NCBI GenBank assembly: GCA_963815195.1
Contig: CAWFGE010000015.1
Coordinates: 448,001 to 512,000 of the forward strand
Direction of reading: 5' to 3'
DNA: 64,000 bases
From: an uncultured Planctomycetaceae bacterium
Lineage (GTDB): Bacteria > Planctomycetota > Planctomycetia > Planctomycetales > Planctomycetaceae
Shown: one piece after another, positions 1 to 64,000 of the stretch
How the letters are laid out: every line of letters starts with the position of its first letter
Numbering within the stretch: position 1 is the first letter of the stretch
The notes under the pieces: model-generated
The model's input: the letters and a program-made list of their open reading frames with translations, nothing else
What the model was told of the DNA's origin: nothing
The model's database searches: none
Made by a program: the position numbers and the translations under genes

Positions 1-84
1 TCGCCCCGCGCCGAACATCGCCGTCGAAACCGCCACCCCGGTGATCAAGGCGGCGGCGAGAAGGACCCATTTCCAGCGGGACAT
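1..84 (-). CDS. 5' end of a gene running off the window (signal-peptide-like N-terminus)
   Basis: Hand translation from ATG at 84: MSRWKWVLLAAALITGVAVSTAMFGAGR, a basic-then-hydrophobic export signal; divergent from the RraA-like gene. Confidence 0.55.
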   Translation of the reverse strand, partial: MSRWKWVLLAAALITGVAVSTAMFGAGR

Positions 85-204
85 GGCGAAGTCAATTCCG
101 GGAAGAAAAAAGCCGATGGTTTGAGGGAATGTGCATTCCCCATCATAATCGGAATCCGAAATTCCATCGAACCCGGATTGGGAAGTTTTACGGGAAACAA
201 GATC

Positions 205-868
205 ATGACAAAACCGACGCCGCTCACCGTGGAGCAGATGCGAGACAACTTATACACGGCGGTTGTTTGTGACGCCTTGGATTCATTGGGCTATCTGCAT
301 CAGGCCGTTCGCGTTTCGCTGAAGCCATTGACGTGGAACGGGCTCTTGGTGGGCCGGTGCAAGCCGACGCTGTGGGCGGACATGGCCCATCCCGATCCGA
401 ACCCTTACGAGTTGGAGCTCGAAGCCGTCGATCGCTGCCGGCCCGGCGACGTGCTGATCGCGGCCGCGGGCGGTTCGATGCGGTCGGGGATTTGGGGGGA
501 ATTGCTTTCGACGGCGGCCCGCAATTCCGGCTGCGTGGGGGCGATTGTGGACGGAGCCGTCCGCGACGTGGCCAAGATGCAGGCGATGCCCTTTCCCGTG
601 TTCGCCCGCGGCACCTCGCCTTACGACAGCCAAAGCCGCCAGCGGGTGATCGATTATGATGTGCCCAGTGGAGATCGGCGGCGTGATGTTCGAGCCGGGC
701 GACCTCGTGTTCGCCGACATCGACGGCGTGGTGGTTGTGCCTCAAGCCGTCGAACAGGAAGCCCTCGCCCGGGCTTGGAACAAGGTGCACGAGGAAAACG
801 TCACCCGCGACGCCATCCGCGGCGGCATGAAAGCGACCGACGCCTACCGCAAATACGGCACGCTGTGA
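205..868 (+). CDS. RraA/HMG-aldolase family protein (frameshift near 667)
   Basis: TAVVCDALD, GIWGELLSTAA, IVDGAVRD in ORF 121..891; continues as VEIGGVMFEPGDLVFADIDGVVVVP in ORF 656..868 after one extra base. Confidence 0.85.
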
Positions 869-873
869 CGACA

Positions 874-966
874 GGCGAGCGGCCGGCGTAAGCCGGCGGA
901 TCACTTCCACAAACGAAACAACGCCATTTTTCAATGAAATCATAGGGCTGACGCCCGACGCTCGCC
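874..966. repeat. REP family A inverted pair (GGCGAGCGGCCGGCGTAAGCCGG ... GCTGACGCCCGACGCTCGCC)
   Basis: Related copies at 8555-8577, 12397-12420, 37374-37457, 50665-50748, 52791-52893. Confidence 0.75.
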
Positions 967-972
967 TTGGGC

Positions 973-3296
973 CTACTGTCCGGGAGGCGGGGAGACTTCG
1001 ACTTGATACTTCTTGTCGAAGTGGACCAGCCAATCCTGGCGAAGTTTTTGGCTTTGTTGGTTCATTAAAACGTTCATCGTTTGGTGGGCCGGCGTGTCGG
1101 TCGGGATGAGAAAACTTTCGCGGAGGCTCGCCAGGTCTCCGCCTTCGCCGTATTTGCGTTCGAAGACTTTCCCGACGTAATACTCCGTGCCGTCGGCGTT
1201 CATCAGCACGCCCACATCCCCCACATCCAACTGATGAAACGCGGTCTCCATGAAGTCCTCGCCCGCTTTGGGGACGCCCGTGACCGTACCCAATTCCAAC
1301 CGGGGGAATTGGGGCGTGATGGGGTTCATCCAGCTGAAATCGAAGGCTGGCTGCACGGCGAGCTTCGTGGCGTTTTTCTTGCCGGTGATGGTTTGGCCTT
1401 CCAGGATCTTCTGGATGTCTTTGTTCTCGCCCTCGCGGACGAGTTTCGCGAGGTCCTCCGCGCGGGCCTTGGCTTTTTCGCGGGCTTTGTGGGTTTTCCA
1501 CGCGGCGACGACTTGATCCTGAATCCCCGCATCGTCCCATTCCGGAACGTGCCGGGGATGGTCCTCGATCTTCCAAAAGGCATACCGCGTGCCGTTGCCG
1601 GCGATGGCCTGGTTCGGACGGAACAGCTCGTTCTGGTCGCTCGTAAACACCTGATAGACCACGTTGGCTCCGCCCAAGCGCGGCGTGGCTTTGGGCTGGC
1701 CGGGCAGCGGGGCGGGATTGAGTTCCACGTCCATGGCCTGGCCGATCGGTTGGTCGGTCATTTCCTTCGGGGTCCACGCGGTTTTGGGCACCGTGTAACC
1801 CAGGCCGAGTTTCTTGGCGAGCCGATCCAACTCATCGGAGATTTCCTGCGGCGTTTTGTGCTCGTCGCCTTCGCGCTGCCAGTCCACGCTCAATTCGTTC
1901 ATTTTTCCCAAGGCTTTGGTGATCCGCTCATCGATCGCTTCGCGGGCCTTGGCGATCTCCTTTTGGTCGGCTTCGTCCAAGAGCAGGCTGGCGATTTCGT
2001 CGCGCACCTGATCGAGCGGCAAATACTCCGGTTTGTCGGCGACCGCCGGCCCGGTGTTGGCCTTGGGTTTTTGGGCGACGGCCGGTCCGCCGGGCGTGAG
2101 CGGCTCGGCGCCGCATTGTCCTCGAGCAGCCGCTGATAGGCCGGGTTCGGAAAATTGACGCGGTTCTTTTGATAATACTCGGCGATTGCCATGTCGGTCG
2201 GCTTGGGGGCCGATTTTTTGAAGGCGTTGAAGCTCGCGGTGAAATACGCGAGGCGAGTGCTCCGGGGCACGCCGAACGCCGGGCTGGGCTTCATCATTTC
2301 CACAGGCTCGACCCAGCCGTCTTGCGGATCCAAATATCCGGGCGGGAACTGGTCTTTGTATTGATTGAAGTACGCCGTCAGCTCTTGGTTGGTTTCCACA
2401 TTCTTGGGCACGGGCACCTGATCGGTGAAGGCGCTCACCGGTACGCCGGCGAGGTACATCGACTCTTTGACCGTCGTCCGCTCGTAAAACTCCCACATTT
2501 TTTCGGGAGGCGTGAGGGCGAGCGGATAGACCAGAATCTGATATTCGCGGGCCTTGATGTAATACCGGAGCAGATCGTAAAGCTCCGCTTCGCTCATCTT
2601 GAGCTCCTCGCGAAGCTCGGTGAACTTCTCGGACGTGAGTTGTCCCTTCGGTCCGCTGCCCGCTTGCTGCAAGTACTTCGTGATCGCCGCGTTGGAGACG
2701 CGGATGCCGATTTCATCGGCTTCCTGGGCCATCACCCAGGTGCGGACGGTCGCCTCCCGCGCCGTTCGCGGATCCTCCCGCAGCGAGGCAAACGCGACAC
2801 TCTGAAGTCCCGCATCCCAGAGGTCTTGTTGCCTTTGGATGCTCTGCTCGAGCATCTGCCGAATCTGCGGATTCGTCATCAAATGGCCGAACTGGGACAG
2901 CAATTCCTGCCCCGTCGGCCGGGGGCCGTGGCCCGCTTGATAGACTTCGTAAATAAACTGGTTGGCGGTCCGGCGCTCTTCGATTTTTTTCTGAAGCTCC
3001 GGCTCCTTCAGCTTGCCCACCGTGGTCGTCGCGGCATAATTCCCGCGGATGAAATTCGGTAAAAACAACATCACCGCGAATCCCACCACCACCCCCACGA
3101 CGGCCCACGCCCCCGCCTTGCCCGAGGGCTGCCCCAACAAATAGAACAAAATGCCGAAGGCCATCATGGACATCAAATATGGCAGGTGCTCCGGTTTGAG
3201 GTATTGGGCGAGGATGAAGGCAAACATGCAGAGCAGCACCAAGCCAGCGGTGAGGACGGTGCCGTGCTTCCGAAAAATACCGAACGGGGATCGCAT
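973..3296 (-). CDS. Membrane-anchored SurA-N/PpiD-like periplasmic chaperone-like protein (frameshift near 2105)
   Basis: Start MRSPFGIFRKHG followed by TM segments; EADEIGIRVSNAAI-type SurA-N motif; PLDQVRDEI and VPEWDD..QDQVVAAWK PpiD-like motifs; joins ORFs 1899..3650 and 973..2496. Confidence 0.6.
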
Positions 3297-3717
3297 TCCG
3301 TGATTCCTTGTGCGGGCGGGTGCCGATTCACGCCGCCCCAAGTGTCGAGCGTCTCGGGGAAGAGTCACTTGACAGAGGTTGGAAAAATGATTTAAGGAGG
3401 ACTCCGCAAAGGGCGTTCCCCGAAACACACCCCCACGCCACCTTAGCGGCGGCGAAGGAAACACCCCAATATTTCGCGATGAAAATTGGGAAAATCGAAC
3501 GGTCTCGCGGGAATTCTCTGCTTCGCGCATTGTAGCTTGACCCCTGGGACTGGCAAGTCCAACGCCCGAAGCCGTCCCCCGAAATCGCCCGGTTCGGAAC
3601 GCGTTTTCCGAGCCGACCGGCGGGAATCTCCCCCAAACTGCCCTTGACAAACCGGCCCGCAGGTTGCCACTGTTTTTCCGAAGGGGGCTGGAGAAATCCG
3701 CGGCCAGGCCGCAAACC

Positions 3718-3774
3718 GTAGCAGCGGCATCCTGCCGCCGTGAGTGAATTTCGGCGGCTAAAAGCCACCGCTAC
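3718..3774. repeat. REP family C inverted pair (GTAGCRGCGGCATCYTGCCGCC ... CCGCTAC)
   Basis: GTAG...CTAC-bounded palindromes; related copies near 21925, 40337-40358 and 54795-54852. Confidence 0.7.
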
Positions 3775-3855
3775 AAAGTCCCACACTCATCAAACAACCC
3801 ACACCTCAAGCCGCGCAAAAGAATAGGCGGCGTTTTTCCCAAAGGAACGAAGTTC

Positions 3856-6522
3856 GTGGCGAACAAGAAATGGAAAGCGCTAGTCATCGTCGAATCTCCC
3901 AAAAAGGCCGATAAAATCAGCGGCTATCTGGGAAGAGACTATAAAGTCGTCGCCAGCGTCGGGCACGTCCGCGACCTGCCCGCGAGCGCCGATGAAATCC
4001 CCGAGGAATACAAAGGCCAGGATTGGGTCAAACGCCACGCGGTGAACGTCAAAGAGGGCTTTCAGCCCTTGTATGTGGTTTCGCCGGAGAAGAAGAAAAT
4101 CGTCCGCGAGATCAAATCCGCCCTCAAAGAAGCCGACGAACTCATCATCGCGACGGACGAAGACCGCGAGGGAGAAAGCATCGGCTGGCATCTCGTCCAG
4201 CTTCTGGAACCCAAAGTCCCCGTCAAGCGGATGGTGTTTTCCGAAATCACCAAAGACGCCATCCTCAACGCCATCCAGCACCCCCGGGATCTCGATGTGG
4301 ATCTCGTCCAGGCCCAGGAAACCCGCCGGGTTGTCGACCGGCTGTTCGGCTACGAACTCAGCCCGCTCCTGTGGCGGAAGATCAAACCCAAGCTCTCCGC
4401 CGGCCGCGTGCAGTCCGTCGCGGTCCGGCTGTTGGTCCAGCGGGAACTCGAACGCCTCGCGTTCCACAGCGGAACCTATTGGGACCTCAAAGCCCAACTC
4501 TCCCCCAACGGCAGCGGCGGGTTCGAGGCGATGCTGTTCACCGTCGCCGGCAAGAAAATCGCCACCGGCAAAGACTTCGACGAGCACACCGGCAAAATCA
4601 AAGCCGGCGTGGACGTGTTGCTCCTCGCCGAGCAGGAAGCCCGCGATCTGCAAAACCGCCTTCGCGAGCAGCCGTGGTCCATCCAAAAGATCGAAGAGCG
4701 CAGCCAAACCCGCAAGCCCGCCCCGCCGTTCACCACGAGCTCGCTCCAGATGGAAGCCAACCGCAAGCTCAACATGAGCACCCGCCAAACCATGCGGGTC
4801 GCCCAGACGCTCTACGAAAACGGGCACATCACCTACATGCGGACCGACAGCGTCAACCTTTCGCAGGAAGCGTTGAACGCCGCCCGCAGCTGCGTCCGCA
4901 CCCGTTACGGCGACGAATACCTCAGCCCGGAGCCTCGGCAATACACCAACAAAGCCAAGAACGCCCAGGAGGCCCACGAAGCCATCCGTCCCGCCGGCAC
5001 GGAGATGCTCCCCGCGAAGGAGCTGGGCCTCGGCGGGGATGAGTTCAGACTCTACGAGCTGATCTGGAAGCGGACTGTCGCCACGCAAATGGCCGAGGCC
5101 CGCTTGACGTTCCAGACCGTCACCATCCAATCCGAGGACGCCGAGTTCCGCGCGAGCGGCCGGCACGTGGATTTTCCGGGCTTCTTCCGGGCGTATGTGG
5201 AAGGCAGCGACGATCCCGAAGCAGCGCTCGACGACCAGGAATCCGCCCTGCCTCCGTTAAAAGAAAACCAAACGCTGAGCCTCCAGGAACTCGAAGCCCT
5301 CAGCCACGAAACCAAACCCCCCGCCCGCTACACGGAAGCCTCGCTCGTGGGCAAGTTGGAAGGCGAAGGCATCGGCCGGCCGAGCACGTATTCCAGCATC
5401 ATCAGCACCATCCAGGACCGCGGCTACGTCCGCAAGAACGGCAGCCAACTCGTGCCCACCTTCACCGCGATGGCCGTCACCCGGCTCCTCGAAGACTACT
5501 TCCCCAACCTCGTCGATTACCAGTTCACCGCCCGCATGGAGCAGACGCTCGACGACATCGCCACCGGCGAAGCCGAGCGGCTGCCTTACCTCGAAGCGTT
5601 TTACTCCGGCGACGAAGGCCTCGAAAAACAGGTCGAGCAAAAGATCGAAGTCATCGACCCCCGCGACGCCTGCACGCTCAAGCTCGACGGTCTGAAGCAC
5701 TCCGTCCGCGTCGGGAAATACGGCCCCTACTTCGAACAGGCCAACGGCGAGGAAAAAGTCACCGCCTCCATTCCCGACGACATGGCCCCCGCGGACTTGA
5801 GCGACGAGTACGCCCAGAAACAACTCGAACTCAAGCAACAGGAACCGCAATCGCTCGGCATTCATCCCGAAGAGAACCTGCCGATCTATCTCAAAGTCGG
5901 CCCCTATGGTCCCTATGTGCAACTCGGCGAGCCGACCGACGAACAGCCCAAGCCCAAACGCGTCGGCCTCACCAAGGCTCAGGATCCCGAGAACGTCACC
6001 TTCGAGGAAGCCTTGGCCCTCTTGGAACTCCCCAAGCGGCTCGGCCATCACCCGGAAACGGAGAAGGTCGTCAAAGTCGGCGTGGGCATGTACGGCCCCT
6101 ATGTACTGCACGACAAGACCTACGGCAACTTCGACAAAAAAACGCACACCTACGAGTTCGAGGGTAAGACTTATAATGTCTTAAATGTCACTCTCGAAGC
6201 CGCGGTGGACATGCTCAAAAACGCGAAGAAACGAGCCGCCCCCACGCCCATCCGCGAACTCGGCAAGCACCCCGAAGACGAAGAAATCATCGGCATCTTC
6301 GAAGGCCGCTATGGGCCTTACGTCAAGCACAAAAAAATCAACGCCACGATCCCCAAAGACAAAGACCTGGAAAAAATCACCTTAGAAGAGGCCCTAAAAC
6401 TCCTGGAAGAAAAAGCCATCAAAAAAGGCGTCAAGAAAAAGAAAACCACCAAGAAGAAGACGACCACCAAAAAGAAAAAAGCCGCGAAGAAGAAGTCCAG
6501 CAAGAAAAAACAAGCCGGCTGA
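3856..6522 (+). CDS. topA: DNA topoisomerase I (type IA)
   Basis: LVIVESPKKA, ATDEDREGE, SAGRVQS, ITYMRTDS, AQEAHEAIRP, GIGRPSTY; C-terminal GxYGPY repeats and Lys-rich tail. Confidence 0.98.
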   Translation: MANKKWKALVIVESPKKADKISGYLGRDYKVVASVGHVRDLPASADEIPEEYKGQDWVKRHAVNVKEGFQPLYVVSPEKKKIVREIKSALKEADELIIATDEDREGESIGWHLVQLLEPKVPVKRMVFSEITKDAILNAIQHPRDLDVDLVQAQETRRVVDRLFGYELSPLLWRKIKPKLSAGRVQSVAVRLLVQRELERLAFHSGTYWDLKAQLSPNGSGGFEAMLFTVAGKKIATGKDFDEHTGKIKAGVDVLLLAEQEARDLQNRLREQPWSIQKIEERSQTRKPAPPFTTSSLQMEANRKLNMSTRQTMRVAQTLYENGHITYMRTDSVNLSQEALNAARSCVRTRYGDEYLSPEPRQYTNKAKNAQEAHEAIRPAGTEMLPAKELGLGGDEFRLYELIWKRTVATQMAEARLTFQTVTIQSEDAEFRASGRHVDFPGFFRAYVEGSDDPEAALDDQESALPPLKENQTLSLQELEALSHETKPPARYTEASLVGKLEGEGIGRPSTYSSIISTIQDRGYVRKNGSQLVPTFTAMAVTRLLEDYFPNLVDYQFTARMEQTLDDIATGEAERLPYLEAFYSGDEGLEKQVEQKIEVIDPRDACTLKLDGLKHSVRVGKYGPYFEQANGEEKVTASIPDDMAPADLSDEYAQKQLELKQQEPQSLGIHPEENLPIYLKVGPYGPYVQLGEPTDEQPKPKRVGLTKAQDPENVTFEEALALLELPKRLGHHPETEKVVKVGVGMYGPYVLHDKTYGNFDKKTHTYEFEGKTYNVLNVTLEAAVDMLKNAKKRAAPTPIRELGKHPEDEEIIGIFEGRYGPYVKHKKINATIPKDKDLEKITLEEALKLLEEKAIKKGVKKKKTTKKKTTTKKKKAAKKKSSKKKQAG

Positions 6523-6572
6523 TGCCCGTAAGAGCCGCGCACGCAGTAAGCGGACCGTTTCTGGTACACCAA

Positions 6573-6713
6573 GGGGTGGCCCAGGTTGCTTGCAACCTGG
6601 GTCGCGCAGCGACAAGAGGTTATCATGGTCGAGAAAGAAGTGACACAGATTACCCGTTGAGAACAAACCTCTTGGGCTTCGCCCCCAGGTTGGCAAGCAA
6701 CCTGGGCCACCCC
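6573..6713. repeat. REPIN-like inverted pair, family D
   Basis: GGGGTGGCCCAGGTTGCTTGCAACCTGGG near-complementary to CCCAGGTTGGCAAGCAACCTGGGCCACCCC, directly downstream of topA. Confidence 0.75.
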
Positions 6714-6854
6714 GCGAGGAGTATGCATCCAGAACTAATGGCGCACTGCTTGAACGTCTAAAGGAATATCTGAGAAAACATAAAGGATGCGTTAAATATG
6801 GCGTACCTCCACGGACTCCTGCTTTCACACGATCGGGTCAAAGAGTAAGTAATC

Positions 6855-6932
6855 GTAGGGCAGGCTCCCGCAGGCTCCTGCCTGCCGATTTGTTGCGATT
6901 CTTAAAAGAAGACAGGCGGGAGCCTGCCCTAC
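6855..6932. repeat. GTAG-type REP inverted pair, family E
   Basis: GTAGGGCAGGCTCCCGC ... GCGGGAGCCTGCCCTAC. Confidence 0.75.
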
Positions 6933-6937
6933 TTTTT

Positions 6938-8468
6938 ATGCCAGTTTCCCCACTCATCTCCATCGAACACATCACCAAGCGGTTCCCCGGCGTGACCGCT
7001 TTGGAGGATGTGAGTTTTGATGTGTTGCCCGGCGAACTCCATGCGGTGGTGGGGGAGAATGGGGCGGGGAAGAGTACGCTCATGAAGATTCTCTCCGGGG
7101 TGCTTTCGGCTTCGGAGGGGCGGGTTTTGCTCAAGGGGCGGCCGGCGGAGTTTCAGAGCACCCGCGATGCCGAGGCCGCGGGCGTGAGCATTATTCATCA
7201 GGAACTCAATCTTGTTGAGGAACTCTCGGTCGCGGCGAATATCTTTCTGGGCCGGGAACGCACGGGCCGCTGGGGACTGCTCGACGACCGCACGATGCAG
7301 CGGGAGGCGGCGGCGATTTTTGAACAATTGGACTGCTCCATTTCTCCGGCCCAGTTGGTGCGGGAACTGCGGGTGGGCGATCAGCAGTTGGTGGAAATCG
7401 CCAAGGCCCTTTCGATCAAAGCCGAGATTTTGATCATGGATGAGCCGACCAGCGCCCTCACCGAAGGCGAAGCCCGGCGGCTGTTTCGCGTGATCGATCG
7501 GCTGCGAAAGCAGGGCGTGACCATCCTCTCCATCTCCCACAAAATGGAGGAAGTATTTCGGCTGTCCGACCGCATCACCGTGCTGCGCGACGGCCGGCTG
7601 GTCGGCACGTTTCGAAACGGCCCAAACCACTCCCCGCGAGATCACCCATCAAATGGTCGGCCGGGAAATCGAGGAAGTCCACCTGGGCAAAGGCCGACGT
7701 CCGGGCGAGTGTCTGTTGGACGTTCAGAACCTCTCGCTGCCCTGGCCGGGCCACGCCCGGAAGTGGAGGCTCCGGGACATCAACTTTTCGCTCAGGTCTG
7801 GCGAGGTGTTGGGCATCGCCGGGCTGATGGGCGCGGGCCGGACGGAGCTGTTGGAATGTCTGTTCGGCGTCAGCGTGGTCCCGCCCGAGGGCCAGATCGT
7901 CATCGAGGAACAGCCGGCGCGGTTTCGTCATCCCGCCGACGCCATGAAAGCCGGCATCGCCTTGGTGACGGAAGACCGCAAACGCCAGGGGTTGTTCGGC
8001 CATCTTTCCGTGCGGGAGAACATCACCCTCTGCACGCTGCCGGAGGCGCTGCGAGGCGGGCTGGTTTCCGGGAGAGCCGAACGCCTTATGACGGAGGAAT
8101 CCATCGATCTGTTGGGCATCAAAACCGCGGGGCCGGAGTCTCCGATCACCAGCCTTAGCGGCGGCAATCAGCAGAAGTGCATCATGGCCCGCTGGCTGCG
8201 CACGCGGCCCAAGATCCTGCTGTTGGACGATCCGACGCGGGGCATCGATGTGGGGGCGAAAGCGGAGCTTTATAAAATCATCGACCGCCTCTGCCGGGAG
8301 GGATTAGGAATCCTCGTCACGTCGAGCGAGCTGCCCGAGTTATTGACGCTCTCTGACCGGATTCTCGTGCTCTGTGAAGGCCGGTTGACGGGGGAATTTG
8401 GGCGAAGCGAATTCCGCGAGCAAACCATTATGGAAGCCGCGACGAACCGCGAAAACCTGGCTGTTTGA
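6938..8468 (+). CDS. Sugar ABC transporter ATP-binding protein, RbsA/MglA type (frameshift near 7612)
   Basis: GENGAGKST, ILIMDEPT, GLMGAGRTE, LSGGNQQK, LLLDDPTRGIDVGAK; two ABC domains in ORFs 6890..8158 and 7653..8468. Confidence 0.92.
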
Positions 8469-8617
8469 TTAGTATTCCGGAGGAAGCCGTCTTGCCGAAA
8501 GCTGCGGATTGTGAGAACATCCCCGCCCCGATGAAATGGCCGCGCTGCGCGCCAGGCGAGCGGCCGGCGTAAGCCGGTTGATCGTTCGCCAATGATAATA
8601 AGACGGAGTGCTCAATC

Positions 8618-10306
8618 TTGGTTTTGCGGACGGTTGTGCAAAACATTCGGATCATGGGGTTGACGCCCCACGGTCGCCTGCCTCCCGGGAGAATCCGCGT
8701 GCGCCGCGGGGCCTTTCGCTGGGAGTTGATCGAGCCCCTCGCGCGTTGGCTGGATGGCGACGGCGAACTGCCGATTTCGGAATGGCTGGCCCTCGGCGTG
8801 GCCACGGTCATCAAGAGCGGGCCGCACCGCGCGGTGTACCGGCTGATCCTGCCGCAGGGGACGTTTTATTTGAAACATTACCGCACGCCCGATTGGCAGG
8901 CCGTGCTGCAAAACGTCGTCCGTCCCGCCAAGGCGGATTTGGAATGGCGGTCGGCCCGGCGGGTGAGCGAGCTGGGTTTGAAAACGATCGAAACCGTCGC
9001 CGTCGGGCGCCGAAGGGTGTTGGGCGTGGTGACGGACAATTTCCTCATCAGCCGCGCGATCGAAAACGTCCAGCCTTTGGATGAGTTTGTCGCCGAGACG
9101 CTTCCGGGCTTCGAGTCCTCGGAGCAATGCCGATTCCGGCAAGAAATCGCCCGGCGGCTGGGACGCCTGGCGGCGGCGCTGCATCGGGGCGGCATCCTGC
9201 ACCGGGATCTGCACCCCGGAAACGTCTTGATCCAAAGACAAGACAATGGGGCCCAGTTGTTCCTCATCGATTTGCACGCCCTCCACCAGAAACGATTTTT
9301 GACGCGACGACAGATCGCCCGGAACCTCGCACTCCTCAACAATTTCTTCGCCCGCCGATCCTCCCTCGCAGACCGCTGCCGGTTTCTGAAGGCGTATTTT
9401 GAAGCCTCGAATCAACGCCAGCCGGACCAACGCATTTCGCGCGACACGCTGCGGTTTGTGGAGTCCATCTGCCGGCGGGAGTTGGAAAAAGCCGACGTCC
9501 GCGGCGACAAAAAGTGGCGGCGGGGCAATCGGCGGCTGATCATCTTGGAAACGCCGCCGCATCGCTGCCGAGGTTTAAGCGGCTTGGGCCGGGTCCTGCT
9601 CCAAAGCCTGAAACAAAACCCCGACCAACTCGTGGAAGACTGGCCGCTCTTTTCCTGGCAGAAATCGGCGGAGGGCGACCAGCAGGCGGTGATCGAACTT
9701 CCCTACAACCGCCAAACGCAGCGAGCGGTGCTGACCGTCTTCCGCTCGACCGGCTCCGCCCGCGGGGCTTGGGAGATGGGGCATGCGCTCGTGCGGCGGA
9801 AATTGCCGGCGGCGGTTCCGCTGTTGTTTGTGGAGACGCCCGCGGGCCGTCCGGATTATTTCATCACGGAAGAAATCGCCGGGGCGGTTACGCTCAAGCG
9901 CGGGGCATGGGAACTCAAGCAAACGCTCCCTCCGACAAAGTTTGAGGACTGGATATCGGACGTGGCGGTCGCCGTCGCGCGGAATCTGCAATCGCTCCAC
10001 GAGCATGGATTTCATTACTCGGACATCACACTGTCCTCGCTGCTCGTCGCGACCGAAGGACCGCTGCGGTTGTGGTTTGCATCGCTGGAAAAACTCCGGC
10101 AGCACACCGGGGTTTCTCCCCGAGACGTACAAAAGACGTTCGCTCAATTGGGCGCGTCGTTGCCGGGGGAACTCGGCATTTCACGGAGCGCCCGGCTGCG
10201 GTTTCTGCGGTCCTATTTGGGGCCGCGGTTTGCCGCGGAGTGGAAATCGTACTGGCGAAACATCGCGGGCCTGTCGATGGACTTCGCTCAACGGGAGGCG
10301 GCTTGA
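8618..10306 (+). CDS. Lipopolysaccharide kinase (Kdo/WaaP/InaA family) with two tandem kinase-like domains
   Basis: FYLKHY, HRDLHPGNVLI, LIDL, RFLKAY in domain 1; degenerate HYSDITLSSLLV and RLRFLRSY in domain 2; start uncertain (8618 or 8653). Confidence 0.8.
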   Translation: MVLRTVVQNIRIMGLTPHGRLPPGRIRVRRGAFRWELIEPLARWLDGDGELPISEWLALGVATVIKSGPHRAVYRLILPQGTFYLKHYRTPDWQAVLQNVVRPAKADLEWRSARRVSELGLKTIETVAVGRRRVLGVVTDNFLISRAIENVQPLDEFVAETLPGFESSEQCRFRQEIARRLGRLAAALHRGGILHRDLHPGNVLIQRQDNGAQLFLIDLHALHQKRFLTRRQIARNLALLNNFFARRSSLADRCRFLKAYFEASNQRQPDQRISRDTLRFVESICRRELEKADVRGDKKWRRGNRRLIILETPPHRCRGLSGLGRVLLQSLKQNPDQLVEDWPLFSWQKSAEGDQQAVIELPYNRQTQRAVLTVFRSTGSARGAWEMGHALVRRKLPAAVPLLFVETPAGRPDYFITEEIAGAVTLKRGAWELKQTLPPTKFEDWISDVAVAVARNLQSLHEHGFHYSDITLSSLLVATEGPLRLWFASLEKLRQHTGVSPRDVQKTFAQLGASLPGELGISRSARLRFLRSYLGPRFAAEWKSYWRNIAGLSMDFAQREAA

Positions 10307-11166
10307 TGCGTCATTGCGTCCTGCTCCTGGCGGTCTTGGGGATCGTCCTGGGCTGCCGGCATACGCAGAATGTCAAACCGCCGGTCATGCCTCCGGTGCG
10401 GCATTCTCTGCGGTCGGACCGGTTGCTCGTGCAAAGCAATTTCAAGCTGGAAAAAGATCATCCGCTCATCGCGGATCTCGTGCGGCTCCGCGGGCAGGTC
10501 TCCGAAAGCCTCCGCCTTCCCGAACAAGGGGAGGATGTCGTCGTGTATCTCTTCAGCAGCGAAGCGGAATTTACCCGGTACCTGAATGCCACCTATCCGG
10601 GGCTCCCAAAGCGGCGGGCTTATTTCGTGGGCACGCCCCGCGAGCTCGCCGTCTTCACCTATTGGGGGGACCGGATTCAAGAAGACCTCCGGCACGAATA
10701 TACCCACGGGCTCTTGCACGCCTCCTTGAAAACCGTCCCGCTGTGGCTGGATGAAGGCCTCGCGGAGTATTTTGAAGTCGTCGGTTCCGAACCGGGGCAA
10801 GTCAACGGCGACTACGCTCAAAACCTGACGGCGCTGTTGGGCAACGGCTGGCGGCCGGATCTCAAGCGTTTGGAAGAACTCGACAAATTCGAGCAAATGC
10901 AGCGGATCGATTACCAGGAAGCCTGGGCGTGGGTGCACTTCATGTTGCACAGTTCGCCCGACACCCGCGAAATCTTGATCGGGTATTTGAACGATCTGAA
11001 AACCGATCGGCAGCCGACGCCATTGCACTTGCGGCTCGAGCAAAGCGGCCTGCGCGTGGCGGATCGGTTTATGAACTACGTCGCCACGCTCCGCACCGCG
11101 CAATTGCTGGCGGAACCCGCCCACGCGAAATCCACGCCCCCACAACCCCGGCACACGCGTTATTAA
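10306..11166 (+). CDS. DUF1570-like lipoprotein (HExxH metallopeptidase-like)
   Basis: Lipobox MRHCVLLLAVLGIVLGC; LRHEYTH and PLWLDEGLAEYF; TGATG overlap with the upstream kinase. Confidence 0.8.
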   Translation: MRHCVLLLAVLGIVLGCRHTQNVKPPVMPPVRHSLRSDRLLVQSNFKLEKDHPLIADLVRLRGQVSESLRLPEQGEDVVVYLFSSEAEFTRYLNATYPGLPKRRAYFVGTPRELAVFTYWGDRIQEDLRHEYTHGLLHASLKTVPLWLDEGLAEYFEVVGSEPGQVNGDYAQNLTALLGNGWRPDLKRLEELDKFEQMQRIDYQEAWAWVHFMLHSSPDTREILIGYLNDLKTDRQPTPLHLRLEQSGLRVADRFMNYVATLRTAQLLAEPAHAKSTPPQPRHTRY

Positions 11167-11343
11167 ATGAATCCAGCACTCGGTGCCGGACTTCCGGCCG
11201 ATCACGTCGAGCGAGATATTGGCCAGAACCATGTGGCTGACGCCCAGCCGATGCTTGAGTTCGGGTAATGCCGACGATGACGATGTCAGGCTGACTCGTG
11301 CTCAAACCGAATGACATCAAGGATGGGACGGAGCGGGCCGCGT

Positions 11344-12342
11344 TCACACCTCGAGCACGATTTTGCCGTCGAGGGTGCCGGCTTTGTTTAAGGTGTTGTC
11401 CTCTTGCAGTTGATGGGCGTCGGCGGCTTGGTCCAGCGGGAAGACTTTGCCGATGTGCGGTTTCCATTCGCCGTTCTCGGCGAGGATGTTGAGGGTTGAA
11501 GCGGATTCCCTCTGCTCTTCGGGGCTGGCATTGAACATCGCAAAGCCCAACATCCGGAGGTCGTTGACGTAAAACGGTCCCACGGGAAATTCGGGCCGGG
11601 CATCGCGGCCGGCCATCAGCACGATGCGCCCGCGTTTCGCCATCAAACCCACCGTGCGGTCCAAGGTCGGCTCGCGCTGGGTCTCAAACCAGACGTTGAC
11701 GCCCCCGCGGGGTTCCGCGAAATTGCGGATGTCCTCGTCCAGCGTGTCGGAGTGATAATTCAAGACCAGATCCGCCCCCAGGCGTTCGCAGGCGGATTTT
11801 TTCTGATCGCTGCCCACGGTGGCGATGACGGAGGCGCCCACGGATTTCGCCAACTGCACGACCGACGACCCCACGCCGCCCGTGCCGCCGTTGACGAACA
11901 CCACTTCGCCGCCTTTGAGCCCGGCATGCAGAAACAATCCCAAATGAGCCGTGATTCCCACCAAGGCCCCGGCGACGGCTTCGTTGTCGGATTGGCCTTC
12001 GGGAATCCGGTACAGCCATTTTTCATCGATCGCGGCGTATTCCGCGAACGTCCCCTGCCGGCCGAACAGCCCCTGATTGCTGCCCCACACGCGGTCGCCC
12101 GCATTGAGCACCGAAACCTCCGCCCCGCACTTCTCCACCACGCCCGCGACATCGCAGCCGGGGATATAAGGGTTCGGCAAATCGGCTTTGATGGCTCCCG
12201 CGCGGATGTACGTGTCGATGGGATTCACCGCCACCGCCCGCACCTTGACCAGAACCTCGGTCGGCCCCGGCTCCGGCTCCGGCAAGTCCCCCATCTGAAT
12301 TACATCCGGCGAACCGGTCTTGGAAATGTATGCGGCTTTCAT
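11344..12342 (-). CDS. NADPH:quinone reductase (zeta-crystallin/MDR family)
   Basis: VNPIDTYIRAG, GCDVAGVV, GGTGGVGS, GKIVL. Confidence 0.92.
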   Translation of the reverse strand: MKAAYISKTGSPDVIQMGDLPEPEPGPTEVLVKVRAVAVNPIDTYIRAGAIKADLPNPYIPGCDVAGVVEKCGAEVSVLNAGDRVWGSNQGLFGRQGTFAEYAAIDEKWLYRIPEGQSDNEAVAGALVGITAHLGLFLHAGLKGGEVVFVNGGTGGVGSSVVQLAKSVGASVIATVGSDQKKSACERLGADLVLNYHSDTLDEDIRNFAEPRGGVNVWFETQREPTLDRTVGLMAKRGRIVLMAGRDARPEFPVGPFYVNDLRMLGFAMFNASPEEQRESASTLNILAENGEWKPHIGKVFPLDQAADAHQLQEDNTLNKAGTLDGKIVLEV

Positions 12343-13112
12343 AGAGGTTCCTCCGGTGATAAATTCGAATCGTCGCGTTTCGCGGTTCCACATAACCCGG
12401 GGGATTACACCCCGCTCGCCTTAGTTTTTGTCTCCAGATCTCGCGCAGGATCGTTTCGCAGTAGCCGTCAGCGTTCGTTAGAGGGCTCCGAAACAGAGCG
12501 ATTCATTCGATCGCTCATCTCAAGACAAATGATTCGGCCGCTTTGTCTCAGTTGGTGAGAATTGCGGAAGCAATAATGTCTGATGAGCAGAGATCCCCAC
12601 CTGCCGCATCAAGTGAATTGTGTTCGCGGCGAGTTTCTTCTCCCTCCGGCCACTTGGGAGCTGACCATTGTATTGAAGCGGTCTGTTTGCCGTTGCGGTT
12701 CAAACACATGGGACGCGGCAAACTTCGCGTGGTTTGCCACGGGATCGGCGCGGCTCACTTCAAACTCGATCCATAACCGGCAGAATGCATGAGACGGCTT
12801 TTTGTCAAGGGCTTCTCCCAAGCATCCGGAAACACCGATTTAACCGCTGTCCAAAACAAAGTCAACACATACGGTCGGCCGCGGGGATGTGGATTGTTTT
12901 GATGCTTCGACCATCCAAGGTGATTTCCACTCGGAACCGTTAACTCGTGTGGACGAAGACGCACGGTTTCGCCCGAAACCTCAAGGCGACCGCTTGGCGG
13001 TTCCCGCCGGAATTGGTATTTTTAGACCGCGCGAGCGGGGTGGTTTTCGGATACAATACCGTGGAAAGATACCTTATTACTCCTTCGGGATAGGAGGCCG
13101 TGTTACGAAACC

Positions 13113-14735
13113 ATGTCTGTTCATTCCAAAATCCTCGAGAATCCAGCCCGTGCCGAAGGACCCGATCCGTTTGCTTGGACCTATTTCACGGAATATCTCG
13201 CCGCAAACAGAGAAAACGCCGCCTTGCTGCGCGAAATGGGAGAAACGATCAATCACTTTCGCCACGAAGCCCCGGAGATTCTGCTGCGGAAGTGTATGGA
13301 CGGCCGGACGAACACCACGGATCACAAAGGGTGCCCGCCAACAACTGTGGAAAACCAGCGGAGCGATGGCAACAAAGCGCTCGTCGATCCCAACAATACG
13401 GATTTCTGGCTGCCCATCCGAATCAAGATGGTTCGCGCGGCTTGCCGCACTCCCGGCAAGCCGGCGATTTTCATTACGGCCGCTCATCGATCGAAGCTCG
13501 CCGGATCGTGTGCGGCGTATGCCAAACCTCACGACCGTAAGGAGAACACGGACCGGCGTGCGCTCCAGGGAGTGATCGATCAGGCATTGGACGTGGAGAA
13601 TGCGCTATTCGGCACGCCGGACGCCGACCGGCTCTACTGTCTGGCTGCGATCACCAACACCGACATCGGCGCCATGGAACTGCACGTCCCAAGCGGCGAG
13701 CAACTGATCGACGCAGAGGAAGTGATGGCCCGCAATCGTTGGATGGCCCCGGGGCAGGTGTTCTCGCGAGAGTTTCTCGATCTTTCCATAAACGATCCCG
13801 ACGCGCACGAATCGATTCAGGGCCGGACATTGCGTTCGCTATTGTCGGGTCCGCCCGCCGAAGCGGTGGCGAACCAGCGTGTCAAGATCGCGATGGAGGC
13901 GTACCTGCTCAAGCAGTTCAACATGGTCTGCTCCAAAGGAGAGGATTTGCAGACGCTCGTAAGCCCATCGGCAGCGGAAGCCATCGGCCAGGCGCTCGAC
14001 CGGGCCGAGAGACTCCCTTCTTCGCTCGCGGGGTTCGTCGCTTATCTGATTGCCTGGAACCTCACCTATGCCCTTGAGCAAACGCGTCAACTGCTCCAAT
14101 TGGAGGAAAGTGACCCCGATGCGCTGGACCACCGCGTGGGTCACGATGAGCGGCTCATCGGCTACGGAAACGGGTTCGAAGCCGCGACCAAGCACAACAA
14201 CATGCTTCTGGTAAAGCCGGGCAGCGGCAACGACCGCCAAGCCATCAGCGTGGCCAGAAACGTCATTGAGGGCGTCGCCGAACGACGCCATCTCCCCAGA
14301 CGCCCTTTAGTCCATCTGAACATCGAGCTGGATGCCCCCATCACCACCTGGCAGCAACTGACCACCGTGCTCGCTCGCATGAACACCAAGATGGCAGTGA
14401 TTCGGAGCGTCTTCGGTGCGGACTCCCATGTGCGTGTGATGACGACATACTCATACTCTCATGGCGTGCAGGATGTCAATATTTCCAAGCAATTCTTTCC
14501 GCTCAACCCCAACCCCGCTGACCGGTTGATCGTTTGCCCTGAAAATCTGAGCGAAATCGACTCGCCTGATAACTTCTCCGCCGAGCGGTTACGGGAATTG
14601 GAGCATCGCTACACCAACTTGTCGGCGAATTCGGAGCCTGACGACCTCGCCGCCAAGCAGTCGGACTTTTCCATCGACCCATCGGACTATACCACTGACG
14701 AGTCAGACCTTGCCGCGGAGCAGTCGGACGGCTGA
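13113..14735 (+). CDS. Divergent CsoSCA-type (carboxysomal-like) beta-carbonic anhydrase
   Basis: KCMDGR (CxDxR), AHRSKLAGSCAAY (H...C zinc ligands), TNTDIGAMELHVP (compare CsoSCA DTDTDAIRVHVP), GHDERLIGYGNGFE (compare GHAERFIGVGxGF). Confidence 0.75.
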   Translation: MSVHSKILENPARAEGPDPFAWTYFTEYLAANRENAALLREMGETINHFRHEAPEILLRKCMDGRTNTTDHKGCPPTTVENQRSDGNKALVDPNNTDFWLPIRIKMVRAACRTPGKPAIFITAAHRSKLAGSCAAYAKPHDRKENTDRRALQGVIDQALDVENALFGTPDADRLYCLAAITNTDIGAMELHVPSGEQLIDAEEVMARNRWMAPGQVFSREFLDLSINDPDAHESIQGRTLRSLLSGPPAEAVANQRVKIAMEAYLLKQFNMVCSKGEDLQTLVSPSAAEAIGQALDRAERLPSSLAGFVAYLIAWNLTYALEQTRQLLQLEESDPDALDHRVGHDERLIGYGNGFEAATKHNNMLLVKPGSGNDRQAISVARNVIEGVAERRHLPRRPLVHLNIELDAPITTWQQLTTVLARMNTKMAVIRSVFGADSHVRVMTTYSYSHGVQDVNISKQFFPLNPNPADRLIVCPENLSEIDSPDNFSAERLRELEHRYTNLSANSEPDDLAAKQSDFSIDPSDYTTDESDLAAEQSDG

Positions 14736-14805
14736 TCGCCGGCGACGGGCCGTTTCACTCACTACCGCCCCCCGATTTTTCCCGCCAGGTGGTTCCTGCC
14801 GGGCG

Positions 14806-16287
14806 TCAATCGCTGCCGAGGCCGAGTGTTGGACTTTGACTTCTTAGCGAGCTTTCTTGTTTCGGCGTACTCACTTGAGGCGTGGACTCCGTCTTCGGAA
14901 TTTCTCCGTTGCGCAGACGCAACAGTCCCAATGCCGCGTGGTATCTTGAAGTGACTCCCGGTTGTGGAAACACGCCCCCGCCAAGTATCAAGGCAATAAG
15001 TATCAACACGGCGATTCTTTCGCGGTAGCGCGCCCGAAGAGAAATGGATGCAGTATGGTGTGTTCCCGTAAAGACGCGAAAATACGCGGACAAAATCGCG
15101 ATTCCGTTTAATGCCATGGCAACGACGACCGCCATACCAGTAAGCGGATAAACGGTCACCGCCCCTTCGATCAGCAATTCCGTTCCCACAAAACCCACCG
15201 TGCCGGGAAAGCCGATCGAAGCCAGCCCTGTTACGAGAAACAAGGCGGCCAGCGTCGGAGTGTGTTCGTAGAGTCCATGATACTTGTTTAACGACACGCG
15301 GCCGGTTCGCGATTCCACGCAGCGAAGAGTCAGGCCGAATCCCGCCAGAGACACCCCGACCGAGATCCACACACACAAAGCGCCCGTCAACCCGATCGGA
15401 GTGACCAATTCCAGTCCGACAAGGACCAGCGAGGAATTGCTGAGAAACAGGTAGCAAAAGAACCGCCTCGCATCGTGCTGTACGAGTGCCATGCCGCCTG
15501 CATAAACCGCCGTGAAGAGAGACGCGAGCGCGATACTTTGGAGAGCCCAGGCGGGGGCAATCGGCAGCACCAGCCGTATCACGGCGTACGCGCCGGTGAT
15601 GGGCGTGACAAACAGCAGAGCCGTTCCGAAGGTGGCTTTTTCAAACAGATCCGTCATCCAGCAATGCAGCGGGACAATGCCGCTCCGCAAGAGGCCGGCC
15701 GTGGTCAACATCGCGCCAGCGATGAGCCGAATCCCGGAATTGGGAGACGTCCGATCTACCAAAAACTGGCCGACCAGAAGCAATGCGACAAATAGGCCCA
15801 TGTGAACGGAATAAACTCTCGTCGAACGATGTCGACCACGGATGACAACAAACGGCGGAATGGTGGCGGCGGACAAAAGGACAACGAGCCCCCAAGGATC
15901 CCGGCAACTTAAAGTCGCAAGCAAGATCGCCTCTGACGTCAACGTCCACCCAAACGAAAAACGACTCACCTTGGTCCGCAACGTGGCCAGCACCGTCATT
16001 AAAAACAGAAGCGCGGCAAGCGGCAGCAGCGGCGCGCTCAGTTCGTCAACGACAAACACATCTCTGTGAAAAAGCGTACTGAGCACGTCCCAGTGATCGT
16101 GCGCTTCGAACGCGTGGACGGTGCCAAAGTCGATCCATTCTCCGACCGCAAAGACCAACGTAAGCGTGCAAATGACCACGCAGGTCGTCCATGCAACTTC
16201 GCGGTTCCGCAGAAACCCCACACCCATTGCACCAAGCAAGGGAGTTAAGACGGAGAGTTCCAGCCAGGGCAAGTGGAGTTCAGGCAT
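14806..16287 (-). CDS. NuoM/MrpD-like membrane subunit (third gene of the DAB operon)
   Basis: Many TM helices; [36 protein letters not shown] coupling to dabB. Confidence 0.85.
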
Positions 16288-17675
16288 CAGACGAATTCCT
16301 CTAACGATCCGGTTTGCAAGTCCACATTGTCAACTTCACCGGACTCTCCGCCCGACAAGAGATCCGTCCAGCGGCGTTCCATACGATCGCACCAGTGGAA
16401 GACTGCAATAAACGGGCGGACAATGTATTCATTCAAGATTGCGTCGAGGAACCCGCGTTCCATCGCGAATCGATATAACCAGGTACGGCCGATGTGCTGA
16501 ACGGCGGGTTCCCGAGGTTCCTGCTCGTTTTCAGAGTGATGCGCACCGATGGCGTTTTCAATTGTGTGGTAGTCGTGCAAAAGCGAGGGGGCTCGCAGTA
16601 ATTGCAACGTCCGCAGACAGGCATGTCCGATTATGTGGATCAGCGGGATGTAGCGCAGACCGAAGCCGATCTCAGCCACAATCAGCCCCACCTGTGTGAG
16701 CGACGCGAACGCCAACGCACACTTGACGTCCGATTGGACTCGCGCCGCGAGAGTTCCAAAAACCGCCGAAACCAGTCCCAGGACCACGACCGCGATGCTA
16801 AACAGTAAAGACGCTTCCAGGAGCGGGCTGACTCGCAAGAGCAGAAACGCCCCCAGATGGACGGATAGGGCTCCATAAAACACGGCGCTCGATGGTGTAG
16901 GGCCTTCCATGGCGCGGGGCAGCCAACCGCTGAAAGGAATCAAGGCGGACTTGCCGGCGACGGCGATCAAGAGCAACAGGCCGACGAATAGCGCGTGGGA
17001 TTGGGAGATGGTGGCGTGACTGTCGGGCCAAGGTCCGGACCGCATCAGACCGTCAAAGTCGCCGGCACCGGTCAAATGATGCAGCGTCAGGGCCGCAATC
17101 AAAAACGCCGCATCACTAATGCGGTAAACCGCCCAGACCCGTTGGCCGTTGAGAACGGGGTTTCGCCGTTCATGAAAATACGCAACCAGCAAAGCTGACG
17201 ACAACCCGACGAGTTCCCAACCGAAAAACAATGTTTCGATTGTTCCCGCGAGGGAGGACACGACCATACCGAGGAGAAATACAGCATAAAACACAAAGTA
17301 GCGTCCGTAGCCCGGTTCGCGATGCAGGTATCGGCTGGTGAAAGCGCCGATCGTTCCGGTCAGAACAAATGTCAGAACGACGAAAGGCACCGACAATCGG
17401 TCAAAAATGAACTTGAGATGAAAGTGAAAGTTTTGTTCGTGAATGACGACCCAGTCGCCGATTTCTATAGGCACATATCGGATGCCGAGCCCCAGCATCA
17501 TAATCAGAATCGCGACCGATGCGGTGAGTCCGACGACCACCGCCCCTTGGGTTAAGTGAGCCAACGCGCGCTCCCCCAGCGGACGTCCCAAAAGGGCCGA
17601 CAAACCGAACACCGCCAGCAATGCACTCGGGCTTGCGACAATACAGATTCCCAAAATAGTAAATACTGTTAGCAA
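16287..17675 (-). CDS. dabB: DabB, NuoL/ND5-like proton-conducting membrane subunit of a DIC transporter
   Basis: [59 protein letters not shown]; lies immediately downstream of DUF2309. Confidence 0.85.
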
Positions 17676-17771
17676 TTTCGTAACTTTCGCGATTTGGGTT
17701 GTGGCCAGGCAGGGCTTGGTGCGAGAAACTCGTTGTTGTTCGGGCGGGCTGTCATTGTCTCTCTCGGCAGT

Positions 17772-20700
17772 TCACCCTGTCCGAGCGACCGTTTCCACGG
17801 CGGGAGTCGATTTGGCCGGCGCCAACGGGAGTTTCCGGATTGAGCAAAATCCAAGGTGGTCGCGCCAGCCGCGATACCAATCGAGGGACGACTCCTCGGC
17901 GGGCAACTCATCCGTCTCCGGTTGATAGGGAATGAAATCTCCTCGGACATAACGATGAACCTGTGTTTTCCCGGCGTCAAACACCGCCAGTTGAACCCAT
18001 TCCCCATTGACCAGTTGGGCAATGGCCGGGTTGTCGTCGATAATCCGCTGCATGGCGTCGAGGGATGTTTCGACGACGAAAAGCAACCGCACCGGTTCGT
18101 GGATTTCGACCATTTGCCAGGGCAAGCCAGGACGAAGGTCGCTGGCCGCACCATCCATAACCCCCAAGAGAGATGTGATGTTGTGCGGAAGTTTGGTGCC
18201 GCAACCGTATCCGGTCGGGTCCACGAACGAGAAATAGTATTCCAGATTGATTCCGGCACAGACGGGGATGACGGCTTGCAGCATCCGTTCCAGAATGGAA
18301 CTGCGTTCGTCGTCCTGAGCGGGATCATACGAAGTCAAAAACGCCCGGCGGTCAAGGAACAACCCGCGGCTCCAATCTCGACGACCGACGAAACATAACG
18401 CATTGGTGGCATGACCGTATTCGGGCCGCGTTTGGGACAAGTCTTCGGCGCGTCCTTCCACGTGGCGAAGCGCCGATTCGACCGAAATCGACAATTCCGC
18501 CGACTCGAATCGCCGGCAGCGTTCGTGAGCGCTGCGTTTGCGCGCCTCGTTAATCTCCGCCTTGGCGATTTCGAAGAGAGCGCGATGTCGAATGGAAACC
18601 CGGTCGACGTCGTACCACGTGACGCTGTCGTCACAGGTGTTATGGTAGCAACCGACAAACAACGTCTCATCCGAAATATTGATCCCGCGATCGGTCAGAA
18701 GCCGGCGGACACGCAAGTCGTTGGCCATTTGGGCGAAGGCGCGCGCGTTTGGTCCGCCGCGGCCGCCGCCGCAGGCCCCGCAATCGTGTGCGGCTTCATG
18801 CGGGTTGTTGAGACTGGCGGAACCGTGACCGCAAATCACAACGAGCCGCGAAAGCAATTCCACGTTTGCCAGTCCGAGTGCCCGGAGCCCCCCTTCAACG
18901 ATGGCCGCCATCTCGTCGATTGTGTAGCCGATGTGTCCGTCCGTTGGTCCGGGGTCGGCTTCGACCCTTTCGATCCGCAATTCCGTCACGGGCGATTGCA
19001 CGATCCTGCCGAACAGCCTTCGGATTTGTGCCGCGGTCCGCGGGAAGAGCACGCGCGCCACCAACGGAAACGCCGCCAATGACCCGAGCAGGCCGGCCGC
19101 CAGTCCGCCCAAAAAGGTCCGCGTGCCTCGGTGAGCCTGTTTCGTGGCCTGCCCGAGTCGCCGCCGGGCCTCCGCCCGCCGGCGCCCCGATTCCGCCTGG
19201 GTGCAAAGCGGCTCTTCCGTCACGTAATGTTGGGGCCTGATGCTCACCGGGCAAAGTGGTTTGAAGTGAGCATCCGTTGCCCCGCGGTAATACATCGCCA
19301 CACCAAAAAAACCGGCGATGCCAAAGGTTTCGCACTCGGGATCAATTTCCTCAAGGTGGCGGCGGAAGGATTCCTCCCGCTCATCGATGCAGCACGTCAC
19401 TTGAAATCGTGGAACGGAACGGCGGGTGTCGTCCTCGCTTGCCCGTTTTCGTTTGGAATGGGCAATCACCGCGTCGAGCGTCTCGTTTCTGTATTTCTGC
19501 TCGAATGCAAGGTGAAATACTCTTCGGCGTTCGAGTCCTGGGAAGTCGTCGATCTCCCGAATCAGTGCCGCCCACTGCTGCCTCGTTAAATGTTGCAGGT
19601 CTTCAGGTTTCCAACCCCGCACTTGGGCAAGTTGGAACACGATGAATGTTCGTCGATTTAATCCGTTCGCATCACCCTGGGGCAACCGCTGGATCGCCAC
19701 CTCACGAACGCCTCGCAGTTCCCCTCGGAATCCCAACGACTCTCGCGCCACATCGGCGATCGCCAAGCGTTCCAGGATCAGCCGAACGGCAAGGTACTCG
19801 GCGAGACTGCCAGGCGGGGCCGTACGAGGCATCCATTCCGCATTGGTCTCCATTTGCCAGACCATTCCGGCCCAACCGCGCAGCGCGAGCAGCGATCGTT
19901 CGACAAAACGATCCCGTTCATCGTCGGCCACCCCCAGGAGGGAAAGTGACTCTCCAATCGACTCCAGCGGACCGATCTCCGAATCCAGCAGTCGCCGCGC
20001 TTCATTCTTCAAGCCGGACAACCAAGGGGTCGGTGAAGCAAACGACACGCGATGGAGATTCAAGAACGCCCGGTAGATGCCCAAATCCCGGTTCGGAAGT
20101 TCCCAACTTGCAAAGCCCTGATCCAGAAAAGCCGAGCAGAAGCGAATCAACTGTTCATTCACCAGGACATTCACGTCCACTCCCGTAACTGCGAGCAATA
20201 GCTCGCGGTGTTGGAGCAACGGTCTTGGCCCGGTTGAGTGGACGGCGTCCGCTTCTACGGACCGCACGCCATTTTGACACACCCTCCAGAGAAAGTTCAA
20301 CGTGAACGCTTCCCAAGTCCTTTCGGTCCACGATTCCATTGACCTCCGATTGAATTGCTGTAAGACATCCGACAAAACCCGCTTTGCCGAATTCTCTCGA
20401 GAAGGATCACTGCTCCGAAGATCGCGCATCACCCAATGGCTGGTATCAGCAATTATGCGCTTGCGGACGGCGGGGGGGGCATCGTTCCGAAATCGCCTCA
20501 AAGCATCGGTTTCAGCGATCCCCCATCGTAATTCGGCGGAAGGTCCGGACCGCAGGGGAAACTGCAACATCGCCAGTCGGAGATCAAATCGCGTGCCAAA
20601 AATTGCAACGAGACGGTCCGCTTCCTGACCAAGGTCATCCAGCAAGACCGATTCCAAGTCTTTCAACCGGATGCGGCCTTGTTCAAATTTCTGACGATAT

Positions 20701-20965
20701 GCTTCTTCCGGCAGATACGCGTTACAAGAAAACAGCACCCCCCCGCTTTGACCCCCGCATCAAAGGGCAGGTCCTCGAACGAGTGCAACGTGTTGTGATG
20801 AACGAAGACCTCAATCGGCCCCTGGGCCGGGAGAAAATGAGCTGCGTGTTCAATGACATGCTGAATGTGACGGAGGTCACAATGGTCTTCTGCGCCGTGT
20901 GGAGGCGACAAACCTTGGCCCGACTTGCCTTCGACAAATGTATTTGTCGCATTGTTCATTTGCAT
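17772..20965 (-). CDS. dabA: DabA, DUF2309/UPF0753 beta-CA-like subunit of a DIC transporter (frameshift in the G7 tract at 20738-20744)
   Basis: [18 protein letters not shown]-terminus (ORF 20663..20980); [75 protein letters not shown] 8 nt before ATG 20965. Confidence 0.92.
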
Positions 20966-21137
20966 TACAGATGTCCCCAAAAATGATTCTTTCGTCGCAA
21001 CTCAATCAAGCTGTTGAGTTGTCAAGCTGCCTGGGATCAAGAGGGATGCAAGATCGTCTCTGTCCGCAGACAATGCGTGTAGCCCCCGATGACGCGTTCA
21101 TGATCGGGTGTTACAGAGAACTGGGGCGCTCAGGCCG

Positions 21138-21476
21138 CTAAACGGGTGGCCCGCGAGAGAGCCAGGCTTCCGATCGACGAATCGCACCGCCAAGCGAACG
21201 ACCAACGGTTCCTGGAGAATCTTGCTTGGAGAGAACGAAAGGGACTTTGCCGATTAACGCGTCGCCGACCAGACAATCCCAGAGCGGGGCCGGATGATCA
21301 TCCTCGACCTCTTCTGCCGAATCGGTGCACTGCTGGGGCGGTTCGGCCTTCCCGAAAGGACCAAAGTTCACACGATTGCTGGAGACGTACAAAGAGAACG
21401 TGGCACACACAATCAGCAGTGTTACGCAGTTCGAGAGCGAAAAAACTGGAAGCCCAGAGAGGATAGATTGCCGCAT
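21138..21476 (-). CDS. Small ORF with hydrophobic N-terminus and C-terminal RGPP; candidate arrest leader peptide of the dab operon
   Basis: 112 aa; CVTLLIVCATFSLYV hydrophobic segment; ends WLSRGPPV-stop; co-oriented, about 170 nt upstream of dabA. Confidence 0.55.
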   Translation of the reverse strand: MRQSILSGLPVFSLSNCVTLLIVCATFSLYVSSNRVNFGPFGKAEPPQQCTDSAEEVEDDHPAPLWDCLVGDALIGKVPFVLSKQDSPGTVGRSLGGAIRRSEAWLSRGPPV

Positions 21477-22021
21477 GTTCCGGTCCTATTGGCACGACCG
21501 TGCCAAAACTACTTTAGGCCAATTTCACACGATTTGCATCCAACTTCCACCAAATCCGAAATACACATAATGGAATACGACTGCAGCTTCGTTTCATTCG
21601 GAAAATCGGTCAATGTGGGAAACACCCCAGGGGAGGAAATGGACGTTCCATGCCTTTCTGGGACTTGCTTTCAAACAAAGACCTTCCTCTACGAAAGAAG
21701 TGTTTGCTGAGTGTCGTCCCGGAGCTTATTATACTCACACGGGGATCTGGCGCATAGAATCCGTCCCGATTTCGTTCGCGAATCGGGAAAATCCCATGGA
21801 TGCTGCCCGTGACTTCCATTCGTCCTGGAAATGCGGGCGGACTCAATTGCGGCCGCGGTGCGAATCGGCGATGCTGTGTGACTGTCTGTTGTGCAACGCC
21901 CTCGCTTGGTGCGCGCATCGCCCGGAGCGGCGGCTTCCAGCCGACGAGTTTGGCCCGCCGCGACCGATGCGGCCGCGACACGGCTTCATCAAAGTCACCG
22001 CTGTTTGAAGGGAATTTCCGC

Positions 22022-23354
22022 ATGCATTCATCGCCCAGCACCAAACGCTTGCTGCTGTTCGCCATCGGAGTTGTGCTTTCGGTGGGATCCGTAGCGATTG
22101 CCGCCGAGCGGCCGAATATTCTGATCCTTTTCACCGATGACCAGGGCTATGCGGATCTCGGCTGCTTTGGAAACCAGAAGAACAAGACGCCTCGGCTCGA
22201 CCAGTTGGCCAAGGAAGGCACGCGGTTCACTTCGTTTTATGCCCAGACCGTGTGCGGGCCGTCCCGGTCGGCTTTGCTCACCGGGCGACATCCGATCCGC
22301 AGCCGCGGGTGGAGCATGCCCGCGTCCGAGATCACCTTCGCGGAACTCGCGCGGAGCAGGTTATCAAACCGCTTGCTTCGGCAAATGGGATGTCTCGAAC
22401 CGCCGGGCGATTGTCGAGCGGATGCCGAACGCCCAAGGGTTCGATGACTACTTCGGCACGCTGGGCGCCAACGACAGCGGGCAGGTCGCCTTTCACGAGA
22501 ACAATGAAAAAGCGGGTTCCACCAGCGACATGGGGAGCCTCACGACGCTTTACACGAACAAGGCGATCTCGTATCTCAAGGAAAAACGCGATCCGAAAAA
22601 GCCGTTCGTGCTGTACGTGGCCCATAATATGATGCACACGATCATCGGGGCCTCTAAGCGGTTCCGGGGCACGTCCAAAGGCGACCTTTACGGCGATGTG
22701 GTCGAGGAGTTCGACTACGAAACCGGCCGACTGCTCGATGTGCTCGACGAGTTGGGGCTACGGGAAAACACGCTCGTAATCTACACCAGCGACAACGGCC
22801 CCTGGAACCAGCCCAAATACACCGACCGCAAAAAGGGGCATCCCGAAGGCTCCATTTTCTGGGGCGAGGCGGGGCCGTTGCGGAACGGCAAAGGCTCTTG
22901 TTACGAGGGCGGCTACCGCCTGCCTTGCCTCGTGCGCTGGCCGGGCAAGGTCCCCGCGGGACGCGTTTCCGATGGCGTTTTCGCCACGATCGATTTCCTG
23001 CCCACGTTCGCGGCGCTCTGCGGTTTTGAAGTGCCGAAGGACCGCCGGATCGACGGCATCGATCAGACCAAACTGCTCTTCGGCGAAAGCGAAACGGGGA
23101 GAGAGGATTTCTATTTTCACAACGCCGGCGTTCGCCAGGGCAAGTGGAAGTATCTGAAGCCCGACGCCCATTTCTTCGGCTACGCGATCGAGGACGACCG
23201 CAAGAAACAGGATGAGCTGTACGACCTCGAAGCCGACGTCGGCGAGAAGACGAATCTCGCGGCCAAATTTCCCGAAAAGGTCGCCGAGCTCAAGGCCTTG
23301 ATGCGGTCGATCGAAGGCAAGGACGACCCCAAGATGCCGCAGAATATTCGCTGA
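22022..23354 (+). CDS. Formylglycine-dependent sulfatase (frameshift near 22350)
   Basis: Signal peptide; RPNILILFTDDQG, CGPSRSALLTG, GKW, YTSDNGP, YEGG, LYDLEAD. Confidence 0.92.
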
Positions 23355-23399
23355 GCGGGGAGGTTGACAACGGGGGATCGTCCATCAACCGGCTCTTCC

Positions 23400-25565
23400 T
23401 CAATCCTCATTGAGTTCGGCGTCACACTCTTCGCAGCGCCGATCTCCGGGCGGATTCATGTGCCCGCAAGCGGGGCAGGTCTTGAGGTGATAGCCCGCGG
23501 CGGCTTCGGCGGCGGAAACATCGTGGTCGTCGCTGCCGGGCGGTTCGGTCTCTTGGATGTAGGTCTTGCCCCGGTAGGTTTTGGCGATATAGATAAACAC
23601 CACGGCGGTCGCGAACATCGTCCCCGTGAAGAACCAATAATAAGACGCCCCCGGCAATTTGCTCGTGCCGTCGTCATTTTGGATGACTTTATTCACCAGC
23701 GACGTAAACAAGTTCCCTACAGAAACGGACAGCAAGTATAACGACATGATCAGCGACTTCATCCGCGGCGGGGCCTGCGTGTAGGAAAACTCCAGGCAGG
23801 TGATCGAGACCATGATCTCCGACGAGGTCAAAATGATATAGGCCAGAATCTGCCAGAGAATCGTCGGCTTGTGGCCCGTCGCCGCGACGTTGGGCCAAAC
23901 CTCTTCTGCGTAAGCATCGGCATGGGGCGGCATCTCGCCTTCCGCGTTCACGCGAATCCCGCCCAGGCTGACGGCATCCGCACCGGAGCCCTTTAAGATT
24001 CGAATCGTCACATACTCCGCCTTGACGGGCGAAAAGCGAAGCTTCTGAAATTCGTTCTGCGGCGCGAGCGTGAACTTGCCCACGCTTTTCCCCGGCTGAT
24101 TGCGGTCGGTGGAGACGAGCACTTCCACTTCGCGGGCGTAGTATTGTTCCGGTTTGGCATGCTTGAAACCGTCCTCCTTTTCCCGCTCTTCAAAATACGT
24201 CGTCAAATCCGAGGCGGGGTTGATCGCGACGGAAGAAATCTCCCAAGCTTTGCGTTCCCGCAATCGCAACGTGATCGACTGCGGAAGAAACGTTTTCTTC
24301 TGCTTGCCTTCCTGTTCCTTTTCCAGCCCCTCGTAATCCTCCTTCTTGCTCGACACCCAGCCGCGGCCGGTGACTTCGCCCTCTGGATTGACATTGTCCT
24401 CATCGAGCAGATTGTTCGCCGAGAGCAATTCGGGATCAGCGTGCGATGTGACTTGGTCTTTGAGGATCTGCCCGCCCGTGATGTTTTCTTCAATCAAAGC
24501 CGAGACACCAAACCCCGCCACCATGACGAAAAAGCCGATCGAAACTTTTCGCAACGGCGTGAGCGGAAACACGCGATGGATCGCCGGGTAGATCACATAG
24601 GAAAAGACCGGGATCAGCGCCAGGACGAAAATCGGGTTGATCGCCTGCATTTGCGACGAGAGCAATTCCACGCCCATCAAATGCCGGTCCATCGACTCGG
24701 CCTGGCCGACCCATTTGGAGGTCGTCTGATCGAATAACGACCAGAACATGGCGACGAAGATATAGATGCGGACCAGATTCAAAAGCGCCTGGCGTCCCTC
24801 GGGAGTGAAGGTCTCGCGCAGATAAGTCTGGAACATATCGGTCCATAAACGAACGCGAGCCGATATCGAATCAGGCGGGTCTCCTTCGCCGGAGAAGGAC
24901 TCGCGCACGAAACCCTCGCTCGCCGCCGGGATGTGGACGAACTTGTTCCGTCCCAGCCAAAAGACCCACGTGGCCAACAGCATCAATCCGCCCGGCACGC
25001 CGAACGCCACGTGCGGCCCGTACCATTGCAGCAGTTTGGGCGTCATCAGGCTGCTGGCAAACGCGCCCAGATTGATCGAAAAATAAAACCAGCTAAAGAT
25101 CTTGGGAAGAAGGTGTTCGTTGAGTTTGCCAAACTGGTCGCCCACGTGCGCGGAGACGCAGGGCTTGATGCCTCCGGAGCCGATGGCAATCAGCGTCAAG
25201 CCGATCGTCAGCCCGACCCGCGTTTCATCCAAAGCCAGCGCCAAGTGCCCCAAGCAATACACGATCGACAGGCTCAGAATCGTGAGATATTTCCCGAACA
25301 GCCAATCCGAAACGATCGCGCCCAGGATGGGGAAGAAATACGCAGACGCCACGAACAAATGCACGTAGGCCGTCGCCGTGGTCTCGTTCATCACGTCCGC
25401 CGTGCCGTCCGCCGCGATAAGATATTTTGTCATAAAGACAAATAAAATGGCCCGCATCCCGTAAAAGCTGAACCGCTCGGCGGCTTCGTTGCCGACGATG
25501 AACGGGATGCCCGGCGGCATGGTGCTGATGGCTTGCGGGGACGTGCGGTAGGCGTGCTCGGACAT
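23400..25565 (-). CDS. POT/PTR proton-dependent oligopeptide transporter with inserted discoidin-like domain and C-terminal zinc ribbon
   Basis: NEAAERFSFYGM, GGIKP..SAHVGDQF, FYFSINLGA, FDQ, EFSYTQAP; about 200 aa insert; CPAC...CEEC tail. Confidence 0.92.
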   Translation of the reverse strand: MSEHAYRTSPQAISTMPPGIPFIVGNEAAERFSFYGMRAILFVFMTKYLIAADGTADVMNETTATAYVHLFVASAYFFPILGAIVSDWLFGKYLTILSLSIVYCLGHLALALDETRVGLTIGLTLIAIGSGGIKPCVSAHVGDQFGKLNEHLLPKIFSWFYFSINLGAFASSLMTPKLLQWYGPHVAFGVPGGLMLLATWVFWLGRNKFVHIPAASEGFVRESFSGEGDPPDSISARVRLWTDMFQTYLRETFTPEGRQALLNLVRIYIFVAMFWSLFDQTTSKWVGQAESMDRHLMGVELLSSQMQAINPIFVLALIPVFSYVIYPAIHRVFPLTPLRKVSIGFFVMVAGFGVSALIEENITGGQILKDQVTSHADPELLSANNLLDEDNVNPEGEVTGRGWVSSKKEDYEGLEKEQEGKQKKTFLPQSITLRLRERKAWEISSVAINPASDLTTYFEEREKEDGFKHAKPEQYYAREVEVLVSTDRNQPGKSVGKFTLAPQNEFQKLRFSPVKAEYVTIRILKGSGADAVSLGGIRVNAEGEMPPHADAYAEEVWPNVAATGHKPTILWQILAYIILTSSEIMVSITCLEFSYTQAPPRMKSLIMSLYLLSVSVGNLFTSLVNKVIQNDDGTSKLPGASYYWFFTGTMFATAVVFIYIAKTYRGKTYIQETEPPGSDDHDVSAAEAAAGYHLKTCPACGHMNPPGDRRCEECDAELNED

Positions 25566-25717
25566 CGGTGTCTCGGAGAGATTGGGGAAGGATGGTGGGC
25601 GCGCGAACGCGGATCAGAGGTGTTGATGGTAGGCCACGCCCCCGGAATGCACAAGCCGGACTTTCTTCCCGGGGAAATGGGGAGAAAACTGCTCACGCGA
25701 GCGTCCGGCCTCTGATT

Positions 25718-26179
25718 CTAAAACCCGGCAGGTTCGAGAGTCGCGGGGGGTTCGGCTTCGAAACTTACGGCCGCAGGCAAGTCGGCGGACCTGGCTTCCC
25801 GTTTGGCGGTGGGGTCGGCCATGCCTTCCGGCCAGATGTGGAATCCGCCCGTCCGGACGCGGGGGATGTCCCACAGGCCCCAGATGCCTCGGCCTTCGTT
25901 GTATCCCTGATAATACACCGCATGCCGGCCGATGTATTGCTTCGTCCAAACGCACTTCCCACCTTCGGTCTGATACCGTCCGCGAATCCAAAACGATCCG
26001 ACGTAATCCAGTCCTTCGCCGATCATGCGGCCGTTCTCAAACTCCAGCGAGAGTTCCATGCGAAACCGGCCCGCAAATCCCGGCTCGAGGAAGTAACCGA
26101 TCCACGGGCCGCTCGGAAAACGATCGTCGGTTTCTCGCCGCGAAGGTTCGCCTCGATCCTGGCTGGTCATTATTGGCAC
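25718..26179 (-). CDS. Hypothetical protein
   Basis: 153 aa Trp/Gly/Tyr-rich ORF (FPSGPWIGYF...GGFHIWPEG); co-oriented with neighbours. Confidence 0.7.
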   Translation of the reverse strand: MPIMTSQDRGEPSRRETDDRFPSGPWIGYFLEPGFAGRFRMELSLEFENGRMIGEGLDYVGSFWIRGRYQTEGGKCVWTKQYIGRHAVYYQGYNEGRGIWGLWDIPRVRTGGFHIWPEGMADPTAKREARSADLPAAVSFEAEPPATLEPAGF

Positions 26180-26195
26180 TCCTCTTATTGGACCG

Positions 26196-26775
26196 TCACT
26201 TCCACCATTCCGGGGCGGCGAAAAGGTTGGCGACGGCGATCCGAAATTCCGAGACGATCGGCCCGCCTTCCAAGGTTTGCCAATCGTCGAACTGTTTCGG
26301 CGCGCGGTTCTTGCCGTGGACGTGGCAGCGTTTTTCCGCGGGATCGATGACCCACACGAGTTCCACGCCGCGCTCGAGGTAGGCCAACACGCGCCTCGGC
26401 CATTTGCCGGCGGCGGTCGTTGGTGGAGGCGATTTCGCAGACCAACCGGGGCACGCGGTGGGAGTACACTTCATCCACCGGGCCGAAACCCTCTCCGCTC
26501 GCAAAATAACTCATCGCCGGGCTGAGCACGGAATCCGGATCCGTCTGGACCAAGACGCCGACATCAAAACAGGCCACGCCTTCGGGCGGGAGTCCGGGTT
26601 GATAGGTCGCCGCCATCGTTTTGGAGAGGTTCAACACGATGTTGCCGTGCATTTCATCGGGCGGTTGGAGCGTGATAATCCGCCCCGCGAAAAGCTCCGT
26701 CCAGCGGCCGCCGTCGGGCAGGTCGTATTTGAGACGGGCGAATTCCTCCGCCGTCACCAAGGCTTCATCAATCAT
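26196..26775 (-). CDS. Uma2 family PD-(D/E)xK endonuclease (frameshift near 26397)
   Basis: TAEEF, ELFAGRI, DPDSVLSP, LVCEIAS, then YLERGVELVWVIDP in the next frame. Confidence 0.8.
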
Positions 26776-27012
26776 CGAATCACGTTCCCCGGAAAGGCGC
26801 GCCACACTTCGACGGAAATCCGCGCGCCTCCACTATATCGCAATCCCGCGAACCCGTGCCACCGAAAGTTGGGGAGCCGGAGACCGAGGAACGTGGAGAA
26901 GATCGAAACCGGCGCGAAAACCCTCTTGCGTGACGCCAATTGAGCCAATCTAATAGGGCATAGGACGCAGCCTGCTTTTGATGAAATTCCCCAAACTCCC
27001 GAAGGTGCAACA

Positions 27013-27489
27013 ATGGCGGCGGAATGGTATTACCTGATCGACAGCGAGCAGGTGGGGCCGGTCGAGGCCGTCCGGCTCAAGGAACTCGCCGACAGCGGTT
27101 TTTTAAAGCCCACGGATCTCGTGTGGAGGGAAGGCATGCCGGATTGGAAGCCGGCGTCTCAAATGAAAAACCTCTTCCCGCCCGACTCGCCGAGGCCGCG
27201 CCGATTGGATGACGACGACTATGACGACGAGCGGGAATACCGGCGGTTCGTCAGCAACAAGATCGCCGCCGGGCTGTGCGGGATCCTGATCGGCCCCTTG
27301 GGCATCCACAAGTTTATTCTCGGCCTGACGACGCCGGGGATCATCATGCTGCTCGTGAGCCTGTTGACCTGCGGATTGGGGACGATTGTCACCGGCCCCA
27401 TCGGCCTCATTGAAGGCATCATCTACCTCACGAAATCCGACGAGGACTTCTACGAAGAATACGCGATCGAAAAACGTGGCTGGTTCTAG
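27013..27489 (+). CDS. GYF_2 (DUF4339) plus TM2/NINE domain membrane protein
   Basis: WYY..QVGP..LVWREGMPDW; KIAAGLCGILIGPLGIHKFILG. Confidence 0.88.
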   Translation: MAAEWYYLIDSEQVGPVEAVRLKELADSGFLKPTDLVWREGMPDWKPASQMKNLFPPDSPRPRRLDDDDYDDEREYRRFVSNKIAAGLCGILIGPLGIHKFILGLTTPGIIMLLVSLLTCGLGTIVTGPIGLIEGIIYLTKSDEDFYEEYAIEKRGWF

Positions 27490-27835
27490 ATCGCCTCTTC
27501 CGAATGCGTCTTTCTTGCGTCCGCCCGTCGCGGTCTTTGCGACAAAATAACGGAGCGATGCGTTCACGACCTCAATTGATTTTGGGTAGAATAGGTTGGC
27601 GGGGTGCCGATGAGTCTACGCGGCGGCCCAGGTCGCGATTGCCCGAATCTGCCGGTTTTGCTTATGATGATTTTTGAATCGGGGGATTTCCAGGATAAAC
27701 TGTGGTCCAGCTTACAGACCCCCCACTCCCGATAAGCGATAATTGTTTGTACAAAATCTCGGGCCGATTGCCTTTTTCCGGTTCCCTCCCGACAAAAGAT
27801 CCTTTCTCTCAATCCGCTTCGCATTTGCGTTTGGA

Positions 27836-30527
27836 ATGGCCATGATGACGATTTCTGCTCGCGGTCTCCGTTTCGCCGCCCTGTTCGGTTTTCTGGGCGG
27901 ACTGGTGTGGTCTCAGTCGGCCGCGTTCGGACAACAGAATCCAACTCGAGCCGAAGAAACCCAAGCCCGGCTTCATCGATCTTCTCGGCCCGGAAAAGCC
28001 CGGTGCCGAGCCTCAGGCGGAAAAAAATGTCGAGGCGAAACTCACCCCCGCGAAGGGCAAGCCGGCGGACTTAAAGCCGGGCGACGAAGTGGTCCTGGCG
28101 ATCACCATCCACGTGCCGCCGAACAGCTACACCTATTCGACCACGAACAAAAAGGGGGCCAAGACGCAGTTTTCGATCAAGAAAACCCAAGGCCTGGAAG
28201 CGGTCGATGAAACTTTCAAACCCGAGCGCGAGCCGAAGACGGTCTTCGAGCCGGTCTTCGACGCGAACATCGAGAAATACGTGAAGACCATCACCTGGAC
28301 GCGGAAGTATCGGCTCGCCAAAAACGCCAAGCCGGCGGATGTGCGGATCGAAGGCCAGGTTGACGGCCAGGTCTGCGACGACCGCAGCTGCACTCTGCTC
28401 GACGAACCCATCTCCGTCGCCCTGGTTTCCTCGCAGGAATCGAACGCGCTGATTCACAAGGACCGGCCCGGCTTCGGCAAAAGGCCCGGTCCCGCGGAAG
28501 TTACGATCACGCTCGAACCCAAGACCGCCCAGCCCGGCGAGAAGGTCACGCTGACGGTCGGGCTCAAACTCGATGAAAACTGGCACACGTATTCGATCAC
28601 GCAGGACAAAAACGCCGCCGCCCTCCCGACTTCGATCGTGCTGGAAAAAACGCCCAACCTGAAAACGCTCGGCGACGGCTTCACCCCCAGCAAACCTTTC
28701 GAGCGAAAGAACGTGGATCTGGGGGACCGGACCGTCGAGCAGGAAGTCTATCACGGCACCATCGCATGGAGCCGGGAGCTGGAAGTCCTGCCGGCCGCGA
28801 AAACCGAAGGCTTCGGCGTCAAAGGAAAATTCAAATATCAGACCTGCGATCGAGTCTGCGTGGCGAAAACGATCGCCTTCGATCTGCACTCGAAGGAATC
28901 GAAGGTCGCCAGGGCGAAACCCAGGGCCAAGGCGACTTCTATCGAGGAACTGCTTCAAAGCGGCTCAAAATCCTCCGATAAGGAATCCGGCAATGGGGGC
29001 TCGGTCGACGAGGCGAGGAACAAAGGCTTATTCTTGTTTATCGTCGCCGCGGTCGTCGCGGGGTTTGGGGCATTGCTGACGCCGTGCGTCTACCCGATGG
29101 TGCCGATCACGATTAGCTTCTTCTTGAAGCAGGCCGAGAAACAACACCATCGCCCGGCGACGTTGGCTTTGGTGTATTGTGGCGGCATTATTGCGACGTT
29201 TACCGGGCTCGGGTTATTGATTTCGGCATTTTTCAGCGTGACCGCGCTCAATCAGTTGGCGAACAACATTTGGCTCAATCTCGTGCTCACGCTGGTGATC
29301 ACGTTTTTTGGCATCAGCATGCTGGGCATGTTTGAAATCCACATTCCCAGTTGGCTCTTGACGTGGTCGGCGGGGAAAGAGCAAAAAGGCGGCATCATCG
29401 GGACGCTGTTCATGGCGCTCACGTTCACTCTGGTTTCCTTTACCTGCACGTTTGCGTTTGCCGGTTGGTTATTGGTGATGGCCTCGCAGGGCGAAGTGTT
29501 TTGGCCGGTGGTGGGCATGCTGGCTTTTTCGGGGGCGTTCGCGTTCCCGTTTTTCCTGCTGGCGCTCTTTCCCAAAATGCTGACGAGACTGCCCAAGAGC
29601 GGCGGCTGGATGAACATTATCAAAGTCACGATGGGCTTCGTGGAAATCGGGGCGGCCTTGAAATTCCTGAGCGTCGCGGATTCGATTTATTTCGGCCAAC
29701 CAACCTTTCTGCCCTATGCCGCGGTCATGGGGACCTGGTTTGCCTTGGCGTTTCTCGCCGGGCTTTATCCGCTCGGCTTGTTCCGCATGCCGCACGACAC
29801 CCCCGGCAAATTCACGTGGGGCCGCTTGGTGTTTGCGGCCCCGTTCTTGGCCTTAGCGGGCCTGTTGGGGTCCGCATTGTTTACGTCGTTTCAACCGTCG
29901 GGGTTCATTTGGGACAACATCGCAGCCTTTGCTCCGCCCCGGTTTGAAGGAAACACGCAAATTGCAGCCGTCGGTCGGGACGCGCGAAATGACGAGAAAG
30001 ACATTGGTCCTTATCTCGAGCATGACAATCTGAAATACTCCCTCGACTTTCTACAAGCGCTCGAATACGCCCGCAAGACGAACCAACCGCTGTTCTTGGA
30101 TTTTACCGGGTTGAACTGCATCAACTGCCGGCTGATGGAAAACCGCGTGATGCCTCAGCCCCAGAACCGCGAGCTCTTGCAAAAGTTTGTGCGGGTCCAA
30201 CTCTTTACGGATACCGTCCCCCTGATCCGGGATCGCGAAAAACGCGATCAATTGGTGGAACAAAACCGCCTGCTTCAAGAGGCTTTCGGCGATGTCACAT
30301 TGCCCGGCTACGTCATCATCAATCCCTATGATGTGGCCGAGTCTGGAAAGCTGAAGCCGTTGTCCCATTACCTGGGCTTGGAACAAACCGAAGGCGAGTT
30401 TGCCAAGTTTCTGGACGACGGCCTGAGGAAATGGCAGCAGGAAACAAGCCAGGAACCCGTGCAATCGGCATCGCGGCCGGTTGAGAACCCCGAACTGTCC
30501 AACTCGAAGTTCACGGTGCAGCGTTAA
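27836..30527 (+). CDS. dsbD: Thiol:disulfide interchange protein DsbD with duplicated N-terminal Ig-like domains (frameshift near 27950)
   Basis: Signal peptide; QVCDDRSC and QTCDRVC domains; LLTPCVYPMVPIT, SFTCT, LPKSGGWM; C-terminal thioredoxin DFTGLNCINC. Confidence 0.88.
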
Positions 30528-30778
30528 CGTCCGTAAGGATTTCGTTGGTCATTGGGGCTTGGTCATTGGGATTTTTTCTATTCCGGCGCTGAAATTGCGC
30601 AGATGCTTGATTCGCCCTGCTTTCCCGACCGTTTGAGAGGGACATCATACGACCTTCCACCGAAACCACGCCCGCCCGTCCGCCTGCCCCGCCGTTTGAG
30701 ACCGAGAACCTCGACCACCACCGCCAGCGCCTGGCGGAGATCGAACGCCAAGGTCCGCGGAACCTGTTCGCGCTTGCG

Positions 30779-32000
30779 ATGTTTCAGGTGTGCCTCAGGA
30801 TCGGGTGGATCTTCAAGACCGAGACGGTGATCATGCCGGCGTTTTTGGACGCCATCGCCGGGGCGGGCTGGCTCCGCGGGTTTTTGCCGATTTTGAACCG
30901 CCTGGGCCAGAGCGTGCCGCCGCTTTTGTTCGCCGACCGCTTGCAGCACATGTCCCGAAAGAAATGGGCCCTCGTGAGCACGGCCCTGTTGATGGCGGTG
31001 CCGTTTTTGATCCTGTCCGCATTGTGGCTGTGGCTGGGCTGGCTGGGCGTCCCGCGGACGGATCAATGGTGGCTGCCGGTGGTGTTTCTCGTGCTGTACG
31101 CCGTGTTCTTCTCCATGACGGGCTTAAACCAGTTGTCCTTCAGCACGCTGCAAGGGAAATTGATTCAAGCCAACCGCCGGGGCCGGCTGATGACGGTCGC
31201 GGGGATCATTGGATCGGGCTGCGCGATCGTGTGTGCGTGGTTTTTGCTCCCGGCGTGGCTCCAGCGGGAAGGCGGCGGGTTTGGCTTGATCTTCGCCGTC
31301 ACCGGGCTGGGGTTTGTGCTTTCGGGATCGATCGGGCTGTTGGTCCAAGAGCCGGCCGACACGCTCCCGGCCCGGCACGTCCCGCCGCTTCGGGAATACT
31401 TCCGCCGGGCCTGGGAAACCTATCAAGGCGACGCGGACTTCCGCCGGCTCGCCTGGTGCACGATGCTGTTCATGGGCTCGCTGATGCTGTTCCCGCATTA
31501 TCAAGCGCTGGGGCGAATCCGGTTGGGCAGCGAGCAGCAGGACCTGTTGGGCTATCTGATCGCCCAGAACGCCGGGGCCGGGGGCTTTAGTTTGATCACC
31601 GGAGCGATCGCCGATTATTACGGCAACCGCTTGAGCCTGCGGGTGTGCATGTTTCTCTCGGCGACGGCTCCGCTCTTAGCGCCTCGGCCTCGCGAGCGGT
31701 TGGCTTCCCGGCGGCCGGGATTGGTATTGGCTGACGTTTGTCGTCCTGGGCCTGACGCCGTTGACGATCCGCAGCCTGATGAACTACACCCTCGAACTCG
31801 TCGAGGAAACCGGCCACGCCCGTTACGTCAGCACGCTGACTTTGACGATGGCCGTTCCGTTTCTGCTCTCGCCTTTGGTGGGCTGGTGCGTCGATTTGCT
31901 GGGCTTTGAGATTGTGTTCCTCTCGATCGACGCCCTGATCCTCAGCAGCGGTTTCATGACCTTCCGCCTCGTCGAACCCCGCCACGCCGCGGAGTTGTGA
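30779..32000 (+). CDS. MFS transporter (frameshift near 31685; true start probably somewhat upstream)
   Basis: Multiple TM helices; GKLIQANRRGRL, IADYYGNR; ORFs 30779..31909 and 31761..32000. Confidence 0.8.
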
Positions 32001-32041
32001 ACGAGCCGTCGGCGGTCAGTATTTAATGATTGAATGACGTT

Positions 32042-33121
32042 TCAACACCGACCAGGCTCCGCGGGGTCGTCCCAGGTGATGACGCCGTCGCATGTGAAGC
32101 GGACGATGTTCGGCTTCCACCGCAACGGCATTTCCGGCTGACATTGAGGAAGGAGATACTCGGCGAGGTTTCCATCGGCGAGCGCACGGTAGCCGAGGTA
32201 GCTCGTCGTGAGCCGGGGGTTGATTTCGACGATCAACAACTCCTCCGGGTTTTGCCTGGGGGCCAGGAGATCGATGCCGACGTAGCCCGAGAGTCCTGGC
32301 AGCAGCCGGGCGATTTCGCGGAACCGCTGGGTCGCGACGTGTTGCAGGGCGATCGTTTCGGGAATCCGCCCGCCCAGGTAGCCGAAGCGGCCATCGCCGG
32401 TCAGGTGCTGCTCGGCGAGCGGAAAGACTTCCAGCCAAGGCTCGTCGTTCCACTCGACTTCGCCCACAATCGCCGCCACCGACAGCGTGCGGCCGGGAAT
32501 ATAAGGCTGCACGATCCACGCGCGGCTCGCGGACGAGAACGATGCAAGGAGCCGGTTCCACTCGGCCCCGTCGTGAACCAGAAACGTGTCCTGGGAGCCG
32601 GCCCCGTCGCGGGGTTTGATCACCAGCGGAAAACCCCACTCGTCGGCAAACTTGGAGTAGGGCTCCGCAAATTCGCGGGTGGGGATCGTGGGGAGATCCC
32701 GGGATTCGAGTTCCCCCGCGAGGGAGAGTTTATCCGTGGCGCGGCGAATCGATTCAACGGAGCAATTCAAGGAGAAGGTCCCGATCCGGTTCACCAATTC
32801 GCAGCGGTCGGCGAGCAGATTTTGAAACTCGGGCGCGATCAGAAACGCGGCGCCGGCTTCCCGGCAGAATTCTTGAAAGATTTCCTTTTCTTCCTCGGGA
32901 TCGCTGATGAGGCAGGCTTCGATGTTTTCCGCCTGTGACCCGCTGAGCGGAAACGATCCAAAGCGGCGGTCCCAGGTGGTGAGGACTTCGCAGCCGGGCA
33001 CTTGCGCGAAGTCGCCGGCGATCGCCGAGAGCATCGCCGTGCCTTCCCGCAAAAGCGAAGCGGGGATCTCTGGGGTGGCCCAGGCTCCGCTCGTCAGGAA
33101 TTCCGAAACGAAAATCCGCAC
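32042..33121 (-). CDS. ATP-grasp protein, MfnD/Orf1-like (methanofuran/C1-cofactor biosynthesis type)
   Basis: SLLREGTAML, LIAPE, VIKPRDGAGS, QPYIPG, GYVGIDL, EINPRLTTSYLG. Confidence 0.8.
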   Translation of the reverse strand: MRIFVSEFLTSGAWATPEIPASLLREGTAMLSAIAGDFAQVPGCEVLTTWDRRFGSFPLSGSQAENIEACLISDPEEEKEIFQEFCREAGAAFLIAPEFQNLLADRCELVNRIGTFSLNCSVESIRRATDKLSLAGELESRDLPTIPTREFAEPYSKFADEWGFPLVIKPRDGAGSQDTFLVHDGAEWNRLLASFSSASRAWIVQPYIPGRTLSVAAIVGEVEWNDEPWLEVFPLAEQHLTGDGRFGYLGGRIPETIALQHVATQRFREIARLLPGLSGYVGIDLLAPRQNPEELLIVEINPRLTTSYLGYRALADGNLAEYLLPQCQPEMPLRWKPNIVRFTCDGVITWDDPAEPGRC

Positions 33122-33448
33122 GGCCGATTCCTCGCATCTTGACGAGTCGGATGGAATGTCGCGGCAGAACGTCCCCGCCAGACGCCGGCACGCTGCCGTG
33201 GCTTTGAGGATGGAACAATGTGATTATGGCGAAACGGGATTCGCAATCTCTCTGCCGGGTACGATATAAGATCGGGGCCTCGGAGGGAAGAACCACAACC
33301 GCCGGAAATGCCGAGGGACTCGGAATTCCGTTGCGCAACGCTCCGGTAACAAACGCCGGTTGGCCCCTTTTCCGGGAACCTTTGCCCTGGCGGATTCGTC
33401 CCAGTTTGTGGTGTGATAGAAGGAAACGCGTTCTCGTCGATTGATCGG

Positions 33449-33943
33449 ATGCCGATGTCCCCCGAAGCCGAAACCCCAGAAAAAAAGCCGGCGTGTCCGT
33501 CGCCGACGTTCCTGCGGCTGGCAGCGGGGTTTGTGTACTTCCAGTTCGGGCTGCTCAAGTTCTTTCCCGATTTGAGCGAGGCGGAACTCATCGCGGGCCA
33601 GACGATCATGCGAATTTCCGGACATTGGCTGGATGCGAAGACGGCCCTGTGGTGGCTGGCGGTGGTGGAGTGCACGATCGGACTGAGTTTTCTGTTCAAT
33701 ATCGGTATGCGGTGGATGTTTTTTGTGTTCGCTTTGCACCAGGCGAGCACGTTTCTGCCGCTGTTCCTGTTCCCCGAAATCACGTTCAAGTTCGTCCCGT
33801 TCGCCCCGACCTTGGAAGGTCAATACATTATGAAGAACCTCGTCTCGGTGGCCGCGGGCTGGACGGTGATGTTCCCCGCCGTCAAAGCGGCCTGGAAACG
33901 AAACCCGGCGGACGAGCTTTCGCCGACACCCCCATCCTCGTGA
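33449..33943 (+). CDS. DoxX-family membrane protein
   Basis: FGLLKFFP, PTLEGQYIMKNLV; four TM segments. Confidence 0.75.
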   Translation: MPMSPEAETPEKKPACPSPTFLRLAAGFVYFQFGLLKFFPDLSEAELIAGQTIMRISGHWLDAKTALWWLAVVECTIGLSFLFNIGMRWMFFVFALHQASTFLPLFLFPEITFKFVPFAPTLEGQYIMKNLVSVAAGWTVMFPAVKAAWKRNPADELSPTPPSS

Positions 33944-33950
33944 GGAAATC

Positions 33951-35501
33951 ATGTCGCCTAATCTGAGTCGTCTCGTGGCAGCCGTGGGAGTGGCGGTCCT
34001 GTTGGTCGGCACGGTGATCACCTACGAGAAATACCGCGGCACCGATCTGAGCCGGGTCCCGGCGCTGGCAATGATAGGCGGCGACGGCGAAGACGCCGAC
34101 GATCAAAGTTCGCCCGAGGCCGTTCGCGGTTTGAAGGCGTCCCCGGCCGCCGGGCATTCGCGAATGCTGACCAAGGATCTCACCGTGTATCCCATGATGA
34201 AAAAAGGCATGCGGACGCCGTTCGACGTGTGGCGGTATTATGGCCGGGGAGAGACGTCTTTCGGTTCGCCGATGCTGCCGATGCGGTTCGAGCAGTGGGT
34301 CCTTTTTCATCAAAAGCAAAAGCCGGGGCTGATGCGGGACATCAAAACGTACATGGAATCGCGGTTCGACTTTTCGGGACAGACGGTTCCGGGGCAGTTG
34401 ATGTCCGGCGGGAAGCCGATCATGCTCGGGCCCGTCGCGAGGCTCTCTGGCGAAGTAGAATCGTTCGAAGCGTTGGCGAAGCGGTCTCCCCAGGAGATCA
34501 AAGAGGAAGGCCTGTTCCCCTATGTGCCGCTGGCGCATCCGCTCCAGTCCACCGCGCACATGGTGTTCCCGGAGCAGTGGATCAAGGCGCATCCCGAGCA
34601 TCGGCGGATCGATGTGGACATGGATTTTCCGGATGCCTACCTGCCGGAGTTCCCGCCGCCTTTGTTTTTGACGACGCACAAGGAACTGGGCGATGTGACC
34701 AACGGCCGGGAGGTCACGCTCGACAATTTCTATGAAATCTTCGACGGGATTCTGACGCCCGAGCAGATGGAGGGATTGAAGGAACTCTTGCGGCCGTCGC
34801 CGACGACGTGGTTCAACCACACGGAGCACCGCGTGACGCGAAAGCCGTCGAAAGGCGTGGCGTGTTTCGACTGCCACGTCAACGGGCACACGAACGGGGC
34901 GTTCGAATTGGGACCCGATTCCCGCCCGCACATGGCCCGGCTCCGCGTGGACACGCCCACGATGCGGGGCAACTTCAACCTCATGCAGTTGTCGTCGAAG
35001 CGGTCGATCCGCAGCCTGGATCATTTCGCGGAAGTCGAAGAATACTTCGACGGCGACCCCGGCATGCAGCAGGCGATCGGCCCGCGGGCGGTCAAGCGGG
35101 AAGTCACCAACCGCATGGGGGACTTTAACGCCATCATCGACAACCCGCCCGCACCGAAACTCGGCCCGTTGATGCGGCTCATCCCGGAAGAGGCCACCGC
35201 GCAGGAACTCCGCGGCGAGGCGCTGTTCCACGGGAAGGCCCAATGCGCCAAATGCCACTCCGGCCCGGCGTTCGTGGACGATTATCTGCACGACCTGCGG
35301 GCCGAGCGGTTTTATGTCGGCCGGCCTGAAGGACCGATCAAGACGTTTCCGCTGCGGGGTATCAAAGATTCCCCGCCCTATCTCCACGACGGCCGCTGCC
35401 CCACGCTGCACGATGCGGTGGAGTTTTTCAACCTCGTCCTGGAACTCAAACTCACGCGGGAAGAAAAAGACGACCTCGTGGCGTTTCTGCTCTGTTTGTG
35501 A
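33951..35501 (+). CDS. Di-heme cytochrome c (cytochrome c peroxidase-like)
   Basis: CFDCH and CAKCH heme motifs; DTPTMRG; PPYLHDG; N-terminal membrane anchor. Confidence 0.85.
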   Translation: MSPNLSRLVAAVGVAVLLVGTVITYEKYRGTDLSRVPALAMIGGDGEDADDQSSPEAVRGLKASPAAGHSRMLTKDLTVYPMMKKGMRTPFDVWRYYGRGETSFGSPMLPMRFEQWVLFHQKQKPGLMRDIKTYMESRFDFSGQTVPGQLMSGGKPIMLGPVARLSGEVESFEALAKRSPQEIKEEGLFPYVPLAHPLQSTAHMVFPEQWIKAHPEHRRIDVDMDFPDAYLPEFPPPLFLTTHKELGDVTNGREVTLDNFYEIFDGILTPEQMEGLKELLRPSPTTWFNHTEHRVTRKPSKGVACFDCHVNGHTNGAFELGPDSRPHMARLRVDTPTMRGNFNLMQLSSKRSIRSLDHFAEVEEYFDGDPGMQQAIGPRAVKREVTNRMGDFNAIIDNPPAPKLGPLMRLIPEEATAQELRGEALFHGKAQCAKCHSGPAFVDDYLHDLRAERFYVGRPEGPIKTFPLRGIKDSPPYLHDGRCPTLHDAVEFFNLVLELKLTREEKDDLVAFLLCL

Positions 35502-35507
35502 CCGAAG

Positions 35508-36205
35508 CTACTTCACAAACTCGGGCGTGATGAACACCAACGTCTGCCGCTTTTCTCGCGCAACGGCCACGTTACGGAAATACCTCGAGATTAGGGGCAA
35601 ATCACCGAGGACGGGAACCTTGTTTACTGAGGCGGCGTTCATAAAATGCGTTCCCAAATTGACGACCAGTGTTTGGCCCAAAGGCACGGTGGCATCGATG
35701 TGGGTGGATTGGCCGCGGTTTTTGCCGTCGATTTTCAAATCCAACGCTCCAGGCGCTTTGGAGAACCTGGCCAGCATCTTAATCTCCATCGAATAATTCT
35801 CGGTGCCCGGCGGGCCGGTCTGTGCCAAGTGCATCTCCGTTGGCTTGTCCAAGAACCCGCGAGCTTGAGGTCGCGAGAGAATTTTGCAGCTCCCCGCCAA
35901 CTTTTGTTGGAGCGATTGGGCCGCGGTCGGTGTCAGAACGATGTAGGGTTTGGGTTTCTCGGCGGAAGCCTTTTTCACTGGGGAATTTTTGGGGGCCGAT
36001 TGGAAAGCGATCCCCAGGTCCGGCACATCCACAAACAGGACCTGGGCGGTGAGATTCTCGGCGGTGATATGAGGTTTTTCGGCAACGGCCGGTGGGCGTT
36101 TGGGGTTGCGCGGGGAGGAGCTTGATCCCCGCAGAATCCGCGATCGGCGAATCCCACGAAACCTGCACCAAACAAAACCGCCGCCAACAGAACATGTCGG
36201 ATCAT
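35508..36205 (-). CDS. Short exported protein with a secretin-like C-terminal motif (frameshift near 36110)
   Basis: Signal MIRHVLLAAVLFGAG in ORF 35975..36277; ILSRPQ and KVPVLGDLPLISRYF...LVFITP in ORF 35508..36224. Confidence 0.6.
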
Positions 36206-36373
36206 CGCACACTCCTTTGTACACGGACGAAAAACCGCGCGGACTTTACCAGTCCAGCGGTGATCGCTCAAGACCATCTGTGCCGTGCTTGACGTTTGTG
36301 TTCGCGTCCACGTACCTTATCGGTTGGCAAATTCCGCGCGCTCCACCCGCATCTTTCTTCGGAATGAACATCT

Positions 36374-37372
36374 ATGGCCAAAGCTTTCCTTTCGATGCTG
36401 GTTCTCTTTCCGCTGGCCCCCGCGCTTCGGGCGGCGGAGGATGCGGAGGCTCGGCAGACGGTGATTGTCGTCGTCGGCACGCCGGGGAATGAGGAATATG
36501 CGAAGAACTTTTCCCAATGGGCCGACCGTTGGGAAACGGCCGTCAAGAAGGCGCAGGCGAAGCTGGTGCGGATCGGCGATGGGCCGGAACCGAAGGACGC
36601 CGATGAATCCAGCGACCGCGCGGTGCTCGAGCAAACCTTCGCGGGCCTGGCGGAGGCGAAACCCGCCGCGGTGTGGCTGGTGTTGATCGGGCACGGCACC
36701 TTCGACGGAAAGCGGGCGAAGTTCAACCTGCGCGGGCCGGATGTCACCGCGGAGGACCTGGCCGAGTGGCTGGGGCCGCTTTCGGCGCCCGTGGCGGTGG
36801 TGAATTGTGCTTCCGCGAGCGGGCCGTTTATCAATCGGCTCTCCGGCGAGAACCGGGTGATCGTCACCGCGGCCAAAAGCGGCTACGAACTGAACTACGC
36901 CCGGTTCGGCGAGCATCTGTCCGCCTCGATCGCCGACCCCGACGCCGACCTCGACAAGGACGGGCAGACTTCGCTGTTGGAAGCGTTTCTCGCGGCGTCG
37001 GCGGCGGCCCAGGATTTCTACAAGCAGGAAGGCCGACTGGCGACCGAGCACGCTTTGATCGACGACAACGGCGACGCCTTGGGCACGCCGGCGGATTGGT
37101 TTCGCGGCTTCCGCGCGGTCCGCACCGCGAAAGAAGGCGCTGTTCCCGACGGCAGCCGGGCGAACCAGTTTGTGCTCGTTACCGGCAAAGACGATGAGCG
37201 ATTGACGGCCCGAGCGAAAAAACGCCGCGACGAATTGGAACTCGAAATCGCCGGATTACGATCGCAGAAGCCGCAACTCGCCGAGGACGATTATTACCGC
37301 CGACTGGAGCCGTTGCTGTTGGACCTCGCCCGGTTGTACGCGGAAGCCGAGTCGGAATCCGCAAAGCACTAA
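36374..37372 (+). CDS. Secreted hypothetical protein, caspase/peptidase C13-like fold
   Basis: Signal peptide; LVLIGHG and VNCASASG; DLDKDGQ; TEHALIDDNGD. Confidence 0.65.
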   Translation: MAKAFLSMLVLFPLAPALRAAEDAEARQTVIVVVGTPGNEEYAKNFSQWADRWETAVKKAQAKLVRIGDGPEPKDADESSDRAVLEQTFAGLAEAKPAAVWLVLIGHGTFDGKRAKFNLRGPDVTAEDLAEWLGPLSAPVAVVNCASASGPFINRLSGENRVIVTAAKSGYELNYARFGEHLSASIADPDADLDKDGQTSLLEAFLAASAAAQDFYKQEGRLATEHALIDDNGDALGTPADWFRGFRAVRTAKEGAVPDGSRANQFVLVTGKDDERLTARAKKRRDELELEIAGLRSQKPQLAEDDYYRRLEPLLLDLARLYAEAESESAKH

Positions 37373-37373
37373 A

Positions 37374-37457
37374 GGCGAGCGGGAGGTGTCAGCCTCCTGG
37401 TTTCTTTGGGTTTCAGGTGGATCAACATGACCAGGAGGCTTACGCCTCCCGCTCGCC
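37374..37457. repeat. REP family A inverted pair
   Basis: GGCGAGCGGGAGGTGTCAGCCTCCTGGT ... ACCAGGAGGCTTACGCCTCCCGCTCGCC; the right arm supplies the last codons and stop of the GT39 gene. Confidence 0.8.
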
Positions 37458-38755
37458 TGGACGCGAATGGCCGCAGGCTCTCGCGGCCAACAGCACGACC
37501 GCGGGCATGACGGGGGCGCGCATGCGGGTGTTGGACCAGTACACGAGATGCACCGCGCAAAAGCCGGCGATCATCAACACCAGCGGCCACCATAAAGCCC
37601 ACTCCGCGCGCCGCAGCCGAACGAGTCCGACGAGAAAGCCCAGGACGATGAGGCCGTAAAACACAGCGACCAATCCCGTCACGATGCCCACGAAAATCCC
37701 CGCCGCCGAGGCCCAGGTTTCAAGGCCCAACGCCTGGCAGCCGCGCTTCCAGAGTTTGGCCACGGCGCTCTGGGCGGACACCGGCGGCAGCACGTTCCAG
37801 AACCTGAGGAACCTGAGGCCGCACGCCCGCAGAAACAGCCCCGGCTCATCGAAGATGTTTCGCCGAGCCCGGCGGGCCAACCAGCGGTCGCGTTCGATTT
37901 CGGTTGTCGCCGGCGGCCGGGCCTGGCTCATGTCTTTTTCCAGGGAAGCTTGCCAGCGGGCGAGACTGTCGCCCTGCCAGGTCGTGCCTAAGGGAGCCTC
38001 GACCACTTCCTGGTAAAACACGGGATTGTTCCCCAAGAGCAACGTGTAGCCGCCGTGCGTGGTCGTGAGGCGGGGCTGGCCGAGGACGACGGCATTCCGG
38101 ATCACCCAAGGCGACACGCCGACGAGCAGTCCCAAAACGGCCAGCCAAGGCATCGGCGTCGGGGCGGCCGTCCGCCGGGACCTGTCGGCCCAAATCGCGA
38201 GGGCGAGGATTCCAAAGATCAAAAACGTCGGGCGGCTGAGTACGCACAACGCCAACACGAGTCCCGCGAAAAATTGCCGCGGCCGCGAAACGGGCAACGG
38301 CACCAAAAGACAGAGCATCCCCACTGCCAGAAACGTGCACAGCGTTTCGGTCATGGGCACCGTGGAGTATTGCAACAGCAACGGATCGACAGCGATAACG
38401 ACGGCCGCGGCTTTGGCGCCCCGATCGAGATTCAACCGCAGACCGAGCCCCCACGTCAAAAACACCGTCCCCGTTCCAAAGAGGACGTGCAGAAAGGCAA
38501 TCCCCGCATTCCCGCCGCCCGCCGCGAAGATCGCGGACAATAAAAGCGGATAAAGCGGCGGCCGGAATGCGGTCGGCCGGCCCGTTTCGGGATTCGAGAA
38601 GCCGTCCCCCGCCGCGACTTGTTCCGCAATTCCGCGATAGCCGTCGATGTCGTCGTTCAGCCGGTCTCGCTGCACCGCGAGGCGCCGCCGCGAACGCAGA
38701 GCGTCAGTGCGAACAACCCGATCAAAAATCGCTTGTGGGCGTGAACTCGAGACAC
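37440..38755 (-). CDS. ArnT/PMT-like membrane glycosyltransferase (GT39/GT83; frameshift near 38680)
   Basis: DDIDGY, PTAFRPPLYP, MTETL, LSRP, PWVIRN, RMRAP; N-terminal TM lies in the adjacent frame from GTG 38755. Confidence 0.78.
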
Positions 38756-38914
38756 GTTAACTCGCCGGCGGCTCCTTACGGGGAAATGGACAGTCGATAT
38801 TCTATTATAAGGGGCAGGCCTCAATTGAAACCAATTGCCGCATCGGGTTATCCTGGCGGTGACATACGACAAATCCTTGTCGGTTCTTCTTGCGCTCCTG
38901 GAAGGTTTCAACCC

Positions 38915-40327
38915 ATGCGATTAATTCGCTTCTGCGTTCCGGCCTTGTGCGGATTCTTGATGGCTGTTTTATCCGTCGCCGCTCCGCTGTCTTTGAAGGC
39001 GGCCGAGGCGAAGCCGAACATTGTGATTCTGCTCGCCGACGACCTGGGCTATGCCGACGTGAGCTTCCACGGGGGAAAAATCCCCACGCCTCACATCGAC
39101 CGCATCGCGAAGGAAGGCGTGCGGCTCGAGCGGTTTTATGCCTGCCCGGTCTGCTCTCCGACGCGGGCGGGTTTGATGACGGGCCGCTGGCCGTTGCGGA
39201 TGGGAATTATGCGGACCGTGATTCCGCCGTGGCGGAAGTGGGGCCTGCCCGCGGAGGAAAAAACGCTTGCGGAGCTTCTGGCCGACGCCGGTTACAAGCA
39301 CCGCGGCATCTTGGGCAAATGGCATCTCGGCCACGGCAAGCCCAGCCATCACCCTTTGGACAACGGCTTCACGTATTTCTACGGCCATTACAACGGGGCG
39401 ATCGATTATTTCACCCATGAGCGGGAAGGCGAAACCGACTGGCACCGAAACCGCGAGACGATCAAGGAGGAGGGCTACACGACCGAACTGCTCGCGGCCG
39501 ATGCGGAGCGTTTTATCAACGAGTGCTCCGCCGAGCAGCCGTTCTTTTTGTACGTGCCGTTCAACGCGGTGCACAGTCCGTTTCAATCGCTGGACCGCGA
39601 CGTCGAGAAGTTTCCCGATGTCCGCCCCAAACGCCGGCGGGTTTATTCGGGGATGACCGCGGCTTTGGACCGGGCCGTGGGGAAGATTCTCGATGCCCTC
39701 GACAAGCGGAACCTCGCCGACAATACCTTTGTGCTGTTTTTCTCCGACAACGGCGGCGTGCGCGGCGTGGGAGACAACACGCCGCTCCGCGGAGCAAAGA
39801 CGACCGTGTACGAAGGCGGCATCCGCGTGGCGGCCGCGGCCCGCTGGCCGGCGGGCGGCATCCAAGGCGGCGGCTCCGTCAACGGCGTGATGGGCTACAT
39901 CGACGTGTACCCCACCGTCAAGCGGATCGCCGGCCTGGAAAATGTTCCCGACCCCAACCCGCTCGACGGCGTGGATGTTCTCGACGTGATGCGCAGCCGA
40001 GGCGAAGCGCCGAATCGCGACTGGTTCAGCTATATCTCGATGAAAGGCACCGACGAACATGTCAGCGTGATCTCGGGCCGATATAAGCTCAACGTCCACG
40101 GCCCGTCGGTTTTGGAAAAGAACGCCGACGCGGACCGCACCCTGGAGCTTTTCGACCTGGAACAGGATCCGCGGGAAACCACGAACCTCATCGGCGATCA
40201 AAAAGACCGGGCCGACTCCTTGATGGAAAAACTCAAGACGTTTCGAAGTTGGAAGATCCACGGCGTGGACGGCTACGACGCCGGCCGCGAAGGGTTCAAA
40301 GCCCCGAAAGATTGGATCATCAAATAA
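38915..40327 (+). CDS. Arylsulfatase (formylglycine-dependent)
   Basis: KPNIVILLADDLG, CSPTRAGLMTGR, GKWHLG, SDNGG, YEGGIRV, DPRETTNL. Confidence 0.95.
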   Translation: MRLIRFCVPALCGFLMAVLSVAAPLSLKAAEAKPNIVILLADDLGYADVSFHGGKIPTPHIDRIAKEGVRLERFYACPVCSPTRAGLMTGRWPLRMGIMRTVIPPWRKWGLPAEEKTLAELLADAGYKHRGILGKWHLGHGKPSHHPLDNGFTYFYGHYNGAIDYFTHEREGETDWHRNRETIKEEGYTTELLAADAERFINECSAEQPFFLYVPFNAVHSPFQSLDRDVEKFPDVRPKRRRVYSGMTAALDRAVGKILDALDKRNLADNTFVLFFSDNGGVRGVGDNTPLRGAKTTVYEGGIRVAAAARWPAGGIQGGGSVNGVMGYIDVYPTVKRIAGLENVPDPNPLDGVDVLDVMRSRGEAPNRDWFSYISMKGTDEHVSVISGRYKLNVHGPSVLEKNADADRTLELFDLEQDPRETTNLIGDQKDRADSLMEKLKTFRSWKIHGVDGYDAGREGFKAPKDWIIK

Positions 40328-40336
40328 ACTCCTTCC

Positions 40337-40549
40337 GTAGCGGCGGCATCTTGCCGCCCCCCCTCGTTCCCAAGCTCCGGCTTGGGAACGCACTTGTTGC
40401 CAGGTTCTCCCTGGCAGCGTGCGAAGCGTCGTGCGACTTGCTTCCACATGGCAACGATAGGGCGGGTTTGCAGGCGAGTTCGTTGGGAACGCGTTGCGAA
40501 GCGGAGCTTCGCGAGAGTGCGTTCCCAAGCCGGAGCTTGGGAACGAGGG
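40337..40549. repeat. REP cluster: a family C copy plus a family F inverted pair
   Basis: GTAGCGGCGGCATCTTGCCGCC, then CCCTCGTTCCCAAGCTCCGGCTTGGGAACGCAC ... GTGCGTTCCCAAGCCGGAGCTTGGGAACGAGGG. Confidence 0.8.
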
Positions 40550-40579
40550 AAGGCTTTGCCGGTTAAATGAAAGGCGACC

Positions 40580-42290
40580 ATGAATCCTGCCTCAAAAATA
40601 ATTCCGTTCTTTTGCGGTCGATCGATTCACTGCTTCGCCTTGGTGATGTTCTGCGGCGTGCTGTTGGACCGTTCCGCGATGAGCGCGGCCGTTGCCGATG
40701 AGACCGCCGCTCCGGTCCCTGTCTCTCCCGAGGTGCTGAAACAGTACGAAACCTTCGCCTTGACCCACGACGGCGATGCCCAGCGCGGCAAGGCGGTGTT
40801 TGCCGACGAAAAGTGTTCCAAGTGTGCGGTGTGCCACAAAGTCAACGGGCGCGGCGGCGAGGTGGGGCCGGACTTGTCGCGGATCGGCGGGAAGTTCGAC
40901 CGCCCGCATTTGATCGAGTCTCTGTTGGAACCGTCCCGGCAGATCGTGGAAGGTTACCGCGTGACGATGTTCGCGCTCAAAGACGGCCGGGTGCTTGTGG
41001 GCATCGTCAAGGAACGCGATGAAAAAACGCTGACGCTACTCGACGCGGCGAACAAAAAGTTCTCCATCGCCAAGGACCAGATCGCCGAGCGGCACGAGAG
41101 CACGCGGTCGCTGATGCCCGACGGCCTCGCCGGGAATTGGAACCGGGAGCAGTTCACCGATCTGGTGGCCTATCTGGAAACGCTGCGGACCGGTTCCGAC
41201 GCCAAGTTCGGGGCGGGCGTGCGCGGTGGGATCCGGTTGCCGAAGGGATTTTCCATCGAAACCGTCGCCACGGGACTTTCCGGGGCGACGGCGCTCTGAA
41301 ACGACGGCGGACGGGCGGGTTTTCCTTTGCGAGCAGGAAGGCCGATTGCGGGTCGTCAAGCAGGACCGGTTGCTCGAGGAGCCGTTTGCCTCGTTCCCGG
41401 TGGACGCGAATTGGGAGCGCGGCCTGATCGGCGTCACCGTGCATCCCGATTTTCCCAAGACGCCCTCTGTTTATGTGTGCTATGTGGCGAAGGATCCCTA
41501 TCCGCATCATCGCGTGAGCCGCTTGACCGCGGTCGGCGATGTCGCCCGGCCGGGCAGCGAGCGGATTCTGTTCGAAGGCGACGACCAGCGCAAGCTCGGC
41601 GGCAAAGTCCCGGCGGGGCATCAAGGCGGAGCTTTGCATTTCGGCCGGGATGGGAAACTTTATCTTTCCCTGGGCGAGCAAACCGCCGAGACACCTTCGC
41701 AGAAATTGGATTCGCTGCTCGGAAAAATCCTCCGCCTCAATCCCGACGGCTCGATCCCCGCGGACAATCCGTTTTACGAAGAGACCCAAGGCAAATACCG
41801 CGCGATCTCGGCGCGGGGCTTTCGAAATCCCTTCACGTTCGCCATTCATCCGGAATCCGGGCTGATGCTCATTAACGATGTGGGCGGAAAATTCGAGGAA
41901 ATCAACGCCGGCCGCGCGGGCGGGAACTACGGTTGGCCCGTGGTCGATCATGGGCCGCGAAAGAAGGACGACAAGTTCCTCGGGCCGATCCACTGGTATC
42001 CGCAGGCTTCGATCGCCGGCGGAGATTTCGTGCCCGCGTCCGCCAATTGGCCCCAGGCGTTTCGCGACCGCTATCTGTTCGCGGATTTTGTGCAAGGGGA
42101 GATCCGCGCGATCGATCCCGGCCGCGCCGAGACCGCGGCCCCGTTTGCAGCGGGTCTCCGCCGCCCGGTCGATTTGCGATTCGCCCGCGATGGCAGTCTA
42201 TATATCCTCTTGCGAAACGCGTGGGTCATTGACGGCAAATACCAACCCGGCACGAGTTCGCTGATGAAAATCACGTTTGCTGGTTCCTAG
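40580..42290 (+). CDS. PVC-type heme-binding CxxCH domain fused to a PQQ-dependent sugar dehydrogenase (GSDH) (frameshift near 41297)
   Basis: GDAQRGK..CAVCH..VGPDLS..SLMP; ERGLIG, HQGG, GKILR, GFRNP, GGNYGWP. Confidence 0.88.
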
Positions 42291-42342
42291 TGCTTGTTGG
42301 TGGCCAAACATCGGATCAAGTTTCGAACCGAGCCATTCCAAG

Positions 42343-42432
42343 TGAGGATGGAAGATAGAGGATGGAGGATCGCAAGACAGGCAGTAGGCGGCACACAGAG
42401 TCTAACCTCCATCCTCTAACCTCGATCCTCAC
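42343..42432. repeat. Inverted arrays of short (about 7-nt) GAGGAT-type repeats
   Basis: gtgaggatggaagatagaggatggaggatcg ... cctccatcctctaacctcgatcctcac. Confidence 0.55.
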
Positions 42433-42510
42433 TCACAATCGGGACCTCGCGTCGATTCATTCTGGCGTTCTCACCCCAAGACAACTTCCTCAGTTCAACA
42501 GGAGCGATTC

Positions 42511-43630
42511 ATGCGAAAATGGTGTTTGACCTGCCTCTGTTTGTTGATGGCGATCGCGGCTTTTCGCGGAACGGCTTCGGCGAGGAACGGCGGCTGCTTT
42601 ACGTGGCGACGCCCGGGATTCGGAACTATCTGGAGTACGGCGGCCACGGGCTGCTGGTGTTCGACATCGATCGATGGCCACAGGTTCGTCAAGCGGATTC
42701 CGACCGGCGGCGTGGACACGAGACGGCACAACCGCTCAACGTCAAAGGCATCTGCGCTTCCGCCGAAGACCGGCTTGATCCATATCAGCACGATCACGAC
42801 GCTGATGTGTGTCGATCTGGTCACCGAAAAGTTGCTGTGGGAACGCGGATACGACAAGGGTTGCGACCGGATGGCCCTGTCTCCCGACGGGACGGATCAT
42901 CTATCAGCCGTCGCTGGAGCAGGACCAGTGGTACGTTCTCGATGCGGCCACCGGCGATGAGATCACCCGCATCACGCCCGACTCGCGGGCCCACAACACG
43001 GTCTATGGTCTTGACGGCAAACGGTGCTATCTGGCAGGGCTGGGGTCGCCAATCTGCTGTCGGTGGCGGACACGCACGAGCCACACAATCTCGCAGCAGG
43101 TCGGGCCGTTCTCCGGCAACATCCGGCCGTTCACGATCAACGGCAAGCAGACGCTGGCGTTCTGTCTGCGTCAACGAGTGTCTGGGCTTCGAGGTGGGCG
43201 ACCTCACGACCGGTAAGATGCTGCATCGTGTGGAGGTGCCGGGTTATCCAAACGGGGCCCGGTCAAACGCCACGGCTGCCCGTCCCACGGCATCGGCCTG
43301 ACGCCGGACGAAAAAGAGCTCTGGGTCTGCGACGCCTTCAACCAGAAGCTGCACGTGTACGATGCGACGGTGATGCCGCCGAAGTATCTGGAGAGCATTG
43401 CCTGCCGGGACCAGCCGGGCTGGATCACGTTCAGCATCGACGGCACGCTGGCGTATCCCTCGTCCGGGCGACGTGATCGACGTGGCGAGCCGGAAGATCG
43501 TCGCGACGCTTGACCGACGAGAGTGGGCCAGGCGGTCGGCAGCGAAAAACTGCTGGAAATCGACTGGGACGGACGAGAGGCCCGATTCGTGCCGGCAACC
43601 AGTTCGGCATCGGCCGCGTGACGAAGTGAA
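42511..43630 (+). pseudogene. YncE-like secreted beta-propeller protein broken by roughly ten frameshifts (pseudogene or low-quality sequence)
   Basis: A coherent protein can be threaded across frames: LYVATPGIRNYLEYGGHG / GCDRMALSPDG / AHNTVYG / IRPFTING / HGCPSHGIGLTPDE / PGWITFSIDG. Confidence 0.7.
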
Positions 43631-43861
43631 TCCGCCCGCGGAATTCGCTTTGCGGACAGCGAACGGCTATACTATCACCCAATCCGCCCGCCGGCGGAAT
43701 TGTTCCCGACGATCGGATGAAGAATGAAAATCGCCGCTCGCTTCGCGGCCAAATCGCGACGGCTGCCCGCGACGGACGGCGTTTTGACCAAGACGTTCGG
43801 CTGTCCCTTTCGGATGCTATTCTGCAAATCCGGGAATCCTTAGAACTCGAGGAGCGATGAC

Positions 43862-45166
43862 ATGAAGCTTCGATCGACGGCGGTGGTGTGGAGTGTTCTG
43901 GCCGCGATGTTTGCGACCAGCGCAAACGCCCTGGATTGGCCGCAGTGGCGCGGCCCCAATCGCGACGGAATGGCGGCGGAGTTCCAAGCCCCCAAGACCT
44001 GGCCCAAGGAACTCAAGAAAGGGTGGAGCGTCCCGGTCGGCGAAGGCGTCGCCACGCCCGCGCTCGTGGGGGGCCGCCTGTATGTATTCGGCCGGGAGGA
44101 CGGGCAGGAAGTCGTCCGCTGTCTGAACGCCAATTCGGGCAAGGAAATCTGGAAGGACAAGTATGAATCCGGCGACGCGGACGGAGCGGCCGCCCGCTTT
44201 CCGGTGCTCGGTCCGCGAAGCTCGCCCGCGGTGGCGGACGGGAAAGTCGTCACCCTCGGCACGCGGGGAACGCTCTCCTGCTACGATGCGGACAAAGGAA
44301 AACTGCTCTGGCGGAACGATGAGTTTCACGCCTGGCCCCGGTTTTTTGTGTCGAGTTCGCCGCTGATCACCGATGGCCTATGCATTGCTCAATTGGGCAG
44401 CGAGCGCGGCGGCGGCATCGTCGCTTACAATCTCGCCACGGGCCAGGAAAAATGGAAATGGACCGGCGACGGGCCGGCGTACGGGTCGCCCGTGCTTGCG
44501 AAAATTGGGGACACCCAGGCGGTGATCGCCCCGACTGCGGGAAATCTCGTCGCCCTCGATGCGTCCAATGGAGACCTATTGTGGGAACAGCCCTACAGCC
44601 AGGGCCGATACAACGCCGCTACGCCGATCGTGGCCGGCCAGACCCTGATTTTCGCGGGGCCGACCCGCGGAATGACGGCGAAAAAACTCGTGGCCGGAGA
44701 CAAGAAACTCGCGGCCGAAGATCTCTGGAGCAACCCCGATAACTCCGTGATGTACGACACGCCGGTTGACAAGAACGGCCTGCTCTTCGGTCTGTCCAAC
44801 TTGAACAGTCTGTTCTGCATCGACACCCAGACCGGCAAGACGGTCTGGAACGCTCCCGTGAATGCTCAAGCCGAGGCCGGGAACAATCCGCAGCGACCGC
44901 AAGGCGGTCAACAAGGCCGAGGCCGCCGAGGACGGCGCGGCGGCGGCGGTAGCGGAGGGTACGGCTCGGTCGTTGCGGCCGGGGACGTGCTTTTGGCGCT
45001 GACTCCCGCGGGTGAACTGATCGTCTTTGAACCGAGCGATCAGGATTTTAAACAACTCGCCCGCTATAAAGTGGCCGACGGAAACACCTACAGCTATCCC
45101 GTCGTTTCCGGAAACCGGCTGTTCATTAAAGACAAGGATTCGCTGACGCTTTGGACGCTGCAATAG
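43862..45166 (+). CDS. PQQ-like (BamB-type) beta-propeller repeat protein
   Basis: DWPQWRGPNRDG, GKEIW, RSSPAVADG, SSSP, YGSP; Gly/Arg-rich insert near the C-terminus. Confidence 0.88.
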   Translation: MKLRSTAVVWSVLAAMFATSANALDWPQWRGPNRDGMAAEFQAPKTWPKELKKGWSVPVGEGVATPALVGGRLYVFGREDGQEVVRCLNANSGKEIWKDKYESGDADGAAARFPVLGPRSSPAVADGKVVTLGTRGTLSCYDADKGKLLWRNDEFHAWPRFFVSSSPLITDGLCIAQLGSERGGGIVAYNLATGQEKWKWTGDGPAYGSPVLAKIGDTQAVIAPTAGNLVALDASNGDLLWEQPYSQGRYNAATPIVAGQTLIFAGPTRGMTAKKLVAGDKKLAAEDLWSNPDNSVMYDTPVDKNGLLFGLSNLNSLFCIDTQTGKTVWNAPVNAQAEAGNNPQRPQGGQQGRGRRGRRGGGGSGGYGSVVAAGDVLLALTPAGELIVFEPSDQDFKQLARYKVADGNTYSYPVVSGNRLFIKDKDSLTLWTLQ

Positions 45167-45654
45167 GCGCTTCGTTGATACGGGCGAATCAGAAACCGTC
45201 CTGATTCGTGTTTCCCGCCGCCGGGTTTCCTGGCGCTGGGAATCCGGCACTGCATGACTTTCAAATCGGTCCGATCGTACCAGCCGTTTTTTGCCCAAAA
45301 CCGGGAGCCGTCCTCGTTGTCGGCATAGACGAAGAGGCTGCATTTGGCGATTCCCAGCGCTCCCAACTTGGCGAGGCAGCGGTCCACGAGGAGTTTGCCC
45401 AAACCCTGCCCGCGAGCGTCCGCGGCGACCGCGAGATGATGCAAATAGCCCCGCCGACCATCGTGTCCGCACAAGACGGCCGCGAACACGCGGCCTTCCC
45501 GGCGGACGACGAGGCTCAATCCCGGATTGCGCTCGAGGTATGCCGCGAGTTCGTCCGGGGTGTCGCCCTCGCTCAAACCGACGCCCGGCATATCCCGCCA
45601 GAACGCCAGCACGTCCTCGCAGTCGGAAGCGGTCATTTCCACAGGCTGTGTCAT
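45094..45654 (-). CDS. GNAT acetyltransferase (YpeA-like)
   Basis: LCGHDGRRGYLHHLAV, RGQGLG, FWAKNGW; the 3' end overlaps the convergent gene, so the stop is uncertain. Confidence 0.85.
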   Translation of the reverse strand: MTQPVEMTASDCEDVLAFWRDMPGVGLSEGDTPDELAAYLERNPGLSLVVRREGRVFAAVLCGHDGRRGYLHHLAVAADARGQGLGKLLVDRCLAKLGALGIAKCSLFVYADNEDGSRFWAKNGWYDRTDLKVMQCRIPSARKPGGGKHESGRFLIRPYQRSAYCSVQSVSESLSLMNSRFPETTG

Positions 45655-45797
45655 GTTTTGTGTCCATCCACAGAGCAGGATTTCCCCCAAATCCCGATAG
45701 ACAACCGCGAGCGGAAAAGGTTCGGGTGCGAATCAGAAAACGTCCCGATTTGTGTTCCCAGCTCCGGGTTGTCCGGCGCTGGGAAGCGGGCGCTGGA

Positions 45798-46692
45798 TTA
45801 GCCTTTGGGCGGAGCGGACTCCTGGCGGGGGGCGAGTCTGAGGAACTTCTCGTCCACATCCACGTTCAAGCCCTTCGGCGGAATCGGCAATCGGAGCGTC
45901 CACAAAATGGACTGCCCCATCAGCCGGCGGTATTCCGGCCGGCGCCAGTTCTCGTGAAAATGCCCACCGCTGAAGCCGGCGGACCGCCCGCCGTCCGTCC
46001 GGTCCCACGCCCAGGCGACGGTCTCGGTCTTGCCGTCGATCGGCACCTTGATGAGCGGTGTAACCTGCTGCGGCGCCTGGGGGAACTTCAAACGGTAATA
46101 GAACTCTTCGCGGATCGGGAACGATTCGATTCCTCGCAGGATGGGATGATCGGACGCGGGCTTTAAGGTGGCCTCGACGACTTTGAATTTGCGGTCCGGG
46201 CCGCCGTGGCAGCCGCCGAAGAGGGCGATGTAATCGCGGATATATTCCGCGTCCCGGCAGCCCATCCCCCAATGCAGGCACACCAGCCCGCCGCCGCGTT
46301 TTGCGAGCCGCTTGAAAGCCGCGAGCCGCTTAGGTTCCGAGCCGACCCACTTTGCGCCTTCGGAGAGGAACACGACCACGCCGTCGGCTCCATCCAACAG
46401 TTCCGGCCCGCCGGTCCAGGGATCATCCGCCTGAACGACGATGGTTTTTAGGCCGGGAACATCGTGGAGACACGCCGCCATGATGTGCGTGCCGGCCATG
46501 TATTCGTGCGTGGACCACGGGTGGCCGTCCGGCTTTTGCCCCAGCAAAAGCAGTCGTTTCACGGTCTTTGTGTTATTGGAGTTTTGCCCCGGCTCTTCCG
46601 CCGGGCATTGTCCGGCGAACGTCATCCAGCTCAACAGAACAAGCCCAACCCGCGCGGAAAACGCGGCTGGCTTGGATCCCGCGACTTTTCAT
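45798..46692 (-). CDS. ThuA-like domain protein (probable frameshift in the signal region near 46645)
   Basis: GHPWSTHEY, GGGLVCLHW, HPILRG, EEFYY, GFSGGHFH. Confidence 0.8.
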
Positions 46693-46889
46693 GGCCATCC
46701 CCTTCATTTGCAGCAAGCAGAACCAAGATCCGCCAAACCCGCGCGGCGATTTTGGAAAAAATCCAAAATCCCGGCGGTTTCTTGTACGAAAACCGGCGAA
46801 AACCCGCACTCTTAGGAGTGGGCGCGATCGTGTTTTGTCGATTGCGGCGGTCCTATCGAAACCACGGAATGAAAAGAACAGGTTAACAC

Positions 46890-49214
46890 ATGCCTTATAA
46901 TTCACCAAACCCGCCGGGCCATCCCGAGGATCCGAAACACCTCCGGCTGACGCTGCGGACTTTACTCGCGTATCTGGACGATGTACTCGAACCGGCCCAG
47001 GCCCGCGAGATCGGGGCGAAGATTCAAGAGACGCCCTATGCCTCGCAGTTGGTCGACCGAATCCAAGAGGTCCTTCGCCGGCGGCGGGTCGCGGCTCCGG
47101 ACCTCAAAGGGCCGGGTTCGGGACTCGACCCCAACACCGTGGCCGAGTATCTGGACAACACGCTCTCCGCGAAGGCGGTGCCGGACGTGGAGCGGGTGTG
47201 CCTGGAATCCGACGTGCACCTGGCCGAGGTCGCGGCGAGCCATCAGATTTTGACGATGGTGCTCGGCGAGCCGTTGCACGTCAGCGCCGAAAGCCGGGAG
47301 CGGTTGTATGCTTTGATTCCCCAGGCCCTCGCGACGAAGTCCCCGCAAAGTCACCTGGAACCCGCCGCCTCGTCTCACACGGCCCCGGACGTTCCGAAAG
47401 CCGCCGCGGCGGCGACCGCTTCCCGGACCGAAGCCGTGCACGCGGCGAGCAACGGCGGCGGAGCGGGCGCCGCGAAACCGTCCGGCCGGTTTTCCGAATC
47501 GATCCCGGATTACCTCAAACCCAAACCGCTTTGGAAACGGGCTTTGGTCCCGGCGATTGTCGTGCTGGTGTTTTTGGGTTGGCTGGGGTTGATCGTGTTC
47601 GATCCGAGCCTGTTGGGAACTTCCCGCACGGAGTCCGAATCGCCACAGGTCGCCCAAACCGATCAAAAGAAAACCGCCAAGTCGGTCAATCCGCCGGCCC
47701 CGGCCAAACCCGAACCAAAAACCAACAAGCTCGTGGCAAATCCCAACCAGAACCCCCCGGCCAACCAGATGGCGGAACAACCGGCGGTTCCGGAGACGCC
47801 CATCCAAATCGATGAGCCCGCCCCCAAAGACATGAAGGAAGAAAAGGTTCTCGCCAAGGCGGGCACCCTGAAACCGGTGCCCGGCACCGCGGAAAAAGTT
47901 GTGCCCGAACCGGTCGAGCCCCCCGCGAATCCGAAAAGCGGCGAGCCTTCCGAACCGATCGCGAATAACGAGCCGCCCGAAAACCCCGCCGCCAACCCGA
48001 TCCCCCAAGGCCCGCGCGTGTTGTACACGACCAAGCCGGCCAACACGGTCACGAAAAGCGGAATGCTGCTGCGTTATGACGACGCGAAACAGGAATGGGG
48101 CACGATGCTGCCGCGGGCGTATGTGATGCTCGGCGAACCCCTGGCCTGCCCGGAACCCTTGGACGCCGTCTTCAGCGTGGGGCAGACGGATTGCGACGTG
48201 ACCTTCGTCGGCGGAACGTTGGCGAGTTTTCGCGCGGGAAAGGACCCGGCCGCCTTCGCGCTCAAGCTCGATGAGGGCAAGGTGGTCTTCGCCCGGACCG
48301 GGGACAAGCCCGAGCCCGTCACAATCAATGTCATCGTGGGCAGCGACGTCTTGCAACTGGAACTCGTGGAGCCCGGCAGCCGCTGCGGACTGGAAATCCG
48401 TCCCAAGCTGCCCAACCAGTTCGAAAAAGGCCTCGGCCCCGATTGGTATGAAGGCAGACTCTGGGTGCAAGCAGGCCAGGTCCGCTTGCAGGACCGCAAC
48501 AAGCAAACGCAGTTCGTCGCCGCCCAGCAGGCCGTGGATCTGACGCCCCGCACCCCTGCGCCCAATCCACCGGCCGCGGCTCCTGTGATGGTGGAGATGG
48601 ACGCGATCCTTCCCGATTGGCTCAATCCCACCGGCCGCGACTTTCTGAAGCTCCACGCCCAGTACGTCCGGCAACTCCACGCGGCCTTCACCGACGCCGA
48701 CATCGAATCGGACGTGACCATGGTGCTTCTGCCGTTGGCGAAAGACGACCGAACGCCTCCGCAAGTGGCGGTGATGGCAGCGAAGACGTTGGCTATGACG
48801 GGCTGCCTCCGCGACGTGGCGGAACTGCTCTCCCTCTCCGCCGCCACGCCGATGGAACTCCGCGAGGCGACGATCGACGGCATTCGGCATTGGCTGACTT
48901 TGCATCCCACCAAAAAAGAAGGCGAGCTTCTGCGAAACCAGCTCCGGCGGAACTTCCACCAGGACACCGCCGATATTATCTACCGCTTAATGTGGGGCTT
49001 TCGCAAAACCGATCTCCAAAACAAAAGCGAAGCCTTGACCGTGGTGGATTGGCTCGACCACAACGACCTCACCGTGCGGACGTTGGCTTTTCGGATCCTC
49101 TCCAATCTCACGGGCCACACCAACAACTACCGCCCGTTCGACACCGCCAGCGGGCGCCGCCTCGCCGTCCAACGCTGGCGCGAGGAAGTCAACGCAGGGA
49201 AATTGTTTAATTAA
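46890..49214 (+). CDS. Large single-pass membrane protein (anti-sigma-like N-terminus, Pro-rich linker)
   Basis: RLTLRTLLAYLDD, VAEYLDN, LAEVAASHQIL; one TM; helical C-terminus. Confidence 0.75.
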   Translation: MPYNSPNPPGHPEDPKHLRLTLRTLLAYLDDVLEPAQAREIGAKIQETPYASQLVDRIQEVLRRRRVAAPDLKGPGSGLDPNTVAEYLDNTLSAKAVPDVERVCLESDVHLAEVAASHQILTMVLGEPLHVSAESRERLYALIPQALATKSPQSHLEPAASSHTAPDVPKAAAAATASRTEAVHAASNGGGAGAAKPSGRFSESIPDYLKPKPLWKRALVPAIVVLVFLGWLGLIVFDPSLLGTSRTESESPQVAQTDQKKTAKSVNPPAPAKPEPKTNKLVANPNQNPPANQMAEQPAVPETPIQIDEPAPKDMKEEKVLAKAGTLKPVPGTAEKVVPEPVEPPANPKSGEPSEPIANNEPPENPAANPIPQGPRVLYTTKPANTVTKSGMLLRYDDAKQEWGTMLPRAYVMLGEPLACPEPLDAVFSVGQTDCDVTFVGGTLASFRAGKDPAAFALKLDEGKVVFARTGDKPEPVTINVIVGSDVLQLELVEPGSRCGLEIRPKLPNQFEKGLGPDWYEGRLWVQAGQVRLQDRNKQTQFVAAQQAVDLTPRTPAPNPPAAAPVMVEMDAILPDWLNPTGRDFLKLHAQYVRQLHAAFTDADIESDVTMVLLPLAKDDRTPPQVAVMAAKTLAMTGCLRDVAELLSLSAATPMELREATIDGIRHWLTLHPTKKEGELLRNQLRRNFHQDTADIIYRLMWGFRKTDLQNKSEALTVVDWLDHNDLTVRTLAFRILSNLTGHTNNYRPFDTASGRRLAVQRWREEVNAGKLFN

Positions 49215-49470
49215 CTCAAACTGTAAGCGTTTGGGTGGCTGGGGCGCAAATCCGGCTTGGAATAGGGCTTGAACTGCGAATGCTGGGGCTGTGGCCGGGC
49301 GAGAAAAATCTCACACGGCCCCAGGCCTCAAATCTCCTTTTTCCTTGGACCATTCCTTTGCGCCCCACAAACCGGGGCTCGCCTGGGCTGTTAAAAAATT
49401 GGTATTGAAGTCTAAAAACGCGGGTTCTGGCTCGCGCCACCTGTGTTCTCGTTTTTTTTGGAAAGCATTC

Positions 49471-49646
49471 GGGCCGAAGGCCCGGCTCTATGTCATCCCA
49501 GGGTCAGCCCAGGGCCAGCAGCGCCGCCCTGGGTTACGGATGATCAATGAAACGCAAGCCCCAAAGGGGCGGCCCGATGTGGCAGCTCTTGCCACGGAAC
49601 AAGGCATTGCGTATTTCCGATTTCGGGCCGCCCCGTTGGGGCTTTG
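49471..49646. repeat. About 180-bp palindromic element (REPIN/MITE-like, family G), copy 1
   Basis: GGGCCGAAGGCCCGGCTCTATGT..CCCAGGG..GCGCCGCCCTGGGTTACGGATGAT..GCCCCAA.GGGGCGGCCC; second copy at 60622-60816. Confidence 0.75.
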
Positions 49647-49653
49647 TTTTCAA

Positions 49654-49723
49654 GAGCCGCGGACGAAGTAAGCGGTTTTCAGGGACTCAGACAACGCAAG
49701 ACCGCTTACTTCGTGCGCGGCTC
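49654..49723. repeat. REP family B inverted pair (GAGCCGCGSACGAAGTAAGCGGT)
   Basis: Same unit at 6532-6553, 51274-51344 and in tandem at 61093-61250. Confidence 0.8.
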
Positions 49724-49878
49724 AGGCATTTTTGGAAGTACTCAAATTTGAAACAGTTGAATTTACGAACGGTCGAAAAGCTGCGCAAAGTCAAATCGTC
49801 GTCAACACCAAATTTTTAACGGCCCAGCGTCGCGCCCTGCGGCTAATGAATTGCGATAACGACTCCCGGAGGAAATCT

Positions 49879-50640
49879 TTAGCGAGCCAGCCAGCCGCCG
49901 TCGATGACCACAATGCTCCCGTGCATGTAGTTGGAAGCGTCAGACGCCAGGAACACCGCGAGCGGGGCGATCTCATCGGGTTGCCCCCAGCGGCCGGCGG
50001 GAATCCGATCCAAAATCTGCGGCCCGCGGACGGGATCGTTCCGCAGTCCGCCGGGCGGGTCCGTGTCGAAATAGCCCGGGGCGATGCAGTTGACGTTGAC
50101 GCCCCGCGCCGCCCAGGCCGTCGCCAAGGATTTCGTGAGCCCCGCGATGGCGTGCTTGGCGGCGGTGTAGGCGGGGATGTGCCAGCCGCCCTCGAAGCTC
50201 AGCACGGAGCCGATGTTGATGATCTTCCCCCGGCCCCGGCGGAACATGTGCGGCGCCGCTTGCTGCGCGAGATCGAAACTCGCATTCAAATGGATTTCCA
50301 ACAAATACCGGAACCGCTCGTCGGCGTAATCTTCCGGGGGAAAGCGTTCGCAGATGCCGGCGTTGTTGACGAGAATATCGACCGGCCCCAGCTTGCCGGC
50401 GATTTGATCGATCAGCCCCCGCCTTTGAGCCGGGTCGCCCAAGTCGGCCCGCAGATCCAAAAAGCCCCGCCCGCAGCTTTCCACCAACTCCCGCGTCTCG
50501 TCCGCGGTTTCCCGGCGCGAAACATTCGCAATATCCGCCCCCGCTTGAGCCAATCCCCAAGCGATCGCCTGCCCCAACCCGTGGCTGGCTCCCGTCACCA
50601 AGGCCACCCGGCCTTCGAGTTTGAACTGATCGAAAATCAT
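49879..50640 (-). CDS. kduD: SDR oxidoreductase, 2-deoxy-D-gluconate 3-dehydrogenase-like
   Basis: TGASHGLG, NNAG, GKIINIGS, YTAAKH, NCIAPGY, RIPAGRWG. Confidence 0.75.
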   Translation of the reverse strand: MIFDQFKLEGRVALVTGASHGLGQAIAWGLAQAGADIANVSRRETADETRELVESCGRGFLDLRADLGDPAQRRGLIDQIAGKLGPVDILVNNAGICERFPPEDYADERFRYLLEIHLNASFDLAQQAAPHMFRRGRGKIINIGSVLSFEGGWHIPAYTAAKHAIAGLTKSLATAWAARGVNVNCIAPGYFDTDPPGGLRNDPVRGPQILDRIPAGRWGQPDEIAPLAVFLASDASNYMHGSIVVIDGGWLAR

Positions 50641-50664
50641 CGGCTCCCGGTCTTTCTTTCGAAA

Positions 50665-50748
50665 GGCGAGCGGGAGGTGTCAGCCTCCCGGTGACACGGA
50701 TCGACCCGAAACTCCACGAAACCGGGAGGCTGACACCTCCGGCTCGCC
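50665..50748. repeat. REP family A inverted pair
   Basis: GGCGAGCGGGAGGTGTCAGCCTCCCGGT ... ACCGGGAGGCTGACACCTCCGGCTCGCC. Confidence 0.8.
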
Positions 50749-50757
50749 TGCACGGTT

Positions 50758-51228
50758 TCAGGCGGCACGCTGGTCTTTTTCGTGATCGCGCACTACCGCG
50801 GCGATCTGGTCGGGCGGGCGATTGATCAACCGCGCGATCTCATCGATAGAATAACCGGCTCCGGCCAGATGGACCACCATCCGCCGCTGTTCGGGAGGCA
50901 GCGGCGAAGTTTTCCCGGTCCGTTCTTCGAGCAGCGTTTCCAGCCGCACGATTTCGCGGTCCGCCTCGGCGATGAGTTGATCGAGCATCGTCATCGTGGT
51001 TTCCACGCGGGCGGCCACGTCGCGGTCGTAATCGTGCAGCCGAACTTCCATCTGTTGGATCTGAGATTCGGCGGACCGCTGCTTTTTTTGAAGCTCCGAT
51101 TGCAGTTCCTTGGACACATCCCGATTCCGGGACCGCCGACTGCGCACCGCCGAGCTTCGCAGCATCAGTGCCGACCACACCATCAGCCCCAAAAAAATCA
51201 GGTTCGGCCCCGTGAGGAATTTTTCCAA
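50758..51228 (-). CDS. Membrane-anchored coiled-coil protein with C-terminal HTH-like motif (DUF2802-like)
   Basis: One TM, coiled coil, LAGAGYSIDEIAR; probable TTG start after GGAGG. Confidence 0.65.
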   Translation of the reverse strand: MEKFLTGPNLIFLGLMVWSALMLRSSAVRSRRSRNRDVSKELQSELQKKQRSAESQIQQMEVRLHDYDRDVAARVETTMTMLDQLIAEADREIVRLETLLEERTGKTSPLPPEQRRMVVHLAGAGYSIDEIARLINRPPDQIAAVVRDHEKDQRAA

Positions 51229-51273
51229 ACCGCCGCCTCCATGCGAGTTTGCGTGTTGCCAGTTGATCGTCTT

Positions 51274-51344
51274 GAGCCGCGCACGAAGTAAGCGGTTTTT
51301 TAACAATTCGGAGATCGCAATACCGCTTACTTCGTGCGCGGCTC
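51274..51344. repeat. REP family B inverted pair
   Basis: GAGCCGCGCACGAAGTAAGCGGT ... ACCGCTTACTTCGTGCGCGGCTC. Confidence 0.8.
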
Positions 51345-51387
51345 AGTCGTTTTAACGACTGAATTCAAATTCGTCATTGGTGCTTGG

Positions 51388-52671
51388 TCATTGGTCATTA
51401 TGATCGTGGTGCGTGTCGTGGTCGTGATGATGATGGTCGTGGTGGTCGTGATCGTGGTGCTGCGACTCCGCGGGGGCAGGGCAGGGGACTCTGCGGGGAA
51501 GGTTTTGCGGATCGAATGCGGACTCGGCGGTGCGGTAGATTTGACGCAGCGGGACCCCATGCTCGGCGGCGAGCTTCGCGCAGTCGTCGAACTCCGGGGT
51601 GAAGATCGGCTCGTCGCCTTGCCTCCATCCGAGCTTGCCCCGCACCGGGCCCCAGACGGTTTCGACGGTGTGCTCTTCGCGGGTGCGTTTGGAGCGCTGC
51701 ATGAGATGCCTGCGAACGCCGAAGGTCGCGGTTTCCTCGAACAGAATCGATTCCAAACGCTCCACGTCGCCGGGACTCGCGATGACGCTGAGCAAAACGC
51801 CGGGGCGGTCTTTTTTCATTTGGATCGGGATCGTGTAAACGTCCCGGGCCCCGGCTGCGAAGAGTTTTTGGCGGGTGTAGCCGATGATCTCGCCGGAGAC
51901 ATCATCGAGGTTCGTTTCCAGGACGTAAATCTGGTCGGATTCGCTGGAGAGGGCGGCGGTGCCCACGAACATCCGCACGAGGTTCGCCCGCTGCGGAAAG
52001 TCGCGGGTTCCGGCTCCGTAGCCGATGCGTTCGATCGTCATTTCGGGGAGCGGGCCGAAGCGGTCGGCCAATGTGGTGACGATCGCGGCCCCGGTGGGCG
52101 TGGTGAGTTCGGAATCGATCGGCACGTCCGCGAGTGGAATGCCTTTCAAAAGTTCCGCCGTCCCCGGCGTGGGGACCGTGCAGATGCCATGATCGATCAC
52201 GACTTGCCCCCGGCCCGTCGGCAGCGGGCTGCAAACGATTTGATCGGCCGCCAAGAGGTCAAATCCGATCGCCGCCCCGACGATGTCCACGATCGAATCG
52301 ATCGCCCCAACTTCGTGGAAGTGGACTTCTTCGATCGACATCCCGTGGACTTTGGCCTCGGCCCGGGCGACGGCTCCGAAGATGCGTTTGGCGAGGTCTT
52401 TTTGCGGCGGGGTGACGGCGTCCGCGCGGTCGATCAACGCGTGCACGTCCGAGAGATGCCGATGCGCGTGCTGTTCGGGATGCTCCACGCGGACATGGAT
52501 CGCCCGGAATCCGCCTTTGATGACGGTTTCCGTCAGAAGCAGGACGCCCTCGAGGCCCATCGAATCGATCCCCGCGCGGATCGCGGCCGCATCGACGCCG
52601 GCGTCGATGAGGGCTCCGAGGGTCATGTCACCGCTGATGCCGGTGGAGCAATCGAGATAGGCAATCCGCAC
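51388..52671 (-). CDS. larC: Nickel pincer cofactor biosynthesis protein LarC
   Basis: YLDCSTGISGDM, VHFHEVGAIDSIVD, ELTTPTG, ETNLDD, MKKDRPG, PEFDD; His-rich C-terminal tail. Confidence 0.95.
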   Translation of the reverse strand: MRIAYLDCSTGISGDMTLGALIDAGVDAAAIRAGIDSMGLEGVLLLTETVIKGGFRAIHVRVEHPEQHAHRHLSDVHALIDRADAVTPPQKDLAKRIFGAVARAEAKVHGMSIEEVHFHEVGAIDSIVDIVGAAIGFDLLAADQIVCSPLPTGRGQVVIDHGICTVPTPGTAELLKGIPLADVPIDSELTTPTGAAIVTTLADRFGPLPEMTIERIGYGAGTRDFPQRANLVRMFVGTAALSSESDQIYVLETNLDDVSGEIIGYTRQKLFAAGARDVYTIPIQMKKDRPGVLLSVIASPGDVERLESILFEETATFGVRRHLMQRSKRTREEHTVETVWGPVRGKLGWRQGDEPIFTPEFDDCAKLAAEHGVPLRQIYRTAESAFDPQNLPRRVPCPAPAESQHHDHDHHDHHHHDHDTHHDHNDQ

Positions 52672-52924
52672 GGAACATTTTCCTTTGGGATCAAAGGCTT
52701 GGGGCGGGCGTGGTTGGCACTCGCGAGATTCTATCGGCAGGCTGTGCGCAAACCAAGATCAAATGCGGTGATCGCGAGGGCGGGGGACCAGGCGAGCGGG
52801 GCGTCGGCCCGGGCGTCGGCCCCATGATCGTTTTGAATTGGGAACCACTTTGTTCGTTGGATGTGATCAGCCAGCTTACGCTGGCCGCTCGCCGAAAACT
52901 GTTTTGGCTCGGGAAGCCGCTCGG

Positions 52925-53581
52925 TTAGCCGTTTTTCTTCTGGTCTTGCAGGCGGGCGCGTTCGAGGGGGGAGAGGTTTTTGCCCGCGTCTTTGGCGGGG
53001 GCGTTTTGCGGGGCGGCCGATTCCGCGGGGGGGACCGTTTCCTCGGCGGGGGCTTTTTCGCCTCCACCGGCCCCTTGCTGGCGGGCGAGTTCCAACGGCG
53101 AGAGCTTTTTGCCCGCCGGTTTGGACTCGGCTTTCCCCGCGGGTTTGCTTTCCGCTTTCGCTCCGCCGCCCGCGGCTTGTTGGCGGGCGAGTTCCAAGGG
53201 GGAGAGCTTTTTGCCGGCGGGTTTGGACTCGGCTTTCGCTCCGCCGCCCCCGGCTTGTTGGCGGGCGAGTTCGAGCGGGCTTTTGCCGGCGGTTTTCGCG
53301 GGCGATTTTTTGGCCGTGGCGGGTTTGGCTTCCGCCTCTTCGGCTGGGGCTTTCTTCTTTTTGACCGGAGCGTCCACAACCTGGAGGTTGTTCAGGTCGA
53401 TATCGTACCAGCCGATGTCCTCGGGCCCGTCGAACTCGACCAGAGCCCGGCAGTTCATGTTGACGGTCTTCACCGTGCCCGTGAGGTTTTGAAACCGCCT
53501 CAGATAGGGAACGTCGGGATTGACCACGACGTATTTATCGGTCCATTCGCGTTTTAGTTTTTCAGCTTGTTCGATCGACAT
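52925..53581 (-). CDS. Hypothetical protein: small SH3-like N-domain plus four SPLExARxQ repeats
   Basis: MSIEQAEKLKREWTDKYV...TGTVKTVNMNCRALVEFDG...WYDI, followed by an A/K/P-rich region with the repeats. Confidence 0.75.
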   Translation of the reverse strand: MSIEQAEKLKREWTDKYVVVNPDVPYLRRFQNLTGTVKTVNMNCRALVEFDGPEDIGWYDIDLNNLQVVDAPVKKKKAPAEEAEAKPATAKKSPAKTAGKSPLELARQQAGGGGAKAESKPAGKKLSPLELARQQAAGGGAKAESKPAGKAESKPAGKKLSPLELARQQGAGGGEKAPAEETVPPAESAAPQNAPAKDAGKNLSPLERARLQDQKKNG

Positions 53582-53697
53582 CGTCGCAAATTGGGTCAAA
53601 AGGCAAAGGAAGAGGAGAACGGACAGTCCCGCCGCGGGAAAATCTCCGCCCGGCGTTTCAGGGATCATACCCCAAGCGGGGAAAAATGGGAACCAAA

Positions 53698-54762
53698 TTA
53701 CCGCTGATAAATCGGCAGATAGCGGTAATCGATGGCGAGCGCCAAAACGGCCATCGCGGTGCAGTATGTGCGGCCGTAGCGTCCCTCGGCCCGTCCCAGC
53801 CAGCTGCCGTCGAGGTGCTGCGTGGAAATCAGCAGGTTTTCGATCACGGGCTGGGTGTCTTCCCAATACTTGCCGCCCATCTTGAACATGCCCACGCTGC
53901 AATAATAGACGCCGTAGAAGAAATGCTGCTCGTTCCAGTGGAGCGGCCGCCTGAGCAGATAATTCGCGGCCGAAAGGGCCGCCGCGGAATGCACGCGCTT
54001 GCCGTCGACTTCGTCGTGGTCGCCCGCGACTTCGAGGGCAACGAGTCCGGTGCCCGTGCGGACGGCCGTGGGGCGTTGGCCGGGCTGATAAGTGAACCCG
54101 CCGTCGGAACTGCAATTTTTGACATAGGCGATGGCCCGGTCGATGTTTTTCTTGGGCACGTCGCAGCCAACGTTCTTGGCCGCGCGGAGGGCCAGAAGCT
54201 GCCAACCGGTGACGCTCAAATCGCTGTCGGGGCTGGCGGGAGAATATCGCCAGCCCCCTTCGTGGTTGCGGGCTTTGGGCACGTCCTGGGCTTTGATGAT
54301 GACCTCGACGGCCCGCTCCAAAGCTTTTCGGCAGCCTTTCGCCTGGCGTTTTTCCATCATGCCGACGACCTCGGCGAGCATCAACGTGCTGATGCCGTGG
54401 CTGTACATCGGACCGTGGCTCGCGCGCTGCGCCACCAGCATCCCGTCGGGCCGCTGCTGATGGATGACCCACTGAATGCCCTCGCTGATCTTGTCGCCGT
54501 AAGGCCCTTCGCCGGGAACGTGGCCCGCCGCGAGAAACGCCATCACCGCCAGCGACGTGCCCGCGGTGGAGTCGCCGTAGGCGTCGATCCGCCAGGCACC
54601 CGAGGGTTGCTGTTCGCGGGCCAGAAACCGGAGGGCGTTGGAGACCGCCCGATCGACGCGCTCCTGTTGAGGCGTCCGCTCCTGAGCTCCGGCCGTCACC
54701 GGCACCGTGAAAATCAACCCGATCGCGACGACAAACATTCGGTTTCGCAGGAAGGACGACAT
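53698..54762 (-). CDS. Prenyltransferase/squalene oxidase repeat protein
   Basis: Signal peptide; QQPSGAW, MYSHGISTL, GGWRY, SDLSVTGWQ, GGFTY, DGSW, YLPIYQR. Confidence 0.88.
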   Translation of the reverse strand: MSSFLRNRMFVVAIGLIFTVPVTAGAQERTPQQERVDRAVSNALRFLAREQQPSGAWRIDAYGDSTAGTSLAVMAFLAAGHVPGEGPYGDKISEGIQWVIHQQRPDGMLVAQRASHGPMYSHGISTLMLAEVVGMMEKRQAKGCRKALERAVEVIIKAQDVPKARNHEGGWRYSPASPDSDLSVTGWQLLALRAAKNVGCDVPKKNIDRAIAYVKNCSSDGGFTYQPGQRPTAVRTGTGLVALEVAGDHDEVDGKRVHSAAALSAANYLLRRPLHWNEQHFFYGVYYCSVGMFKMGGKYWEDTQPVIENLLISTQHLDGSWLGRAEGRYGRTYCTAMAVLALAIDYRYLPIYQR

Positions 54763-54794
54763 AAAAACGATTGCCTTTTGACGTGGGGTCTTCC

Positions 54795-54852
54795 GTAGCG
54801 GCGGCTTCCAGCCGCCGAAGATCGATCCACGGCGGCAAGATGCCGCCGCTAC
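54795..54852. repeat. REP family C inverted pair
   Basis: GTAGCGGCGGCTTCCAGCCGCCG ... CGGCGGCAAGATGCCGCCGCTAC. Confidence 0.8.
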
Positions 54853-54881
54853 GTTGGCTGCGCCTTTGTCGGGGATGACGG

Positions 54882-57800
54882 TTATTTTTCCGCAGAGCGG
54901 GCTTGTTGTTTTTTGAGGAGTTCTTCGGAATAGAGCTTGATCAACCGGGCGTAATCGCCGCCGGGTTTTTGTTGGCTGCCTTCGAGGATTTCCGTCCGCA
55001 GATGGCCGGGGAGTTGGCCCCATTCTTCGCTGGTTTGCCGATGCAGTTCGGCTTCCAAGGCTTCGATGGGGATCGGCGACTGCGAGCCTGGGCCTTCGCC
55101 GCCGGTGCCCGGCTGATATTGGCCGCTTGGGTTGTTCGGATTGGCGGATTGCGCGGACGACGGCCCCTTGCCGGGGACGCCGCCTTGGAGTTGCTGGGCG
55201 GCCTGGCCGAGCGATTGAGCCGCTTGCTGCAAACTCTGGGCGGACTGAGCCAGAGCACTCGGCCGCTGTCCGGGTTTTCCTTGCCCCGGTTGCCCCTGTC
55301 CGGGATTCTGGCCGGGTTGTTGAGATGGCTGCCCGCTTGATTGTCCTGGAGTCTGGGAATCGCTGGAATTTTGACCGGGATCCGCGTCGCCGGGCATCGG
55401 CTTTGTGTTATTTCCGGCGGCGGGTTCCGCGGGATTGGTCGCGGGCTGCGGCGGCTCGTTTCCGGCGTCCGCTTGTTGTTGCGAGGGACTTTCGGCCTGG
55501 GCGTCTTTGAGCTGTTGGCGGGCTTCTTCGAGCCGGCGGCGGGCGTCCGCGACTTGCTCGGCGAGGTCTCCGGGGACGAGCGTGTTTTCGGGCGTCGCTT
55601 CCGGCGGGGCAGGGGACTCGCCCGCGGCTTGGCGGAGCGATTCGGAGGCCTTCTTTCCCGCGCTCGCGGCCTGGGCGGCGTTGCCTTGGGCGGCATTCGA
55701 TTTCGCTTGCCGCATGGACTGGGACGCTTGGGACGCCGCCTGGCCCGCGGCTTGGGTTTTCTGGCCAGGCTGTTCGAGATCCAACGGTTCGCTCGCGAGT
55801 TTTCGGGCTGCCTCCTCGAGTTCGCCCGCCAACTTCCGCGAGGCCTCGGCCAACCGCTCCTGGCCCGCCTGTTGAGCCGATTGCCGGGCGATCGGATTTT
55901 CGGCGGCTTTTTTCAAATCCTCGGCGAGGGCAGCTTGCGCTTTCGCCTGGTCGCCGGCTGCCTGGGCGAGTCCGGAAGGCTTGCCCGCCCCGGCGGCTTT
56001 CGCCAATTCTTCGGCCGACCTTGTCCCGGCGTCCGCGGCGGCTTGGGCGGTCTTCGCGGCTTCTGCGAGCGCGCCGTCTTCGGTCTGTTCGCGGGCGGTG
56101 TTCGCTTTTCTCGCGGCGTCGGCGGCTTCCCGGCTCGCGGCCGATTCCGCCCCGTGATCCTGGGCCACCCGGATCGCCAACTCCGCCGACTTCCGCGCCA
56201 ACGCCGCTTGCCGTTCCGTCAGACTCTGCCCCGCCGCGGCGGTTTGTTGCGGCGATTGCTCAGCGCGCTGAGGATTCGCGCGCGATCATTTTCCCCCGCA
56301 GCATTCCCGGGCGGCTGCTCGGGCTTCGGCTGCGCTGGGGAGCCCGGGGCAGGGGATTTTCCGTTCGCGTTGGGATCACGCTCTTGATTCGGATTTTGCC
56401 CCTCCTGCGGCTCCGGGGCAGGGGATTGGTTGGGGCGCGAAGCTTTTGTGTCCGAAGGATTCTTGCTCGAATTGTTGGGATCCGAAGGATTGGGTTTGGA
56501 ACCGTTGGGACCCAAAGGATTGGGTTTGGAACCGTTGGGATCCGAAAGATTGGCCTGTGGATTCTTGGGGCCCGATTCGTTGGGAGACGGATTCTTGGGG
56601 CGCTGATCGTTCGATTGTTGACCGTTCGCAGGCGGATTGTTCTCTTCCGGCCGCGGGGCAGGCGATTCTGCGGGTTTTTCCGCTGCGGGTTGTGCAGGAT
56701 TCTCCGCTTGGGCGACCTGCTTGTGTTCCTCTTCGGCCTGCTTCTTCTTGAGTTGCTCGATTTCCTGCTTCACGGCACGGGCTTCGCGGGCGAGTTGCTC
56801 GACTTGCTCCGCCGAGGGATTGTCGTTCGACGGCCCTGCGGTCGGGGGCTTTTGAACGAGTTGGTCCAGGTTCCGCAGTTCATCATCCAGTTTTTCCTCG
56901 GGTTGGTTCTTCAGTTGCTGTTTGAGCCGCTCGAGAGCCTCCGCCGCCTTGCGTTTGGCCTCCTCGTTCTTCTGAATCAGCCGCTGGAGTTCCTCGTCAT
57001 CCTCGGGCTTGGGAGGATTCTTGGGAGGCTCCTGTTTGCGATTCTTTTGGAGTGTTTCCAGTTCCTCCTTGGCTTGGGCGGCCTTTTGCAGGGCTTCGAG
57101 AGCCTCGGCCTGAGCCTGGCGGTCTTTTGGGGTGCCGATGTTTTTGGCGAGCTGCTCGAGGGCTTGGGCCGTCTGCTCCGCGGCTTTCGCGGCTTTGCCG
57201 GGATCGTTTTGAATCAAATCCCGCACCGCAGACGCGGCCCCGTCGACCGCTTTCTGCTGCTGTTTTCGCTGGAGCGGCGGGACATCGAGTTCCGCAATCC
57301 CCGCTTGCAAACCGGTTTGGGCTTCGGCCAGTTTGCGGACTTCGTCCTCAAACGCTTTTCGCTCCGCGGGATCGGCGTTTTTCGCGGGTTGACGTTTCGC
57401 GGCCTCCGCAATTCTCTTTTGAAGAGCCCGCTCGCGGGCGGCAAGTTGCTCGGCGGCTTTTTGGGAATCCTTGGGAAGCTCGGCGTTCTTTTTCAGTTCC
57501 GCCGCCAGGGTTTCCAACCGGTCCGCGATCGCCTCTTGCTGCTTCTCGGCGGCATCGAGGTTCCCGGCTTTCAAATTCTCCAGCACCTCCCGCAATTCTT
57601 CGGGATCGATCGGTTTGGCTTGCGGCGGCTGGTTCGTCGGCTTGGGATTCGTTTCGGGCGGTTTGAGCTCGTCGGCTTTCTCGACCAACTTGGCTTGATG
57701 TTCCGCGATCGGGGCGGCTTCTTTCGCGGCTTTGTTGGCGTCCGCTTTGAGGGCGTCCGTCAACACGTCCTGCCGATCCGCGAGGGCCGAGGCTTTTTTG

Positions 57801-60114
57801 GAGAGTTCCGCGATCTCTTCGAGCGCCGTTTTCCGCGCGGCGGCCAGGACCTCGGGGCGGTGGTCCAGCAAATCGTCCAAGGCATCGGCCAATTGCTGGC
57901 GCTCCGCCTCCACCGTGGCTTGATCTTCCCCAAGTTTGGCTTCCCGGGCGGCTTTTTGTTCGGGCGTTTCATCCAGAGGAGGATTCTCCCGCTGTTTGGC
58001 GAGTTCGAGGGCCTGCTCGGCCACGCGGTCGGCCTGCTTCGCCAATCGCGGCACGACCAACAAAGCCCGCTCCAGATCCGCCAGTTCGTCAAACCGCCGG
58101 GCCAGCTTTTCCAGATCCGTTTCGGCGGCGGCGAGGGAGTTTCCCGAGCTTTCGAGCGTCTGGGCTTTCTCGTTCGCCTCGGCTTGGCCGGCGGTTTTTT
58201 GCAGAATGTCGGCGGCTTGGGAAAGCGGTTCGCGGGCGATCCGCTGGGTTTCCGGCGTTAAGTTCACGAACAGGCGATGCCCCCCAAACCGGAGGGCCAA
58301 CTGCTCCAGCCGATCCGCCAGGTCCCGCTGCTGTTTTTCGACGGCCGCGAGTTCCGCCGGCTTCTCGAACGGCTCGCCCTGGGCTGCTTTCTGCTCGGCC
58401 TCGGCTTTCAGGGCCTGGGTCCTCTTGTGGTTTTCGTTCAAGTCTTTGCGGATGGCTTCCAGCACGTCCTTGAGTTCGTTTTGGCGGTTGACGACTTCCT
58501 GGGTGCCGGGGAGTTCGGCCTCGGGGTCGATCAAGAATCCGCCGCTCTTCGGACCAGACTTCGTTGGGACCGGGAACCGGCCGATTGTCCGCCGCCCGCA
58601 CGCGGTAAGTCAGCCATTCGCCATCCGTCAAATGAAACTCCGCCAGGTCCAAGTCGAAGCCGTGGACGACGTCTTTTCGATCGAGCGTCTCCGCGGGGAC
58701 CGCGAGGATTTTCGTGTCTTCCTTCGAGGTCGTGATGTGCAGTTCCAAGGCCGCGACCGCGATGTCGTCCTGGGCGGCCGCTTCGAGGTGAATCCCATCA
58801 TCCGGCCGGGCGCGGGTCGTGCCGATTTGTCCGGCCAACTTCAACGCCGGCGGGCGGTCGGGGATGACGATCAGATTCCGAGGCGGCTCCTCGGCGTTCG
58901 CGAGGCCGAGCTCACCCTGCACGCGGACGGAAAACCAGCCCTCCGAAGCCACCAGTTCCAAGGTCGCGGATTTCTTGTCTTCCGACAGATGAAAGGGCAG
59001 GGCGGCGGGGCGGTCGGCGGGACGCTTGATGTTCGGATCGGCCGCGGAAGCCACCGCTTCCCGCCACAGCCAATCGGCGTTTTTAACGGGCTTGTTGAAT
59101 TCGAGCTGCGCGGAGCCGGCTTCGCTCGAAGACCGTCACATTGCCCACGGCTCCGTCGGTTTTTTGCCCGGGCAGGTTCGTGTACTTCGGCGGGGCGGCG
59201 AAGAGTGTGAACGCCGTGATTTCCGGCCGATCGACAACGGTGATCGAGTGCCGGTCAGATCGCTTTCGCTTGGCGACGGCCTGGTAGCTAAAACCCTCAA
59301 ACACGTGGGGCAGGGTGGCGACGAAGCCTTTTTTCTCCCGGTCGTATTGCATAGGCCGGCGGTCGGTCTCGCCCGCGGGCGTGGTCCACACCAAATCCAC
59401 GGCTTCGGGCAAATTGCTGACGGCTTCGTCTTCGGGCGGGAGAGCCAGGATCGTCACATCCTCCCCGCGGGCCGCCACGCGGTCGCCGTTCGGAATTTGA
59501 AAATACACCTCGGCGGGCAGCTCGTGCGCTCCCCAGGGCGTCAACAGCCGGAGCCACAATTGCCCGTAAACCGAAGGCATGAACACAAACGGCAAGAGCA
59601 AAATCGCGGCCGCCGCGAGCCCGGCCAAGGCGGACTTTCGGGCGCGGTCGGCGGGGACGGCTCCGCGAAAATTGAGATGGGCCACCGAGGCCAAGGTTTC
59701 GGACTCCAGCCACTCCCGCATGAGGGCCGAGCCTTTCTCGTCTTCGGGCACGCTGGGGTCGGTGAGTTCGATCGTCGAAGTCAGGCGTTCGCCTAACTCG
59801 GGGTATTGCGATTCCACGATCGCCGCGAGTTCCGCGGCGGTGAACCGGCGAAACACCGGCGTCAGCACCTCCGTCCAAAGCGTATAACCCAAGACCGCGA
59901 CGACCACGGCCAGCCAGCCGATCCGCAGGCTCTCGCTCAACGGCCAGAACCAATCCGCCAGCAGAGCCGCCGCGCACAACGCCGCGCCCACGACCGCCAG
60001 CCGGCCCAAACCCTGCCAGAGCGCCACCCGTCGCAGCCGGGACGCCAGCCCGTCAAAGCGGGTCGCCAGATCGGAAACCGAAGCAGAGGGCGGAGCCATC
60101 AATTCCGAGGCCAT
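54882..60114 (-). CDS. Very large DUF4175-like membrane-anchored coiled-coil protein (frameshifts near 59105, 58535, 56260)
   Basis: Three N-terminal TMs, PELGERL, PPKYT, DRPP, AQDD, YRVRAADN; long A/E/Q/K coiled coils; WGQLP..Y..LIKLY end; spans four ORFs. Confidence 0.8.
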
Positions 60115-60621
60115 GCGTAAACTCCCGATGGGGCAATAAGTCCCACCGTTTTAAGGGATTACCGTTCACCATCATTGTATCAAGCCCCGAAGAAACAACC
60201 AGCGGAAAACGAACGGTCGGAGCCGTTTATTCGCCCGCTTGGTGGCGCACCCGAGGCACGAACGGCGTGTGGTTTCCGCGTCCGCCACGCCCTTCGCTCC
60301 GCTCAGGGACGTGCCACCCAAGCCGCTCGGGCCTCAGGCACGTTTGCGAAAGATCGAGCAATGTCGTCGGTTTACTGGGTACGTGCTGCGATCCGCGGAA
60401 TTCTGTCTTTTGCTGGTGCCGGGAAAATCGAATTGCCCTCCGAACGATCCGCGGGCTCGAGAGCGCCTCCAATCAACCGAGCCTCGAAGAACTTCGCCGC
60501 CGCAAAGGATGGTCGCCGTCGCGATAATCCTTCTGACTCTCGGCAGTTCCAGATTCCGTGTGATTGTGGTGCAACTGTCGCGGCTGCATTCGCAGATGAG
60601 ACGCCTGCGCCAAATCGATTT

Positions 60622-60816
60622 AGGGCCGAAGGCCCGGCTCTATGTGAGCCCAGGGCAAGCGCAGCGCCGCCCTGGGTTACGGATGATGAACCAAACGGAA
60701 GCCCCAACGGGGCGGCCCTATGTGGCATACGTGCAGTTTAGGGCCGCCCGGTTGGGGCTTTTGCATTTCGTTCCTGCCGGTTCCCAGGGCTCACATAAGG
60801 CCGGACCTTCGGTCCT
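60622..60816. repeat. Palindromic element family G, copy 2
   Basis: Matches 49471-49646; its own ends AGGGCCGAAGGCCCGG / CCGGACCTTCGGTCCT are near-inverted. Confidence 0.75.
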
Positions 60817-60890
60817 TTTTCTGTCGTTTGGAACGACGGAATTTCAAAAGCAAAACCCATGATGAGGGGGATCATCATGGGGTCGCAAGG

Positions 60891-60965
60891 GGTGGATAAG
60901 GGGACTTGAACCCCCGACCTCTGGAACCACAATCCAGCGCTCTAACCAACTGAGCTATATCCACC
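60891..60965 (-). tRNA. tRNA-His (GTG)
   Basis: G-1, acceptor GTGGATA/TATCCAC, D-arm AGCTCAGTTGGTTAGAGC, anticodon arm CTGGA-TTGTGGT-TCCAG, T-loop GTTCAAGT, C73; CCA not encoded. Confidence 0.97.
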
Positions 60966-61092
60966 ATGTGGAGCGAGTTTCTCGCTGAAGCGCTTAAGAT
61001 AATTCACAAACTTCGCCGTTGCAACTGTCCGGGCCACGGGGTCCGCGGGGTTTTTGGATTCCAAGTTCCGGGCCCGTTCTTTCCGCCGACTG

Positions 61093-61250
61093 CGTGCGCG
61101 GCCCTCGTTGAAAGACCGCTTACTTCGTGCGCGGCTCTCGTTGAAAGACCGCTTACTTCGTCGCGGCCCTCGTTGAAAGACCGCTTACTTCGTGCGCGGC
61201 TCTCGTCGAAAGTCCGGCTCTCGCCCAAAGTGCGCGGCTCTCGCCGAAAG
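61093..61250. repeat. Tandem array of 33-bp family B REP units
   Basis: CGTGCGCGGCYCTCGTTGAAAGACCGCTTACTT x3 (third unit 32 bp) plus degenerate partial units. Confidence 0.85.
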
Positions 61251-61289
61251 AGCCTTTGATTTTTTTCGTTCCTCCGCCATGATTGAGGA

Positions 61290-62843
61290 ATGAACGCCGA
61301 GCTGCCTTCCTCTGTAGAATCTTCCTCTTCCGCCGATTCCTCGAAACCGCGGCCGCCCAAAAAGCGGTCGCGGCGGGTGTGGGCGTTTCGGCTGGCGGCG
61401 GTGGGGTTTGGGCTGTTGCTTTTGGGCCTGGCGGAGGTCTTGTGTTGGGGCTTTGATTGGGGCCGGCCTTCGCATGCGGACGATCCCTTCGTCGGCTTTC
61501 GCGAGATCCATCCGCTGTTCGAACCGGACGAGACCGGCGAGCGCTACGACATCCCGCCGGCCCGCTTAAAATTCTTCGCCAAGGAATCGTTTCCGGTCAA
61601 GAAGGGCGAAAACACGTTTCGGATTTTTTGCTTAGGCGGTTCGACGGTGCAGGGCCGGCCGTGGTCGAAACCCACCTCGTTCACCACGTTTCTGGAGTTG
61701 GCCCTCCAGGAAGCCGACCCCAGCCGGGATTGGGAGGTCGTCAACTGCGGCGGCGTGTCCTACGCGAGCTATCGCCTGGTGCCGATTTTGAAGGAATGTC
61801 TTCAGTACGAGCCGGATTTGTTCATCCTCTGCACGGGGCACAATGAGTTTCTGGAGGACCGCACGTACGGGCACATCAAAAACGCCCCGGCGGTGCTGCG
61901 GGTGTCGCAGAAGTTTTTCGGCGGCCTCAGGACGTTTACGCTGATCCGCGAAGCCGTCCAGAAAGTTCGCGGCAACGAATCGGACGACCGCCCGGAACTG
62001 AGCGGGGAAACCGAGCCGATCTTGGATTATCACGACAGCCTCAAGGCCTACCATCGAGACGCGGATTGGCGGGCCGGGGTGATCTTGCACTACGAATCGA
62101 ACCTGGCCCGGATGATTGCGATGTCCCGGGAAGCGGGCGTGCCGATGCTCGTCGTATTGCCGCCCTCGAATCTGGGGCACTCTCCGCCCTTCAAGTCGGA
62201 GCACAAAGCCGGCCTGACCCCGGAAGACCGCCGGCGGTTTGATGCCTTCCTCCAAGAGGCGCGGGCGCTCTATAAAACCGATCTGCCCGAGGCCGTGGGG
62301 AAGTTGAAGTCGGCGATCGCGATCGATGGCCAACATGCCGGGGCGTGGTACGAGTTGGGCCAATGCTACCGCACGCTGGGTCTGGCGGCGCAAGCCCGCG
62401 AAGCTTTGGTGCGGGCGCGGGACGAGGACATCTGCCCGCTGCGGATGCTCTCCCCGATGGAACAGGCCCTCAAAGAAACCGTGCGGGACACCGAAACGCC
62501 CTGGCTCGATGCGCACGCGTTATTGGAAGCCGACTGCCGGCAAAAGATTCTGGACGGCCAATGGCTGATCGACCACGTGCATCCCACGATTCCCGGCTAT
62601 CAAAGAATCGCCGACGCCCTGGTGGAAAAACTGGAGGAACAGGGATTCGCCCAACCCGCGAAGGACTGGCAAACGAGGGCCCATCGGGTTTATGAAAAGC
62701 ACGTGGATTCCCTGGGGCGGTTCTATTGGGAACGAGGCGTGCGCACGTTGGACGCGGTGAAAGGCTGGACCCAAGGCCAGGCTGCCGGCCCGCCGGCCGC
62801 GGAGCGGTTTCCTCGCCGCCTCGGACGCGAGAAGAAGAGATAG
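61290..62843 (+). CDS. SGNH/GDSL hydrolase-like protein with TPR insertion
   Basis: N-terminal TM; FCLGGST, VNCGGVSYAS, GHNEF, DHVHP; AWYELGQCY TPR. Confidence 0.85.
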   Translation: MNAELPSSVESSSSADSSKPRPPKKRSRRVWAFRLAAVGFGLLLLGLAEVLCWGFDWGRPSHADDPFVGFREIHPLFEPDETGERYDIPPARLKFFAKESFPVKKGENTFRIFCLGGSTVQGRPWSKPTSFTTFLELALQEADPSRDWEVVNCGGVSYASYRLVPILKECLQYEPDLFILCTGHNEFLEDRTYGHIKNAPAVLRVSQKFFGGLRTFTLIREAVQKVRGNESDDRPELSGETEPILDYHDSLKAYHRDADWRAGVILHYESNLARMIAMSREAGVPMLVVLPPSNLGHSPPFKSEHKAGLTPEDRRRFDAFLQEARALYKTDLPEAVGKLKSAIAIDGQHAGAWYELGQCYRTLGLAAQAREALVRARDEDICPLRMLSPMEQALKETVRDTETPWLDAHALLEADCRQKILDGQWLIDHVHPTIPGYQRIADALVEKLEEQGFAQPAKDWQTRAHRVYEKHVDSLGRFYWERGVRTLDAVKGWTQGQAAGPPAAERFPRRLGREKKR

Positions 62844-62975
62844 GGAGATCGGGAGAAGGGGAGATCGGGAGACGCTGATGGCGGCGACCGTATGGCTCGC
62901 AAACCTCTATCTTCTATCCTCCAACCTCACTTGGAACTGCTGAGATGACCGAATGGTTCGAGGCCGTGACCATCG

Positions 62976-63314
62976 CTAATACGGCTTGAGGTACGGATTC
63001 GGGCCGGCCGCCGGGGCGGGGATGGGGGCGTTGGGCAGGGGGGCGGGGTTGGCGGCCGGTTCGACTTCTTCCGTGGGCGGGCCGAAGGGCGGGTAGGGCC
63101 CCACGCGGTAGATGCCTACGCGGGAGTAGCGGGGATCGCACCAGGGTTGGTCCACCGCGCTTTGGTGGCCGACGCAGTCCACCAAATCGCCCCAGCGGTT
63201 TTCCGCCCATTGCAAAGGCCTGGGGGTTTGGCATCTCCAGGTGGGGATGTAACACCCGGACGCCGAGACCAAGAGCAGCACTCCTGCGAACGATAAAGCC
63301 ACGGGTCTCTTCAT
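62976..63314 (-). CDS. Small Pro-rich lipoprotein
   Basis: MKRPVALSFAGVLLLVSASGC lipobox; Pro-rich tail. Confidence 0.55.
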   Translation of the reverse strand: MKRPVALSFAGVLLLVSASGCYIPTWRCQTPRPLQWAENRWGDLVDCVGHQSAVDQPWCDPRYSRVGIYRVGPYPPFGPPTEEVEPAANPAPLPNAPIPAPAAGPNPYLKPY

Positions 63315-63602
63315 CGGTGATTGCTCCAAACTTCCCATCTTTTGCAGTTTTCCGCGATTGCTCTCGCGCATCGGGGCCTGGGTTTCTCTTCTTTCTTCGG
63401 AAGCAGGCGGGTGTTTCGATCCGCAAAATTGCCGCCGTTAAAACCCCAAGCCGCGGATTTCCCCGGCACGAGCCGAAAAACCCCTGCGATCGTTAAAGTC
63501 CGCCTGACCGGAAAGTCGAACTGTGAAGGGGAGGTTCTCGCATCAAGCGCGGTGGATTTGCGCCGCGCCGTGCGTGAACCCAGGCCAATCAGGGGAGCAA
63601 TA

Positions 63603-64000
63603 ATGCGAAATTGGCGAGCGGGATTCATTCTGCACCTGTGGGCGATCGGCGCGGGCGTTCTGGCGGGAATGTTGCCGGGTTGCAGCCGATATGATTATGT
63701 TCGCGACGCCGACGATCAGGCGTACCGGCTGGTGTCGCAAAAATCCAACAACCCGCGCTGGGCCCAGCCGGCGTTCCGGATCGATCTCGATCCCCGCAGC
63801 CGGTATTTCGACCCGTATGACGACATCTCTCCGCCGATGCCCCCGGACGACCCGGCGTCGCATCGTTTCATGGAATATGTGGACAGCAAAAAGCACTGGT
63901 CGTATTGGAATCAATTCGGTATCCGCCCGAACCTGGAGAACTCTTCCTGGCGGGAAGAACTCGAACAGTACGTGGAGTTCACGGACGACGGCAAAGTGAA
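63603..64000 (+). CDS. 5' part of a large lipoprotein (possible planctomycete TolC-like outer membrane protein), runs off the window
   Basis: Hand translation MRNWRAGFILHLWAIGAGVLAGMLPGC (lipobox) ... DPRSRYFDPYDDISPPMPPDDPASHRFM; open to the window end. Confidence 0.65.
   Translation, partial: MRNWRAGFILHLWAIGAGVLAGMLPGCSRYDYVRDADDQAYRLVSQKSNNPRWAQPAFRIDLDPRSRYFDPYDDISPPMPPDDPASHRFMEYVDSKKHWSYWNQFGIRPNLENSSWREELEQYVEFTDDGKV

Follow-up and report, generated by a model that had tools for sequence, protein, structure and literature searches.

A predicted three-subunit DAB pump adjoins a CsoSCA2-type carbonic anhydrase gene and is preceded by a candidate RGPP arrest-peptide leader in a Planctomycetaceae genome

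The window analysed here, a stretch of 64,000 nucleotides, originates from an uncultured Planctomycetaceae bacterium with a genome assembly of 8.9 Mb that is 94.6% complete. Its minus strand carries an operon composed of dabA, dabB and, as third gene, a nuoM-like gene, the start of which overlaps the dabB stop. The operon converges on a plus-strand gene for a carbonic anhydrase (CA)-like protein, with 70 nt between the two stops, and the CA-like gene is flanked by a quinone oxidoreductase gene on its other side. Upstream of dabA, on the same strand, lies an ORF that ends in RGPP. All five ORFs of the original prediction were found on the strands assigned to them, and the dabA, dabB and nuoM-like families were confirmed. 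Scans for promoters and terminators remained at chance level and listed no terminator between the convergent stops, and an Rfam scan of positions 12000-22500 gave zero matches at E ≤ 0.1.

The dabA gene, which had been described as one gene, indeed belongs to the PF10070 family, but it is split over two frames, which had not been mentioned: a 5′ part (20663-20980, minus strand) covers PF10070 positions 1-56, and the main part in a different frame (17772-20738, minus strand) covers positions 41-747. The frame change falls on a stretch of seven G (20738-20744, minus strand), where the gene is one base short compared to four relatives; apart from this break, it is free of stops. The short-read contigs, which may stem from the source sample, end just before the G run and leave the break uncovered. 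In the same assembly, 4 of 27 conserved genes tested, dabA not counted, are split as well, and the frameshift of a neighbouring sulfatase gene is contradicted by a short-read contig. The one-base frameshift in dabA is likely to be an assembly error.

The zinc-site residues of DabA (C, D, H, C) all align with those of DabA2 in 9RD0. The second gene, dabB (16287-17675, minus strand), encodes a shortened NuoL-like subunit of 462 aa matching PF00361 and PF00662, in which E154 and K242 are invariant across 61 homologues. The product of the third gene (14806-16287, minus strand) is a NuoM/COG1008-like, antiporter-like subunit of 493 aa, which matches PF00361, has its best matches in NuoM/ND4, keeps the Glu of TM5 (E119) and carries an invariant Arg (R201) in place of the TM7 Lys; a TM8 Lys was not found. 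Based on a PF10070 DabA encoded beside a PF00361 DabB, the trio is predicted to form a DAB-type pump converting CO2 to bicarbonate. It shares the C-D-H-C zinc site of DabA and the NuoL-like DabB with DAB1, DAB2 and MpsAB, and the available parts of the respective sources report DAB pumps also from heterotrophs without RuBisCO (10.1101/476713; 10.64898/2026.05.01.722082). With about 1,050 aa, DabA is longer here than in these pumps. A further difference concerns the third subunit: the DabC of DAB1, as far as the accessible text describes it, is half as large as NuoM, belongs to no Pfam family and lacks a proton path (10.64898/2026.05.01.722082; 10.1101/476713), whereas the subunit encoded here is a full-size PF00361 protein that retains some charged TM residues, so that neither the half size nor the missing Pfam family of DabC applies to it. 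The arrangement of dabA upstream of a nuoL homologue and a NuoM-like gene has already been described under the name of COG3002 clade C (Klimchuk et al. 2017, PMC5700660), in the available part of which neither a CA nor a leader is mentioned and the function is untested. We found DabA in 109 of 151 family genomes and the complete trio in 86 of the 98 surveyed long-DabA loci; sulP follows the trio in 43 of these 98 loci and is located elsewhere in the source genome. The PDB matches included no structure of a DAB in which a full NuoM-like protein is the third subunit.

The CA-like gene (13113-14735, plus strand) encodes a protein of 540 aa, which remained without match in Pfam, NCBIfam and single-sequence PDB searches. 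The proposed likeness to CsoSCA could nevertheless be confirmed by a family profile, which matches CsoSCA in the PDB (E 2e-8), and by the predicted fold: the five best Foldseek matches of the model are all CsoSCA (E about 1e-11), with Z scores of 23-24 compared to 16 for the next β-CA and 10 for a CS2 hydrolase. The identity to CsoSCA is only about 15%. The putative ligands are C61-D63-R65, H125 and C133, with H344 in the C-domain; among 46 aligned rows, C61, D63 and H125 are each conserved in 38 and R65 and C133 each in 39, the remaining rows being almost all gaps from fragments. Since residue 15 of the model aligns to residue 121 of 2FGY, with the first ligand at residue 61, the carboxysomal N-terminus (Rubisco binding, hook) is missing; a search of the N-terminus for a hydrophobic signal was negative. 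The protein belongs to a divergent subfamily of about 470-600 aa (39 representatives at E ≤ 1e-30 to the profile), mostly under the Pfam cut-offs and including members from Peribacteria. Only 1 of 12 close homologues touches PF20686 (E 0.065); the profile also retrieves proteins of about 350 aa with PF20686 matches, and the CA of the window is roughly 150 residues longer than such compact homologues. Judged by profile, model and ligands, it is a predicted β-CA of the CsoSCA2 type, non-carboxysomal and clade-D-like, i.e. an orphan with a CsoSCA fold, a short N-terminus and catalytic residues outside a carboxysome locus. With carboxysomal CsoSCA it has in common the two-domain fold, one Cys-His-Cys Zn site and the Asp-Arg dyad, but it differs by the missing long N-terminal domain and the missing cso operon and form IA RuBisCO. 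CsoSCA2 or non-cso orphans share the two-domain fold, the single Zn site and the short N-terminus; in the accessible parts of the sources they are described as encoded away from cso operons, including in heterotrophs, with NADH or NiFe hydrogenase genes or permeases reported nearby (PMC9164163; PMC11086599). They are regarded as widespread outside carboxysomes and may be ancestral to CsoSCA. In comparison to these orphans, the CA of the window stems from a more divergent subfamily, and the Planctomycetaceae harbour two separate lineages.

Next to dab, such a CA is rare. Among 301 family genomes, 12 encode a CsoSCA-fold CA, which adjoins dab in three, namely in the window and in two other genomes (loci L005 and L006). 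In both of the latter, the CA gene is divergent and located upstream of dabA, before a PAS kinase and a sigma-54 regulator, in the slot that is filled by an ordinary β-CA in nine other loci; this replacement, seen twice, supports a real CA function. In 9 of the 12 genomes, CA and dabA lie on separate contigs, which includes the same-genus copy of 85% identity, and the same-genus genome G462 carries the CA elsewhere and an ordinary β-CA at dab. Within the close clade, adjacency is found in three of five genomes in two arrangements; a second planctomycete clade (seven genomes, about 32% identical) is never located beside dab in the available DNA. A narrow profile of the CA detected 1 of 401 phylum genomes, the source genome itself. 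In quick trees the clade of the window groups with Peribacteria sequences, whose surroundings contain no dab and of which two of two tested genomes lack DabA. Ordinary β-CAs are far commoner beside dab in the family than the CsoSCA-fold CA (18 tblastn matches, of which the one at L202 was excluded, being a fragment that Pfam did not match); at several loci PF00484 genes lie downstream of the trio in co-orientation, and the CxDxR motif is intact in one of them. Both other loci with CA and dab lack the RGPP ORF. Thus, the adjacency of CA and dab does recur in relatives, if only in this minority of CA-bearing genomes, and the five genes do not form one conserved module, as had been supposed. The CA may have been a late acquisition that comes and goes in the inorganic-carbon gene neighbourhood of the family, comprising the dab trio, sulP, PII-like, β-CA, PAS kinase/sigma-54 regulator and porin genes.

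The least expected part of the locus is the RGPP ORF (21138-21476, minus strand). It encodes 112 aa with a hydrophobic N-terminal segment (17-residue mean hydropathy 2.0, from hydropathy alone), an acidic linker and an RGPPV end, and its stop lies 157 nt ahead of the first dabA start. As had been claimed, it represents a real leader: hydrophobic ORFs of about 100 aa ending in RAPP or RGPP recur upstream of dabA in 10 of 95 loci, distributed over 10 genera, the other 85 loci being without one, and ten control motifs as well as the opposite strand gave 0 at the same 95 loci. In 1.51 Mb of DNA from relatives, 9 of 9 such ORFs precede dabA. The 8.9-Mb source genome contains just two, one before dabA and one before sulP, the latter a paralogue of the former (42% over 62 aa); genome-wide, these two RxPP leaders are not commoner than control motifs (3, 1, 0), so that only their position, and not their number, is informative. 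At 32 loci that mostly encode a shorter DabA, an RxPP leader was not found, which is uninformative given flanks of just 1.5 kb and a possible upstream position of dabB. A small ORF with a hydrophobic N-terminal segment and a C-terminal RGPP ahead of a co-oriented gene resembles the arrest peptides ApdA, ApdP and CruR (PMC12992588, as far as accessible); the ORF has no sequence similarity to known families. The available part of the source table of that study holds at least 15 SulP rows downstream of RAPP uORFs and, among the matches listed, 0 rows for dabA, the downstream gene here (PMC12992588). From motif and position, the ORF is likely to be an arrest-peptide leader that would act on genes for the uptake of inorganic carbon. 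Direct translational coupling would call for a shorter gap to dabA than the roughly 150 nt or more seen here, and the spacer shows no more folding than its shuffled versions (z 0.28). Ahead of dabA, a leader is present in 10 loci and a sigma-54 site in 12 with zero overlap, which is not significant, since the expected overlap is only about 1. Directly upstream of the leader, a perfect 8-bp inverted repeat, TTGGCACG-GT-CGTGCCAA (21489-21506, no strand), was considered as a sigma-54 site and rejected: it resembles the -24 box, the spacing to -12 is one base short, and it is not conserved, the palindrome not being seen ahead of the other 11 leaders.

The search of the whole genome for RuBisCO, which the original prediction had noted as absent from the window, was negative, as was that for PRK, with positive controls detected for both. 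Pfam searches for CsoS2 and CsoSCA were blank, their positive controls being silent too. A PEP carboxylase was not found in the genome; a PYC_OADA-domain protein is present, as are an ordinary β-CA encoded elsewhere, SbtA with PII-like protein, kinase and porin, and SulP. In the sole BMC locus, the shell genes are surrounded by genes resembling those for aldolase, aldehyde dehydrogenase, acetate kinase, PduL and EutN, a set that we take, from inspection of the sequence, to be the planctomycete sugar microcompartment. A literature search, conducted largely outside the subscription journals, returned no paper on DAB or CA of planctomycetes, on CsoSCA2 in Patescibacteria or on an arrest peptide ahead of dab genes.

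We consider it probable that the operon encodes a CO2-to-bicarbonate pump, that the adjoining free CsoSCA2-type enzyme is a redundant second CA and that the RGPP ORF acts as an arrest leader. As expected from what is known of DAB pumps, CO2 that is respired or diffuses in would enter the buried β-CA site of DabA and be hydrated one way, driven by ion flow via DabB; the NuoM-like protein is probably a third subunit next to DabB, with a structural or partly conducting role, in the place taken by DabC in DAB1. The free CA would equilibrate cytosolic CO2 and HCO3-, and bicarbonate would serve biotin carboxylases as well as carbamoyl-phosphate and purine synthesis. As both pump and CA would run towards bicarbonate in a respiring heterotroph, futile cycling should stay low unless the expression of both is high. 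In what is the weakest step, the hydrophobic N-terminus of the leader might engage with the machinery of membrane insertion as RGPP brings the ribosome to a stall, and the duration of this stall might set the expression of the downstream transporter. The arrangement resembles ndhF-mpsB(ybcC)-canC of Bacillus subtilis, a heterotroph in which adjacent DAB and β-CA genes are, according to the accessible part of the source, redundant in air; there, an ordinary β-CA is part of a two-subunit operon, whereas here a CsoSCA-fold CA forms a separate convergent unit (10.64898/2026.09.08.750065). Bicarbonate supply, already suggested as the role of the locus, is the simplest reading of a DAB pump that occurs together with a CsoSCA-fold CA where no RuBisCO was found.

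The CA gene could also be a horizontally acquired orphan in a meaningless position, the unit then consisting of the dab operon and the leader only. The separate, convergent transcription units, the unlinked CA of G462 with an ordinary β-CA at its dab, the second clade never linked to dab in the available DNA and the grouping with Peribacteria would agree with chance neighbours; we nevertheless regard this as unlikely, since the close clade is linked to dab in three of five genomes, in two arrangements and twice in the β-CA slot, and three adjacencies in multi-megabase genomes would be improbable unless they reflect one ancestral linkage, which itself needs explanation. β-CA folds also hydrolyse COS and CS2, and the protein might be such a hydrolase, another non-CO2 hydrolase or a CO2/bicarbonate sensor, for which its low identity to CsoSCA, the roughly 150 extra residues, the CS2 hydrolase among the fold matches (Z 10), the ordinary β-CA already present and the frequent two-component genes in the neighbourhood could be cited. 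That CsoSCA is the best structural and profile match over both domains, that the whole ligand set and the Asp-Arg dyad are conserved and that the gene fills the β-CA slot beside dab makes this very unlikely.

A conditional switch, with the CA acting when CO2 is plentiful and energy short and DAB at low CO2, and with leader and convergent transcription preventing futile cycling, would be in line with the separate promoters at all three CA and dab loci (convergent or divergent), with dabA being preceded by a dedicated leader or a sigma-54 site and never both, non-significant as this is, and with a review raising differential expression as a way to reconcile a cytosolic CA with the transporter; in view of the co-oriented PF00484 genes downstream of the trio and the B. 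subtilis operon, which indicate that co-transcription is tolerated, we hold it for quite unlikely. It had further been proposed that parts of a CO2-concentrating mechanism were recombined, with a compartmentalised CA, e.g. in the microcompartment of the genome, fed by DAB. The CsoSCA fold and the BMC shell genes are all that speaks for this, but RuBisCO and PRK were not found, the BMC genes are those of the presumed sugar microcompartment, the CA has no carboxysomal N-terminus, orphans of the CsoSCA2 type occur widely and could be the forerunners of CsoSCA, and ordinary β-CAs are commoner beside dab, which makes the proposal extremely improbable. Nor does the pairing imply a compartment, since DAB with a free CA is known in heterotrophs from the B. 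subtilis operon; co-expression of both was not harmful in published tests. Equally hard to credit is a dab operon that is a true pseudogene in this strain or phase-variable at the G run and substituted by the adjacent CA: the one-base deficit in a homopolymer close to the 5′ end of dabA would suit it, but not the other split genes of the assembly, the contradicted sulfatase frameshift and the absence of stops in the rest of dabA.

As a carbon-concentrating story, the locus is ordinary, with published precedents for DAB in heterotrophs, for CsoSCA2 genes as orphans and for a CA encoded beside DAB; pump and CA are likely back-up suppliers of bicarbonate, a known arrangement, and the leader is the newer point. 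New are also the genomic context of an unstudied CsoSCA2-type lineage, whose members may be similar to the enzyme from which the carboxysomal CA arose, and the frequent occurrence of a DAB that has a full NuoM-like protein as third subunit, unlike DAB1. As a tentative proposal, less probable than its opposite, a family of RAPP/RGPP arrest leaders could control clade-C DAB and SulP in Planctomycetaceae instead of sigma-54 two-component control, with the leader sensing CO2/bicarbonate, pH or membrane energisation, the third DAB subunit being a full NuoM-like ion conductor and a deep CsoSCA-fold lineage shared with Patescibacteria serving as back-up. The recurring dabA leader, if true, would extend RAPP/RGPP regulation to the uptake of inorganic carbon.

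The five open reading frames that the original prediction had joined into one inorganic-carbon module were all found as described: a minus-strand operon of dabA, dabB and a nuoM-like gene (the trio), a carbonic anhydrase (CA)-like gene converging on it (13113-14735, plus strand) and a 112-aa ORF ending in RGPP upstream of dabA (21138-21476, minus strand). The CA-like protein gave no match in Pfam, NCBIfam or a single-sequence PDB search, and a homologue search returned 13 proteins. A profile search with its family recovered 87 cluster representatives (39 at E ≤ 1e-30), the family grading into proteins of about 350 aa, most of which, where scanned, match PF20686 (CsoSCA_cat), and a 46-row profile reached CsoSCA in the PDB at E 2e-8, covering the catalytic domain and the GHxE motif of the C-domain. 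The top five Foldseek hits of the AlphaFold model (pLDDT 90.5) were all CsoSCA (E 4.5e-12 to 2.6e-11). Structural superposition on 2FGY paired 351 residues between positions 15 and 467 of the model (Z 23.8, rmsd 3.0; next β-CA, Z 16). H344 is kept in 46/46 rows of the alignment, and C61, D63, R65, H125 and C133 in nearly all covering rows. The protein begins about 100 residues later than 2FGY and is therefore devoid of the carboxysomal N-terminus. It fits the profile of the CsoSCA2 or "non-cso" orphans, which are described as unstudied, widespread in autotrophs and heterotrophs and often located near NADH or NiFe hydrogenase genes or permeases (PMC9164163, PMC11086599); an Atlas look-up was a weak lead consistent with this identity.

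Two 24-nt repeats (14643-14729; 88% identical, 63 nt apart) lie where the CA gene encodes its acidic, low-confidence tail. Several homologues (P0015, P0017, P0021 and P0024, and the copy at L009:9782-11473, some of them from Ca. Peribacteria) carry N-terminal twin-arginine-like or hydrophobic extensions, which point to export or membrane anchoring. The L009 copy also shows a short His-to-Cys spacing like canonical β-CAs, and its gene is convergent with those for enolase and pyruvate kinase. In the CsoSCA-like proteins P0072, P0085 and P0099 the C-domain motif precedes the catalytic CxDxR motif, an apparently circularly permuted domain order.

The 493-aa and 462-aa proteins of the trio both match PF00361, their closest NCBIfam and PDB relatives being NuoM and NuoL, respectively, at scores below the equivalog cut-offs. 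The gene order is that of COG3002 clade C of Klimchuk et al. (PMC5700660). DAB1 was ruled out, since its DabC is reported to be half the size of NuoM and without a Pfam family (10.64898/2026.05.01.722082). The four zinc-site residues of DabA align with those of DabA2 in 9RD0; the NuoM-like protein retains E119, an invariant arginine replaces the TM7 lysine, and a TM8 lysine was not found in it. dabA spans two frames (PF10070 positions 1-56 and 41-747), and comparison with four relatives shows one base missing from the window in a G7 run (20738-20744); the available short-read contigs stop outside this run. The break is likely an assembly error, since 4 of 27 other conserved genes tested are also split and the frameshift of the neighbouring sulfatase gene is contradicted by a short-read contig with two more bases there. 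The assembly (G000; 8.87 Mb, 25 contigs, 94.6% complete, with the window at C15:448001-512000) is indel-rich. A soil-metagenome sequencing run contains 62% of the words sampled and may represent its source sample. Further genes of the window appear frameshift-split (6890-8468, 21800-23354 and 26185-26805; an ABC ATPase, a sulfatase and one more), and the peptide transporter of the POT family encoded at 23400-25565 has a large extracytoplasmic insert domain (weak F5/8-type C) and a C-terminal zinc ribbon.

DabA is present in 109/151 genomes of the family and 62/401 of the phylum. We surveyed 98 loci, i.e. the window, L005 and L006 (two relatives' loci; L006 and G437 are one record) and 95 fetched loci picked for a long DabA or for a CA-bearing or same-genus genome; spans vary, some genomes contribute more than one locus and four loci lie outside the family. 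The trio occurs in 86 of them, with sulP nearby in 43. Neither dabB nor a nuoM-like gene lies beside the long dabA paralogues at L108, L109, L110, L111 and L113 within the span fetched; their genomes also carry the trio.

A conserved five-gene module is not borne out by these comparisons. The CsoSCA2-type CA is rare (12/301 family genomes) and adjoins dab in three genomes only, convergently in the window and divergently upstream of dabA in L005 and L006, where no leader was found and a PAS kinase and a sigma-54 regulator come after the CA gene. The other nine genomes have CA and dabA on different contigs, several of which end near the CA gene, leaving one side unseen. The 85% identical copy of the same-genus genome G462, read on both flanks, is without dab, and the dab locus of G462 has an ordinary β-CA. 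Next to this copy, the closest homologue of the window's CA (L093:8174-11668), lie what we take to be genes for an aquaporin-like protein, an arsenate-reductase-like protein and an MddA-like methyltransferase. An ordinary β-CA with intact CxDxR lies divergently upstream of dabA in nine loci (at a distance of about 11 kb in one of them), so that the CsoSCA2-type gene twice fills the family's usual CA slot; one locus has such a β-CA co-oriented downstream of the trio, and the downstream PF00484 genes of six further loci are all degenerate. One further β-CA match near dab, a fragment lacking a Pfam hit, was excluded. Degenerate PF00484 genes missing the Asp-Arg arginine, at times two in tandem, are co-oriented behind the trio or sulP (L055, L145, L156, L157, L161, L162, L164, L165, L173) and could possibly be regulatory pseudo-enzymes. 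Quick trees place the window's CA clade with sequences of Ca. Peribacteria and separate it from another clade of planctomycetes; an AU test, on a group chosen after the tree was seen, rejects a single planctomycete clade.

The product of the RGPP ORF, which lies 157 nt ahead of dabA, is hydrophobic near its N-terminus, acidic in its central part and ends in RGPPV, and a paralogue (42% over 62 aa) precedes sulP in G000 and G462. A filter for such ORFs (60-140 aa, hydrophobic start, R[AG]PP ≤6 residues from the stop) matched only these two ORFs in the whole of G000, compared to 3, 1 and 0 matches for control motifs, so the count is unremarkable and the positions are informative. Such candidate leaders occur no more than 450 nt ahead of the dabA match in 10 of the 95 loci with 800 nt upstream, in ten genera, whereas ten control motifs and the opposite strand gave 0; the ten sequences show no obvious alignability. 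Across 1.51 Mb of 105 relatives' loci, 9/9 filter matches precede dabA. A sigma-54-type site is present instead in twelve other loci, none of which has a leader, but these counts are too low to claim exclusivity. With a start that is hydrophobic by hydropathy, an RAPP/RGPP end and a co-oriented downstream gene, the ORFs match the RAPP/RGPP arrest peptides (PMC12992588), for which the source data name SulP downstream in at least 15 rows and DabA/DUF2309 in none among the rows listed. At L051:5723-6880 a transposase-like gene separates the β-CA from the RAPP leader-dabA unit. On C13 of G000 (L067:7796-8514, sulP frameshift-split) and in G462 (L117:1082-2117), the RGPP paralogue clusters with a PII-like gene and sulP, all in the same orientation.

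RuBisCO and PRK were absent from the whole-genome search of G000, in which the positive controls were detected; the CsoS2 search was silent, as was its control. Contig C23 carries two BMC genes, whose neighbours on inspection resemble aldolase, aldehyde dehydrogenase, acetate kinase, PduL and EutN types and which presumably belong to a planctomycete sugar microcompartment. The genome also encodes an ordinary β-CA, a PYC_OADA-domain protein, SulP and an SbtA-family transporter in one run with a PII-like gene, a PAS kinase, a sigma-54 regulator and an O/P porin (C12, L068:3893-10909); no PEP carboxylase was found in it. The kinase/regulator pair also flanks dabA in nine relatives' loci, which suggests a conserved inorganic-carbon regulator.

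The pairing of a DAB pump with a free CA had been taken to suggest compartmentalisation, opposite regulation or a different function. One review calls the coexistence a conundrum and suggests differential expression, and one paper states that CA and MpsAB seldom occur together, yet lists species with both; co-expression caused no harm in E. coli or C. necator, and heavy leakage was modelled only with both DAB and CA extreme (PMC10880623, PMC8567241, 10.1101/2022.06.21.497102). In B. subtilis, canC lies inside the ndhF-mpsB operon, and any one system is enough for growth in air (10.64898/2026.09.08.750065). With these precedents compartmentalisation is unnecessary. DABs in heterotrophs without RuBisCO were already noted at their discovery (10.1101/476713).

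The genes are thus real and their parts largely known. As read from the sequence, the clade-C DAB operon and the orphan CsoSCA2-type CA likely represent a redundant bicarbonate supply in a heterotroph, with three variant features: a divergent CA lineage in the CA slot, a predicted DAB type that includes a NuoM-like subunit, and a recurring leader that resembles arrest peptides.
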